Below, one piece after another: positions 1-64,000 of a stretch of DNA of 64,000 nucleotides; position 1 is the stretch's first letter; every line of letters begins with the position of its first letter. Origin of the DNA: Okamejei kenojei (Eukaryota). The position numbers and the translations under genes were made by a program. The notes below the pieces were generated by a model. The model did no database searches and was not told the origin of the DNA. It was given only the letters and a program-made list of their open reading frames with translations. The stretch spans positions 28,954,001 to 29,018,000 of the forward strand of contig CM069150.1 in NCBI GenBank assembly GCA_035221665.1, in the 5' to 3' direction.

Positions 1-309
1 GGCTCTGTACTGCAGCTCACCAGCGCTTCCGAGGGCTTCAGAGGTCACGAGCACTCACAAGCTTCCCGTCTTGCTTTTCCAGGACTATTTAAATGATCAT
101 TACATCACTTTGACTGACTTCCACATGTCTAAAGATAAGAGTCCGATTGAACTTCACTGTTTTGGTTAAGCTTCGAAAACACTGCATTTTTTGTTCTTTA
201 AAGACTTTCAAATGTCTCACTTAACTGTACTAATTCTTAAAGATAACATTTAATTTCAAAGAGCACTTTTTAAATTTTAAAATATATTTCTAATGTTGCT
301 TTTCCCCAT

Positions 310-867
310 TTGTTACTTCCCGTTTTTTTTACAGGTACTAATTTCTTTACAATTATAAAAGTTTGCGGTTATTTCATCTATGAATTTTGACAGATTTTTT
401 ACCGCTTTCAAAAAAATCGCTGTTGATTTGGAAAGACTCAGATAACACCCCCCCTCTTTCCCCCCCTCTTTCCCTCCCACCTCTTTCCCTCCCCCCCCAT
501 TTCCCCCAGGGACTCTCTTCCACCCCCTCTTCCTCTCCCCATCCCCCTCTCCCTCTTCCCCCTCCCTCCTGCTCTCCCCACTCCTCTCTCTCCCCCTCTC
601 CTCTCTCTCCCCCCCCCCGCCTCTCTCTCCCCATCCTTTCTCTNNNNNNNNNNNNNNNNNNNNNNNNNNNNNNNNNNNNNNNNNNNNNNNNNNNNNNNNN
701 NNNNNNNNNNNNNNNNNNNNNNNNNNNNNNNNNNNNNNNNNNNNNNNNNNNNNNNNNNNNNNNNNNNNNNNNNNNNNNNNNCTCCCCCCCACTCTCCCAC
801 CCACTCTCCCTCTCCCCCTCCCCCACGAGTTGTGGGGATGGGACCCAACGGGTCCCCTTTGGTCTAG
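310..867 (+). mobile_element. Non-autonomous Helitron-like element (3' end clear, 5' boundary approximate) with internal CT-rich low-complexity tract
   Basis: Subterminal hairpin gggaccc-aac-gggtccc (840-856), then 7 nt, CTAG (864-867) and T. Confidence 0.55.
644..781. other. Assembly gap (N run) within a polypyrimidine low-complexity tract
   Basis: 138 Ns flanked by (CT/C)-rich repeats. Confidence 0.99.
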
Positions 868-1960
868 TTAAATCTAAAAGTTTCTCCACCAACAAGGTTA
901 AACTGAGCAGCCTGCTGTTACCACAGATAACCCATCACTCCTTTGTGAATAACAATGCCACACTTCAGTTTTCAGTCATCTGGCATCTTCCTTGTACCTT
1001 AGAGGAGGGGAAGCTTTACAACAAGTCCGCCAAAATCTTTGGCCATTTCCTCATTGAGCTGCTGTGCATTCTGCACAGATCAGTTGACATTTACTCTCGT
1101 CAAACTTTCTGGTGTCTCTTCCTTATTAAGTTTGATTCTATTCGTTATTTTTGCCACCTTTCCTTCCACTGAGAAAAATATTTATTAATATTCCAATCAT
1201 TCTCAGTGCCTCTTATGAATCACAATCTTGTCATTAATTAGCCCCATCTTTTCTCACACTATTTGCTATCTACTAGCCGGCCCTTTTTTGTTTAGATCAC
1301 AATTTTCCTGTTCCCTTTAAGCTCTTTCCTTTTCCCATATTCAACTTGGGTCTCACTTGCACTGTCCAGCTGACATGCTCTATGCACATTTATTCATCAT
1401 TTTGGCAGCATTGACTTTGCTTTTGCTGCTGGGGGTTTGACTCTCAACTATATTTGAAGCTGTTGAAATCTCATCTATTATTCCACTACAGTCTTACATG
1501 CGTATCATTGGTAACATATTACTCTGCAAGATTTTCTCTCTTCCCATTTTCCCACACCCAATTAAAAAGTTCTGCTCCAAAACTTGTTAGAATTTCTTCT
1601 TTCCAACAGCTGTGATATACATTTACTTACGATATTTTTACATCGGTTGCGTATTGACAATAAATAGTATCATGCCCAACCTAATCTGCTTCTTGCCTTT
1701 AGCCCTTATGTGATCCTTTCATTGGAACAATACTTTAATTAGGTCTATTAAAGTTCCAGACCTTACTTTTGCAACCATGTAGCAGAGGAGTCTGCAAGTG
1801 CCAACGAAATCTTAGGAAGCATCAAACGTCTGCTTATCTGAAGCTAATTGTATTCCATGTATTATTTCAACACCATTATCCATCTTGAGGGAATTAGTTT
1901 ATCGTTGCAAATGATTCATGCTTGGTGGAATAACCATTTTGCTTTTCCTTTCTCCAACAG

Positions 1961-2158
1961 ATTCCAGTGCAGAGGTTAGGACACAGTCAAAAGCTCCTCT
2001 CACACAGAGTGATAAAGCTGAGATAGCCTCATCAGTTACTGCTGCTAATTTATTAACCGCTGACCTTTCTTTATCAGAACGGCTGCAGAAGAGGTTCCCT
2101 ACGCAATCGCTGGATTTAAACAGTGAACTGCTACATTCAGGAATTGCTTGTTTACCAG
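1961..2158 (+). CDS. RhoGEF exon 1 in window (DSSAEVRT...[11 protein letters not shown]), start of Sec14-like region
   Basis: Acceptor tctccaacag, donor G|gtaatc, phase 1/1; LLxSGIAxLPG family motif. Confidence 0.85.
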
Positions 2159-5100
2159 GTAATCTCAGTTATCAGCATTCAGCAAAAGATGCTGACATAC
2201 ATTGGTTATTTTTAATGAATTACAACATAGCGATGAGTTGAAAATAGAGTGAAATACATCAGAGACATTGTTTTCCCAAAGCAGCTGTAAATGGCACTGA
2301 CGTTTTCAGGCTCAATGGACCTTTCACTCGCTATGGCATATATTCAAGAATAAAATGGGGATGCTAGTCAGCAAACACTGAGTATCATTAGTCAATATGT
2401 TACCAAATTCAGATGTTGCTCGTTAAAGGACATATAAGAGTACAGTTAAAACCCCACAATATATTGTGTCAAGCGCTGTTTCTAGTGGTTAAATTATACT
2501 CATAAATATTTTTTAATTTAGATGAGAAGAGGGATAAAGCCTGGCAACTAAATATCAGTTGACTAAACATTGGTAATCTTTCAGATGCAATACTGAGGGC
2601 AAAATTAACGCTTATTTACAAATTATGGAATAATACATTTTTCTGCTGGTATTTTCAGGATTTTATACATTTATTTTCTAAAGACAAATCGTATTTGACT
2701 ATTAAAAATGAACTGCAGGTGCTGGTTTATACCAATGTATTTGACTAAGTTGATCAAGTTCTATGATGCTGTTTTGACAGGTCTCCCTGTAACCTCCTGC
2801 AATCCAGAGAAAACAAACCAAGTCTGCCCAACCTCTCCCTATAGTTAATACTCCCTAAACAAGGCATAATTCTGGTAAACCTCCTCGGTATCCTTTCCAA
2901 ATCCTCCACATCCTTCCTATAATGGAGCGACTAGAACTACAGTAATAGTCCAAATGCGGCTTAACAAAAGTCCTTTAAAGCTGCTTCATATCTTCCTGAA
3001 TCTTATACTCTGGGTTTGCTGACTGTCAAATGTTTTCTCACTTAGAGTCACAGAGTCATGCAGCATGAAAACAGGCTCTTCGGCCCAACTTGCCCACACC
3101 GACCCACATGTCCCATCTACACTAGTCCCACCTGCCTGTGTTTGGCCCATACCCCTTTAAACCTGTCCTATCCAAGTACTAGTTTTATGGTTGGGCTTAT
3201 CTGGCCCATTCACTAGACCCTGTAACATTGTGCCAGGCCTGACACTATGCAGAGCCTTGCCAATTGATGCAGAAAACTCCTTACCAGCAGTTCGGTCTTG
3301 CAGACCCACACCAGGCAGCTGGGTACCCATGCAGTGAGTGCAGGGAGTGGTGCTCATTCAACAAAATCTTTGTTGCCCCTGGAAAATTTTCCTCCATTGT
3401 GTACCACAACAGGAAGAGGTGTCTCACACCGACTGGGATATGCATTGTATGTTTATGGAGTCCATGCATTGCAGATATATATCTATAGTTTTCAGCAAGA
3501 ATCAGAATGATTTAATAAAAGAACTGGATGAATGCATAATTTAACATTATTTTCTAATCTTTCCAGGGAGCAGGGATAAGGCAGGAAGAGCTGTATTACA
3601 AATCTGCACGGATAATAGCCTCCTGCAAGGACAATCCTGTACCAGCAATGACCTCACCAGGCTCCTACTGTACCTCCACAACATTCCCAGGTGACATTTT
3701 CCTCGACACTGTTGCTTCATTGTAGGAAGATGCTTCAACGTTTGAGGAAATTTCATTTTTCACTTTTAGTAAAGTAAAGCTCAAAATAACATCAGGTTGG
3801 ATGCTGCATTTAACAGTGTGGAAATTACAACCAGTCGCAACATAGCCAAGGCGCTGGCCAGCCAACAAGATCCAATTCCAATCAGATATGTCGAGCCTCC
3901 AAACACCACTGCAGGAAACAGATGGCTTGGCTTAGTTGGATTTGAACTCTCACTGCTATAGTGATGAAAAGATTGAAAGTGAAGCCTGTTCTCACGTGCT
4001 ACTGACCCAGGTCTTGGCAATTCCATGCATATCTGAGGATCAAAAACCAAGGGTCATCTTATGTTAACATGAGCAGCACAATGGTTTGGGAGCTAGTGCT
4101 GCTCTTGCAAAACTCCAGGCACAGAGTCCGAGCCTGACTTTCTGTATTCATAACATAGAGTTTGCATCATTTCCTCATGAGTGTACAGTTGTCTGACGCA
4201 TGCTCCTGCTTCCTCCTACACTCCATGGCAAGCCAGTAGATTAATCCAGAATTGTAAATTACTTTTTAGTGTAGAAAAACAGCAAATGAATCAAAGGACT
4301 GTTGACCACGTGTGAGAATAAAATTCAGGACACAAGGAAATAAATAGAGGCGAATTGGGAATGATAGGATTGGCCTGCTCGGATTGGCAAGGCGCAAATA
4401 GCCTCATGCTTTCTCATATTAGATAAATTGAACCAGGTGGGAATGTTGATAAATTTGGGCGTAAAGTATTTTTTCTAGGAAGCGATGGGAATGAATCCTA
4501 CAAAGTATGGCGATTTTGAAATGGAATGATTTTAGACAGCCGTCTACATCTTTGGTTATCTTATTCATTTACAAGATAAGTGCAATCAAACTGATTGTGA
4601 AATGCAATAAAGAGCAAATGTTTACTGTATTCCAATGTTTATTTGATGTCCGTCCCTTTGTTTGCAATGTAGAATAAAAAGCCAACCGTGATGGTTTAGT
4701 ACTGCCATCTACTGGAAATAGGAAACTCCATTTATAGTGTTGCATTGTGAAGAGAAACAAGGAGAAACAATAGGGACCACAGCTCTTCCTATCAAGCCAT
4801 TCATGCACAAATGGCCTCCCTATGTGCCCATCAATTTAGAAAGGGTATTCTTATCATCCATCCATCTACCCATCTGATTAGTAACTGGGGACTGAATAAA
4901 ATAGCAGGAAAACTACTACTGATTGTGAACAGGACAAATTTCAGCAACGGTCCTTTGTGTATATAGACGGTGTATCATGTTATTTTGAGGCACCTAGATA
5001 TTTTGGACATCCATAGTTAATTATGCCAAATTTTCTGTACTAATTAAAACAAAAATATGGAAACTTACTTTTAATCTGAATTTTTCCCATCATAGGAAGG

Positions 5101-8100
5101 AGGTTGGAGATCTGGGTCTGACGATTGTTGTGGATGCTCGAAAACGCCCCCTGCACCCCGTGTTATTTAAGGCATTTGGATTACTACAGGTGAGCATGAG
5201 TGAAATATTCCTGTGCCCCATTAATATTTTTAAAGGCTCATGCTTCCTCCCAAAAGACATGAAATTCCAGTCACAAATAACTGCATAGGTCCAGTCACCT
5301 TGTCCAGCTAATAAAATGATCCATGCATGATTATGTGTGCATTTTGATCTATGCTCAGGGTTCATAATTGTTTGTACGAAGAGGTGAAAACAGTGCTTTT
5401 ACTTGAAATAATTCAAGTCATATCTTTTCACCACGCAATCAGACAGATGGATTCACTGCTGTCCCTTGTTCTGACATCCTGATACGAGGTCTCCACCTGA
5501 AACTTCGTTAGTCCATTTCCCTCCACAGATGCTGCCTGACCCTCTGAGTTCCTCCAACAGTTTGTTTCTTGTTACGAGATCCCAGCTTCTGCAGCCTCTT
5601 GTATCTTGAAGTTCTGATATCTAACTTTCTTCTGCCTTTATATACAATGTCAACATGGCCCAAGTCCTCCCTTATCCATTTAGTTGAAACACATTGTTTG
5701 CCCAAATGCCATCTCATCTCTTCTTCAACTTATAGGGCTAGATCAATGAGAATTGATCCTAATTGACAATGGTATCTAAATCAATGGTTCCTCAATAGTG
5801 GGTTGTGTTGCCAAATTTAATTTGCAATATTTCTGTTATGACTATCACCAGATGTTCTTTCTATAAACCGTCTAAGTTAGCAGTATTAAAATAACAAAAA
5901 CATAAATGTAATGTAATAAAGTAAACGTGGTATGTAGCCCAGGCTCGATCTCCCATCTTCCAGTCTCCACTAAGAAAGATCCATTGATTAAATGTCATCA
6001 TCATTTTCAATAGAGCAGAATTATAGAAGTGGAACACAACATGTATGACAGGGGCAAGTAGATGATAGCTGGAAACAGCTGAGGAGGGCATGATAAGCCA
6101 AAGGAAGCAGATTTTGGAAGGGAGGGTAAAGGGTAAAAACAAAGACAGATAGGTGATAAGTAAAACCAGATAAGGGTAGGATGATGAGAAATTGGGACTA
6201 GGTGGGGAAGAGGATAGGAAAGGCGAAGGTAGACACAAAATGCTGGAGTAACTCTGCGGGCCAGGCAGCATCTCCGGAGAGAATGAATGGGTGACGTTTT
6301 GGGTCGAGACCTTTCTTGAGTGATATCAGGGGAATGGGCGGGACAGAGATAGAATGTAGTCAGAGACAGTAAGACTGGTGGGGAAACTGGGAAGGGGTAG
6401 GGGATGGAGAGAGAGGGAAAATAACGGTTGTTTGAAGTTAGATCAGTCAATGTTCATACCACTGGGATGTAAGCTACCCAAGCAAAATATGAGGTGTTGT
6501 TCCTCCAATTTGTGCTGGACCTCACTCTGACAATGGAGGAGGCCCAGGCCGGAAAGGTCAGAATGGGAGGTAGGAATGGCAAACCAAGAGAGTTGAAACT
6601 CAGGACCAAAAGTATGTGAGTATTGGTCAAATGGAACAGGGTGAAGGAGGGTAATGAGTCAGAGTAAAAAGAGGACGAGGGGAAGGAATGGAAAAAGTGA
6701 ACATAGGGAGAGGAACCCTAAGTGGGTCGGTGGGAATTGGAAAGAAACACAAGGAGAGTGGTTACCTGAACATGAACATTGTAATGTTCATACCATTGGG
6801 CTGAGTTGCTGTTCTTCTACTTTGGCCTCACCGTGAAAGGCTGAGGACAGGTAGATTGGTGTGGGAGTTGAAATGAAATGCAACTGCAAACTCAAGAAGG
6901 CCATTGTGGATAGAGCACAGTTGCTTTGCAAAACGGTTACGATGTGTATGCTTAGTTTCACTTGTAGAAAAAAGACCACATTGTGACCACCAAATGCAAT
7001 AGACTAGGTTGGAGGAGGTGAAGGTGAACCTCTGCCTCACCTGGAAGGTCCCTGGATGGTGGTGAAGGAGGAGGTGTAGGAACAAATGTTGCACCTCCCA
7101 GGGAAACACCTCCCACCTGCCAGGAGTCAGAGAGGGGTGGGTGGGAATGGATGAGCGGACTAGGCGGGCACGGAGAGAGCAGTGCCTGTGGAAAGTAGAC
7201 TGCGGAGGTGGGGAAGATGTGGCCAGTGGCGGGATCCCATTGGAGCTGGCAGAAGTGGCAAAGGATGATTTGCTGAATGAAGAGGCTTGCGGGATGAAAG
7301 GTGAGGGCCAGGAGAACTTTACTGTTTGGTCTGGAGAGACATGAGCGGAGTGAGAACAGAGTGTGGGAAATGGAGGAAATGCATGTGAGGGCCTCATCAA
7401 CAGGAAGAGGGGAGAAGGAAGACGTTTCAGAAGTCTTACGAGTGGAAAGCCCCATCTTGAGAACAGATGTGGTAGAACAGAGAAACAGAAAGAAGTGGAT
7501 GGTGTCCTCACAGGAGACAGGGTGAGAGGAAATGTAATCAAAGTAGCAATGGATTTATGGTAGATATCAGTGGATAGTTGTCTCCTGCCATGGATGCGGA
7601 AATACAGAAAAAGAAGAAAAATGTGTATTCCAGGTGAATCTCAGGACAGGGTGGGAGTTGGTGACAAATATATTGTTCCTGGAGATGTATGCTAAACTAA
7701 ATTAATGTTTTTACCAGCTGGGCATAGAGGTTGTTCTCTAGTGACTGCACAAGAAATGGATGACACCCATACATAAATAGTTACATAGGTTCTATTGATT
7801 AAAACTGATGCTATATACATTAGATTCAATTCATTTTCTTGCGCTCTGTGAAACCGGTGCTTCATATTTAAACTGTAATTAAAATCTCTGCTCCATTTAG
7901 AGAGTATTTTGATTCTTGGAATATGCGGGACTGCTTTTAAGTGTGGTTAGCATCTACAATCTCATATACAGTAATTGGTTTACTGACATACTCAGCACTA
8001 ATGTCTCCACTGTTTTAAAGCCGATGTTGTTTCACTTTGCAGGAACGTGTTCCCCACTCTATTCACTGTATACTGATATTGTCCGATAAAGACGCAACTG

Positions 8101-11100
8101 TCAAGCTTGAGAAATGTCCTGGAATATCAGTAAGTGTTCTTTGGAAGAAATCTCAGCTGCATTAAAAGACTGTTTGAAACTAAAAATTACAGTGATTTAC
8201 TCCAGTTGGAACTGTTCCATTAACATTTTATTCTTTCCCATAGTTATGTTAGTCTATGTGCAAAGCTCTGGTGACGGTTAGCTCAAGAAATGTCTCGCAT
8301 CAATCCCACTCTATATTGACTTGTCAGCGAGGCAACCGGTTCTCAAATGATGCTGAGTTGGTAGCACTCCTTCTTCTGTGCCAAGTGTTCTAGGGATCAA
8401 GACCCTCTCCAGGGACCTAAGCACAAAAATCAAGGCAGACTCTACAGGGCATTACAGAGGATACTCGATCAGAAATATAGGCCTGGAAATTTGATAGCAA
8501 AGTGCTTACAAAGATTTCAGAGTTATTGCTGGATATTAGAATGGGCATTCTTGTGCTTGTGTGGATCAACCACTAACCACATTGCTCAAAGTGACTTTCT
8601 ACTGCGAGAGGCTTGGTGAAGATGGCTTTAAAACGTTTCAGTTATTGGGAATGCTCAATTTCACCAGGTGTTAATACTACTGATGCTCTAGTAGCATTAT
8701 TTAAAGAGGAAAATATCAGCACTCCTCTGACAATCTGATTCAGGTAGATGCTCTCTATCTTATTTACTTACTCTCCTTTGGACTTCAGCCAATGAACATA
8801 CATTTGTGAGTGCTGACAAATTTTGAAACCAAAATGTGTTGAATGAAACATTAAAAAAATGCCTACGTCTACTGTCAGGTTTATGCACAAGATCTATGTA
8901 ATTATTTTTAAGAGTTATCCCCAATGTCCTCTTCAAACTAACCTTCAAACAAAATCACAAAACAAACATTTTAGTTATCAGGTTGTGGGAATGTCAGGGT
9001 ATTGATTATATTACCAGACCGAGTTAAAGTTACACAATGTCCAATTCATACAATGGCAGCTGGTGAATTTGAATTAAAATATTTATTTAATTAAATATAT
9101 GTCCAGAAGTAACTACTGGTATCATTAATCATGGCTGTAAAATCCATTGGTTCATGAATATTCTTTAGTAAACAGTACCCTCTCTCTTGGTAAGGTATTT
9201 ATGCAACTCTATTCTCAGCAATGTAGTTGCTTATTATCTACTTTCTGAAATGACCAGCATTTTATTAGATCAAATGACAATCCTGCAAGTTCAACTATGA
9301 GGTTAGCAATGGCAGGAGGCACACGGAAAAATCACTGTCTCCAAATTTCCTCTCCTAGTTGCATACCATCCATCCACGCAAATGTAGCGTCATTCTATTT
9401 TAGTTTAGTTTAGAGATACGATGCGGAAACAGACCTTTCAGCCCACCGAGTCGGCGATCCCCGCACACTAACACTACCCGACACACATTTGGGACAATTT
9501 ACAATGATTCCAAGCTAATTAACCTTTGGAGTGTGGGAGAAAACCGGAGATCCTGGAGAAAACCCACGCATGTCACGGGGAGAATGTTACAAACTTCATA
9601 CAGACAGCACCTGTAGTCAGGATCGAATCTGAATCTCTAGCACAGTAAGGCAGCAACTCTACCGCTGCACCACCGTGCCACTATTCCTTCATCAGTAAGA
9701 AATAATGCTTTTACCCTTACAGAGTAGTTATGACTAAATGGATTACACGTTGGTGTGATTTTTCTCTGAATCCTGAAAGCATCAAGTGAAATGATATGAA
9801 TGGTTGCTGGAATGGATGCCCCAAATATCATATCATTGAATTGTTATGGTACAGGACAATCGAGTGTAGTGCAGCAGCCGGTATAAATAACTATTAGAGT
9901 GCACTGACTGAAACCCATTTGTTTACTTACATAGGTGAAAATTGAAGGTTCTTGTGCTCATTATTTTCCTGGCAGTAGATATTCTTATCAAACGGCTGGT
10001 CAAGGGAATCAGTTGTATGGAATAAAGAGCAGTGTTGAAAAAAAATAGACTGTTACACTATGTTCTGCAATGTTATGATAGGTTTTAAATGGATTATAAA
10101 TTATACATTATTTGTGTTTTTTAACCAGATGGAAGTTTTGACATCCTTGAAAACACTACATAAGTTCATTGACAGCACTCAACTGACTGAAAATCTGGAG
10201 GGAACATTCCCTTACAATCACTCTGGATGGATTCAGTTTCGTACGGTGAGTAATTGATCAAGATCTCTGGGAAAATTCACAATGTTTAAATAGAGAACAA
10301 AAATATAGATTGAGCTGCATTTCAGAAATACATGTATAAATAATTTATCTTGATGGATGTTGTTGACAATAGAGGTGCTGTTGATTTTCACTGCAGGTAT
10401 CTGGGCTGTCTCTTGTCGAGTCTGTTACAGACCACATCGAGGCACAGTCATTGCCTGACATTTGTTTGTCCAATTCTTGAAGTTGTCAAGTCCTGGTGAT
10501 GTGTGTGCTGCATTAGTATTGGTGGTCATTAAATGAGCTTATGACAGAAATTTTGTCATTGGTGAAACAGTTGGAGGTGTTTGGACCTTGGAGGCATCCC
10601 TGGAGTTTTTGGAAAGATGCTCTGAAGCTGTGATAATTGCTCTTCATTAACCACAGCCACATTTGCACCAGAGGTGACTGCAGCCACTGAGGATTTCATT
10701 CTCAGCCAGATTTCCTTTGGTAACAAGGTGCAGAATTTACCTTTGTTATTTTATTTAGAAATCCATCCTTGCTGTTTTCAACCATCAACTGTTGAATCCC
10801 CCCCCCCCCCCCCCCTGCTTAGCAAATCGGAATCAAGTTGTTTGCACTCAAATACACCATTTAGCATGTGGTACTGAGGAAGTGTGTAATGCTTGAGGAG
10901 CCACATTTTCAATGAGACATTAAATTGAAAACAAGCAAATGATAGAATAAGCTGATGACTTTTCCGCAGGATGCATAGTTCTGGGGAGATGACTATGAAC
11001 ACTAATGGAGTTCTCTTAGTTTTCTGAAAAGCTTGTCTATTCCTTTAATACTTCCATAAAAAGTATTCAACCACAAACATCAATACTGTTTCCATGGATG

Positions 11101-14100
11101 CTGCCTGACTTGCTAAGTTTTTTATTTCAGGTTTACAGTATCTGTGGGGTATGTTTTATCGACAAAGGTTGGCAGGTCATTGATTGTATCGGTAGCATAA
11201 AGTGGATGTCCAGTTATCAATTGTACTCATAGAGAATTTACTTTGTGTGAAGTACTCGAGAATTACTTTAATAGGGCAGTCAATGTAACCATTGTTACCA
11301 GAGCAATGACACATCACCAAGTTATTGGGAATTTCTAAGTTACATTGTCTGTTTTATTGTTGAACGGCATTGATTCTGGACAATCCAATTAAAAAAATTC
11401 CATAAGACAGCTTCATGTAGGTTCATTACACCATAGGAGGAGGTAGTGAGGTTCTATGTGGAACAAGGTAGACACAAAATGCTGGAGTAACTCAGCGGGA
11501 CAGGCAGCATCGCTGTTGAGAAGGAATGGGTGATGTTTCAGGTCGAGATCCTTCTTCACTGAACAAACCTGTCAGTCCCATTTCTTCCATCATTTGTATG
11601 GGAGTTGAGGGGTTGGTTGGGGGGGAAGGGGGGGGGGGGAGTATGGACAATCAATGATTCCAAAAGGGAATTGAGAGACTTAGTTTTAGCCCTAAAACAG
11701 TCGCTTAATTTTCAATTTTTGTTTGAAATCATCAAATTTCTCTGCTCCCACCACCCTTATAGAAACAAGACCTGAGTCATTACAGGATTATAGATAGACA
11801 CAAAATAATGGTGTAGTTCAGCGGGTCAGGCAATATCCCTGGAGAACATGGAACTGGGACATTTCTACTAGTCACATCCTCTCATCTCCACCTCTTTCTG
11901 CCTTCCACAGAGACTGCTCCTTCTGCAACTCCTTGATTCACTCAATCCATCTGGTCCACCCCATTCTCAGCTACTTTCTCTTGCAACCACAGGAGATGTA
12001 ACACTTGCCCCTGTACCTCTTTCATCCAGGGACCCAAGCTGTCCTTCCAGGTGTGACAGAGGTTCACATGCACCTCATCTACTGTGCCTGGTATTCCCAA
12101 TGTGGTTCCAGTAAATCGCCAAGACCAGGCTTAGACTCGGCAACCGCTTTGCTGAACACTTACGCTTAGTCTGCCAAGACCTATAGGATCTCGCGGTTGC
12201 CAACTATTTTAACTCCCCATGCCATTCCCATACTGATCTTTCTGTCCCTGGCTTCCTCCATTGCCAGAAGTGAGGCCACATACAAATGGAGGAACAGCAC
12301 CTTATATTCCACTTGGGGAGCCCACAACCCAATTATGAACATTGGAATTTTTTAATTTCCAGTAACTAATCCACAACAGCCTCCACCCCCTCCCCTTTCT
12401 TCTCCAAGAACTCCCCCTCCTCACCCCCTCTGCTGAAACCAGGCTGACCTCACAATGGTTTCTCCCCTCCCCTCCACTTGATCCGTTTACAGCAGATACA
12501 CAATTTGCAAATTTTCTAACCCCAAGCTTAACAAATTGCAACTCTTTATCCTTTCAGCTCGCACCTGTCTTTTATTCTCTGGCCCTTGTACAACAAACTG
12601 CCTATTAAATAACCCCCTCCCCTGTGTTCACCTATTAACGACTATGCTCTGTCCTGTCCCTCGCCCTGCTTTCTTTCCCACCCTTCTCTGCAATCAGTCC
12701 CAAGAAGAATTCACATTTGAAATGTCGCCTATTCATGCTCTCCAGAGATGCTGCCTGACACATTGCATTATTCCAGCATTTAGTGTCTATCTTTGGTATA
12801 AACCAGCATCTGCAGTTCCTTTTTTTTCACATTCACCCTTTTAACTACCTTTCCTAATTTTGACCATCAGCTAATGAAAATAGCCTTCTTTTGGTCTGTT
12901 ATTTAAAACTGGCAAATTCTTGTCCATCTCCATCAGATCTCCCCTCAACCTGCTCCACTGTAAAGAGAATAACCACAACTCATCCAACCTAACCTACAGA
13001 AGGACTTTCACATCCTTCCCAAAGAATGGTCATTGGAGATAAATACAAACCTTCCGTTTTGGTTTAACTGGAATTTCATAACATTTCAGCATAACTTTCT
13101 TGGTTTTTTATACAATATATTTTTTACACAATAATTTTATAATATGAAGCCCACAATTCTACATTTGCTCATGCAGAGTCTTTAGGACTATGGTTTTAAA
13201 TCTATACTGCCTCTCCCCATTCCTTCAGCCAGAGTACATCATCTCACATATCTCTGTATTAAATTCCATCTGCCATTTGTCTACCTATTCAGCCTGTCAA
13301 TGTCTTGTTGCAGTCACTTGATATCATTTTTACTGCCAGAGCTTTGGTATCAGTGGAATGTTCTGAAGATTTATCCTATCAATATCCAAGCCATAAGTTC
13401 ATGTTAATTAGATCTAGGACCAGAATTAGACCATTTTGGCCGATCAAGCCTCTTCCGCCATTCAATCATGGCTGATCTATCTCTCCCTGTCAACCCCATT
13501 CTCCTGCCTTCACCCTTTAACCCCTGACACCCAAGTCATTCATATATTAAAAAACAAAGCTATGGCCCTCAGTCAACTCTACAACCTTGCAGTATGGAAA
13601 AGCTATTAGTTACCATGGCTAACTTTTTATCTTTAAGCCATTTCTTAATCAAAGCTGATAGTGATCCTTCAAATAATGGAGCCTCAGTTTCGTTTTCCTT
13701 TTTAGGTGGTACCTTGTCATCAAATCCGTATACTCCAATAGCTGATGGGAGGATTGATTACATCTGTTGGAAGTTCAGAGTGATTATCTGATTATTACCA
13801 CATATTTTTATGGGGCATCGAGTTGTACAATTTGGCTGCTGGGATTTTTCCTACAAAGCCTCTTCTTTATCAAGTTGGCTGTGATATGTCTGGAACATCA
13901 TGGGAAAATGAAAGATGCTGATATAAATATAAACACTTCCCTGGTTTGGAATGGGCTGAAGCACACCTGATCATTGAAATAGGTTTGTTTAAACATAATT
14001 TATGTGTTCCTTAGTAGCAACAAGTCCATAGCAATATTTTGGCAAAAGCAGTACTGTGTTAGATTTGAAAAGTTGGTTAATTACGACAGCTAATTATTAA

Positions 14101-17100
14101 CAAATGTAAAGTGAAGTGATACGGGTATCAGCGAATATTTGAAGTTGGCAATAAAACTAATATGCGCTGCTTGTGCTGAATGGCCTGTTCTTGAAATAAA
14201 CCTCCATGCAAAACTGCTTTCTAAATATTTGCATTGTGCTCCTGGCACTTGAATCTGAAATTCTCATGAAAAATACAAAAGTAACATTATGAAGCTAAAG
14301 CATTTATTCAATGCATCAAATGTGCCTTCTCATAGAGCATTTAATATGAAATGGAAATTCAGCAATTTCACTGCATCACAAGGCAAGCTGTAACTTTATA
14401 GTATTCAGAATAAAATATGATGATGCCAGATGTTACCATTCCATTGTAGTAAGTGCAACAGTTTGCATGAATAAATGTTTATTGAATAAAATAGCTACAG
14501 GGTAATGGTTTAATGGAGCTCTTTTAATTAATACCAGTGCAGTATCCTCAGTAATGTCGTGGTGCCAAAGGCTTCAGAACAACAGTGGCAGATGTTGTAG
14601 TTCCATCATGTTGAATGCTCAACAATCTGTTTGAGTAAATATGTCCTGGAAAATACATCACCATTGTTTTTTCCATTGTAAATCATATTGAGATTCTTCA
14701 CATTGATGCGGGAAGAAGGCAAACAGCAGGAAGCAGGAGATAAATATGAAGGTTCGGAATAGAAGAAAAGTCAAGCATAACTTTGTTACATAAATCATTA
14801 ACATGTTGGGCAACAGTAAAAACAATACAGAACTATAGGACACTGCTCTCTTGCTCATACTGTCAACAACAAAGAGGGGTCTCAACCCGAAACTTCACCC
14901 ATTCCTTCTCTCCAGAGATGCTGTCTGTACCCGCTGAGTTACTCCAGCATTTTGTGTCTTTCTTTGGTTTAAACCAGCATCTGCAGTTCCTTCCTACACA
15001 CAACAACAATTTGAAGATGGGCTTTCAGTTTTCTTCCATAGTATTAGCCATGTATTTTTGTTTTAATTTGCCACCTGCGGTAGGTTAGCTCCCTCAGGGA
15101 GATAGATTTAATGCAACATCTGTCCTTTTTTTTACATTCATGTATTCATAACAAAAGTTAACATCAGAAGGCAATTAGAGCAGTTGAAGCTGAACCCTCT
15201 GGGCCTCTGAAATGCCTCTGATGGCATCAAGCTCATTATGACCCTCCCCAATACTGTGCCATGACCACTGCACTGAACAATTGTTCCCAACATTGATTAT
15301 TCACAGTAAAAACTAATTTTCTAACATCTGCCTTCAAATTACATGGACTAATTTCAGTTTTTATCACTGAGCCCTTCACTTCCAATTTAAGATAATCTTG
15401 TAAACTTGCACTATTGAAACTGGTGAATATTTAGTATCTCAATGTAATCTTTCTTATTTGTTTTCCTACTCAACTATCAATCTTAACCTTCACTAATCAA
15501 ACTTTCCCTTTCAGTCCATTTTACTTTGGAAACACTTTTATTGTTCTTTCTGGCAAGTAATCAAGATTAAATTCTGTTTTCCCATGGTGGTCTGGCCAAT
15601 GTAGTTCAGAATCCCAGTGTAACATAACAGTTTTGCTCTTTAACCCAGGCTCATTGTTAGGGCATTGAAAGAACTGAGGAAATTATTAATCCCAGCTCTC
15701 TTGCTGTCTGTGAATTTGCTTAGATCGAAACAACAGAGTTGCAAGAATATATTAAGAAACGTTGCTCAGTAACAATCCCTTGTGTGTGACATTGCTCCTG
15801 TCCTGGATCCTCTGCTCCCTTTTGGTGATCTAAACTCTGGCCCAGTTGATGCCGCAAAGCCACATGGCAATGAGCTGGGGAATTCTGCTTGAACATCAAT
15901 TCCTTTTTATTAACTTCGGCTAATTTGAACAAGGTTAATCTGCTGTGCTTTAATTCGCAAACTCAGAAATACGCTGCAAGGGTAACATTTCATAGGATGA
16001 TCTTCTGAAATCTGGACCTACATTCTCACTGTTGACTCATAAAACAAAACCCCATGGTGATAGGCTGGAGTTCTGAAATCTATCCTCTGCTACAAATGCG
16101 AGGTAGCATGTTGTTATATCACCTCACTGTAGTGCTTTCCTTGCCATGCTGTTGATTACTGGTATTTCTTGGACTGTTGTTTCCCAATGTGTCAAACTGA
16201 TTTTAAATTTCTGGTACCTGATCTATTTTCAAGCAGGCCAGAGAGAACATGGGTGCAGCGGCAGAGTTGCTGCCATATAGCACCAGAGATCAGGTTCGAT
16301 CCTGACTATGGGTGCCATCTGTACGGATGGGTTTGACCGCATGGGTTTTCTCCGAGTGCTCCGGTTTCCTCCCACATTCCAAAGCCGTGCAGGTTTGTAG
16401 GTCAATTGGCCTCTGTAAATTGGCCCTAGTGTATAAGTTAGAACTAGTGTACAGGTAATCGCTAGTCGGGGTGCACCCTGTGGACGATGGGCCTGTTTCC
16501 ACGCTGTATCTCTAAACGAAATTAGAGTTAACAAATGAATCAACTCTTAAAGTATCCTAAGAATGACAATACAGAGTTTCGGCCAACAGATGTCACTGCT
16601 GTGCTTTCTAATAGAGTGACGAACATGTGAATATGTGGGTATAAAATTCGAAGTGTGGTGGTGGGGGGGTGGGGGGGTGGGGGGGGGGGAGGGTAACCTA
16701 CGGTTATTTAGAACTCTCATGACCTTATGACTCAAAATGTGCTTTGCACACAGCCAACATATTGCTATCGTAGGGTATCATTATTCTCATTGGAAAACAG
16801 GTGCAAGCAATAATGGGATAAACTCAACTGCTAAACTTATATTTCAAATTTTCGATGACATAAATGCATTGTATCTCTGGGATATTTTCTTCTCCTTCCC
16901 CTTTCCTCATTGGCCTACACCTATTTCCATCTCCTCCAGAAGGATCAGCAGCCACAAACAAGGCTTCACCACCCCCTCTCCATCTGCACCAAAACCGTTC
17001 GGTCCCACACATTTTCCCTTGGGCTCTACTCTATTGTTTAGCTTTCCCTATTCCATGCCCTTCTCTGTAGATTAAGTTTAGTTTAGTTTAGTTTAAAGAT

Positions 17101-20100
17101 ACAACGCGAAACAGGCCCTTCAGCCCACTGTGTTCATGCCAACCAGCGATCCCCGCACACTAACACTATCCCATACACACTAGGAACAATTTACAATTTT
17201 ACCAAGCCAAATAGCTTAGAAACCTTTACGTCTTTGGAGTGTAGGAGGAAACCGGAGAACCTGGAGAAAACACTCGCAGATCACGGGGAGAATGCACAAA
17301 CTATGTATAGACAGCACCTGTAGTCAGGATTGAACTGACGCTACCACAGCCCCACTGTGCCACCCGTTAAATGATGTTTGATTTCTAATCTCCCCATTCT
17401 TAGTTCAAGGACATGAAAGAACATTGACTTGAAATGTTAACTGTTTTTCTCTCCGCTGCTGCCACCTGACCCAGTCATTTTCTATATCTACTTGAGATTT
17501 ACAGCATCTGTAGCCTTTTTGTGACTGTAATTGTTTTGATGTTTCAGAAACTCGAGTCATTCATTGCAAACTGCAGAGAAGCTTCCAATTTGTTAATGGA
17601 CACCATTAGAATGTTTGAATATAATAAACCCAGCAACAATGCACAGGTACGTGGCCAAATGACAAAATACAACGCAGCAGGAATGCAGCAGTAAAGAGAA
17701 TGACTGGGAAATGGATAAATCATTAAAGTATTTGCTATGATTATGTGAACACTGACATTTTGATCGAATTGGGTGAAAACAATCTCTTTTAAAACCTTTT
17801 AATTATACATTAGTTGTTATAGCTTTTGACTCAACTGGCCATATACATATGTTGATAGACATTTAAAGTTTAGTTTAGTTTTTCAGTTCAAGTAACTTTA
17901 GTTAAAGTAACTTCAAATTAAGTAACATTAACCTCAAAAATAAATATAAAAAAATATTTGATGATCAGCTGTTATAATTATCTGATGATTTCCATCTCGG
18001 ATCATCCTTTGTAGAACCTATTTTATTTCTATTGATCTCAAGCTGAAATTGTAGCCCAGTGGTTGACTAAGTGAAAAATGTTGCCCATCTTAGCTTGTTG
18101 GACTCACTTTCTCAAATCAAACTAATCGTAGCATCAGTCAACAGCATCGTGGATAAACTATGATTATTTAACTAAACAACATTTCCTGAATTAAAATAGA
18201 GGCAAAAGAAAATTATAATTCATTCAATTCATTAAATTGGTTCCTGGGATGGCAGGTCAACCATATGAAGAGAATTAATAGATTTCTGGATGTTGGAGGA
18301 ATCAAGGGAGATGGGGATAAGCCAGAAAAATGATACTGAGTCAGATCAGCTATGATCTTGTAGAATACTGGATCAGGTTGGAGGGGGCGAATGGTTCACT
18401 ACTGTTCCTATTTATATGCACAGTTAGTCTTGTGAACATTTGCGATAATCAATATAAACAACAAAATATCAAATCTACATCCTGGATAATTGAGTTGTGT
18501 ACAACATTTAGATTTATTTTTTCTTTTTGGTCACTGATCTTTTCCTTTGTATAATTGAACTGTTATATTATTAGATTGCCCCATCACCAGCTAACATGGA
18601 TAAGGGTTGGTGGGATAAATGAAACATCAGTAGCATGCTAAAAATCCGCTCAATGCAAATATATTTACTGATTCTGCCTTCTTAGATCTCGGGGGTGGGG
18701 AATTCCAAAGAATCACAACACTCTGGGAGCAGAAATTCCTCTTTACACATCTTCAATGGGTGATTCCTTATTCTGAACCCATTTTCTCTAGATCTGTGTA
18801 GCCCCTTCAGGTGCAACATCCTCTCAACATCTATACTGCATTTTACCTGTGACCTTGTGGGTTTTCGATGGGTGCTCCGTGTTCCCTCCCACACTTCAAA
18901 GACGTACAGGTTTGTAGGTTAATTGGATCCAGTAAAATTGTAAATTGTCCTTATTGTGTAGGATAGTGCTAGTGTGCAGGGTGATTGCTGGTCGGTGTGG
19001 AGTCGGTGGAGCGAAGGGCCTGTTTCCGCAGTGTATCTGTAAGGTCTAATGTCTAAAGCATCAAAACCTTTGGTTGGTTTGAGCCTGCTACTTTTCTGCA
19101 GTTACCATTTTGTCTTTACCTTTATTTGAAGGAAGTTATTAACTGCATCAGTAACCACAAGTTGACCATGCAGAGGGTTTTGCAAGATGCCCGGTTGGTT
19201 AATTTACAACTGGAAGGTGGAGCAATTCTCGCCAGACTCAAGAAAGAGGAAACTCGATTCAGTTTCTCTGAGGACTACAGGTGGGAAACTAATACGACTG
19301 AGTTGAACATTTTCAGGATGGTTTCTGCCCTTGTTTAAACTATATCAATACAATTATTATCTGCGTAATCAGTATTTGGAACAATTTGCAATGTATAACA
19401 TAAAATAATAAACTTTACCAACACTATTGCCTATAAAACTCTCACGCTCACTTTGATTAACTTAACCCAATGTTAAACTCTCTATCCATTGCACTTTTTC
19501 ACCTTGTCCACAACCGGGTTAACTTTCTTCTCCCCCTACAGATCTGCCCATTTGTCATTTATGTCCTTGATAACCTCTGCTGGCTTCTCGCTTTCAAAAT
19601 AATTAATTCCAAATTCTTACATGCGTACAAGTTCCTCCACCCCTTCACCATACCCTCCACATGTAGTCTTCTTCAAGTTCTCTTTCTTAGCTTGCTCCAC
19701 CCTCTCTTCTTCCCCAAAATTACTATAGTGAACCATTCAGTTCACGGTTCGATAAATTACAAAGCACTCAGTGATATTGGAGTTGTACTCCAGAAATCCC
19801 TAAACACTGCCATCTTAAGAAATTCCTCTACCCTTTCCAATGACTCCTCAACATTTCTCTTTTCCTGAGGAATTTCCTGGACACAATGTTCAGGAAAAGT
19901 AGAATTTGCAGCACTTCCCAGGAAGGAGAGCTGAGCCTACAATTTTAATCAAGAATGGCTTGTGTAATTACTTGTGTGATGGGTCCAGATTGGCATCAAA
20001 GGATTAGTTTTGAGGCTGTACCCTGAAAGAATGAACAGAAAGGCTCACCAGCAAGGGAAAATGAGTGGTGTGGGTACCTGAATCAAGATGGGCTTAAGAC

Positions 20101-23100
20101 ATAGAATCAGTCGGCAAATAGATCTAAACAATTAAAACACACTTTTCAATGTGATGCTCCACGGCAAAGAGTTTCAGCAAAGTGGCCGCTGTCTGTGTCC
20201 ATTATTTCACGACCATAAAAAGGATTATAAGCATCAATATATTGATATAATCCAGAAGGACTCTGCACCCATCGAGTCCATGCCTGTTCTTTACAGAGCA
20301 ATCTCATCGCTCCCCAAATTATTATTTTTCATTTAATCATCTAATTTCCATCCATGAGCTCAGATCGATTCTGTTCACACTGCATTTACAGGTAGAATGT
20401 TCCAGATCCCACATTTATTTTCCCCTCAGTTTCTCCTTGTATTTTTTGCCTGTTCCCTGAATCATCTGCTAATGGAAGCAGCTTCCCTCTATTTATCGTC
20501 TAAATGTGTCATGATACCACATTATCAGGTCTCCTATTCAATTTCTTTGCTCTCTGAGGAACAACCCCAGATTCTGATTTCTGACTTTGTGCTGAAATAC
20601 CTCAATTGTTCAAGTACCTTGGTAGAGTGATCGGGTTAGACAACACAGAAAAAAGCCCTTTTGGCCCAACCCATCCATGCCAACACTGATGTTTATCTCA
20701 GCTACTCTCATTTGCCTGCGTTAAGCCATTTCCCGCTTATCTTGTCTATCTATGCACCTGTCCAAATATGTTTTAAATTTTGTAACTGTACCCACCTCTG
20801 CCGCTTCCTCTCGCAGTTGGTTCCATATGACATAGAAAATAAAATAGGCACAGGAGGCCATTCGGCCCTTCGAGCCAGCAATTCAATATGATCATGGCTG
20901 ATCATCCAACATCCTGCTCTTTCCTGATATCCCTTGACTCCGTTAGTCCAAAGAGCTAAATCTAATTCTCTCCTGAAAACATCCAGTGAATTGGCCTACA
21001 CTGCTATCTATGGCAGATAATTCCACAGATTCACAACTCTCTGGGTGAAAAGGTTGTTCCTCATCTCAGTCCTACATGGCCTACTCCTTATTCTGTGGAC
21101 CCCGGTTCTGGACTCCCCCAACATCGGGAATTTTTTCCTGCATCTAGCCTGTCCAATCCCTTAAGAATTGTATATGTTTCTATAAGATATCCTCTCATCC
21201 TTCTAAATTCCAGTGAATACAAGCCCATTCAACCTATTCTTTCATCAAATGTCAGTCTCGCCATCCCAATAATTAACCTGGTGAACCTACACTGCACTCC
21301 CTCAATAGCAAGAATGTCCTTCAAATTAGGAGACCAAAACTGCACAATACTCCAGGTGTGGTATCACCAGGGCCCTGTACAACTGCAGAAGGACCTCCTT
21401 GCTCCTATACTCAAATCATCTCGCTATGAAGGCCAACATGCCATTTGCTGCCTGCTGCACCTGCATGCTTACTTTCAGTGACTGATGTACAAGGACACCC
21501 AGGTCTCGTTGCAACTCCACTACCCTCCGTGTGAAAAAGTTACCCCTCGAGTCTCTTTTAAATTTTTCCCCTCTCATCTTAATTCCATTCTCTCTGGTTT
21601 TAGACACCTTTATTCCAGGAAATGATTGTGACCGTCCATTATCCATGTCCCAAATTATTTTATAAGGTCATTCTTCAACCTCTAATGCTTCAGAGATAAA
21701 GGTCTCTCCTTATAACTCAAGGCCTCCAGTTCCAGTAACATCCTCATTATTTTTTTCTGCACCCTTTTCAGTTTAATGACATCCTTCCTATAGCTGGGGG
21801 ACCAGAACTGCACCCAATCCATCAAATCTTACTTGATGTATTGGGTGCAGTTGGCATTTGTACGGAGAAACGCACTTTCATGTGTTGTTGCATTTGTTAG
21901 TCATGTAACCTCTATATTTATAATGGTACTGTGAATATATATGACTCACGATGTTTTGTAACCTTATATATTTGCAGGGATGCCATTGATTCAGTAACAC
22001 CTCTCTATAATACAGTGGAAGAAAGTGTCCATACTCTAGTGATGAAGTCTAATCAGTGTCTGCAGCATTTGGAGTTCTTGCAGAATCTGAGGACACTCGA
22101 GGATAAATTTAAACAGGTTGGAAATTTCACTTTGAAACTGTCTCTATTTCTCTTTCCACGGATGCTGCCTGCCCTTCTGAGCATTTCTAGCATTGCCTCT
22201 TGTAATTTGGGGTTATTTACTCAACAGCTCGGGGGGGGGGGCAATGGATATTGGGAGGAAAAATATGGAATCAGAAATGCTCCAGAAATATCCTGGAAGA
22301 ATATGGTGTGAGAGAGCAAAGATTGACAATGTGACTACAGGGATATAAAGGCATGTCAAACGAAATACATATTTGAAATACATGTCAAATGAAATACATG
22401 ATTTTACTGCAAAGCACAGGGTGAAACTGCAAAGATTTAAAGTTGAACCTATACTCTAGCTAAGCCACAATGGTGATATCTCTGAGCATCTAATTACAAA
22501 GGGGCCACTGATGGGTTGAAAAGCCCACACTACAGATTCATTCATCATCCTCTCTGTGAGAAAAAGGACAAGTATGGCCCTGAAACTGAGCACACACTTG
22601 TAGCTCTCTTCTGGTTCTAATCCCATCCACCATGTTTTGTCCTGTTGTCCAACTGAATCCAATAGATCACTCCCAAAATAATACAAATAGGGACTTTAGA
22701 ATTACATAAGTCACCAAACGTTGTTTGCACTGTGGGAGAGTCAAGGACCAGAGACCATAGCCTCAAAATAAAAGGATGTATCTTTAGAAAGAAGATGAGG
22801 AGGAATTTCTTTAGTCAGAGGGTGGTGAATCTGTGGAATTAATTGCCACATTGAGCTGTGGTGGCCAAGTCAATGGATATTTTTAAGGCAGTGATTGACA
22901 TATTCTTGATTAGTATGGGTGTCAGGGGTTATGGGAAGAATGGAGAAGATTGGGGCTGAGAAGTAAAGATAAATCAGCCATGATTTAAGGGCCTTTATAT
23001 TTCTTTATATAAAGTAGACCTGATGGGCTGAATGGCCCAATTCTGCTCATATAACTTATGAACATGCACTTGTGAAATGCAATTACAGTGCTGCAAATTT

Positions 23101-26100
23101 GGGGATCGTAAACCATGCACATGCTATTTTAGTGTGGCCTATCAACGTTACAAAATGCTCACCTTAATTCATACTTCAAATGCCATTTTACAGAAAATTA
23201 AATGACGTAATTAATTTCCAGGAGTATAATTGCTGGAAATATAGTACAAAACTGAAAATGTCCCATGGAATGCAAAATATGCTTCTGTGATTTCCAGCAA
23301 TTCCCGTTTATAATTGCAGTAAAATTCACTTAATGCTGATTAAAAACATATATTCAATCGTATCTTGCTTTAAAACAATTATTGGAGCGTTCTCTTCATC
23401 TCGTAATCTCGTTATTGCCTCTTCAGCAAAACAACTGGCTTCTTTGTGAAGGTGAACCATATCTGCAGAATTCAGTCATAAGTGGAGATTCACTTAAAGT
23501 CATACAACAAATCCAGCAAAAGTTCAGTGAATTCTTTATATTGGCCACAGTAAGTCATATTACCTATATGTACCTATATGTTTTATTTATATATAATTAT
23601 AACATTCCTAATAATAACATTCACATTTTAAGAGCACCCATAAACTGAGTGCGTTCACCAATTAGATGATATTCAAGGCTGGACAGGGTTTATGTGAAGT
23701 AGGTTAATATTAACCATTTTTTGGAATTCATACACAAGGTGTAAGCACACTGGCAAGGATATATTTATTGATCATCCTAGTTGTTCCCGAGCTGACAATG
23801 GTTAGCAGCCTCTTTAGTCCACTGTGAAGTTGTGTCCACCGTGCTGACAAGTGGAGAGACACAGAACAATGGAGGAATGATTATATTTGTTCCTATTAGT
23901 ATTGTGTGATTTTGAAGGAAATTGGAGGTGCCAATTTCACCTACGTGCTTGGACCTCTGGGTGATAGGAGTTGTGAGTCTGGCAGATGCTATTGAAGAAT
24001 CTTTCATGAGGCACTGCAATGCATTCAGTAGATGGTATTCGCTGCAGCTGCAGTCTGGTGGAGGGATGGGAACTTAAGATGGAGGTTTTGATACTTATGG
24101 TCCCGATAGCAGCATGTCCATGATGCTGCTTAGCTTCTTGAGTGTGTTTGGAACTCGCTCATCCAGGTCGGTTGAGAGTTTCTGCCATATTCCTGCCATC
24201 ATGGGTGACATGATGATGATGCAGTCAATGCTGTTCCCCACAACTGTGGGACCCAGACGGATCCAAACCTTGCCATCTGCATGTGAAGCGCTTTCCACCT
24301 TCTCTCTGTGAGCAGGTGGGTTTCCTCCTGCCATTCTGTTTTCTGCCGTGTCTTAAAGGTTTGCTGGTAGTTTAGTTGGCTGCTATAAATTATCCCTTAT
24401 GGGTAAAAATAATCAAAAGGGAGTTGATAGGTATGTGTGAAGAGATTGGCACTGAGGCACAATGGTATAAGAAGAGGGGGAATGGCACTTATGGGATTGC
24501 TTCCCTGGACCCAATGAGCCAAATAGCTTCCACCCCTGTTGTTATGTTTAAGATTTATCTTATAACCGATGGGAAGGCTTTTGGCTTATGACATTTTCTT
24601 GTAGTTACAATATCAATTGTAGTTCAATTCCCTAATATATGAAAATGGAGGGTGTCAGCATACACCTTTTTATTATGTGAGTTATTGACCTGACCTATTA
24701 GTTCAGCAGAGTGCCTTGTATAGGTTTTTAGTTACATCTCAAATTTCTGTCAGATCAACGAAAACATTATTGATATCTGTATGAAAAGAATTAAGAAGAT
24801 AGAAACATAGAAACATAGAAATTAGGTGCAGGAGTAGGCCATTCAGCCCTTCGAGCCTGCACCGCCATTCAATATGATCATGGTTGATCATCCAACTTAG
24901 TATCCCGTACCTGCCTTCTCTCCATACCCTCTGATCCCCTTAGCCACAAGGGCCACATCCAACTCACTCTTAAATATAGCCAATGAACTGGCCTCAACTA
25001 CCCTCTGTGGCAGAGAGTTCCAGAGACTCACCACTCTCTGTGTGAAAAAAGTCTTTCTCATCTCGGTCTTAAAGGATTTCCCCCTTATCCTTAAGCTGTG
25101 ACCCCTTGTCCTGGACTTCCCCAACATCGGGAACAATCTTCCTGCATCTAGCCTGTCCAACCCCTTAAGAATTTTGTAAGTTTCTATAAGATCCCCTCTC
25201 AATCTCCTAAATTCCAGAGAGTATAAACCGAGTCTATCCAGTCTTTCTTCATAAGACAGTCCTGACATCCCAGGAATCAGTCTGGTGAACCTTCTCTGCA
25301 CTCCCTCTATGGCAATAATGTCCTTCCTCAGATTTGGAGACCAAAACTGTACGCAATACTCCAGGTGTGGTCTCACCAAGACCCTGTACAACTGAAGTAG
25401 AACCTCCCTGCTCCTGTACTCAAATCCTTTTGCTATGAAAGCTAACATACCATTCGCTTTTTTCACTGCCTGCTGCACCTGCATGCCTACTTTCAATGAC
25501 TGGTGTACCATGACACCCAGGTCTCGCTGCATCTCCCCTTTTCCTAATCGGCCACCATTTAAATAATAGTCTGCTTTCCTGTTTTTGCCACCAAAGTGGA
25601 TAACCTCACATTTATCCACATTATACTGCATCTGCCAAACATTTGCCCACTCACCCAGCCTATCCAAGTCACCTTGCAGTCTCCTAGCATCCTCCTCACA
25701 GCGAACACTGCCCCCCAGCTTAGTGTCATCCGCAAACTTGGAGATATTGCCTTCAATTCCCTCATCCAGATCATTAATATATATTGTAAATAGCTGGGGT
25801 CCCAGCACTGAGCCCTGCGGTACCCCACTAGTCACTGCCTGCCATTGTGAAAAGGACCCGTTTACTCCTACTCTTTGCTTCCTGTTTGCCAGCCAGTTCT
25901 CTATCCACATCAATACTGAACCCCTAATACCGTATGCTTTAAGTTTGTATACTAATCTCTTATGTGGGACCTTGTCGAAAGCCTTCTGGAAGTCCAGATA
26001 TACCACATCCACTGGTTCTCCCTTATCCACGCTACTAGTTACATCCTCGAAAAATTCCACAAGATTCGTCAGACATGATTTACCTTTCGTAAATCCGTGC

Positions 26101-29100
26101 TGACTTTGTCCAATGATTTCACCACTTTCCAAATGTGCTGCTATCCCATCTTTAATAACTGACTCTAGCAGTTTCCCCACTACCGATGTTAGACTAACTG
26201 GTCTGTAAGCAGACTATTATTTAAATGGTGGCCGATTAGGAAAAGGGGAGATGCAGCGAGACCTGGGTGTCATGGTACACCAGTCATTGAAAGTAGGCAT
26301 GCAGGTGCAGCAGGCAGTGAAAAAAGCGAATGGTATGTTAGCTTTCATAGCAAAAGGATTTGAGTACAGGAGCAGGGAGGTTCTACTTCAGTTGTACAGG
26401 GTCTTGGTGAGACCACACCTGGAGTATTGCGTACAGTTTTGGTCTCCAAATCTGAGGAAGGACATTATTGCCATAGAGGGAGTGCAGAGAAGGTTCACCA
26501 GACTGATTCCTGGGATGTCAGGACTGTCTTATGAAGAAAGACTGGATAGACTCGGTTTATACTCTCTGGAATTTAGGAGATTGAGAGGGGATCTTATAGA
26601 AACTTACAAAATTCTTAAGGGGTTGGACAGGCTAGATGCAGGAAGATTGTTCCCGATGTTGGGGAAGTCCAGGACAAGGGGTCACAGCTTAAGGATAAGG
26701 GGGAAATCCTTTAAGACCGAGATGAGAAAGACTTTTTTCACACAGAGAGTGGTGTCTCTGGAACTCTCTGCCACAGAGGGTAGTTGAGGCCAGTTCATTG
26801 GCTATATTTAAGAGTGAGTTGGATGTGGCCCTTGTGGCTAAGGGGATCAGAGGGTATGGAGAGAAGGCAGGTACGGGATACTGAGTTGGATGATCAGCCA
26901 TGATCATATTGAATGGTGGTGCAGGCTCGAAGGGCTGAATGGCCTACTCCTGCACCTAATTTCTATGTTTCTATGTTTCTATGTTTCTATGTAATTCCCC
27001 GTTTTCTCTCTCCCTCCCTTCTTAAAAAGAGGGGTTACATTTGCTACCCGCCAATCCTCAGGAACTACTCCAGAATCTAAAGAGTTTTGAAAGATTATCA
27101 CTAATGCATCCACTATTTCCTGAGCTACTTCCTTAAGTACTCTGGGATGCAGCCTATCTGGCCCTGGGGATTTATCGGCCTTTAATCTATTCAATTTACC
27201 CAACACCACTTCCCGACTGACCTGGATTTCACTCAATTCCTCCTTTGACCCACAGTCCCCTGCTATTTCCGGCAGAAGATGGGTGGAAATATAAAGATGG
27301 CTCAAAACTAACACAGTAATTAGGACAGAGACACTTAAATTGTATTTATACCTTGCCACGTCTTTGAACACAAACCACCTTTATCTTATACCTCCGCATA
27401 TAACTTAGCATCATGTTTGTTAACACTCTTATGAAACATCTTGGGTTAATAAGGTGCCACAAATATAACTTGCTACGTAACATAGAAACTAATATTGCTC
27501 CACTTTACAATTGTCTTACTATTGTACCTTACAGCAGGAATACAAAAAGAGTTTGGAGCTGTTGCAGGAGGCAAATCAACTGGATGGTTTCTCGTATCCT
27601 GAGTTTTCAGTGTTCAAAGATATGGTGGAAGAATTTAAAACACGACTTGACAATTTTCACATTAGTGCTAAGAAACAGCAGGCAGAATTGAATGCTCTAG
27701 TCAACCTGTACAACTACTGTGATAAGGTTTGTAAAAAGAAAAACATAATGGCAAGTATTGTATAATAAATATCACATTACCTTATCTTTCTCCCCAAATA
27801 TTGAAGAATGTGAAGCTGAATAAAATATAAATGAACTTAAAAAACAATTCTATAACATGACTGATTGGCATAAATAAAATCTTTCAAATAAAAATGTATA
27901 TGCAGAAATTGTAAGGGTATCTTCCTTAGGAAGTTATTGGCTGATATCAGCACAAATAAGTTCCAGTTGTCAATATAGTGATACGATTTCCATCCAAACA
28001 GTCGAGTACTGACTGTACTCATTCCTCAAATGGTAAGATAATTGGGATAATTACAATAAGTAGAATTTAAGCAGCAGAAACCAAAGTATAAGACAACTTT
28101 GCATCAGTAAAACTTAAAGACAAGGACATTGAAAGGGTGGTTAGGGAATGGATGGTGGTGGGCAACAGCATTTAACCAACCTGGATGATATTTGAAAAGC
28201 ATTGTGTGGTGTTGGCTAGGCTGATGAAGTAAGAGATTAGGCAAATCTGAATGGAAAATACACCCTATACGAAGACAATGTCCACAGACATGTGAGGGAG
28301 TACCAGTTTCAAGATGCCCACTGGTGTAAACTTTAACTTAAAAATGAGTTCAACAAGCACGTTATATGTGAAAGGAACATAAAACTCTCACAGCAAAGCA
28401 GAATGACCCCACCAAATGTGTGGGTTGAACACCACAGCCAATTACGTCTAGGTTTTATTTTCCTTCTAACACACCACAGGAGAACTCCACTGGCAAATTG
28501 AATAGATTCAGTCAGGGATTTGGAGGCAGGACCAGAATCTTCAGGTGATTCAGGCTGGAAAGCAGGTGCTTGATGAAGGGATTGCCAGTTGTATCATAGT
28601 CAAGCAGATTGTTCATTCTCAAATGTGGAAACTGAATTAAGAAAGGCTAGTAATCACAGAGCTTTGGAAAACAATGATGAAATAATTATTAAAACTGCTT
28701 TTAGAAACCTGCTCCCTGACTGTCTCTGTTGTGCTTTGTTGATCGGCTTGCTGGGGAGTTGATGATAGGGAGCTGAATTTCCCAACAGGCTGCCCTTTAT
28801 GTTTGCTGCAACTTTGGCAGGATATTTATAGAAACACCATAGAAGCAGAACAGACAGCTTTTGTTCATTTCACTGGCATTTCTGCAAATCTTATTGCAGG
28901 CACTATGGACAACTGGGAAAATCCCTATGGAAACTATCAGAGTGAGCCTTATGAATTTTCAAGTATGTGAGTGTTTTGCCACTCAATATATGGGTAAATC
29001 ATATGACAAACCTGTTTCACCTGTCAAAAGATCAAATCCCTGCTTCCCAGACTTAGGAATATACAGTAAATAGATACACAAAGGATGCATGGAAGCTCAA

Positions 29101-32100
29101 AGCTACTCACTTATGAAATGGGTTCTGTAATTTTGCAATGTTTACTCATATTAGATGTTTATCTTATGCCAAATAGAGAAAGTGTCTGTGAAATGAGATA
29201 CATTGATATTTCTTCAGATATTTGTATCCTTTCTCTTTTTTGCTCTGTATCTCCAGCATTTATTACTTCTGTTTCAGATTTCTATCATTTGCAGTATTTT
29301 CCTTTTCAATAACATTAATTACACATGTCGTCTCTTTTGTTAGGCTCTGAAGTTGATCGAGGATTGCAAATGTTGCTTGGCCCAGCTGGGAACGTGTAAC
29401 TCCACAAAGTTCAGTGAAGAAACACTGCAGCATCTTGAAAATTATCATCAACAATTTTCAGAATTCTCTGTTGAAAAATTTAATCAGATGAAGAGTCAGA
29501 CCCATGGCCCGAACAGCATTCAGGGCATGAAGATGTGGAATGCAACTTTGTTGAATTACAAAGAAGTCAGGCAACTCCTTGAGGAAAACCTAGAGTTGTG
29601 CAGGAAGGTGTTGAAGGCTGATGGAAGTTCTTCTTCAGATAGCAAGAGAGAGCTAAAGAGCGCTGAGCAAGAAAGCAGTAAGGACTTGGTCTCAAGTGCC
29701 TCTCATGTGAGTTTTTGGACTGAAGAAAGAATAATCTGGCAGAAAAAGGAAGAGCATAAACATTTGTCTGTGAAGAGCATTCATAATCACAAAGAAAATG
29801 TGACAAACAAGCCAAAAAGGGTACACGCCAAGTCATCAGTATTTGAATGGTCAGTGTGTCTGAATACAAAAGACGAGTCGAGTGATGAGAGGAGTCCTCA
29901 GATCTCTTCCCTCCCTTCCTACTCAGACCCAATCTTTTCTCCCGCTGTTCGTCACAGAAGTTATCCCTCAAAAAAGATTATGCAGGCAGCGCAGGGCTTC
30001 CAGCTGTCACGACATGCGAGCTTTTGCTCCGAAGACAAACATTATAGGAGCAGTAAAAGAAGTGGTGCTGCTCCACCAATTAGGTCTGATCTCAGTGAAC
30101 CTGAAGGACCAAGCATGTCACGAGGAGCAATACAAGAACTGACAAAGGAGAATTCATGGTAATAATAGGAGTTTGATATTTGGCAGAAACCTGTCTATCA
30201 GATGTGAATATAAGGGAATAATGCATTTTCCCCTCAGTGTATTGTATCATGATCATATTTTTAATAATTATTCTCGAAAGGACCTGTGTTACCCATAAGC
30301 CCAAGGCAAGATAGTCATGAAGTCCCCTCCACTTGCATGAATAATTATAATTAGTGACATTGCAAAAGTTCATTAAATAAAGCAGTCTGTTCAACCAGTA
30401 CCTCATTACCAATTAATACCAAAAGCTTCACCTCTATCCCAGGTAATAAATTACATTGAGTAATAATATAATTGGATGCACTGCTCAAAGTTTTCTGCTA
30501 CTTATTTGATACATTATGACTTTATATGACTTTAAGCTTTCAGTCTGTGATAAGGAATATGGGAGAGATTTCTGATCTAAATATTGTATGATACCCCATC
30601 AGTACATCAGTCACAGAACCAGACAAAGTTCATAATATTTGGAGGTGATCTTCTATAATACAGTGGATTTATTCACAATATTATCATCTTGGGATGCAGA
30701 ATAAATCTTCTGACATTTCAGATCTGGGGGGTTGCGGGGTATTGTCCCACAGAAAATGTTTTAATCTGCTTCTGGCAATGGTTAAATAATGCAGTCTTTC
30801 AGGAGGAAAGATTACGAACCTGGCCAGGAATTCCTATGTGGACCCAGACTTTCCATCTAATTCAATTTACTCCTATGGAAGATGTAACACATATTGGGCA
30901 GTTTATGAGTGTCAGTTCAGTTCAGTTTATTGTCATGTGTACTGAGGTACAGTGAAAATCTTTTGTTACATGCTATCCAGTCAGCAGAAAAAACAATACA
31001 TGCTTACAATCGATCCATTTACAGCAAATAGATACATGATAAGGGAATAATGTTTAGTGCAAGGTAAAGCCAGCAAAGTCCAATCAAGGAAAATCTGAGG
31101 GTCACCAATGAGGTAGATAATAGTTCAGCAATAGTTCTGTCTTACTTCCCATAATGTGTAAGTTTCAGTTTACCTTGCCAGTACTCCATCTGTACCTCTG
31201 GTAATACCATCAAGTTGGGACATTTTTGGAAATCACTTTTTTGCACTGTTTTAGTCAGCTGTTTCCTTAACCAATACTAAAATAAAAAATATTCAAAATG
31301 ATTATTGCCATGTGGGTTTCCATAGATATGTTAAAGTCATCATTTAGTTTGGTTATGGTTATTTCAGTGGCGCAGTTTGCAGTTAAGCAAGATTGAACCG
31401 CCATTTTAATATAATGTGGCAATATAGCACAAATCTGAGATCAGTGGGAATGAGTAAATCTACCTCTGGTCGTTCTACCTATGTAAACTCGATACAAGAC
31501 TAATCGAACAGTCACAGAGTGACGCAGCAAAGAAACAGTTCCTTTGACCCATCATGCCCATGACAAGCATTAAGTACCAATCCCATTTACCAGCACTTAG
31601 TGTGTAGCTTATTTTGCCCTGGCAACTCAAATCCTCATCTAAATACTTCACAAATGCTGTGAGGGTACACTACCTCCATCTCCACTCTGGCAGTGTGTTC
31701 CAGATTTAACCATCCTCTAGGTAGTAGAGTTGGTTCTCAGATTCCCTCCTAACTTCTTACTACCAATCATCCCTCCCTTACTAATCCAGGCACCCACCTT
31801 TTCTTTGAGCACTTCACCCTATCCTTCTTCTCCTCTTTTCTTTTAAACACCCGCTTTCACCGAGCTCCCGTGCTTAATCCTTATTTGATTAGTCAAAATA
31901 CACGATCTTAACCCCCCATTTCTCTTGTTCGTAATCATTTAAACCAGTCAGTCTTCAAAACTGAAACTTCAGATGGTGATTGGTAACTTTAGGATGTTAT
32001 CTTTTTTTATTGTGGATTATCAAAATTGTTGAAAGGAACACTTTAAGTAATATTTTTACTTCTGTTTGCTTCTTATTTCTTCTAAGCAATAAACTGCAAC

Positions 32101-35100
32101 ACATTATGGAAGAGATATTGATCACTGAGAGGGAGTATGTCCGTTCCCTTGGATACGTCACTTCACAATACTTCCCTGAGATGGATCGTATGGACCTTCC
32201 GCAGGATTTGCGGGGACATCGAGGGACCATCTTTGGAAATCTAGAGAAACTGTATGACTTCCATAGCCAGTACTTCCTGAAGGAGCTGGAAAGCTGTGCA
32301 AGGGACCCCATCAGAGTTGGACGCTGCTTCCTTAGACACGTGAGATGCCGATTGATCTCCTACATATTCTTTACCAACATAAAAAATAATCTGTCTCTTA
32401 GATTACACACTTCTTTTGAATTATAGGACTTTGTTTAGGCCGCATTGAGATAATTGCATGCTGTTTTCGTCATCCCGTTCCATGAAAGACGTGGAAAGAG
32501 GACAGAGGAGGTTTGCCAGAATGATGCCTGGAATAGGGGGCATTAGTTACAGCAAGATGTTGGACAGACTTGGATTGTTTAGTTCTGAATGCCAGTACTT
32601 AAGGGGAGGCCTGATAGAAGTATATAAAATTATAAGTGGCACAGTAGTGGTAGGGTAGACTTTTGGAGGATGGACTGTCCTAGGATGGAAATATCAAGTA
32701 CAAGAGGGCAGAGCTTTAAGGTGAGAGAGGAAAGGTTTAAAGAAGATGTGCAAAACATATTTTTTTACACAAAGTGTTATGAATGCCTGGAACGCGCCGC
32801 ATGGGATGGTGGAGGTGGCAGATATGATAGTGGCATGTAAAATACATTTGGATCGGCACGTGGATATGCGGAGATGGAACGATATGGATTATGTGCAGGC
32901 AGATAGGAGTAAGTCTTGGCACCATGTTTGGCACAGACATTTGGGCCGAAGGGCCTGTTCCTGTGCTGTACTGTTCTATGTTCTATGTTCTATGTTCGCT
33001 ACCCTTTTCTCAATGCATTCCAATATCTTCCTAATGTATTTTCCTTCAGAAGCAACATCTTTGGAGGGAAATGGCCAACCATTGGTTTAGGTCAAGACTT
33101 TTCATGTAGACAGTCTGGATGAAAGGTCCTGGTCCAAAACATCAACTGCTCATTTCCCTCCACAGATGCTGCCTTCCTCCACGGAGTTTCTTTTACAGAT
33201 TCCAGTATCTGCGTCTGTGGTGCTTCTCTACTCCCTTATACTTGTATAGTTTATTTTTACATTAATTATTGCAATCACTTCAACTTTGTGTGTGGTTTTC
33301 CCCTTAGTTTCAATAGCTATAACTTTACTTTCCTTGAGATGTGCAATAAGCATATCTTTCAGCATTATTTTGCATTTTCACACATTATAACTACACCAAC
33401 TTGCAGGGGGTGATCAGAACATTTTAAACAAGTGTTGTTAGAAATCAAGTGGTGTGCACTAAATATTGGAAACCCGTGTCTGATCCACATTACATCAGTT
33501 GCATCCAGAAATGCTTTGTACATTGACTGCATGTTTGATTTTCCCCATGTGAGACAGCAGGAAAATCACACAATTCATGGAATTTCCAGTATTCCACAAT
33601 TTCCCAATGTTATTTGACGAGCAGAAGAAGGAGACATTAATAAATCCATGCCAGTAATGGTTGATTTCTGCTATGACACGATCATTAGCTAGAACAGCTA
33701 ATCCTATCAGATCCTTTGAAGTATGAGAAAAAAAAACATTGTTTTAATAAGCTGTTGTCAGTGATAATTAAATTGATAATTACAATTGCTTCATTATTAA
33801 AAAGGAGTTTGCACCTTTCTTTCTTTTATTTTAGGAGAAGCAGTTTGGACTGTATGCGCTGTACAGCAAGAACAAGCCCCGATCAGACTTACTGCTCAGC
33901 AGCCATGGAAACACCTTTTTCAGGGTATGTGTTTGAACTTATCTTAATTCTGGTGCAGCGATCTTGCATTGAAGTGACTAAAACCTCGTCAGTTCAGGCT
34001 GCCACCCTGCTGAACAAAAACTGTAGCCAATCCAATATGGTGGCCATCATTCCTCCAAGCAAAGCTTGGTACATGGTTCTGACAAAATAGTCAGCCTCAT
34101 TTATGTCAGTTTTACTCCAAAACACAGAACAAAGCAAGTTGAACCTTTTGTGTGCAAAGGAAATGCAAATGCTATGTTTAAACCAAAGATGGATACAAAG
34201 ATCTGGAGTAACTCAATGGATTAGACAACATCTCTGGAGAAATTGAATAGGTGACATTTCAGGTCGAGACCCTTCCTCAGAAAAAAACCTTCACAAAAAA
34301 GATACTCTAGCTTTTTGTTTTAAAGAAGGAACTGCAGATGCTGGAGAATCGAGGGTACACAAAAAGCTGGAGAAACTCAGCGGGTGCAGCAGCATCTAAG
34401 GAGCGAAGGAGATAGGCGACGTTTCGGGTCAAGACCCTTCTTCAGACTGAAGAAGGGTCTCGACCCGAAACGTCGCCTATCTCCTTCGCTCCTTAGATGC
34501 TGCTGCACCCGCTGAGTTTCTCCAGCTTTTTGTGTACCCTCTAGCTTTTTGTGTCTATCTCAAGTTGAACATTTTAGCTTCCTCCTTTCACCTCAGCGTT
34601 CCAACCCCGAGTATCACCCCAAACTAAACCTACCTCCAAAGCTGTGTGATTTTGGAACCTCATTCATAAACATCGTTAACATTAAGAACCACATGACTAC
34701 TGAATGCCCTGCAAACCACCCCATAAAATGCACTAAATATAACTTTAGATGTAGTCAAATCCTCTAAAATTTTCATCAATATAAAACTCCTCATAATCAC
34801 ATCATATTTTCAAGACAAGTCAAGAGTGTTTTATTGTCTTATGTCCCGGATGGGACAATGACATTCTTACTTGCTGAAGCACAACAGAATATGTGAATAT
34901 GTAAACATAGTACATAACGGGGGAAGAGAAAAAAAAGAAAAAGTTCAATAAATAACAAATATAGTACAATAATAATATAGTCTTTTATAGTTCAGAGCTC
35001 AGAGCTTATTCATTGTTGTGTTTAATAGCCTGATGGCTGTAGGGTAGAAGCTGTTCCTGTTACAGTTTTCAGGCTCCAGTACCACCTTCCTGATGGCAAT

Positions 35101-38100
35101 GGTGAGATAAGTGTGTGGCCAGGATGGAGTGTGTCCTTGATGGTTTTGGCTGCCTTTTTGAGGCAGCGACTACCATAGATCCCTTTGATGGTGGGGAGGT
35201 CAAAGCTGGTGATGGACTGGGCAGTGGTCACAACCTTTTGTAATATTTTTCGCTCCTGGACGGTCAAGTTGCTGAACCAGGCCACGATGCAACCAGTCAA
35301 AATGCTCTCTACCATGCACCTGCAGAAGTTCTTCGACATGCCGAATCTCCGTAATCTTCTCAGGAAGTAGAGTCGCTGATGTGCCTTCTTTATAATTGCA
35401 TCGGTTTGCTGGGTCCAGGAAAAATCTTCAGAAATATGCACGCCCAGAAATTTGAAGGTATTGACCCTCTCCACCATCGTCCCATAGATATGAACAGGAT
35501 TGTGGGTCCACTTCCTTCCCATACCAAAGTCCACATCAGTTCCTTGGTCTTACTGATGTTGAGAGCTAGGTTGTTGTGCTGGCACCATTTGGTCAGTCGG
35601 TCGATCTCACTTCTATACTCTGACTCGTCCCCATCTGTGATTCATCCAGCCACAGTGGTGTCGTCAGCAAACTTGATGATGGAGTTCACATTATGTCTGG
35701 CTACGCAGTCATGGGTATAGAGTGAGTAAAGCAGGGGGCTGATATCTGTTCCAATATTGAACAAATAAATCTGAATATTATTATTATTGTCACATGTATT
35801 GAGGTGCAGTGAAAAGCTTTGCTTTGCATGCTATCCAAACAGATCAGATATATACAATTGTGAAACTCAAGTTCAATAGATAGAGCCAAAATGACGATGC
35901 AGAGTGCAAAATATAGCTCTCAGCATTGTATCGTAACAGTTGCATAGACAAAGTCCAATGTCTACAATGGGATAGAGGTAAATAGAGTACTGACTGACAT
36001 TGACTGAGAGGTTATTGCCCTGACACCATGTCTCTAAGTTCTCTATCTCCTTCCTGAACACCATCTCATCATTGTTTGTGATCTGGCCCACCACTGTGGT
36101 GGCATTTACTAATTTCTGGATAAGGTTAGAGCCAAATTTGGCTGCGCAGTCATGAGTGTATAGGGAATATAGTAGGGGACTGAGAACGTAACCTTGAGGA
36201 GTATCAGTGTTGAGAATTGGATGCCTCGGTAGGTCTTCCCACCCAAACCACCCCTTCTGCAGGTACCTTCCCCTGCAACCGCAGAAGATGCAACACCTGT
36301 CGCTCTACCTCAATCTTTTCAGGTTAGGCAGAGGTTCACTTGCACCTCCTCCAACCTCATCTACTGTATCCGTTGTTCAAGATGTGGACTCTTATACATC
36401 AGCGAGACCAAACGCAGACTGGGCAATTGTTTCGCGCAACACCTTCGCTCACCCCGTGTGAACCAACCTGATCTCCCAGTTCATCAGGATATGATTACAG
36501 GTGCGGGTCAAGGCCTACACTTGGTCAGGTCTTTAGGTCAGATGGGGTTGGTGCCTCTTCAATGTCAGGGCCTGCACTCAGTCAGGCCTAATGGTTCGGA
36601 GAGGTCGATGGTCCTTCCATATCGGGATCCAGTCAGGTCGGCCGTTACGTGAGCGCGAGGCATAGGAGGATACGTGGATGCTGCAGGCTTCACCAATCAC
36701 AGTAGGCCTCACTGTCCGGTTGGCTCAGGACAGGTAAGGCCTTCACTCCTGAGGATCATGGGATCTTCAGACCTGCAGGAAATATTATTAAAACATTTAT
36801 AAATTATGCTATACTTACAAGTAGAAAAGAGATTTAAAAGATTAGAGCATGTATCACATAGTAGTCGATCTTTCTCTGAGAAGAGCATGCAAAGAGTCAC
36901 AATGATCCAGCACCATCTTGCCATCTGCGGTATCCACGTTCATATGCCATTTGCGGAACCAATCTGTATAAATATGCTGACGAGTTCCCAGATACTTGGG
37001 GCTAGTGGCTACACACTATATGACATCCCAGCTGCTGTCCTGATAGAGAGCAGCCTAATGCACAACTGGGTCTTGTGGCTTTGAAAACCAGTCCCTGCTA
37101 TAAATCACTACACTCGATGGAAATTGTTCATTGATTGCTGCTTGCATATATTAACAATTTCTATATTATTGATGTACCCATTGACCATATTTCAATGCTC
37201 TCCAGCAGTTATTAAGAGTCAAGTCTAGAGTTGAAGCTGTTAATTTTCACATGCACTGGGAAGGGAATAATGAAGTTGTTACTTGCTGGAGATTTACAGG
37301 CACATTAATGCAACAAATAACTATACAATAAACCATAATACGATAAATTAATAGTTATTCTAGATAAACAGGCCAGAATTGTGCAAGCAGAAGAATATAG
37401 TGCCTGTAAAAATGGGGAATGGGGGTCACAAAAGCTGGAGGTGATAAATGGAACGCACCCAGACACACACTTTGTAAGCTGTATGTAGGGTGAAAATGAG
37501 AAGCGAGTGTGACGTGGGTGGGTGAGGGGGGGGGGGGGGGGGGAATAGAAAGAGAGGGAATGCTGGGACTACCTGAAGTGAGAGAAATCCAAATTTATAC
37601 CATTGGGCTGTAAACTGCCCAAGCGAAATATGAGATGCTGTTCCTCAAATTTGCATTTAGCCTCACTCCGAGGACAAAGGTCTGTGTAGAAAAGGGAAGG
37701 AGAATGGAAGTGTCCAGCATCTGTGAGGTCAAGTTGGTTCACATGGGATGAACGAAGGTGTTCCGCGAAACGATCACCCAGTCTGCGTATGGTCTCGCAA
37801 ATGTATAAAAGTCCACATCTTGAACAACGGATACAGTAGATGAAGTTGGAGGAGGCGCAGTGAACCTCTTCCAAATCTGAAAGGATTGTCGGTGTCCCTG
37901 GACAGAGACGAGGGAGGAGGTATAGGGACAGGTGTTGCATCTTCTGCGGTTGCAGGGGAAGGTACAGAGGTAGGGGTGGTTTGGGTTGGAAGTTATGAGT
38001 TAACCAGGGAGTTGCGGAGAGAACAGTCTCTGCGGGAAGACAGAAAGGGGTGGAGATGTGAAAATGTGGCTATTGGTGGGATCCCGTTGGAGGTGGTGGA

Positions 38101-41100
38101 AATTTCGGTGGATTATGTGTCGTATGCGATGGCTGATGGGGTGGAAGGTAAGGACTAGGGGGACTTTGTCTCCGTTGCAACTAGGGGGAGAGGGAACAAG
38201 GACAGAGCTGCAGGGTATGGAGGCGAGACAAGTGAGGGCCTCATCTATGATGGGAATATTTGTTGGTGTTATTCCAGCATTAGGGAGAATGTAACTGAAG
38301 CCTCCAAGCATGTTTATGGATACCATGGGCCAAAACAAACTTTAATAAGAGAAATTGGAGATCACAGAGGAAAGTATTTTCAATTACATTATTGCAAAAC
38401 TTAAACAATTGCAGTTGTAATAAGATTTACAGGGTTACCACTCAAATATAGGCAGCGCAGGATTCAACCCTCAGCGTTTGTGATCTGAAAGGTTTCACTG
38501 GTAAATTCAGCACTGAAACAGTTTAAAACATTGACTTTCTCTCGACACAGGCCAAACAGCTAGAATTAGGTGACAAGATGGACTTGGCATCGTATCTTTT
38601 GAAACCGATTCAGAGAATCAGCAAGTACAACCTACTCCTGAGGGATATGTTCAAAGAGTGCAGCACATCCCAGGAAAAAGAGTGCAAGGAACTGCAGGGA
38701 GCCCATGAGATAGTGTGCTTCCAGCTCCGGTATGGGAATGACCTTCTTGCCATGGATGATATACAGGAGTGCGATGTAAGTTTAGATAGACTTTTGCACT
38801 TTGAAGGCATTTTTTAATTATTTTATATTCAACCTTACTTTTTGCATTATTGCATATTCAATGAGATAAAGAATTGAGGATTATGAAAATTGCAGCAACA
38901 TTATTTGATTTACAATTTTATGACAAATTTAAATTCTTCAATATTTTGCTATTTTAAAATGTTTTATTTATTCATAAGCACAAGGTTAAATATCCTGCAT
39001 CTCACAATATTTTGCGATCTAAATGATATGGTATATTTATGTTGTCATTTTCTATTTTTCCACTTCCATGTATTGAAGATATTGATATGTTAGAAGGACT
39101 ATGGCATTGTACCCATTCTTCATATGTGTGCCATCGCAACAAATTGCAATTTTATTCTCACCCAGTAATTATATCTGGGCACATTTCACATGATTGAGAA
39201 TTGAGATAAGAAATATAAACAGGAATGAATTCCTCTCTACCAGGGCACATGGGTCAAGCTCTGTGCTGATTTGAAGATGGGATTAGAAATGCTATACCAT
39301 GCAGCATGAAATTAAAAAAAATATGCATTCATTGTACTTAATACGGATTATACTTCCTGGTGTAATGGGTTTTGTTTGTGGATTTTTAATGAACCTTCTT
39401 AAGAAAAATTGAGACTATTATAAGTAGAAATACATGAGAAATTAATAAAAAATTAATAAAAAGGAACTGCAAATGCTGGTGTATATACTAAAGATAGACA
39501 CAGAATGCTGGAGTAACTAAATGGGTCATGCAGCATTTCTGCAGAAAATACAGAGGTATCATGCATCCATTTTCTCCAGAGATGCTGCATGACCTGTAGA
39601 ATTACTCCAGCAATTTGTCTATATTATGAGAAATTAATATCAATGTTTTACCTGTATTTAAGAAGGGAGATAGTACGGTGTTTTAGTTGGTTTATGTTTG
39701 CTTATTCAAATAAAACAATATTTCATTTGTAATATTTCTGAAGGCCAGCTACATTTGAAAATATGGAAACACTATGTGTACAATACATTCCCTTTCTCTT
39801 TAAGGAGAAATCTGAAGGCTGTTTTTTTTAAAATTATTAAATGTTTGACTGCTGTGCAGTTCTAAGGAAGGCCAGAACTAAATGTCATAGATGTAAAATT
39901 GTGTTTTATGTTTTCTTATTCAAAATAAAATTCATTTGTAATATTTCTGAATGCCAGCGACATTTGAAAATGTGGAAACACATCACAGAAGAGAATGTGT
40001 ACAACACATTTCCTTTCTCTTTAAGGAGAAATCTGAAGGCTGATTTTCTTTTTTATTATTTAATGTTTGAATGCTGTGCAATTCTAAGGAAGACCAGAAC
40101 TAAATTTCATAGATGTAAAATAGTCAACGATAAATCAAATGGCTAATTTAGAAGACATGTCTTTTACTCAGAAGAAAGAGTGAACATGTGGGCAAGGCTA
40201 ATAATATAGGTGCCTTCAGTCGGATGCTAATGAGAGAGGAGAACTGCATTGATAAAATTAGATAAGGAAGAATCGAGGAGGTTTAGATGAAGCACAAATG
40301 CCGGCAGGGACTTGAATGGTTTGAATAGTTTATTTCTATGCTGTTTCTTCTGCATTAGCTTCTCAGTCTTGTCACCCAAACAACACAGACCAGAGTGTAA
40401 ACCTAAGAATTTGTTTTCTGTATGTTTTCATACAACAACTGAGACTGTATGTAGTCATTATCCATGGGAGTTCCCAAGGGATTTTTAAAACCCAAGTTCA
40501 GTAAAATGTTCCACCACTAATTATATCCTTAATTGTAACCATGTTGGTCCTAGGTGAACCTAAAGGAGCAGGGCCAATTATTACGTCGGGACGAGTTTGT
40601 TGTATGGTCTGGGCGAAAGAAATGTTACAGGCACATCTTCCTATTTGAAGATCTCATACTCTTCAGCAAGACCAAGAAAACAGAAGGAAGCAATGATATC
40701 TACATTTACAAACAATCCTTCAAGGTAAAGTGAGCGTATTCTAGTTAGCAAATAGACTTCAAGTCTCCACTTTGCATATGACAAGCTTAAATGCATGTAT
40801 AAGGCATTTAACATTCCACTCAAACTGTGCCAGAATATTGTAAAGTTAATCATTTAAATAATTTAGAACATAAAATAAACTTGATTATACTTCATCAGCA
40901 TGAAAACCTAAATAAGCAAACTATGATTATGTTAGAACAATAACCATATAACCATATAACAATTACAGCACGGAAACAGGCCCTTACGGCCCTTCCAGTC
41001 CGTGCCGACCATTTATTTTCCCCTAGTCCCATCTATCTGCACTCAGAGCATACCCCTCCATTCCCTTCCCGTCCATATACCTATCCACTTTACTTTTAAA

Positions 41101-44100
41101 TGTTAAAATCGATACTGCCTCCACCACTTCTGCTGGAAGCTCATTCCACACAGCCACCACTCTCTGAGTAAAGAAGTTCCCCCTCATGTTACCCCTAAAC
41201 TTTTGTCCCTTAATTCTCATGTCATGCCCTCTTGTTTGAATCTTCCCTAACCTCAATGGGAAAAGCTTATCCACGTCAACTCTGTCTGTCCCCCCTTAAC
41301 CTTTTGTGCTCCAAAGAATAAAGACCTAACTTATTCAACCTTTCTCTGTAACTTAGTTGCTGGAACCCAGGCAACATTCTAGTAAATCTCCTCTGTACTC
41401 TCTCTATTTTGTTGACACCCTTCCTATAATTAGGCGACCAAAATTGTACACCATACTCCAGAATTGGTCTTACCAATGCCTTGTATAAATTTTAGCATTA
41501 CTTCCCTACTGCTATATTCAATGCTCTGATTTATAAAGACCAGCACACCAAAAGCTTTCTTTACTACCCTGTCTACATGCGATTCCACCTTCAGGGAACT
41601 ATGCACAGTTATTCCTAGATCCCTCTGTTCCTCAGCATTCCTCAATTCCCTACCATTTACCATGTACGTCCTATTTTGATTTGTCCTGCCAAGATGTAGC
41701 ACTTCACACTTATCAGCATTAAACTCCATCTGCCATCTTTCAGCCCACTCTTCCAAATGGCCCAAATCTCTCTGTAGACTTTGAAAATCTACTTCATTAT
41801 CCACAACACCACCTATCTTAGTATCATCTGCATACTTACTTATCCAATTTTCCACCCCATCATCCAGATCATTGATGTACATGACAAACAACAGTGGACC
41901 CAACACAGATCCCTGAGGCACCCCACTGGTCACTGGCTTCAAACCTGACAAACAGCCATCCACCATTACTCTCTGACATCTCCCATTCAGCCGCTGTTGA
42001 ATCCATCTTGCTACTCCGCCATTAACACCCAAAGATTGAACCTTCTTAACCAACCTTCCATGGGGAACCTTGTCAAAGGCCTTACTGAAATCCATATAGA
42101 AAACATCCACTGCTTTACCCTCATCAATTTCCCTAGTAACCTCTTCAAAAAATTCAAGAAGGTTTGTCAAACATGACCTACCAGGCACAAATCCATGTTG
42201 ACTGTTCCTGATCAGACCCTGTTTATCCAGATGCTTATATATATTATCTCTAAGTATCCTTTCCATTAATTTGCCCACCACTGACATCAAACTAACAGGT
42301 CTATAATTGCTAGGTTTATTCTTTGAACCCTTTTTAAACAATGGAACAACATGCACAGTACGCCAATCCTCCGACACTATTCCCATTTCTAATGACATTT
42401 GAAATATTTCTGTCATAGCTCCTGCTATTTCTGCACTAACTTCCCACAATGTCCTAGGGAATATCCTGTCAGGACCTGGAGACTTATCCACTTTTATATT
42501 TTTCAAAAGAGTCACTACTTCCTCCTCTTTGAATCTCATTGTTTCCATAGCTATTCTACTTTTTTCCCTTACCGCACAGAGTTCAATATCCTTCTCCTTG
42601 GTGAATACTGAAGAAAATAAATTGTTCAATATCTCCCACATCTCTTTTGGCTCTGCAGATAGCTGTCCATTTTGGCTCTCTAATGGTCCAATGTTATCCC
42701 TCATTATCCTTTTGCTATTAATATAACTAGAAACCCTTTGGATTTACTTTCACCTTTCTTGCCAAAGCAACCTCATATCTTCTTTTAGCCTTTCTAATTT
42801 CTTTCTTAAGATTCTTTTTACACTCTTTATTGTCATCTAGCACCTCATTTCCTCCATGCCTCCTATAATTATTGTAGATATCTCTCTTTTTTCGAAACAA
42901 GTGTCCAATTTCCCTTGAAAACCATGGCTCTTTCCAATTTTTACTATTTCCTTTCAACCGAACAGGGACATAAAGATTCTGTACTCTTACAATTTCCCCT
43001 TTAAATGTCCCCCATTTCTCTTCTACATCCTTCCCATAAAACAAAATGTCCCAATTCACTCCTTTTAAATCCTTACGCATTCCCTCAAAGTTAGCCTTTC
43101 TCCAATCAAAAATCTCAACGCTAAGTCCAGTTCTGACTCTCTCCATAATTATATTGAAACTAATGGTATTGTGATCACTGGTCCCGAAGTGTTCAACAAC
43201 GCATACCCCCGTCACCTGACCTGCCTCATTTCCTAACAGGAGTTCCAGCACTGCCCCTTCTCTGGTCGATACCTCTATGTATTGCTGCAAAAAACTATCC
43301 TGCACACATTTTACAAACTCCAAACCATCCAGCCCATTTACAGAATGTGTTTCCCAGTCTATTTTTTGGAAAATTGAAATCTCCCACAATCTCTACTTTG
43401 TGCTTACTACTAATATCTGCTATATCCTTACATATTTGCTCTTCCAATTCTCGCTCCCCATTTGGCAGTCTATAATACACCCCTAAAAGTGTTGCTACAC
43501 CATTCCCACTTCTCAGTTCCACCCAAATAGCCTCCCTAGACAAGCCCTCTAATCTATCCTGCCAAAGCACTGCTGTAATATCTTCTCTGACAAGCAATGC
43601 AACACCTCCACCTCTGGTCGCTCCAATTCTATCACACCTGAAGCAACGAAATCCTGGAATATTTAGTTTCCAATCACAGCCCTCCTGCAACCATGTTTCA
43701 CTGATTGCCACAACATCATATTTCCAGGTGTCAATCCAGGCTCTAAGTTCATCCACCTTTCTTACAATGCTCCTAGCATTAAAATATAGACATTTTAGAA
43801 ACCCACCATCCCTTATTCTTGTCTATTATCTTTTTCCTCTTACTCACCTACATTTTGTGTCCGAGTGCTTCCCTTCTCTGCCTCTTGCCCCGCACCCTGT
43901 CCCCTAGCCCCCTCTACCCGAGTCCCTCCCCCCAGCCTTTCTAGTTTAAAGTCTCCCCAGTAGCCTTTGCAATTCTCCCTGCCAGGATATTGGTCCCCCT
44001 CGGGTTCAAGCGCAACCCGTCCTTTTTTTACAGATCATGCCTTCCCCAAAAGAGGTCCCAGTGATCAAGAAACTTGAATCCCTGCCCACTGCACCAGCCC

Positions 44101-47100
44101 CTCAGCCACGCATTTATCCTCCACCTCATTCCATTCCTACTCTCACTGTCACCTGTCACGCGGCACAGGCAGTAATCCTGAAATTGTTACCCTTTTGGTC
44201 CTTCTCCTTAACTTTCCCCCCAACTCCCTAAATTCTCCTTTCAGGACCTCTTCTCTTTTTCTGCCTATGTCATTGGTACCTATGTGCACCACAACATCAG
44301 GCTCCTCTCCCTCCCTTTTCAGAATCTTTTGGACACGTTCCGACACCTCCGAGACCCTGGAACCAGGGAGGCAAACTACCATCCGGGTCTCCCAACTGCG
44401 TCCACAGAATCGCCCATCCGACCCCCTAACTATAGAGTTCCCTAATACAATTGCCCTCCTCTTTTTGCTACCCTTCTGAGCATCAGGGCCGGTCTCTGTG
44501 CCAGAGGCCCAGCCGCTGTTGCTGCCCCCAGGTAGGCTGTCCCCTCCAATCGTACTCAAACACGAGTACCTATTTTCCAGGTGTACAGTCACAGGGGTAC
44601 TCTCTAGCCCCTGCTTCTGCCCCTTGCCCTTCCTAACCGTGACCCACTTGTCTGCCTCCTGTGGTCTGGGAGTGACTACCTCCCTGTAGCTCCTCTCTAT
44701 GACCTCCTCGCTCTCCTTGACCAGACGGAGGTCATCGAGCTGCTGCTCCAGATTCCTAACACAGTCTTTTAGGAGCCCCATCTCGACACACCTGGCGCAG
44801 ATGTGGTCGCCTGGAGGGCTATCAGATTCCCTGAACTCCCACATCTGACATGCAGAACAGTACACTGCCCTGGCCTTCATACTCCCCCCCCCCCCCCCCC
44901 CCCCCCACTTACACAGGATACAATATCAACATAATACAAAGTACACAACAAATCTGACTGCCAATCAACTGCTTACCCTAGTCCACTTCCCACCAATCCG
45001 CGGCTTCCTCAAAAAATTCACCCAAAAAAAACCACTTCCCCGAATGGAACGTTATGGATTCCGGTAAGCCCCACACTGGATTTTAAACCTTACTGGTCTG
45101 GTGTCGCTCCTCCCCCTCCTTCTCTTCCAACGGCTCCTGTGGGCCTCTGAAAAAACAAGCCCCGCGCTGAATTTTAAACCTTACCGATGGGGTGTCGCTC
45201 CTCCCCCTCCTTAGCTTCCAACAGCTCCTGTGGGCAATCCTGGTATTAACCTCATGCTTATACATTCCTTTGTGCAAACCTTACTCACAAGAGAGACGTT
45301 GTGACGTCTTCAGATGAAGAACATCTATCTAAAGTAAAGCAATAATAAATTGCATTTAGCGTGGCAAAAATGTAATATGTTAATATCGGTTGCTTTCTCA
45401 TATATTTCCTTTAGGAAGTTAAATGAATGTTTTATATGTGATTTATTGTCTGATTATCCTGTTAACCTGGAACAATAATGATTCATATTACGCTGTGAGC
45501 TAGATAACAAAAGATGAGATCCTGTAAAGTTTAATTAAAGACTGCATAGTTTCTGCAGACTTCAGCTCAATTATCAGTTTTCATATGAAATTGTGTATGA
45601 ATATGTGCTGCACAAGTGGGCCATTCGGCCCATTAAACCTGCTTCATATAAGCAACAAGGCTGTTAACCTGAATTCTGCACCTTTCTCAAAATTCTCCTC
45701 TGCATTGACAAAAAAATCAAGACTGCTCCACTGGCCTTTGTGGAAGAGAGTTGCAAAGGCAAATGACCCGGAAATGTTGCTTTGCATTGATTTTGTAAAA
45801 AGTAAGTGTTCGGCATCAGCAGCCTAATCGTTCCGTGCAGCAAATGCATATCACAGATTCTCCATGCACTCTCATATTGAAGTGACAGGAAAGTGGTAGT
45901 GACACTGTCAACATTAGCCTCAAAGAACATCAGTATCCTTGGGATTTCCACTGAGACACATGCAAATGTGGGAGGTCTAAGCTATTACCAGTAGTCTACA
46001 GCTGGATAGCTGAAGTGAAGAATTTGACAAAGATAAATAAATCATGAGTTTCCAAAGGATAAATCTACTGCTGTACGATTGATTTAATCTTGATCGTTGT
46101 GTGTTTTGTTTTATTATTTTGTAATTCAGACTTCTGAAATTGGAATGACACATAACTCTGGTGAAAGTGGACAGCGTTTTGAAATTTGGTTCAGAAGACA
46201 GAAATCCCAAGATACTTATATCTTGCATGCATCAACTCCAGATGTGAAACAGGCGTGGATAGATGATTTAGAGAAAATATTATGGAACCAAGCGTTGAAG
46301 AACAGAGGTCAGTAAATTAACAGGAATTAACAGGAAGGTTGAAGAATGCCATAAAGCCAGTAATAGTCTTCTCCTTAAACTCAAATTTCTCCTAATTATG
46401 CTAATATAACTTGATATGTTGTGCACTTTTTTAAATTATTGTATTTTTTTAAATAAAATCAATTATTCTGATGCATCTTGTTGTCATGGGACTGAACATA
46501 ACATGCATGTTCCAGTGATTATTAATAGTAAGTGGTCTGTCATATAAATGACAGAAGATAAAATATATTTATTCGGTGAAGATATAATTTAATCTCTTGC
46601 TCAGATTTACAACAATACTTGGAGGGCCAGCTTCTTGCTTACTGTTACCATTACAAAGTCACCAAGTTACATTCTAAAATGTGCGGATAAAAAATATGTG
46701 GTTAGGATAGCTTTGCCAACATCTTACCGACTGTGACCTTTGGACATTGGCAAAGCTAAATGTAGTTTATTGAATTGAACTTGTTCTGACTTTTGTCATT
46801 GCAAACCTTCGGTGATCATTGTTTGGAGGCAAAGTATCAACATGCTGCTACGCATCTGGTCAGTTAATGAAATGTTAAGGCATCAAGGTCATAAATTTCT
46901 TTTACAATATGTGCCTAATTGTTTTCATGGTAACAAGCAACACTTTTTTTGTGATGGTATGCACCAGTATGGTGTATGGGCACCTCTAGAATGTTGAATA
47001 CTAGATGGATGTACAGCAGCTAATAGTGTCGTATGAAAAGTTATTCGTGAATCGGCACCTTTCATCTGCAAAGAAAGTACTGGTGACAAGGTGGTCTGAG

Positions 47101-50100
47101 TCAGTGTAGAACGTGGAGCATGGAAAAGTACAGCACAAAAACAGACCCTTCTGCCTACAATGTCTGTGCCAAATAAAATGCCAAGATAAACTAATCTCAT
47201 CTACATGCACATGATCCCCATCCCTCCATTCCCTACATATCCATGCTCATATCTAAAGTCCTCTTAAATTCACCATCATATCTGTCTCCACCACCACCCC
47301 AGGCTGTGCATTCCAGGTACCCATAATTCTCTAACTAACTATCTGCCTTATCTGTGCCTCCCATAATTGTATATTATTTTATCAGGTCTCCCCTCAACAT
47401 TCCAGAGAAAACAATCCAAGTCTGTTCAACCTCTCCTTGTAGCCAATACGCCCTAATCCAGGCAACATTCTGGTCAACCTCTTCCCCACCCTCTCCAATG
47501 TCTCCACATCCTTTCTGTAATGGGGTGACTAGAACTGCATGCAATACTCCAAATGTGGCTCAATTGAGAAGGATTGCTAGACACAGGAAATGTATACCAA
47601 CATAAGTCTTCATCAGAAAAATCGCAGGAGAAGAAAAATATAACAGAGAATGATAGAGAAATACAGCATGGACCATCAAACAAATATTTTCACTAATCAT
47701 CTTGTATTCTCCCCACAATTCCATCAACTCTTCCCCCCAGATATCACCATTTATCTACCCACTATAGGAAATCTATAGTGGATAATTACTCTACCAACCC
47801 ACACATTTTTGCTTTGTAGGATGAAACTGGAGCACATAGGAGAAATATATGCTTCTCAAGAAAAACATTCTCCCAAACAGCACTAGAGGTCAGGATTGAA
47901 CCTGGGTCTCTGGTGCTATGAGGCATTGCTGTGTCAGCATTTTCTAAAAAATCTATACTTATATTGCCTGTTTCATTTGACCATTCATACCCCAGATTCA
48001 ACCAATGCTAAAAATATTCATTTCTGCCAATGGTCTTCATGTCAATTTTAAAGTGTTATCTAAAACATTTATAAATTGGCATTGGATTCTAAAGTGGAAT
48101 GGGGGAATCAGGGTTCTGTTCACCATAGATGGATTACATTTTGACATTAATTATGCACTATACGTTCTATGTGAATAGTGAGGAATGTGATTACATGTTC
48201 AAGGTCTGACACTTCCTCTGCCCTAATTGTTGACCATTTGCACAGCTTTTGTGTGAATACAGATAAACTACCAAACTAAATACGACTTTTCTTTATTTAT
48301 GACATTTAAGGAGTAAATGAAAACTGAGGCTTAGATTGGTTCCAAAAGTATTGGTCATCTATGAGCCTTGATGGAAAAAATAACTTTCAAATGCTGACAT
48401 TGGAAGTAACAATGAGCCATTTTAAATAAAAACACAAATATTTGAGGCTATCTTTCTGTGATGGAAGTAAACCTGCAATTCCAATGTCAATAGGTTAGAG
48501 GGAAGTAGATAGGAGAGAAAATAGGACTGCACTAATAGCTGACATATACAAATGTTCTCCATAATGAAATATAATACAAAAGTGACGTAACAATTAAAGC
48601 GTTGCATTGAAACACCTAGTGAATTAAAATCAATATATGAGATCAATAATCAATATACAAACATACATATTATTCTTGCACCAAAAATATTCAGCTAAAT
48701 GTTTTTGATCTAATTATCTTAGCAGCATGGCCCGTTGTGAATGGAAGTGATTTCTAGCATGTTGCTTAAATATCGAACACAAAAGATTGGGAAAAATTGA
48801 GTAGAGGTGTTTGTGACTTTGCTTAAATCTCCGCGATCATTTTTGTTGATTACACTGCAGTCAACCAAATTGCACTCCACAAAACCCCCACTGTATACCA
48901 TAAGCCATACACCATAATGTTGATAATTAATTAGACAGTGGAAGATGGCTTTCTTCTACTTGCTAATATTGGTGAAAGGTGGGTATGACTGTAAAGTGTG
49001 GTTCTTTATTCAGCTATCATTTGCTTTTCTAAAGACATTTTGCCACTCGCAATTCTTGTCAATGGTCTGTTGTGCATTTTCTATTCTAGGCAGAAATCAC
49101 TGTCCAAATGTCTGCACTGAAGCCTCTGGTTGGATATTGCAGTGTGCAGGAACATTGTGTCTTGTTTAACTGCTAGGGTGTCCACTAACTGGCATGAATT
49201 GTTTTGCTAGTTATAAGTAACTTAACATCACCCACGAGTTTGGAAATTGTTTTAATCATCTTAGCAGCATGGCCCGTTGTGAATGGAAGTGATTTCTAGC
49301 ATGATGCTTAAATATCGAACACAAAAGATTGGGAAAATTTGAGTAGAGGCGTTTGTGACTTTGCTTAAATCTCCACAATCATTTTTGTTGATTACACTGC
49401 AGTTTAAACTTTTTGTGTTAACTAATTGCAAAACAGTCCCTATCAATGTTGAAATTCCTTCTTTAGAACACCAGAAGCAGGAGAGGGTGTTTATGGGCAT
49501 TGGCAATAAGCCATTTATGGACATCAAACCTAGCGAAGCAGCCATCAGTGACAGGTCGGTTCACTGCATCACAAAAGGGAAAGGTATGAGCTTAACTCGA
49601 AGGCTAACTTAGTGAGGGACCGGATTCTGCAGTGTATCAGAAAAAGCATCTTATGTCTTGGAGGCTGAGCTTAAAGACTTTTCTCTCCATAGATTACGAG
49701 CAGATTTTTGATAATCATAACTTTTAAAAATCCAAAAGAATGACTTCAGTAAAACGTTAATTGACAATCATCTCAGAATCAGCTTCAAGACCACAAGAAC
49801 TAAATGTTAGAGGTTGAAATGTCCTATTCCTCATTGATTGGAACCAAGGTATTAAACAACAGGAGTATTAGGCTAGATTCAACCATTGTCACAGCTAACC
49901 TTGACATGAGTTTACAATCTTGAGGCACATAATAGAAAAGTATTTTATTATTTGCTGTTTATTCCTTTTAAAAAGTATGCAACTTCCTATGATATAAAGA
50001 CACCAATTTCATTCATACTGGAAGGACTACAGCATTATAGTGGTGTGAAATTTTGGATTATATTGACACTGTAGCTACGTTGTTCTTTGATTAAATATCT

Positions 50101-50474
50101 TATGCGCTGCATAAATTCAAGACATCAATGCACCTGTTTGTTGTAAGTGAAAATTGTTATGATGACCAATTGATTCTTCATTTATTCTATGCTTGCAATG
50201 CAGAGGAACAACTTGTGAACCAGAAATCTTGTGAAAGAATTAAAAAATATGTATTTACATCATATATGATATATACTTTCATCTAGCCACCTTCACATTT
50301 AAAACAATGAATTCAAGCCTGGAACAATATCCCATGTGCCTGCTAAATTTAAATTTTTAATTTTTTTAAATCTTGTTTCTCTGGGTGTCTAAATTTTTAG
50401 CTAATTAAGTTATTACATCAGGTGGAAGCTGCATATCAAATCTCGTTGTACCTTTGTGCAATGACAATAAAATA

Positions 50475-50507
<33 letters not shown>

Positions 50508-53500
50508 ATGATATTGAAAGTAATTCTAGAGTGCTGCTACAAAGGGCTCGTAAGACATATGATGTTTCACCTTACAGTGGTTCCAAACCTGCCAAAGTTC
50601 ACAAATGTACCACCTTGTACCATTTCTCCAAGTATGTATCCAAGTATGTTTCTGTTCTTCCTGGGACATAAATCAAGGAGTATTAATCTCTGAATATTGC
50701 ACAGCCTTCAGGCATTTCTCCTTGACACCAATATTCACACCCTCAGACTTTCCACCAAGCCCGTTCTTGTAAGGCAATTTTAATTGACTACATATCAAAA
50801 TTAAGTTTGTGATCAAATCATATATAATGGCAGTGCAACAGCAGGTCATATTTTTTACAACCAAAACATATGATATCAAAACTTTATTTGGTCAAACTGC
50901 ATGATTTTTCTCAGAATGGAATCAAAGCTGAATTAACTCATACACTGATTAGAACATTCATAACATTTCCAGAATTTCTGGAAATGTCCTAAAAGGTAGA
51001 TCATCTGTCTGCTGATGCTGATCAAAATGTGTCTTCACTCTCAACATTCCAACAAGGTTAGTTATGTATGTTACAGAGCAGAGCAAGAGACCAAATTCCA
51101 TCGGATCCAATGGCAGTGCTTCTTCCTCAGGAAGCCAATCTTCTTCATCTTCTGGCATTGGTTCCCTGAATACGCACAGTTACTCCTCTTCACCGTCAAC
51201 TTTAAGAAGCAATACTGGCACCAACTGCTTATATAACACGCGGACATGCATTGAGGAAGATGACCTGGAGAATGTTTCAAGTGGGAGACCTTTTATGAGT
51301 GAGTGACCAAATCACAACTACCTGTCTGTAATAAGTAAATTGAAGCATTCATTGCCACTGATGCATTCTTCAGAGGAAGAATGAAACTGTGTGGTTAAAC
51401 AGCATGGAAATAGATATTTCAGTTCATTTTCCATGCTGATCATCAAGTAGTCATTTACACCAATCCTACACTAATTCTATGTAACCCCTGCATTCCCTCT
51501 CTCTCCATCCCTCCTCAAGCTAAGTCGAACCAGTTTCAAGGTCGTCTTGTTGAGTCTCATTGTCTGTACTCGTTCTCACCTAACAAAGAACTAACAATGG
51601 CCTGTTTCCTTTATCATCGTTACTTTTTTGCATATATTTCATTCATTTGTTCTATATCTCTCTACATCACCGTCTATATCTCTCATTTCCCTTTCCCCTG
51701 ACTCTCGGCCTGAAGAAGAGTCTCGACCCAAAACGTCACCTATTCTTTTTCTCCAGAGATGCTGCCTTACCCGCTGAGTTACTCCAGCTTTAACTGTCTT
51801 CGAACACTAATTCTATTCAATTCACCATTAATTCCCAGAGTTAACCATTCGGCTGCACACTAGGAGCATGTTATAGTGATTAATTAATTTGGGCTTTGGG
51901 CTGTGCGTGGAAACTGGGCAGCTCCAGAGGTCAGCATGGAACTAAAGCTGCATTAGTTGCACAACTGAGTTGCCTGCATTGGATAACACAGTGAATCATA
52001 TGCTGTCCATGGACTGACACAACCAAAAGTTACATTTCTATATGTAAAGTGGTTAGTTTGCCAGAATTAATAGGAAGTGGAAAGTGAGGTTTACTGCAAG
52101 TATAATTTTTTTATGTTGCAATCATTTTCCTTTTGCTGAAATATTAAAGAAAGAGAAATACTTTTTTACAATAATGAAATAAATAGAAGTATTAAAAGCT
52201 ATTACATTTCAGCACTGCTGATTTACCTGTATGCAGGCCAGGATGGTCCAGTATGTGGACATTGACCTACTGGTTGGTCAGTTGTTGGTGTAGCTGAAAG
52301 AGAAAAGCCTTCCTAATTCAACCCTTTTTGTTGATGGCATGTTGATTGGTTTTGTCACTGACTGATATAAATCCAAATCAAATAGAAATATAACCACCAA
52401 ACCAAAAGATGATAAAATTATTCACATTTAGGAACCTTTCTTTCCTCAGGTTGGAGTATTTCTTCATATTGGTGATTGCCTCTTGCAGATAACTAAATCT
52501 AAAGAACAGGTTAAGCAACAGCCATGACCTAGGTGTGATAAATAATCCACGTTGAAATGTATCCTCTCCAAGAGCAGATGATTCAATCACAATGTGTAGG
52601 AAGGAACTGCAGATGCTGATTTAAACTGAAGATATACACAAAAAGCTGGAGTAACTCAGTGGGTCAGACAGGAGAAAAGGAATAAGTGACGTTTCCGGTC
52701 GAGACCCTTCTTCAGAAGAAGGGTCTCATCCCGAAATGTCACCTATTGGGTCTCGACCCAAAACATCAGACCCATTTTCGCCAGAGATGCTGTCTGATCT
52801 GCTGACTTACTCCAGGATTTTGTGTCTATCTTTGATTCAGAGGTCTGGTACAGTTTGACTGGTGCAGTTCAGCCCATGGTCCCACCCAGTGTCAAGGCAC
52901 CACAATGACCCATTATGAATACTTCCGATCATTCAATGGCTGAACATTTTTATGTAGTGGAAATGATTTGTGGTTTATTGCATCTACTCGTATAGAGGTG
53001 AATATCCAGAGGTGTGTTCCATCAGTCATTTGTTTTAACCTTGTTGGAAGAGCTTTTGAAAAAAACGGTGTTAGAATTAGTTGCAATGTTTTTGTAAGCT
53101 TTCCACTACTCTTACTTCAAGGCTACACCAGACAAATGAGAAAGCATTTGCAGTGTAATGATTGATTCCTATTCCCGTAAATCTCCGTGAATGCTAAACT
53201 AGATGGAATGACAGATTAATGTATTTTTTTGCCTTTTTAATATTCTTGCTAAAATACAGGGAAGGACTTGCTATATTTGGAAATTGTACTGGATGTTCCA
53301 CATGCAGTAATGAAGGACTGAGTTGATAAGAGTTGTTTGCTTCATCCACAGTTGAGAGTTTAGAAACATCCTCCCAGTGTAACTCGACAGAGAGTGTCAG
53401 TGGCTTCAGCAGTTCCGAACACAGCAGCCTTTCCCTGACTGGAGGAGAAACAGAGGAAGTGTTGTCAACCTGCCCTTTAGCATGCAAGCCCAGTTCGGGA

Positions 53501-56500
53501 CAATGCTCACTCTATGCACCTCCATTATTGCCCAAGGGTGAACTACCATTTGGAAATTTGATCAAAAAGGTATGTGTCCTGATGCGGATGTGTTCTCTAT
53601 GCTATCTTTTCCCCTTTCCCATTCACTGGATTTATAAACACTAGTGAATGTTATTATTCATGGGCTTCAGCTGTTCGCCTGGATCTCAACTAATTGCTCC
53701 TCTTCAGTGGTATACCTTGCACCATCTTTGCCAACATATCTTTCCACAGCCTGTTTTCTGCAACTTATCAAATTAAGTTGATCCTAGTTTCAGTTAGTAC
53801 CCTGATACAAGTGTCAGTCATTATTTATATTGAAAGTGAGTAATTCAATCGCCGTGAGCACATAGCAAAATCAAGATTCAAGATTCCATTTAATTGTCAC
53901 ATGTACCAATTAAGGTACAGTGAAATTTGAATTACCATACTAAGTAAAAAAGCAAAAATACACACAGCACATAAAATATAGTTTAACATAAACATCCAGC
54001 ACAGTGGAATCAACATTCCTCACTGTGATGGAAGGCAATAAAGTTCAGACATCTTCCTCCTTTGTTCACCCGTGGTCGCCCCCTTGAACCGTCCATACTT
54101 GCCGTTACCGACGGTCTGATGTTCAAGCCTCTCGTCGGAATGATCGAAACTCCGGCATCAAGACGGATTGGAACACTCCGTGGCATGGAGCTCCCAAGTC
54201 AGCCATTTCTTACCGGAGACCGCTGCTCCATGGTGTAAACGTCCACAGGCCCCGTGGTCAGAGCTCCAGTGCTGGCGATCCTCAGCAAAAGATCCCAGGC
54301 TCCGCGATGGTAAGTCCGCTCCGGTTTGAAGCTCCGGGCCGGTCTCCAGCAAAGGCCGCACCATTCCATGTTGTAGAAATTGCCTTCACCATACAGCCAT
54401 ATAGTTATACAGCACAGAAACAGGCCCTTTGGCCCAACATGCCCATGCTGACCAAGTAGCCCCCATCTACACCACTTCCAACTGCCTGTGTTTGGCCGAT
54501 ATCCCTCTAATCATTTCCTGTCCATGTACCTGGTAATTTTAACATCATGAATATTCCAATAGATATTACCATTTAACAAAGATGAGAAATGTGATTATTT
54601 GTCCTATCAGCCTGGAACTAGTGTAGCCATCCAATTGCTATCCAATCAAATCACAAAACACGCTATAGGGATGGACTCTTAGACCAAGAATATCGAAGTC
54701 CACATTGTCATTGCTTTATCAAGAAAAAAACCCATGTGTAAATAGCTTACAGACACATTTGAAATATGAACCAAAACAAAATTGTTGGATATATAATGAT
54801 CTCATCATGTGAGGTTAATTTTTTTTTAGTTATTAGCTCTTTTTAAAAACCATTAAGTAGGCAGCATCCTGACATAGTGAGCAGTCCTCAGTACAGGGTC
54901 TCATTAAAAACTATCGACCTGCAATGTTAAATCTGCTTCTTTCTCCAAAGTTGTTGTCAGATTCATTGTTTTTTCGAGCATTTTGTTCTTATTTCAAATT
55001 TCCTACACCTTCAGTTTATTGTTCTTTTATTAATGACACATCTGGTTAGTTTTGATTTAAGTGATTTTGTTATGGATGAAAATTCCTACTATTTATATTA
55101 TATTAATGCCTTTGGATCCTTTTTGTAATTTATATTTTTAACTCTAATACCACTCTGTAAATATCTTTTGTAAGACATGGGAGATGAGAGAGATGATATT
55201 TCCGAGACCCTCAAACCAATTTAGTGTAAGTTGAACTAGATTCTGTCTATTACCGACAGATCTACAATGGATACAAAGTATTTGCCTGTAATTAGCAGAT
55301 AAGTGCTCCCATATTAATTTGTTTGTGTTTGGTGAAATGCAGAGCCTGTGAGGATGAGAGCTTTACTTCTTTTTAGCGGTATATAACCTTTCTCTAATTT
55401 AAAAATGGGATGTGTTCCTGGAGAGTAATTGTTTTGTAAATGGAAAAGACTAGGCAAAATGAAATAAGGATGTGTGGTATTGGGCAATCCCATGCATAGA
55501 GAGTAGCGTGCTACTTGTTGTTGTGTAAATCAACTCTGTAAATAGAAAGCATGTGCCCCAAAGGGTCAATGGCCATGCAGTGAACATTTGTAAATCGAGG
55601 TGTACCTGTAGTCAGTAAACCTGTAGGATTATTTGCTACTTGGCACTGTCATGTGTGCTCAGAGTGGAATATTGATCCACTGAACCAGATCATTTCCAAT
55701 AGTAGAATCAATCAGATGACATCTAAATGGTGAAGATGCACTTGGAGTATATGTCAGACAGTGAGTCACATCCCACACATCGTTCCACACATCATACTAA
55801 GATTACAATGTTTCTCACTGCTGGTTGTCCTGAGTGCAGGAAACAGTGAACATAACCTGGATGGGACTCCCATAAATCTCTTAAACTTCACACTAATCAT
55901 TTAAATACGATTATGTGATTCAAGCTCTGGCATATAGATAATTGTAATTCAATAACGTGGTGAACTGTCCAAAACTAGGAAAATGATATTCACTGTCATA
56001 CGTTTATTTTAATGTGGAAATGTTTAAATACGTTTGTCTTACTGATCAGAACTAAATATGTTGCCTTTCTTTGCTTAAAGTTATTCAAATAGAATGGCAC
56101 CACATGGTATTAACAAGCCCTGATAAAACACAAAAATTACACAATAGCTTTTTTTTCGTGGAATATATTTTCTGTGCACTGGCATTCTTACCCTTGAGAA
56201 GTGTGAGGCTTGGCAGAAAATAAATCCAAAGATAGTCTTGTGTAAAATACTTCATTCTAGGGAAACCAGTAGAGGAAATGATTGTAGACATCCTCAGCCT
56301 TGAATGATTTGATGGCTTGGCACGCAATAATGTCTGAATCTTAAACAAAATTGAGGGTCATAATGGTTCGGCGCGGGGACTTGACTGAGGCCTGAATATC
56401 TGAATGGATGAAGAAATACATATAATAAATCATGAATGTATCTCCAAGAATGGATTATTTAGTAATATTTTAATCTCCATCAAACTTTTCACATTTTCTT

Positions 56501-57278
56501 TTCTATTTTCTACTTTCTATCTCTATCTTTCTATCTTTAAATAGGGAAAAAAAGTATAGAAACATATTACATATATTCTTAATATTAGTATGAATACACC
56601 TATTATTAGTTGTATGAAAATATTATAGATGTCTTAAATTTGTAATTATATAAAATTGTGCATTTTCAACTATATAATAATTTTGAAATATAAAGTTAAT
56701 AATAATACAAACACTCTTTATATCATGAATATCATAGAAGTTTGGTTAAGATTGGGTATTATGTAGTTATATTAGGGGGGATTTGTATTTGGTAATTAGA
56801 AGAAATATGTGTGGTATGAGAAGTGTGAGTATATTGCTTATTTTAGGAATATACTACATACACTCCCAATTATACAAAATAAATAACCAGGAAATGTATA
56901 ATGGATAATATTACAATTAACACAAACAGTATCAATTGATAATCAATATTATATAATTTTGTATATTATATAATTTTCAATGCCGTATAAGAGTGTACTC
57001 TGTATATATTGTTTCTATAATAAAAAAATAAAATAAAAAAATAAAAAAAAACAAAATTGAGAAATGATCACAGTACTTTCCTTGTCTTTCGATACCACCA
57101 CCAGTTACTTCAGCTCAACATATATGGACTTTATCTATTGAGTATGTAATTATGTATATAAATGGGTCGATATATCTCTCATGTTTACTGCTCTTTATTT
57201 TCACTGTACTTACAATTTAATGATTTGATGCAGGATAAATCACCTGAAGTGCCTGTGAAACGTTCGACAGCTGTCTGA
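1961..57278 (+). CDS. Spliced gene span (20 coding exons, 5'-incomplete): PLEKHG4B/puratrophin-1-like (possibly quattro-type) Rho guanine nucleotide exchange factor with Sec14-like, spectrin-like, DH and PH domains
   Basis: Exons below join in frame through canonical GT-AG introns (3656 nt = 2 + 1218 codons including TGA). DH motifs [49 protein letters not shown] and PH motifs [18 protein letters not shown] are characteristic of the PLEKHG4/4B family. Exact paralogue not resolved. Confidence 0.92.
2780..3180 (-). mobile_element. CR1-type LINE 3' fragments
   Basis: Similar by eye to the 3' ends of the CR1 copies at 40940 and 58152; (agtcacag/agtcatag)-type tail. Confidence 0.6.
3567..3690 (+). 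CDS. RhoGEF exon 2 ([14 protein letters not shown]...[10 protein letters not shown])
   Basis: Acceptor ttccag, donor AG|gtgac; GxRDxxGR Sec14-like motif; phase 1/2. Confidence 0.9.
5096..5189 (+). CDS. RhoGEF exon 3 ([16 protein letters not shown]...GLLQ)
   Basis: Acceptor catag, donor CAG|gtgagc; GLTIVVDAR Sec14-like motif; phase 2/0. Confidence 0.9.
6226..7680 (-). mobile_element. Penelope-like element fragments (GIY-YIG endonuclease region plus pLTR)
   Basis: Minus-strand translation [24 protein letters not shown]...ETK and EEQHLIF.LGSLHP.G; terminal pLTR with a degenerate hammerhead-like core near 6293-6320. Confidence 0.8.
8043..8129 (+). CDS. RhoGEF exon 4 ([17 protein letters not shown]...PGIS)
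   Basis: Acceptor ttcactttgcag, donor gtaagt; phase 0/0. Confidence 0.85.
8340..8995 (+). mobile_element. Old DeuSINE/SacSINE1-like remnants
   Basis: tRNA-like head followed by gcacaaaaatcaaggcagac and Deu-domain-like segments; highly diverged, recognised from memory of the consensus. Confidence 0.35.
9398..9679 (-). mobile_element. tRNA-derived HE1/V-SINE-type SINE
   Basis: Reverse complement begins ggcacggtggtgcagcggtagagttgctgcc (A box), has a B-box-like ttcgatcc and the V-domain gggttttctcc..ccggtttc; (tttag)n tail. Confidence 0.85.
10129..10245 (+). CDS. RhoGEF exon 5 ([39 protein letters not shown])
   Basis: Acceptor ttaaccag, donor gtgagt; QLTxxLxGTFPYxHxxW motif at end of Sec14-like domain. 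Confidence 0.92.
11469..11560 (-). mobile_element. Penelope pLTR fragment with degenerate hammerhead core
   Basis: agacacaaaatgctggagtaactcagcggg...tttcaggtcgagatccttcttca. Confidence 0.7.
11794..12830 (+). mobile_element. 5'-truncated Penelope-like element with short inverted pLTR piece at its 5' end
   Basis: GIY-YIG remnants ([24 protein letters not shown]) followed by pLTR ending ...ccagcatctgcagttcct; 11794-11852 is an inverted copy of pLTR sequence. Confidence 0.75.
14873..15000 (+). mobile_element. Penelope pLTR 3' fragment with target-site duplication
   Basis: ggggtctcaacccgaaac...catctgcagttccttcctacaca flanked by caacaacaa (14864-14872 / 15001-15009). Confidence 0.75.
16250..16516 (+). 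mobile_element. HE1/V-SINE-type SINE
   Basis: A box ggtgcagcggcagag, B box ggttcgatcc, V-domain, 3' end gcctgtttccacgctgtatctctaaa. Confidence 0.85.
17075..17365 (-). mobile_element. HE1/V-SINE-type SINE
   Basis: (tttag)n tail; same body as 9398-9679. Confidence 0.85.
17548..17646 (+). CDS. RhoGEF exon 6 ([12 protein letters not shown]...NNAQ)
   Basis: Acceptor gtttcag, donor CAG|gtacgt; phase 0/0. Confidence 0.85.
18845..19057 (+). mobile_element. 5'-truncated HE1/V-SINE-type SINE
   Basis: gtgggttttc...cccacacttcaaagacgtacaggtttgtaggttaattgg...gcctgtttccgcagtgtatc. Confidence 0.8.
19132..19280 (+). CDS. RhoGEF exon 7 ([10 protein letters not shown]...[16 protein letters not shown]...DYR)
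   Basis: Acceptor tttgaag, donor AG|gtggg; [12 protein letters not shown] family motif; phase 0/2. Confidence 0.9.
20635..21820 (-). mobile_element. Nested CR1 LINE 3' fragments (a younger copy at ~20830-21512 inside an older one)
   Basis: Minus-strand ORFs [10 protein letters not shown] and [14 protein letters not shown]; same family as the 24801 element. Confidence 0.75.
21978..22116 (+). CDS. RhoGEF exon 8 ([18 protein letters not shown]...KFKQ)
   Basis: Acceptor tttgcag, donor CAG|gttgg; spectrin-like helical sequence; phase 2/0. Confidence 0.9.
22730..23065 (+). mobile_element. CR1 LINE 3' fragment
   Basis: Encodes ...[24 protein letters not shown]; 3'UTR with gggctgaatggcc hairpin. 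Confidence 0.75.
23427..23549 (+). CDS. RhoGEF exon 9 ([13 protein letters not shown]...GDSL...ILAT)
   Basis: Acceptor cttcag, donor gtaagt; spectrin-repeat Trp and GDSL motif; phase 0/0. Confidence 0.85.
23735..24340 (-). mobile_element. Old CR1/L2-like LINE fragment
   Basis: Degenerate chondrichthyan LINE 3' end (ggcaagg..atttattg..catcc) and RT C-terminal-like remnants. Confidence 0.4.
24801..27273 (-). mobile_element. Young 5'-truncated CR1 LINE with intact RT ORF, interrupted at 26207-26990 by an inverted copy of its own 3' end
   Basis: 427-aa RT ORF 24897-26180 ([27 protein letters not shown]); upstream ORF2 part 26991-27273 ([19 protein letters not shown]) joins in frame at GNY/RPVSL; (agaaacat)n tail; 7-bp TSD agaagat at 24794-24800 and 27274-27280. 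Confidence 0.93.
26207..26990 (+). mobile_element. 5'-truncated CR1 copy nested in the same-family element in opposite orientation
   Basis: ORF 26251-26787 has the same protein sequence as the outer copy's C terminus up to a 2-nt deletion; (tttctatg)n tail; tgtaa duplicated at 26204-26208 and 26990-26994. Confidence 0.92.
27535..27726 (+). CDS. RhoGEF exon 10 ([13 protein letters not shown]...LYNYCDK)
   Basis: Tandem CAGCAG acceptor (start 27535 or 27538), donor AAG|gtttgt; phase 0/0. Confidence 0.82.
29344..30158 (+). CDS. RhoGEF exon 11, 815 nt ([12 protein letters not shown]...[15 protein letters not shown]...ENS)
   Basis: Acceptor ttttgttag, 269-aa ORF in track, donor TG|gtaata; phase 0/2 matches next exon. 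Confidence 0.82.
30905..31130 (-). mobile_element. LINE 3'UTR fragment (Rex1/L2-like)
   Basis: (gttca)n tail plus tttattgtcatgtgtactgaggtacagtgaaaa, shared with 35780 and 53870. Confidence 0.55.
32087..32339 (+). CDS. RhoGEF exon 12, DH domain start ([18 protein letters not shown]...CFLRH)
   Basis: Acceptor ttctaag, donor gtgaga; DH conserved region 1 (TEREYV). Confidence 0.95.
32430..32997 (+). mobile_element. CR1 LINE 3' fragment
   Basis: [32 protein letters not shown]; (gttctat)n tail. Confidence 0.8.
33835..33924 (+). CDS. RhoGEF exon 13, DH ([30 protein letters not shown])
   Basis: Acceptor ttattttag, donor gtatgt; translated by hand. Confidence 0.95.
34418..34445 (-). ncRNA. Minimal type I hammerhead-ribozyme-like core (opposite strand)
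   Basis: Reverse complement CUGAAGA-A-GGGU[CUUG]ACCC-GAAACGUC. Confidence 0.55.
34447..34474 (+). ncRNA. Minimal type I hammerhead-ribozyme-like core (Penelope-type)
   Basis: CUGAAGA-A-GGGU[CUCG]ACCC-GAAACGUC; palindromic ACGU stem III implies dimeric folding; stem I weak. Confidence 0.55.
34812..36215 (-). mobile_element. Rex1/Babar-type LINE RT fragments
   Basis: [11 protein letters not shown] by hand translation; [40 protein letters not shown] in ORF 35022-35534; second fragment near 35990-36215. Confidence 0.8.
36222..36480 (+). mobile_element. Penelope GIY-YIG fragment
   Basis: [13 protein letters not shown]...[36 protein letters not shown]. Confidence 0.8.
37555..38255 (-). mobile_element. 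Penelope GIY-YIG fragment
   Basis: [57 protein letters not shown]. Confidence 0.85.
38551..38775 (+). CDS. RhoGEF exon 14, DH end ([26 protein letters not shown]...QECD)
   Basis: Acceptor gacacag, donor gtaagt; DH conserved region 3 (LLKPIQR). Confidence 0.95.
39460..39622. mobile_element. Degenerate palindromic Penelope-pLTR mini-element lacking the hammerhead centre
   Basis: atagacacagaatgctggagtaa...ggtcatgcagcat mirrored by atgctgcatgacc...ttactccagca.tttgtctat. Confidence 0.65.
39691..40124. repeat. Two-copy tandem duplication, ~215-bp unit
   Basis: 39691-39904 and 39905-40124 align throughout (e.g. cctttctctttaaggagaaatctgaaggctg in both). Confidence 0.9.
40554..40724 (+). CDS. RhoGEF exon 15, PH domain ([15 protein letters not shown]...YKQSFK)
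   Basis: Acceptor cctag, donor AAG|gtaaag; [14 protein letters not shown] motif; translated by hand. Confidence 0.95.
40940..45317 (-). mobile_element. Probably full-length, frameshifted CR1 LINE (5'UTR, ORF1 Zn-finger/leucine zipper/SGNH esterase, ORF2 APE + RT)
   Basis: ORF1 44149-44880 (CxxC..CxxC, GNSIVRG, VHIGTND); APE 43295-43756 and 42727-43389 ([20 protein letters not shown]); RT 41430-42704 (YADD); (aaccatat)n tail; candidate TSD agaaca at 40934-40939 and 45318-45323. Confidence 0.9.
46130..46307 (+). CDS. RhoGEF exon 16, PH end ([11 protein letters not shown]...RFEIWFRR...QALKNR)
   Basis: Acceptor aattcag, donor G|gtcagt; PH C-terminal helix Trp (KQAW). Confidence 0.95.
47105..47560 (-). 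mobile_element. CR1 3' fragments
   Basis: Same 3' end pattern as other CR1 copies; ..[12 protein letters not shown].. degenerate RT C terminus. Confidence 0.65.
48711..49403. repeat. Two spaced direct copies of a 151-bp hairpin-rich unit (48711-48861; 49253-49403)
   Basis: Direct alignment shows about 6 substitutions; the intervening ~390 bp is unrelated. Confidence 0.92.
49467..49583 (+). CDS. RhoGEF exon 17 ([30 protein letters not shown]...)
   Basis: Acceptor ctttag, donor G|gtatga; [11 protein letters not shown] family motif; phase 1/1. Confidence 0.92.
50410..50506 (+). mobile_element. LINE 3' end with (ATT)n microsatellite tail
   Basis: aaatctcgttgtacc...gcaatgacaataaa followed by (tat)n. 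Confidence 0.6.
51077..51298 (+). CDS. RhoGEF exon 18, Ser-rich ([27 protein letters not shown]...PFM)
   Basis: Acceptor ttacag, donor A|gtgagt; phase 1/1. Confidence 0.8.
51481..51803 (+). mobile_element. Penelope pLTR element with degenerate hammerhead core, inserted in an old SINE
   Basis: 13-bp TSD acactaattctat (51468-51480 / 51804-51816); ctgaagaagagtctcgacccaaaacgtc near 51710. Confidence 0.8.
52586..52832. mobile_element. Palindromic Penelope-pLTR mini-element with back-to-back and tandem hammerhead-like cores
   Basis: Symmetry centre cttcttc-a-gaagaag at 52714; extra gggtctcgaccc copy at ~52748; TSD tgattca at 52579-52585 / 52833-52839. Confidence 0.8.
53352..53569 (+). CDS. RhoGEF exon 19 ([22 protein letters not shown]...NLIKK)
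   Basis: Acceptor tccacag, donor AAG|gtatgt; ETSSQC motif resembles the puratrophin tail; phase 1/0. Confidence 0.8.
53870..54372 (-). mobile_element. LINE 3'UTR-derived repeat, CpG-rich inner part
   Basis: (caagatt)n tail, tttaattgtcacatgtacc...ggtacagtgaaa motif. Confidence 0.55.
56356..57048 (+). mobile_element. 5'-truncated poly(A) retro-insertion (probably L1-clade 3'UTR)
   Basis: 13-bp TSD aaacaaaattgag (56343-56355 / 57049-57061); AATAAA signals and A-rich tail; very AT-rich body. Confidence 0.8.
57234..57278 (+). CDS. RhoGEF last coding exon ([14 protein letters not shown]), class I PDZ-binding-type C terminus
   Basis: Acceptor gatgcag after T-rich tract, phase 0, TGA at 57276-57278, strong donor gtaagt at 57299. 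Confidence 0.65.
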   Translation, partial: DKSPEVPVKRSTAV

Positions 57279-58151
57279 TGCTGTGAAACACCACTTTGGT
57301 AAGTACTTCCATCTGCCACCAGATTCAATGTCACGGAAGCACTTTGACTTTCACTCTACTCCTGGGAGGCAGAGGTTGATTTGGCAAGTAGCAAGTTGTA
57401 GCATTTGGCCATGGAGTGGGCATTTGCAGTTGCAATCTTAAGGTGGAGAAGATTGTGGTCATCGTTAAGGGCTTGCAAAAGAATTAAAGGGTAAGTCCAA
57501 GCCAGCCTATTTAGTATTGCACTTGATCTAACAAATAGTAATGAGGCCGGCCTCATATTCATTGTAAAGCTATCTTCAGCATTAATAAGCTTGGCCACTC
57601 CCAAGATATGCTTTCACTGCTGGATTTTGTGTAAGTGGCATCTAAACACGATCCACGAACACCATTGGATGTCTGGAACCCTCTAGACCCAGGTGCACCA
57701 TATACATGGAGGTCCTGGAAGCAATTTAACATTGCTCAGAACCAAACTGAACTAACCAGTCATTGGTGGAGAATAGTTCTCAGGCACAATTACGTGGTGC
57801 AGTGCATGCATTCATTAAAAAGGTGTGGATTTACTCAGTGACATGGTCTGGTATGCACTACTGCAAATGGGAGATTCTCAAAACAATGTTGGTAAGTAAA
57901 GTAGATTTAAACTAGCATCACCATTATTTTCATGATAAAGAGGAAGTCAGGGGAAATTGTAATAAGTCTCTTTCTCAATGAGCAAACACAGGAATGGTGG
58001 CCTGCTTCTTTGTTGCATAACTTCATGATTCTCTCTTCAAATCATAGAATCTACTTGTTTATCCAAGTGCAAGCCTATTGGGGGGAGGGGTGGGGGAGCT
58101 GAACCAGACCTGAATGTACATTTTGAGACGCTGCAAGTCTTACTTGGTGAA

Positions 58152-58943
58152 GTCATAGAGTCATAGAGTGATACACCGTGGAAACGGACCCTTCGGCCTA
58201 ACTTGCTCACACCGGCCAACATGTCCCAGCTACATTATTCCCATCTGCCCGCGTTTGGACCATATCCCTCCAAGCCTGTCTTATCCATGTCCCTATCTAA
58301 CTGTTTCTTAAATGTTGGGATAGTCCCGGCCTCAACTATCTCCTCTGGCAGCTTCTTCCATACACCCATTACCCTTTGGGTGAAAAAGTTACCCCTCAAG
58401 TTCCTATTAAATCTTTTCCCCTTCACATTAAACCTACATCCACTGGTCCTCGATTCACCTATTCTGGTCATGAGAATCTGTGCATCTTCCGGATCTAAGC
58501 CTCTCATGATTTTATACACCTTAATAAGATCACCCCTCATGCTCCTGCGCTCCAAGGATTAGAGTCCCAGCCTACTCCCTATTGCTCAGACCCTCTAGCC
58601 CTGGCAGCATCCTTGTAAATCTTCTCTGTACCCTTTCTGGCTTGACAACATCTTTCCTCTAACATGGTGCCCAGAGCTGAACACAATAGTATAAATGCGG
58701 CTCACCAATGTCTTATACAACTGCAACATGACCTCTCAACTACTATACTCAATATTCTGACAGATGAAGGCCAATGTGCCCAAACATTAACCACCCTATC
58801 TACCTGCGATTCTACCTTCAAAGAACCATGCACCTGCACTGCTAGATCCCTCAACTCTACACATCCCCCAGAGCCCTACCATTCACTGTGTAGGTCCTGC
58901 CAATGTTAGACTTCACGAAATGCAACACCTCACATTTCTCTGT
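58152..58943 (-). mobile_element. CR1 LINE 3' fragment
   Basis: ORF 58235-58555 RGDLIKVYKIMRGLD...RGNFFTQRV; (agtcatag)n tail. Confidence 0.85.
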
Positions 58944-59196
58944 AACACTAATTCTTTGGCTCGCACTGTTCTCAGACACTCTGCCTGGTGACAAGATTTG
59001 GTAATTTAAGGTCCACATTTACCAAATATCTATAGAGGGTGGTAATCTTATCTATCTGTTCAAGGGGCAGCTCGTGCACCACATTATGTTAGGAATACTC
59101 CGTTCCTTTAACCGGGAGGTTTGTGGTGAATTCTGCATCGAATAGGATTCATGAAAGAAAGCTGTAACATGTAATTTTAATTCTGTGATTTACCAG

Positions 59197-59900
59197 GTCT
59201 GCAAATCGATGAATTCCTGGTGGAAGATTGGAATCCGAACTGCTGCTGAGCTCTAAGATTTAATTCCAGTTAAGAGTTGCAGTGAGTGAACAGATTTGTG
59301 AAAGATTGCGTGCCTTCTGAGATTTCTTCTGACAGATTGTGACTTTCATTTTCAGTGAAACAGATGCTGGAGCATAGCAGCATTCTACGAAAAATGACCT
59401 AATTATTCTTGGAACTGGCCACATGAGTCAGGTGGTTGGTCGTGACATAACCCATGGACGCAGTACATTTTAAGTCACTATAATGGAGATAGGACGTACT
59501 TCTTTTTGGCCTATGCTTTTACATTTCTTCCAGGATGCATGGACCAGTAACATCCAGCTATATTTTTGATCCCTAACCCTGTAACGTTTGGAATGGCAAG
59601 CTAAAAAACCCCCCAAAAAAATCCATTTACTGCAGGATGGAATATCAACTAAGAAAACCTGATTTAAGAAAACAGCACAAAGAGGTCTAAAGGGGAAGGG
59701 CAATATAAATATAATCTTTTCATCTAATTATTAATTCATAAATATATTTTAATATGTATCTTAAAGGCCTATTGATATAACATTGTATATTGTATTGTCC
59801 TCTTTTGCACACCTTTTAGCTTTAATTACAACACGGTTATGAAATCTGGAGAAAAGTCAGTTATAATACTTTTATATTTTTACAATATTAAAATAGCCAT
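59197..59900 (+). other. Putative non-coding terminal (3'UTR) exon of the RhoGEF gene; 3' boundary uncertain
   Basis: Acceptor-like ttaattctgtgatttaccag ending 59196; repeat-poor AT-rich sequence with ATTAAA at 59887 and AATAAA at 60680. Confidence 0.35.
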
Positions 59901-61489
59901 TGCTTTTCTTGATGCTAATCATTTTTTGACCCTACTTTAATATAATTCTCAGATAACATTAGCTTTATATTCAATACTATCAAATTTATGTCCCATTCGT
60001 GTCAATGCCTAAATCAATCAACACAGAAGTAATGGATCTAAAGTTATTCTATTGCCTCCAAGGAATCACAGACCAGACAAGACATTGTTCAATAATTGTC
60101 AATGAATAGGCACTACACATTCAACCCAAGAGTATTGGTCAGTCAACTCACATTTTAACATCACTGAAAATACTTGCAAACTGTTTAAAAACTATACAAC
60201 ATAATTCAATTAATTGCCTGGGAATCTTTAGAGTTAGCTAAAACGTTGCAGCTAAACTCTGATGAATATATGTTCAAAGCAATCTCTGGGAGTTGCACTG
60301 CTGATTCCACCCCCCCACCCTCCCTAATATCAACAGGAATCTTCAAATTGGACATAATTGATCAGGGTATCACTTTGCTGTGTGTGGAGCACTGTAGCAA
60401 TCCTTGCAGTGCATTAAATTGCTGACAAAAGCGCCACATTAGGATCTTTATGAGTTGTACATTTGCATTATAGTCCATGCCCCAACATAAGGCAAGGATA
60501 TTAGAAGTGAAAAAAGTTTTAAAATTATTAGCTCCAGATCTTCATTGTGTGGTGCCTGCATTTTCCAGCTCCTACATTGATGGGCTTAGTAAATCACCTG
60601 TCGGAGATCTGTGGTGCTGAGAGAATAACCATTTTGGCAACCAGGCGCTCGATTACACCTGCAGCTAGAAGCAGTTCCCAATAAATATTAACGCATAACT
60701 TCTCTATTACTCTTGTTTCGGATTCTCACACCTCCACGAAGGTCGCTGTGCCCACGAGGTGTAGGAATTAAAATGTTGTATAATATTGAAGACATTGACA
60801 TATTTCTTGTAGCATTTTCTTTCTTTGTTCCCTGACTTTTACCACAAAGGTGGTGCAAAAAGAATGATTTTATACTCGACAACCGTGCGCTGCAGTTAAC
60901 ATGTAGAAGAAAATACCACCTTTAGTCGTTCCACGTGTGCTTCTTGGGTAAATTAGAATCAACATGTTAATAACTGCTGAATTTTCGGGAGTTACTGAGT
61001 AATTTCCATTCTCTCCATACTGTAACATTGTTGCTACGCAACTGAAGATGTATTAAAGGTTTGATTTGAACCATTTGATATCAGAAGCTGTGTCCCATTT
61101 GTGCTTCCCTTCTAAAATGAATCGTTTGCTTGCAAACTAGAAGACAGCAAACGTTATGAGTATTCATTGAGATTAATGGAACTGGAACATCAAATGGTCC
61201 CAGAGCTGTCTGCTTTCTTCAACACATTTGATGAAAATACATTTGAATTAAATTGAGTTTAGTAAATTACTGTGTTGAGGCAGGTGCCTCGGGAATATGT
61301 AAATATGTAAAAATGTTGTTTGTGGTGCAGGTGCTGCTTGGCAGACATGTGGTAATGGCCTAACGTGCTTTGGAAGTAATATGCCATCAATTTTGCTTTG
61401 AGAATTGAAGTGCTCAGCGGGCAGCAGAATGATGACCTAAAGAGGGGCAAGAATAGTCCTCCCAATATTCCTGGTTACACAGTTCCCAG

Positions 61490-61640
61490 GGCAGCACTGT
61501 GGTGTATCTAGTAGAACCACTGGCTCACAGCTCCTGTGACCTGGGTTCAATCTGGATCTCTGCTGCAGGCTGTGAGCAATTTACACATTTTCTCTGTGTC
61601 TTCCTGGGTTTCCTCCCCCAACATAAAGTCATGTGGGTTG
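61490..61640 (+). mobile_element. Degenerate HE1/V-SINE 5' part
   Basis: ggcagcactgtggtg...ctgggttcaatc, gggtttcctcc. Confidence 0.55.
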
Positions 61641-61959
61641 TGTGTCGTCAGGGAAGACATTGGGTTCAGCAGTGACCACACTGACACTTGTAGCAGGGTA
61701 AACTCACATATATTTTATTTATATTGGTAAGAAGGTCCAGGACTGGCAACTCAGTCCTGGTCTTCTTCCTGCAGTTCATCCTTGCTGCTCAGCTTTTGTT
61801 TTTAAACACTCAATGCCAGCTGTCTCTGGGTTATACGTCTTTGCCTGTGTGTGTGAGTGCAATCCCTCATTGTCCGTGGGCAGGTCGAGGCGCGGGCATC
61901 TCAGCCTTGCCCCAGTCACTCAGTCTTGGCCTCAGTAGAGGTCCTGGCTTTCTCGGGCT

Positions 61960-63636
61960 AAGAATTATGATAACATTACGGGAGGCATGGATAGGATAGA
62001 CTGTCAGACTTTTTTCTCAGGGTGGAAATAGCTTTAATGTTGAGGGGAAAAATTTAAAGGAGATGTGCGGGGTACGTTTGTCTCACAAAGAGTGTGAGTG
62101 CCTGGAATGTGCCACCAGAAGTGATGGTGGAGGCAGATACAATAGCGGTGTTTAAGAGTAGTTTATTTTTTTAATTTAATTTAATTTGAAAAAATATATT
62201 TTTATTAGAAGCAATGTACAGTAGTATAAACCGTAACGTATAACATCATACATTTCGTGTTCAACTTCTTGCTTTAAATTTAATAATGATTGAAAAATAA
62301 ATGAAGAAAGAGAAAGAGAGAAAAGAAAAGAGTAAGGAAAGTAGTGCTGTGTGAACCTCTGTGAGTTTGAACCTCCAGGAGATGACAATTGAAAGTTTGT
62401 GAAAATATAGAGAGAAAGAATCCATGAAGTTGTAAAAAAAAGGGAAAACAAAGAACAGGAAAACAAAAAGAAAAACAAAACAAGGAGGGGATATACCAAC
62501 TTCATATCTTTCCACACCCCTCACCCAGTTCAGAAACGGTTAATTTCCAGAGTTATGTTGCACCATATTATACTTGTAATAAATCGATAAAAGCAGACCA
62601 TATCTTTAAGAATTGCTCTGATTTTCCTGCTAGGATGAATCTCATATCTTCGAGATGTAACGTTTCAGACATGCTTGTGATCCAAATTTTAAGCGCTGGG
62701 GTGGGTGCATTTTTCTAAAATTTGAGTACAAGTTTTTTTGCCGTTATCAAGCCATAGTTAAGGAAACTACTTTGAAATGAAGTTAGCTCGGGGCAGGCTT
62801 CCGTTGTTCCGAAAATAATCAGTTCTATATTTGGGTCCAATTTTATTTAAAATAGTTTTGTTAATATTTCTTTCCAAAATTTTTGAAGTTTCATGCAGGA
62901 GACGAAGGAGTGTGCTGTAGTTGCTTCTTGAGATAAACATTTATCACAGATGGGGAAAACATTTGGAAACATTTTATTCAGTTTGGTTTTCGAGTAATAT
63001 AATCTATGCAAAATTTTAAATTGGATTAGGATCTGTCTTACATTAATCGAGCATGTATGTACATATAGCAGATATTTATCCCATCTATCTTTAGAAATTT
63101 TTATAGTAAGTTCATGTTCCCACTATCTTCTAATTGCATCTGAAGATGGTATTTCTATATTTAGAATGGTATTATACAAGTGTGATATTAAGTTATTTAC
63201 TTCAGCCTTTCTGTTCATACCTTCATCTAATATATCTGACGTCAGAGTTTGTGTATGTTTTTTCAAATAATCTTGAATTTGAAGATATCTAAATTAGTGA
63301 TTACTTTTCAAATTTTATTTGAGTTGTAATATTTGAAATGATAAAAGGTTTCCCATTTCATACATATCTCCAAACGTTTTAATTCCTATTCTTTCCCAGT
63401 GAGTAAATGTTTTATCAATAATAGATGGTTTAAACGACGGATTATTGGCTATAGGAAAGAGAAGAGATAGGTTTCTTAATTTAAGAGTAGATTTTATTTG
63501 TCTCCAAATTCGTAGTTTAAGAGTAGTTTAGAACGGCATGTGAACAAGTAGGGAATAATGGATTAACTTGACATCATGTTCAGCATAGACAACGTGGGCT
63601 GAAGGGCCTGTTCCTCTAATATACTGTTCTATGTTT
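61960..63636 (+). mobile_element. CR1 3' fragment split by the L1 insertion (61960-62165 and 63515-63636)
   Basis: KIMI.LR..DR / FKGDVRG / AWN motifs resume after the insert, ending in gggctgaagggcctgttcc...gttctatgtt. Confidence 0.7.
62166..63514 (-). mobile_element. 5'-truncated L1-clade LINE (ORF2 C terminus plus 3'UTR)
   Basis: Hand translation IQFKILHRLYYSKTKLNKMFP..PICDKC....TTAHSFVSC (CCHC knuckle); T-rich tail; 16-bp TSD gtttaagagtagttta at 62150-62165 / 63515-63530. Confidence 0.88.
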
Positions 63637-64000
63637 CATTTTTTCACTGGGTGGCTATCAGAATGAAATACGCAGAGGCTTTTGAGAAACTGTTTTGAGT
63701 CAAAAATATAGCAAGCCAAGCAAGAGAAGGAATGTGAATGGGGTTGGTATAGCAATTTTAGATTTAATTTAAAGAATAAAGCTGGGCTGGTAGAAGGCAT
63801 ATCAATGGGAGAGCACTTTTGTAGTGGTGATTATAATTCAGTCATGTTTAGTACAGTTATGGAAAAGGACAAATGTAAAATGAAAGTATAAGTTCTAATC
63901 TGGGGAGGGCAAGCTTTATTTGGCTGTGAAATAGTTTCGCAAAAGTGGATTGGAACCAGTAGCCTATTGGACAAAGCAAATCAATCTTGCAGCAATGGGA

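What the first reader, a model, noticed from the sequence alone, without database searches (positions are those of the whole stretch)
24799..26990. A young CR1 LINE contains an inverted, ~99% identical copy of its own 3' end, creating a giant intronic hairpin
Seen: left arm 24799-25576 and right arm 26207-26990 are reverse complements around a 630-bp spacer. By eye they differ by only about three substitutions, a 2-nt deletion and one extra tail unit. The outer copy has its own 7-bp TSD (agaagat). Its ORF2 resumes exactly in frame after the inner copy (EKTGNY|RPVSL), and tgtaa is duplicated at the junction. Both copies carry complete 3' tails, so this is not ordinary twin-priming 5' inversion. 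Established: closely spaced near-identical inverted repeats are unstable and are substrates for ADAR and Dicer. Inference: either a self-targeted or coupled double retrotransposition by a currently active family, or arm homogenisation by gene conversion. Host pre-mRNA would fold ~780 bp of dsRNA that could produce anti-CR1 endo-siRNAs or alter splicing of exons 9-10.
Basis: partly seen in the sequence, partly recalled or inferred. Interest (0 to 1): 0.72.

Follow-up and report, generated by a model that had tools for sequence, protein, structure and literature searches.

The report
CR1 copy nested inside its sibling
One young copy of a very abundant jumping gene sits backwards inside another copy of the same family in an intron of a skate-like fish gene; it most likely got there by an ordinary second insertion, and such nests occur in this genome about as often as chance predicts.

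Summary
The structure is real in the assembly. A 5'-truncated CR1 (24799-27276, minus strand, 7-bp target duplication) holds a second, inverted 5'-truncated copy (26207-26992) with its own tail and 5-bp duplication, in an intron of a PLEKHG4B-like gene. The arms differ by 3 substitutions and a 2-nt deletion.

The special interpretation is mostly not supported.
- The subfamily has at least 18,617 copies, so about 39 inverted young-in-young nests are expected by chance.
- A genome-wide scan of a 300-bp target found 7 complete inverted nests among 12 hits, against 6.2-7.6 expected. In 2 of the 7, guest and host come from different sub-lineages.
- Arm identity is ordinary: 164 of 1,176 random pairs differ by 3 substitutions or fewer, and the arms share no private variant.

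One residue remains: a 553-bp identical block (4 of 1,176 random pairs have one as long). It leaves gene conversion (about 25%) or a same-RNA coupled event (about 10%) open. The pre-mRNA would fold a long duplex, but editing, siRNA and splicing effects are untested. The junction was not confirmed in reads. The scan's notes hold no earlier report of this architecture.

The parts
23424..23549 (+). Upstream host exon (9th in the window) of a PLEKHG4B-like RhoGEF gene; intron donor GT at 23550
   Evidence: tblastn with P0002/P0003; splice site
24794..24800 (.). Left copy of the outer element's 7-bp target-site duplication; 2 nt overlap the tail
24799..26208 (-). Outer CR1, 3' piece: C-terminal ORF2 with RT domain (open frame 24897-26213), 3' UTR, 23-nt octamer tail; left arm is 24799-25576
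   Evidence: Pfam RVT_1 E 8e-32
26204..26208 (.). Left copy of the inner element's 5-bp duplication; 2 nt overlap the inner 5' end
   Evidence: the 28-mer across this junction occurs once in the genome
26207..26992 (+). Inner CR1, 5'-truncated (ref 4037-4809), 33-nt octamer tail; private CpG transition and a 2-nt deletion that shifts the ORF2 remnant
26990..27276 (-). Outer CR1, 5' piece (ref 3121-3408), 5'-truncated inside ORF2; begins with the right copy of the 5-bp duplication
27274..27280 (.). Right copy of the outer 7-bp duplication; 3 nt overlap the element's 5' end
27538..27726 (+). Downstream host exon (10th in the window); acceptor AG ends at 27534 or 27537, about 255 bp from the insertion

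Best explanation
This is most likely two ordinary, separate CR1 retrotransposition events: a 1.67-kb 5'-truncated copy landed in the intron, and a 0.78-kb copy of the same young subfamily later landed by chance inside it on the opposite strand. Shown: each copy has its own tail, 5' truncation, short target duplication and 2-3 nt end overlaps, and the host resumes without loss. Inferred: the inner RNA's tail paired with 3 nt of the host's sense strand to prime reverse transcription. The arms are near-identical because both derive from the commonest source haplotype and each has gained only two changes in the shared region. The host pre-mRNA would fold a duplex of about 750 bp, probably one of many such passive substrates with no special role.
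For: Copy number: 18,617 exact matches to a young-specific 30-mer in 2.76 Gb. Mean length 1,256 bp in 100 unselected copies gives 0.85% of the genome and about 79 expected young-in-young nests, 39 inverted. Targeted scan: 12 hits; 7 are complete inverted nests (L239, L241, L242, L243, L246, L247, and the error-rich L236) against 6.2-7.6 expected. Guest and host differ at lineage markers in L242 and L246. A looser scan gave 137 hits; most of the 30 read are young copies in older hosts. 6 of 100 sampled copies sit inside older CR1 copies, where CR1 fills 9.1% of flanks. Arm distance: 76 of 1,176 random pairs differ by 4 events or fewer; 164 of 1,176 by 3 substitutions or fewer. No private variant is shared. 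Left-arm 24884T and 24898T are absent from 98 of 98 covering copies. The right arm's deletion recurs at 11 other loci, of several haplotypes in the 9 profiled, so it is slippage rather than lineage. The shared haplotype is the commonest, 28 of 59. Nested CR1 is documented: 1,978 cases in chicken, same-subtype cases discarded as uninformative (PMC2169234, passages).
Against: All four differences lie in the distal 204 of 751 bp. Only 4 of 1,176 random pairs have an identical run of 548 bp or more (16 of 1,176 counting substitutions only), and 1 of 49 full-arm copies matches that block exactly. Uniform placement gives 0.5-2.7%. Both copies are younger than the median (outer 3 private substitutions in 1,670 bp, 1.8/kb, against 2.8/kb). 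Among 9 other inverted pairs with scorable markers, 6 share them, where random pairs share the full haplotype 30% of the time; this is a weak hint, as several have only partial markers. The scan covered only a 300-bp target and would not have caught this locus's own insertion site. The sample is the first 100 motif hits on one contig.
Confidence: 0.8

Rival explanations
1. Nested insertion followed by gene conversion between the arms, which homogenised the loop-proximal 553 bp. This is compatible with the best explanation and adds to it.
For: Perfect block of 553 bp with all differences distal. Likelihood ratio 6.4-6.7 over independence before any penalty for tract position and length. Two other inverted pairs have near-identical arms: L238 (3 substitutions in 481, all at the inner 5' end) and L240 (0 in 295).
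Against: No shared private variant in the block, which conversion would often leave. With my assumed tract penalty of 0.1-0.2 the ratio is near 1. The other complete nests show 3.8-17 substitutions/kb between arms, against 4.0 here, so homogenisation is not general.
Confidence: 0.25
2. One coupled event. While making the second strand of the outer copy, ORF2p jumped from the nascent strand's 3' end to a CR1 RNA tail (perhaps its own template) through 3 nt of pairing, copied 780 nt, then returned through 2 nt of pairing, duplicating 5 bp.
For: The inner copy is primed from the host's sense strand, and the 5-bp duplication is fully accounted for by the 3+2 nt overlaps. Same haplotype and similar age give a likelihood ratio of 2.4-2.6. 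Template jumping is proposed for LINE 5' joining (PMC2666801, passages). 6 of 20 direct pairs read have a young copy abutting a young 3' piece with no host 5' piece.
Against: No excess of inverted nests. Two nests join different lineages. The same junction anatomy is expected from ordinary insertion. The direct 'dimers' share no private variants, and their number plus complete direct nests (10-11 among 20 hand-picked from 79 hits) is near my rough chance figure of about 9, so deletion within ordinary nests can explain them.
Confidence: 0.1
3. Assembly or chimeric-read artefact (fold-back), or polishing that erased differences in the repeat interior.
For: No read-level confirmation of the junction. 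Sampled copies carry many 1-bp indels that suggest residual errors in this assembly.
Against: The arms carry four separate changes and different tail lengths. Both elements have target duplications. The host continues exactly beyond the inner copy, and the same architecture recurs at 7 other loci. A fold-back read would not give this. Polishing could explain the 553-bp block but not the nest.
Confidence: 0.04
4. The hairpin is functional: a source of anti-CR1 endo-siRNA or a modifier of host splicing.
For: Predicted fold of 24850-26940 pairs 725 bases arm to arm (-1627 kcal/mol). Both arms lie in one intron, which the insertion lengthens from about 1.5 to 4.0 kb.
Against: No RNA evidence was obtainable. 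4 of 100 sampled copies have an inverted neighbour at 94-99% identity within about 3 kb, and longer nested arms exist (L239 1,075 bp, L247 983 bp), so the locus is not unique. The duplex ends over 500 bp from the acceptor and 1.2 kb from the donor.
Confidence: 0.08

Closest known systems
Nested CR1 insertions / transposition in transposition (PMC2169234, passages)
   Same: A CR1 inserted within a CR1 with host sequence on both sides; random targeting assumed; same-subtype nests exist and were discarded.
   Different: Here guest and host are both very young (over 99% alike) and inverted, in a cartilaginous fish.
Inverted Alu/LINE pairs as unstable or dsRNA-forming repeats (PMC10164571, passages; editing of inverted pairs recalled)
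   Same: Two near-identical inverted retroelement arms in one intron.
   Different: The spacer is 630 bp. In the yeast assays quoted, going from a 12-bp to a 100-200-bp spacer cuts instability 20- to 300-fold. Inverted nests are not depleted here (7 against 6-8).
Twin priming and dual priming (PMC2837659, abstract and section 11)
   Same: Inverted LINE sequence inside one outer target duplication; dual priming uses two RNAs.
   Different: In dual priming the two tails form the two outer ends. Here the second tail is internal, host sequence resumes beyond it, and the inner copy has its own duplication. Twin priming does not duplicate the 3' end.
ZfL2-2 integration anatomy (PMC2666801, passages)
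   Same: 5' truncation and short target duplications (20 bp or less); 5' and 3' microhomology are scored there too.
   Different: That is the zebrafish element ZfL2-2 in cultured cells; no self-nesting was described in the passages seen.

Membership tests
CR1 LINE | ORF2 reverse transcriptase | tested here: met
   Pfam RVT_1 E 8e-32 on 24900-26207
CR1 LINE | APE-type endonuclease and esterase-like ORF1 in the full-length family member | tested here: met
   L149 (99% identical to both copies): Exo_endo_phos E 2.6e-13, Lipase_GDSL_2 E 2.5e-12. That esterase ORF1 marks CR1/L2 is recalled.
CR1 LINE | 3' octamer microsatellite tail, no poly(A) | tested here: met
   8-bp unit, 23 and 33 nt; feature stated in PMC4316615 (passage)
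CR1 LINE | 3' UTR hairpin; RT tree placement in CR1 rather than L2 | not tested
Nested TPRT insertion | Host contiguous on both sides of the guest | tested here: met
   ref 3121-3408 and 3404-4809
Nested TPRT insertion | Guest has own tail, 5' truncation and target duplication | tested here: met
Nested TPRT insertion | Host-only allele existed before the guest | not testable with these tools
   needs population or relative genomes; none held
Twin priming | Inverted 5' segment not overlapping the 3' segment; one tail | tested here: not met
   two tails; inverted segment duplicates the 3' end
Dual priming | Two tails at the two outer ends inside one duplication | tested here: not met
   second tail is internal, followed by 285 bp of host
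Self-targeted or same-RNA insertion | Excess of inverted self-nests; shared private variants | tested here: not met
   7 against 6.2-7.6; no shared private variant
Gene conversion between arms | Identity tract with shared private variants | tested here: inconclusive
   553-bp tract present, no shared private variant
Endo-siRNA / ADAR substrate locus | Small RNA or edited reads from the arms | not testable with these tools
   the runs that hold the stretch are contigs only; uninformative

The most novel reading that the evidence does not exclude
The inner copy was written during the outer copy's own integration: the reverse transcriptase jumped from the growing second strand onto a CR1 RNA tail and back, a route to inverted self-duplications that is distinct from twin and dual priming and would contribute a minority of the nests and tandem dimers in this family.
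Probability: 0.1. Interest if true: 0.6.

Novelty: already known. Interest (0 to 1): 0.17.

Why it matters
As an ordinary nest it matters little, but it gives a useful baseline. In this genome near-identical inverted CR1 nests persist at about the chance rate, so they are neither targeted nor visibly purged, and tens of long, near-perfect duplex substrates are expected. If the same-RNA route were true it would show that LINE ORF2p makes the second strand and can switch to RNA while doing so, which is an open step of non-LTR integration (PMC2666801 calls the completion of integration unclear).

Tried and rejected
Read support: laid contigs of four runs on 24850-26940; 4,125-40,895 records per run came from the whole family and no row addressed the junction. 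Word shares (0.95-0.96 for one sample, 0.88 for a second sample of the same organism, 0.73-0.74 for organism B) cannot separate presence from absence, because about 73% of the stretch is family sequence.

Amplified composite source: rejected; the inner junction 28-mer occurs once.

24898 as a lineage marker: suggested by similarity-selected loci but overturned by the unselected sample (98 of 98 C). The left-arm double variant occurs at 2 loci only; the second (L162) gave no alignable profile.

Direct-orientation control: searches (839 hits; 79 hits) are not comparable with the inverted counts because the motif is shared with older subfamilies. I read 30 of the 79 as short loci and 20 hand-picked ones as 8-kb loci, so no clean orientation ratio is claimed.

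Rows dropped from the 12 inverted hits: L237 (112-bp gap), L238 and L240 (host 3' piece missing or degraded), L244 (95% guest, mixed host), L245 (89% guest).

Automatic target-duplication calls on 85 of the 100 sampled copies are unreliable at 4-5 bp and were not used. One search used a reference spoiled by a segmental duplication (L079/L080) and was redone. DNA search returned nothing. Three of 100 sampled copies are old or partial and were kept in the length mean.

Literature searches listed no paper on an inverted self-nested CR1; the library lacks most subscription papers, and no supplements were read.
Full report
OBSERVATION. They differ by three substitutions and one 2-nt deletion, all in the tail-proximal 230 bp, and are identical over the inner 553 bp. 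The unit extends to 27280. Against an uninterrupted 4.8-kb genomic copy (L149), the outer element is ref 3121-3408 plus 3404-4809 and the inner is ref 4037-4809 on the opposite strand. The outer has a 7-bp duplication with 2-nt and 3-nt end overlaps and a 23-nt tail. The inner has a 5-bp duplication with 3-nt and 2-nt overlaps and a 33-nt tail. The junction is unique in the genome. Read-level confirmation failed for lack of resolution.

CONTEXT. The window is G000:C20:28954001-29018000 of a 2.76-Gb genome. The host is a PLEKHG4B-like RhoGEF gene on the plus strand; the exon at 27538-27726 is 98% identical to a skate protein, and 18 exon matches span the window. The insertion of about 2.5 kb lies in the intron 23550-27537. 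The element has an RT domain; the long relative L149 adds an APE-type endonuclease and a GDSL-esterase ORF1; the tail is an octamer repeat, a CR1 feature according to PMC4316615 (passage). No tree was built.

IS IT MORE THAN CHANCE? A young-specific 30-mer has 9,294 + 9,323 exact matches. I fetched the first 100 listed places as an unselected sample. Mean length is 1,256 bp and median 760, so the subfamily fills about 0.85% of the genome, and random insertion predicts about 79 young-in-young nests, 39 inverted. In the sample 6 of 100 copies lie inside older CR1 copies (5 same strand, 1 opposite; CR1 fills 9.1% of flanks), 0 of 100 inside a young one, and 4 of 100 have an inverted neighbour at 94-99% identity within about 3 kb. 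A genome-wide pattern for a 3' end followed within 300 bp by antisense family sequence gave 137 hits; of 30 read, most are young guests in older hosts. The young-specific version gave 12 hits. Seven are complete nests like this one (one of them error-rich), and five were dropped for the reasons listed under Tried and rejected. Chance predicts 6.2-7.6 for that target. So there is no excess and no visible depletion. In L242 and L246 guest and host differ at lineage markers; in L236, L239, L241 and L247 they agree; L243 has no marker.

ARE THE ARMS TOO ALIKE? Among 49 sampled copies that cover the arm, 76 of 1,176 pairs differ by four events or fewer and 164 of 1,176 by three substitutions or fewer. 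Each arm has two changes of its own. The left has 24884T and 24898T (0 of 98 sampled copies; the pair occurs at 2 loci genome-wide). The right has a CpG transition (3 of 98) and a deletion that recurs at 11 other loci, of several haplotypes in the 9 that could be profiled. No private variant is shared. Both arms carry the commonest haplotype (28 of 59). The outer copy has 3 private substitutions in 1,670 bp against a sample median of 2.8/kb.

Against my reading: the identical block is long (4 of 1,176 pairs match it; 1 of 49 copies equals it). A simple likelihood model gives conversion a ratio of 6.4-6.7 before any penalty for tract geometry and a same-RNA origin 2.4-2.6. Also, 6 of 9 other inverted pairs share their scorable markers. 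These keep conversion (about 25%) and coupling (about 10%) open, but neither is needed.

MECHANISM. Most likely two TPRT events. The first gave a 1.67-kb antisense intronic copy. In the second, a CR1 RNA tail paired with 3 nt at a nick in the host's sense strand, reverse transcription stopped after about 780 nt, and the 5' end was joined through 2 nt, duplicating 5 bp. The anatomy is shown; the order and the pairing steps are inferred. Short duplications, 5' truncation and microhomology scoring are described for ZfL2-2 (PMC2666801, passages). Twin priming and dual priming (PMC2837659, abstract and section 11) predict other layouts.

CONSEQUENCE. The pre-mRNA would fold 725 arm-to-arm pairs in the stretch folded. 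Editing is plausible by analogy with inverted Alu pairs (recalled) but untested. Longer nested arms exist elsewhere (1,075 and 983 bp at about 99% by substitutions); this locus stands out mainly for its perfect block. With a 630-bp spacer, DNA instability should be far lower than for tight inverted repeats (PMC10164571, passages).

KNOWN OR NEW. Nested CR1 is routine: 1,978 cases in chicken, with same-subtype nests discarded as uninformative (PMC2169234, passages). Eight literature searches listed no paper on this exact layout, which I read as lack of note rather than novelty. The scan's notes hold two head-to-head chimeras of different elements in this genome but nothing with this architecture. 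Verdict: real, ordinary, already known kind; interest 0.17.

Noticed in passing
L292, L294, L295, L296, L297, L300 (G000 C1, C4, C6, C10, C14, C19): Young copy whose tail directly abuts the 3' piece of a second young copy, same strand, with no host 5' piece; three join at ref 4477-4479. Either direct nests collapsed by deletion or template-jump dimers; no shared private variants.
   Followed up: partly
L238/L280 and L240/L282: Inverted young pairs in which the host's 3' piece is missing or degraded and the arms are nearly identical (3 substitutions in 481 bp; 0 in 295 bp). Candidates for conversion, insertion-linked deletion or hairpin-driven loss.
   Followed up: partly
L308 (G000:C11:14306000-14314000): An older CR1 copy with a tandem duplicate of its own 3' 240 bp that shares 12 variants: a true local self-duplication.
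   Followed up: no
window 34351-34541: 95-bp arms, 99% complementary, 1 nt apart: two copies of a short interspersed repeat forming a near-perfect palindrome in another intron of the same gene; a tighter hairpin than the finding.
   Followed up: no
window 36263-37965: Inverted pair (139 bp at 88%, 49 bp at 96%) about 1.2-1.6 kb apart; a GIY-YIG-like (Penelope-type) reading of the frame at 37569-38069 is recalled, not tested.
   Followed up: no
window 41430-45235 and 20830-21521: A decayed near-full-length CR1 with ORF1, endonuclease and RT frames on the minus strand, and an older 3' fragment at 76% identity in the neighbouring intron.
   Followed up: no
L149 5' end (ref 1-540): The long family member begins with tandem units of about 90 bp, also seen at window 45066-45235.
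   Followed up: no
L079/L080 (G000:C1 near 1.98 and 2.00 Mb): An 8-kb or longer tandem segmental duplication at 97% identity that includes a young CR1.
   Followed up: no
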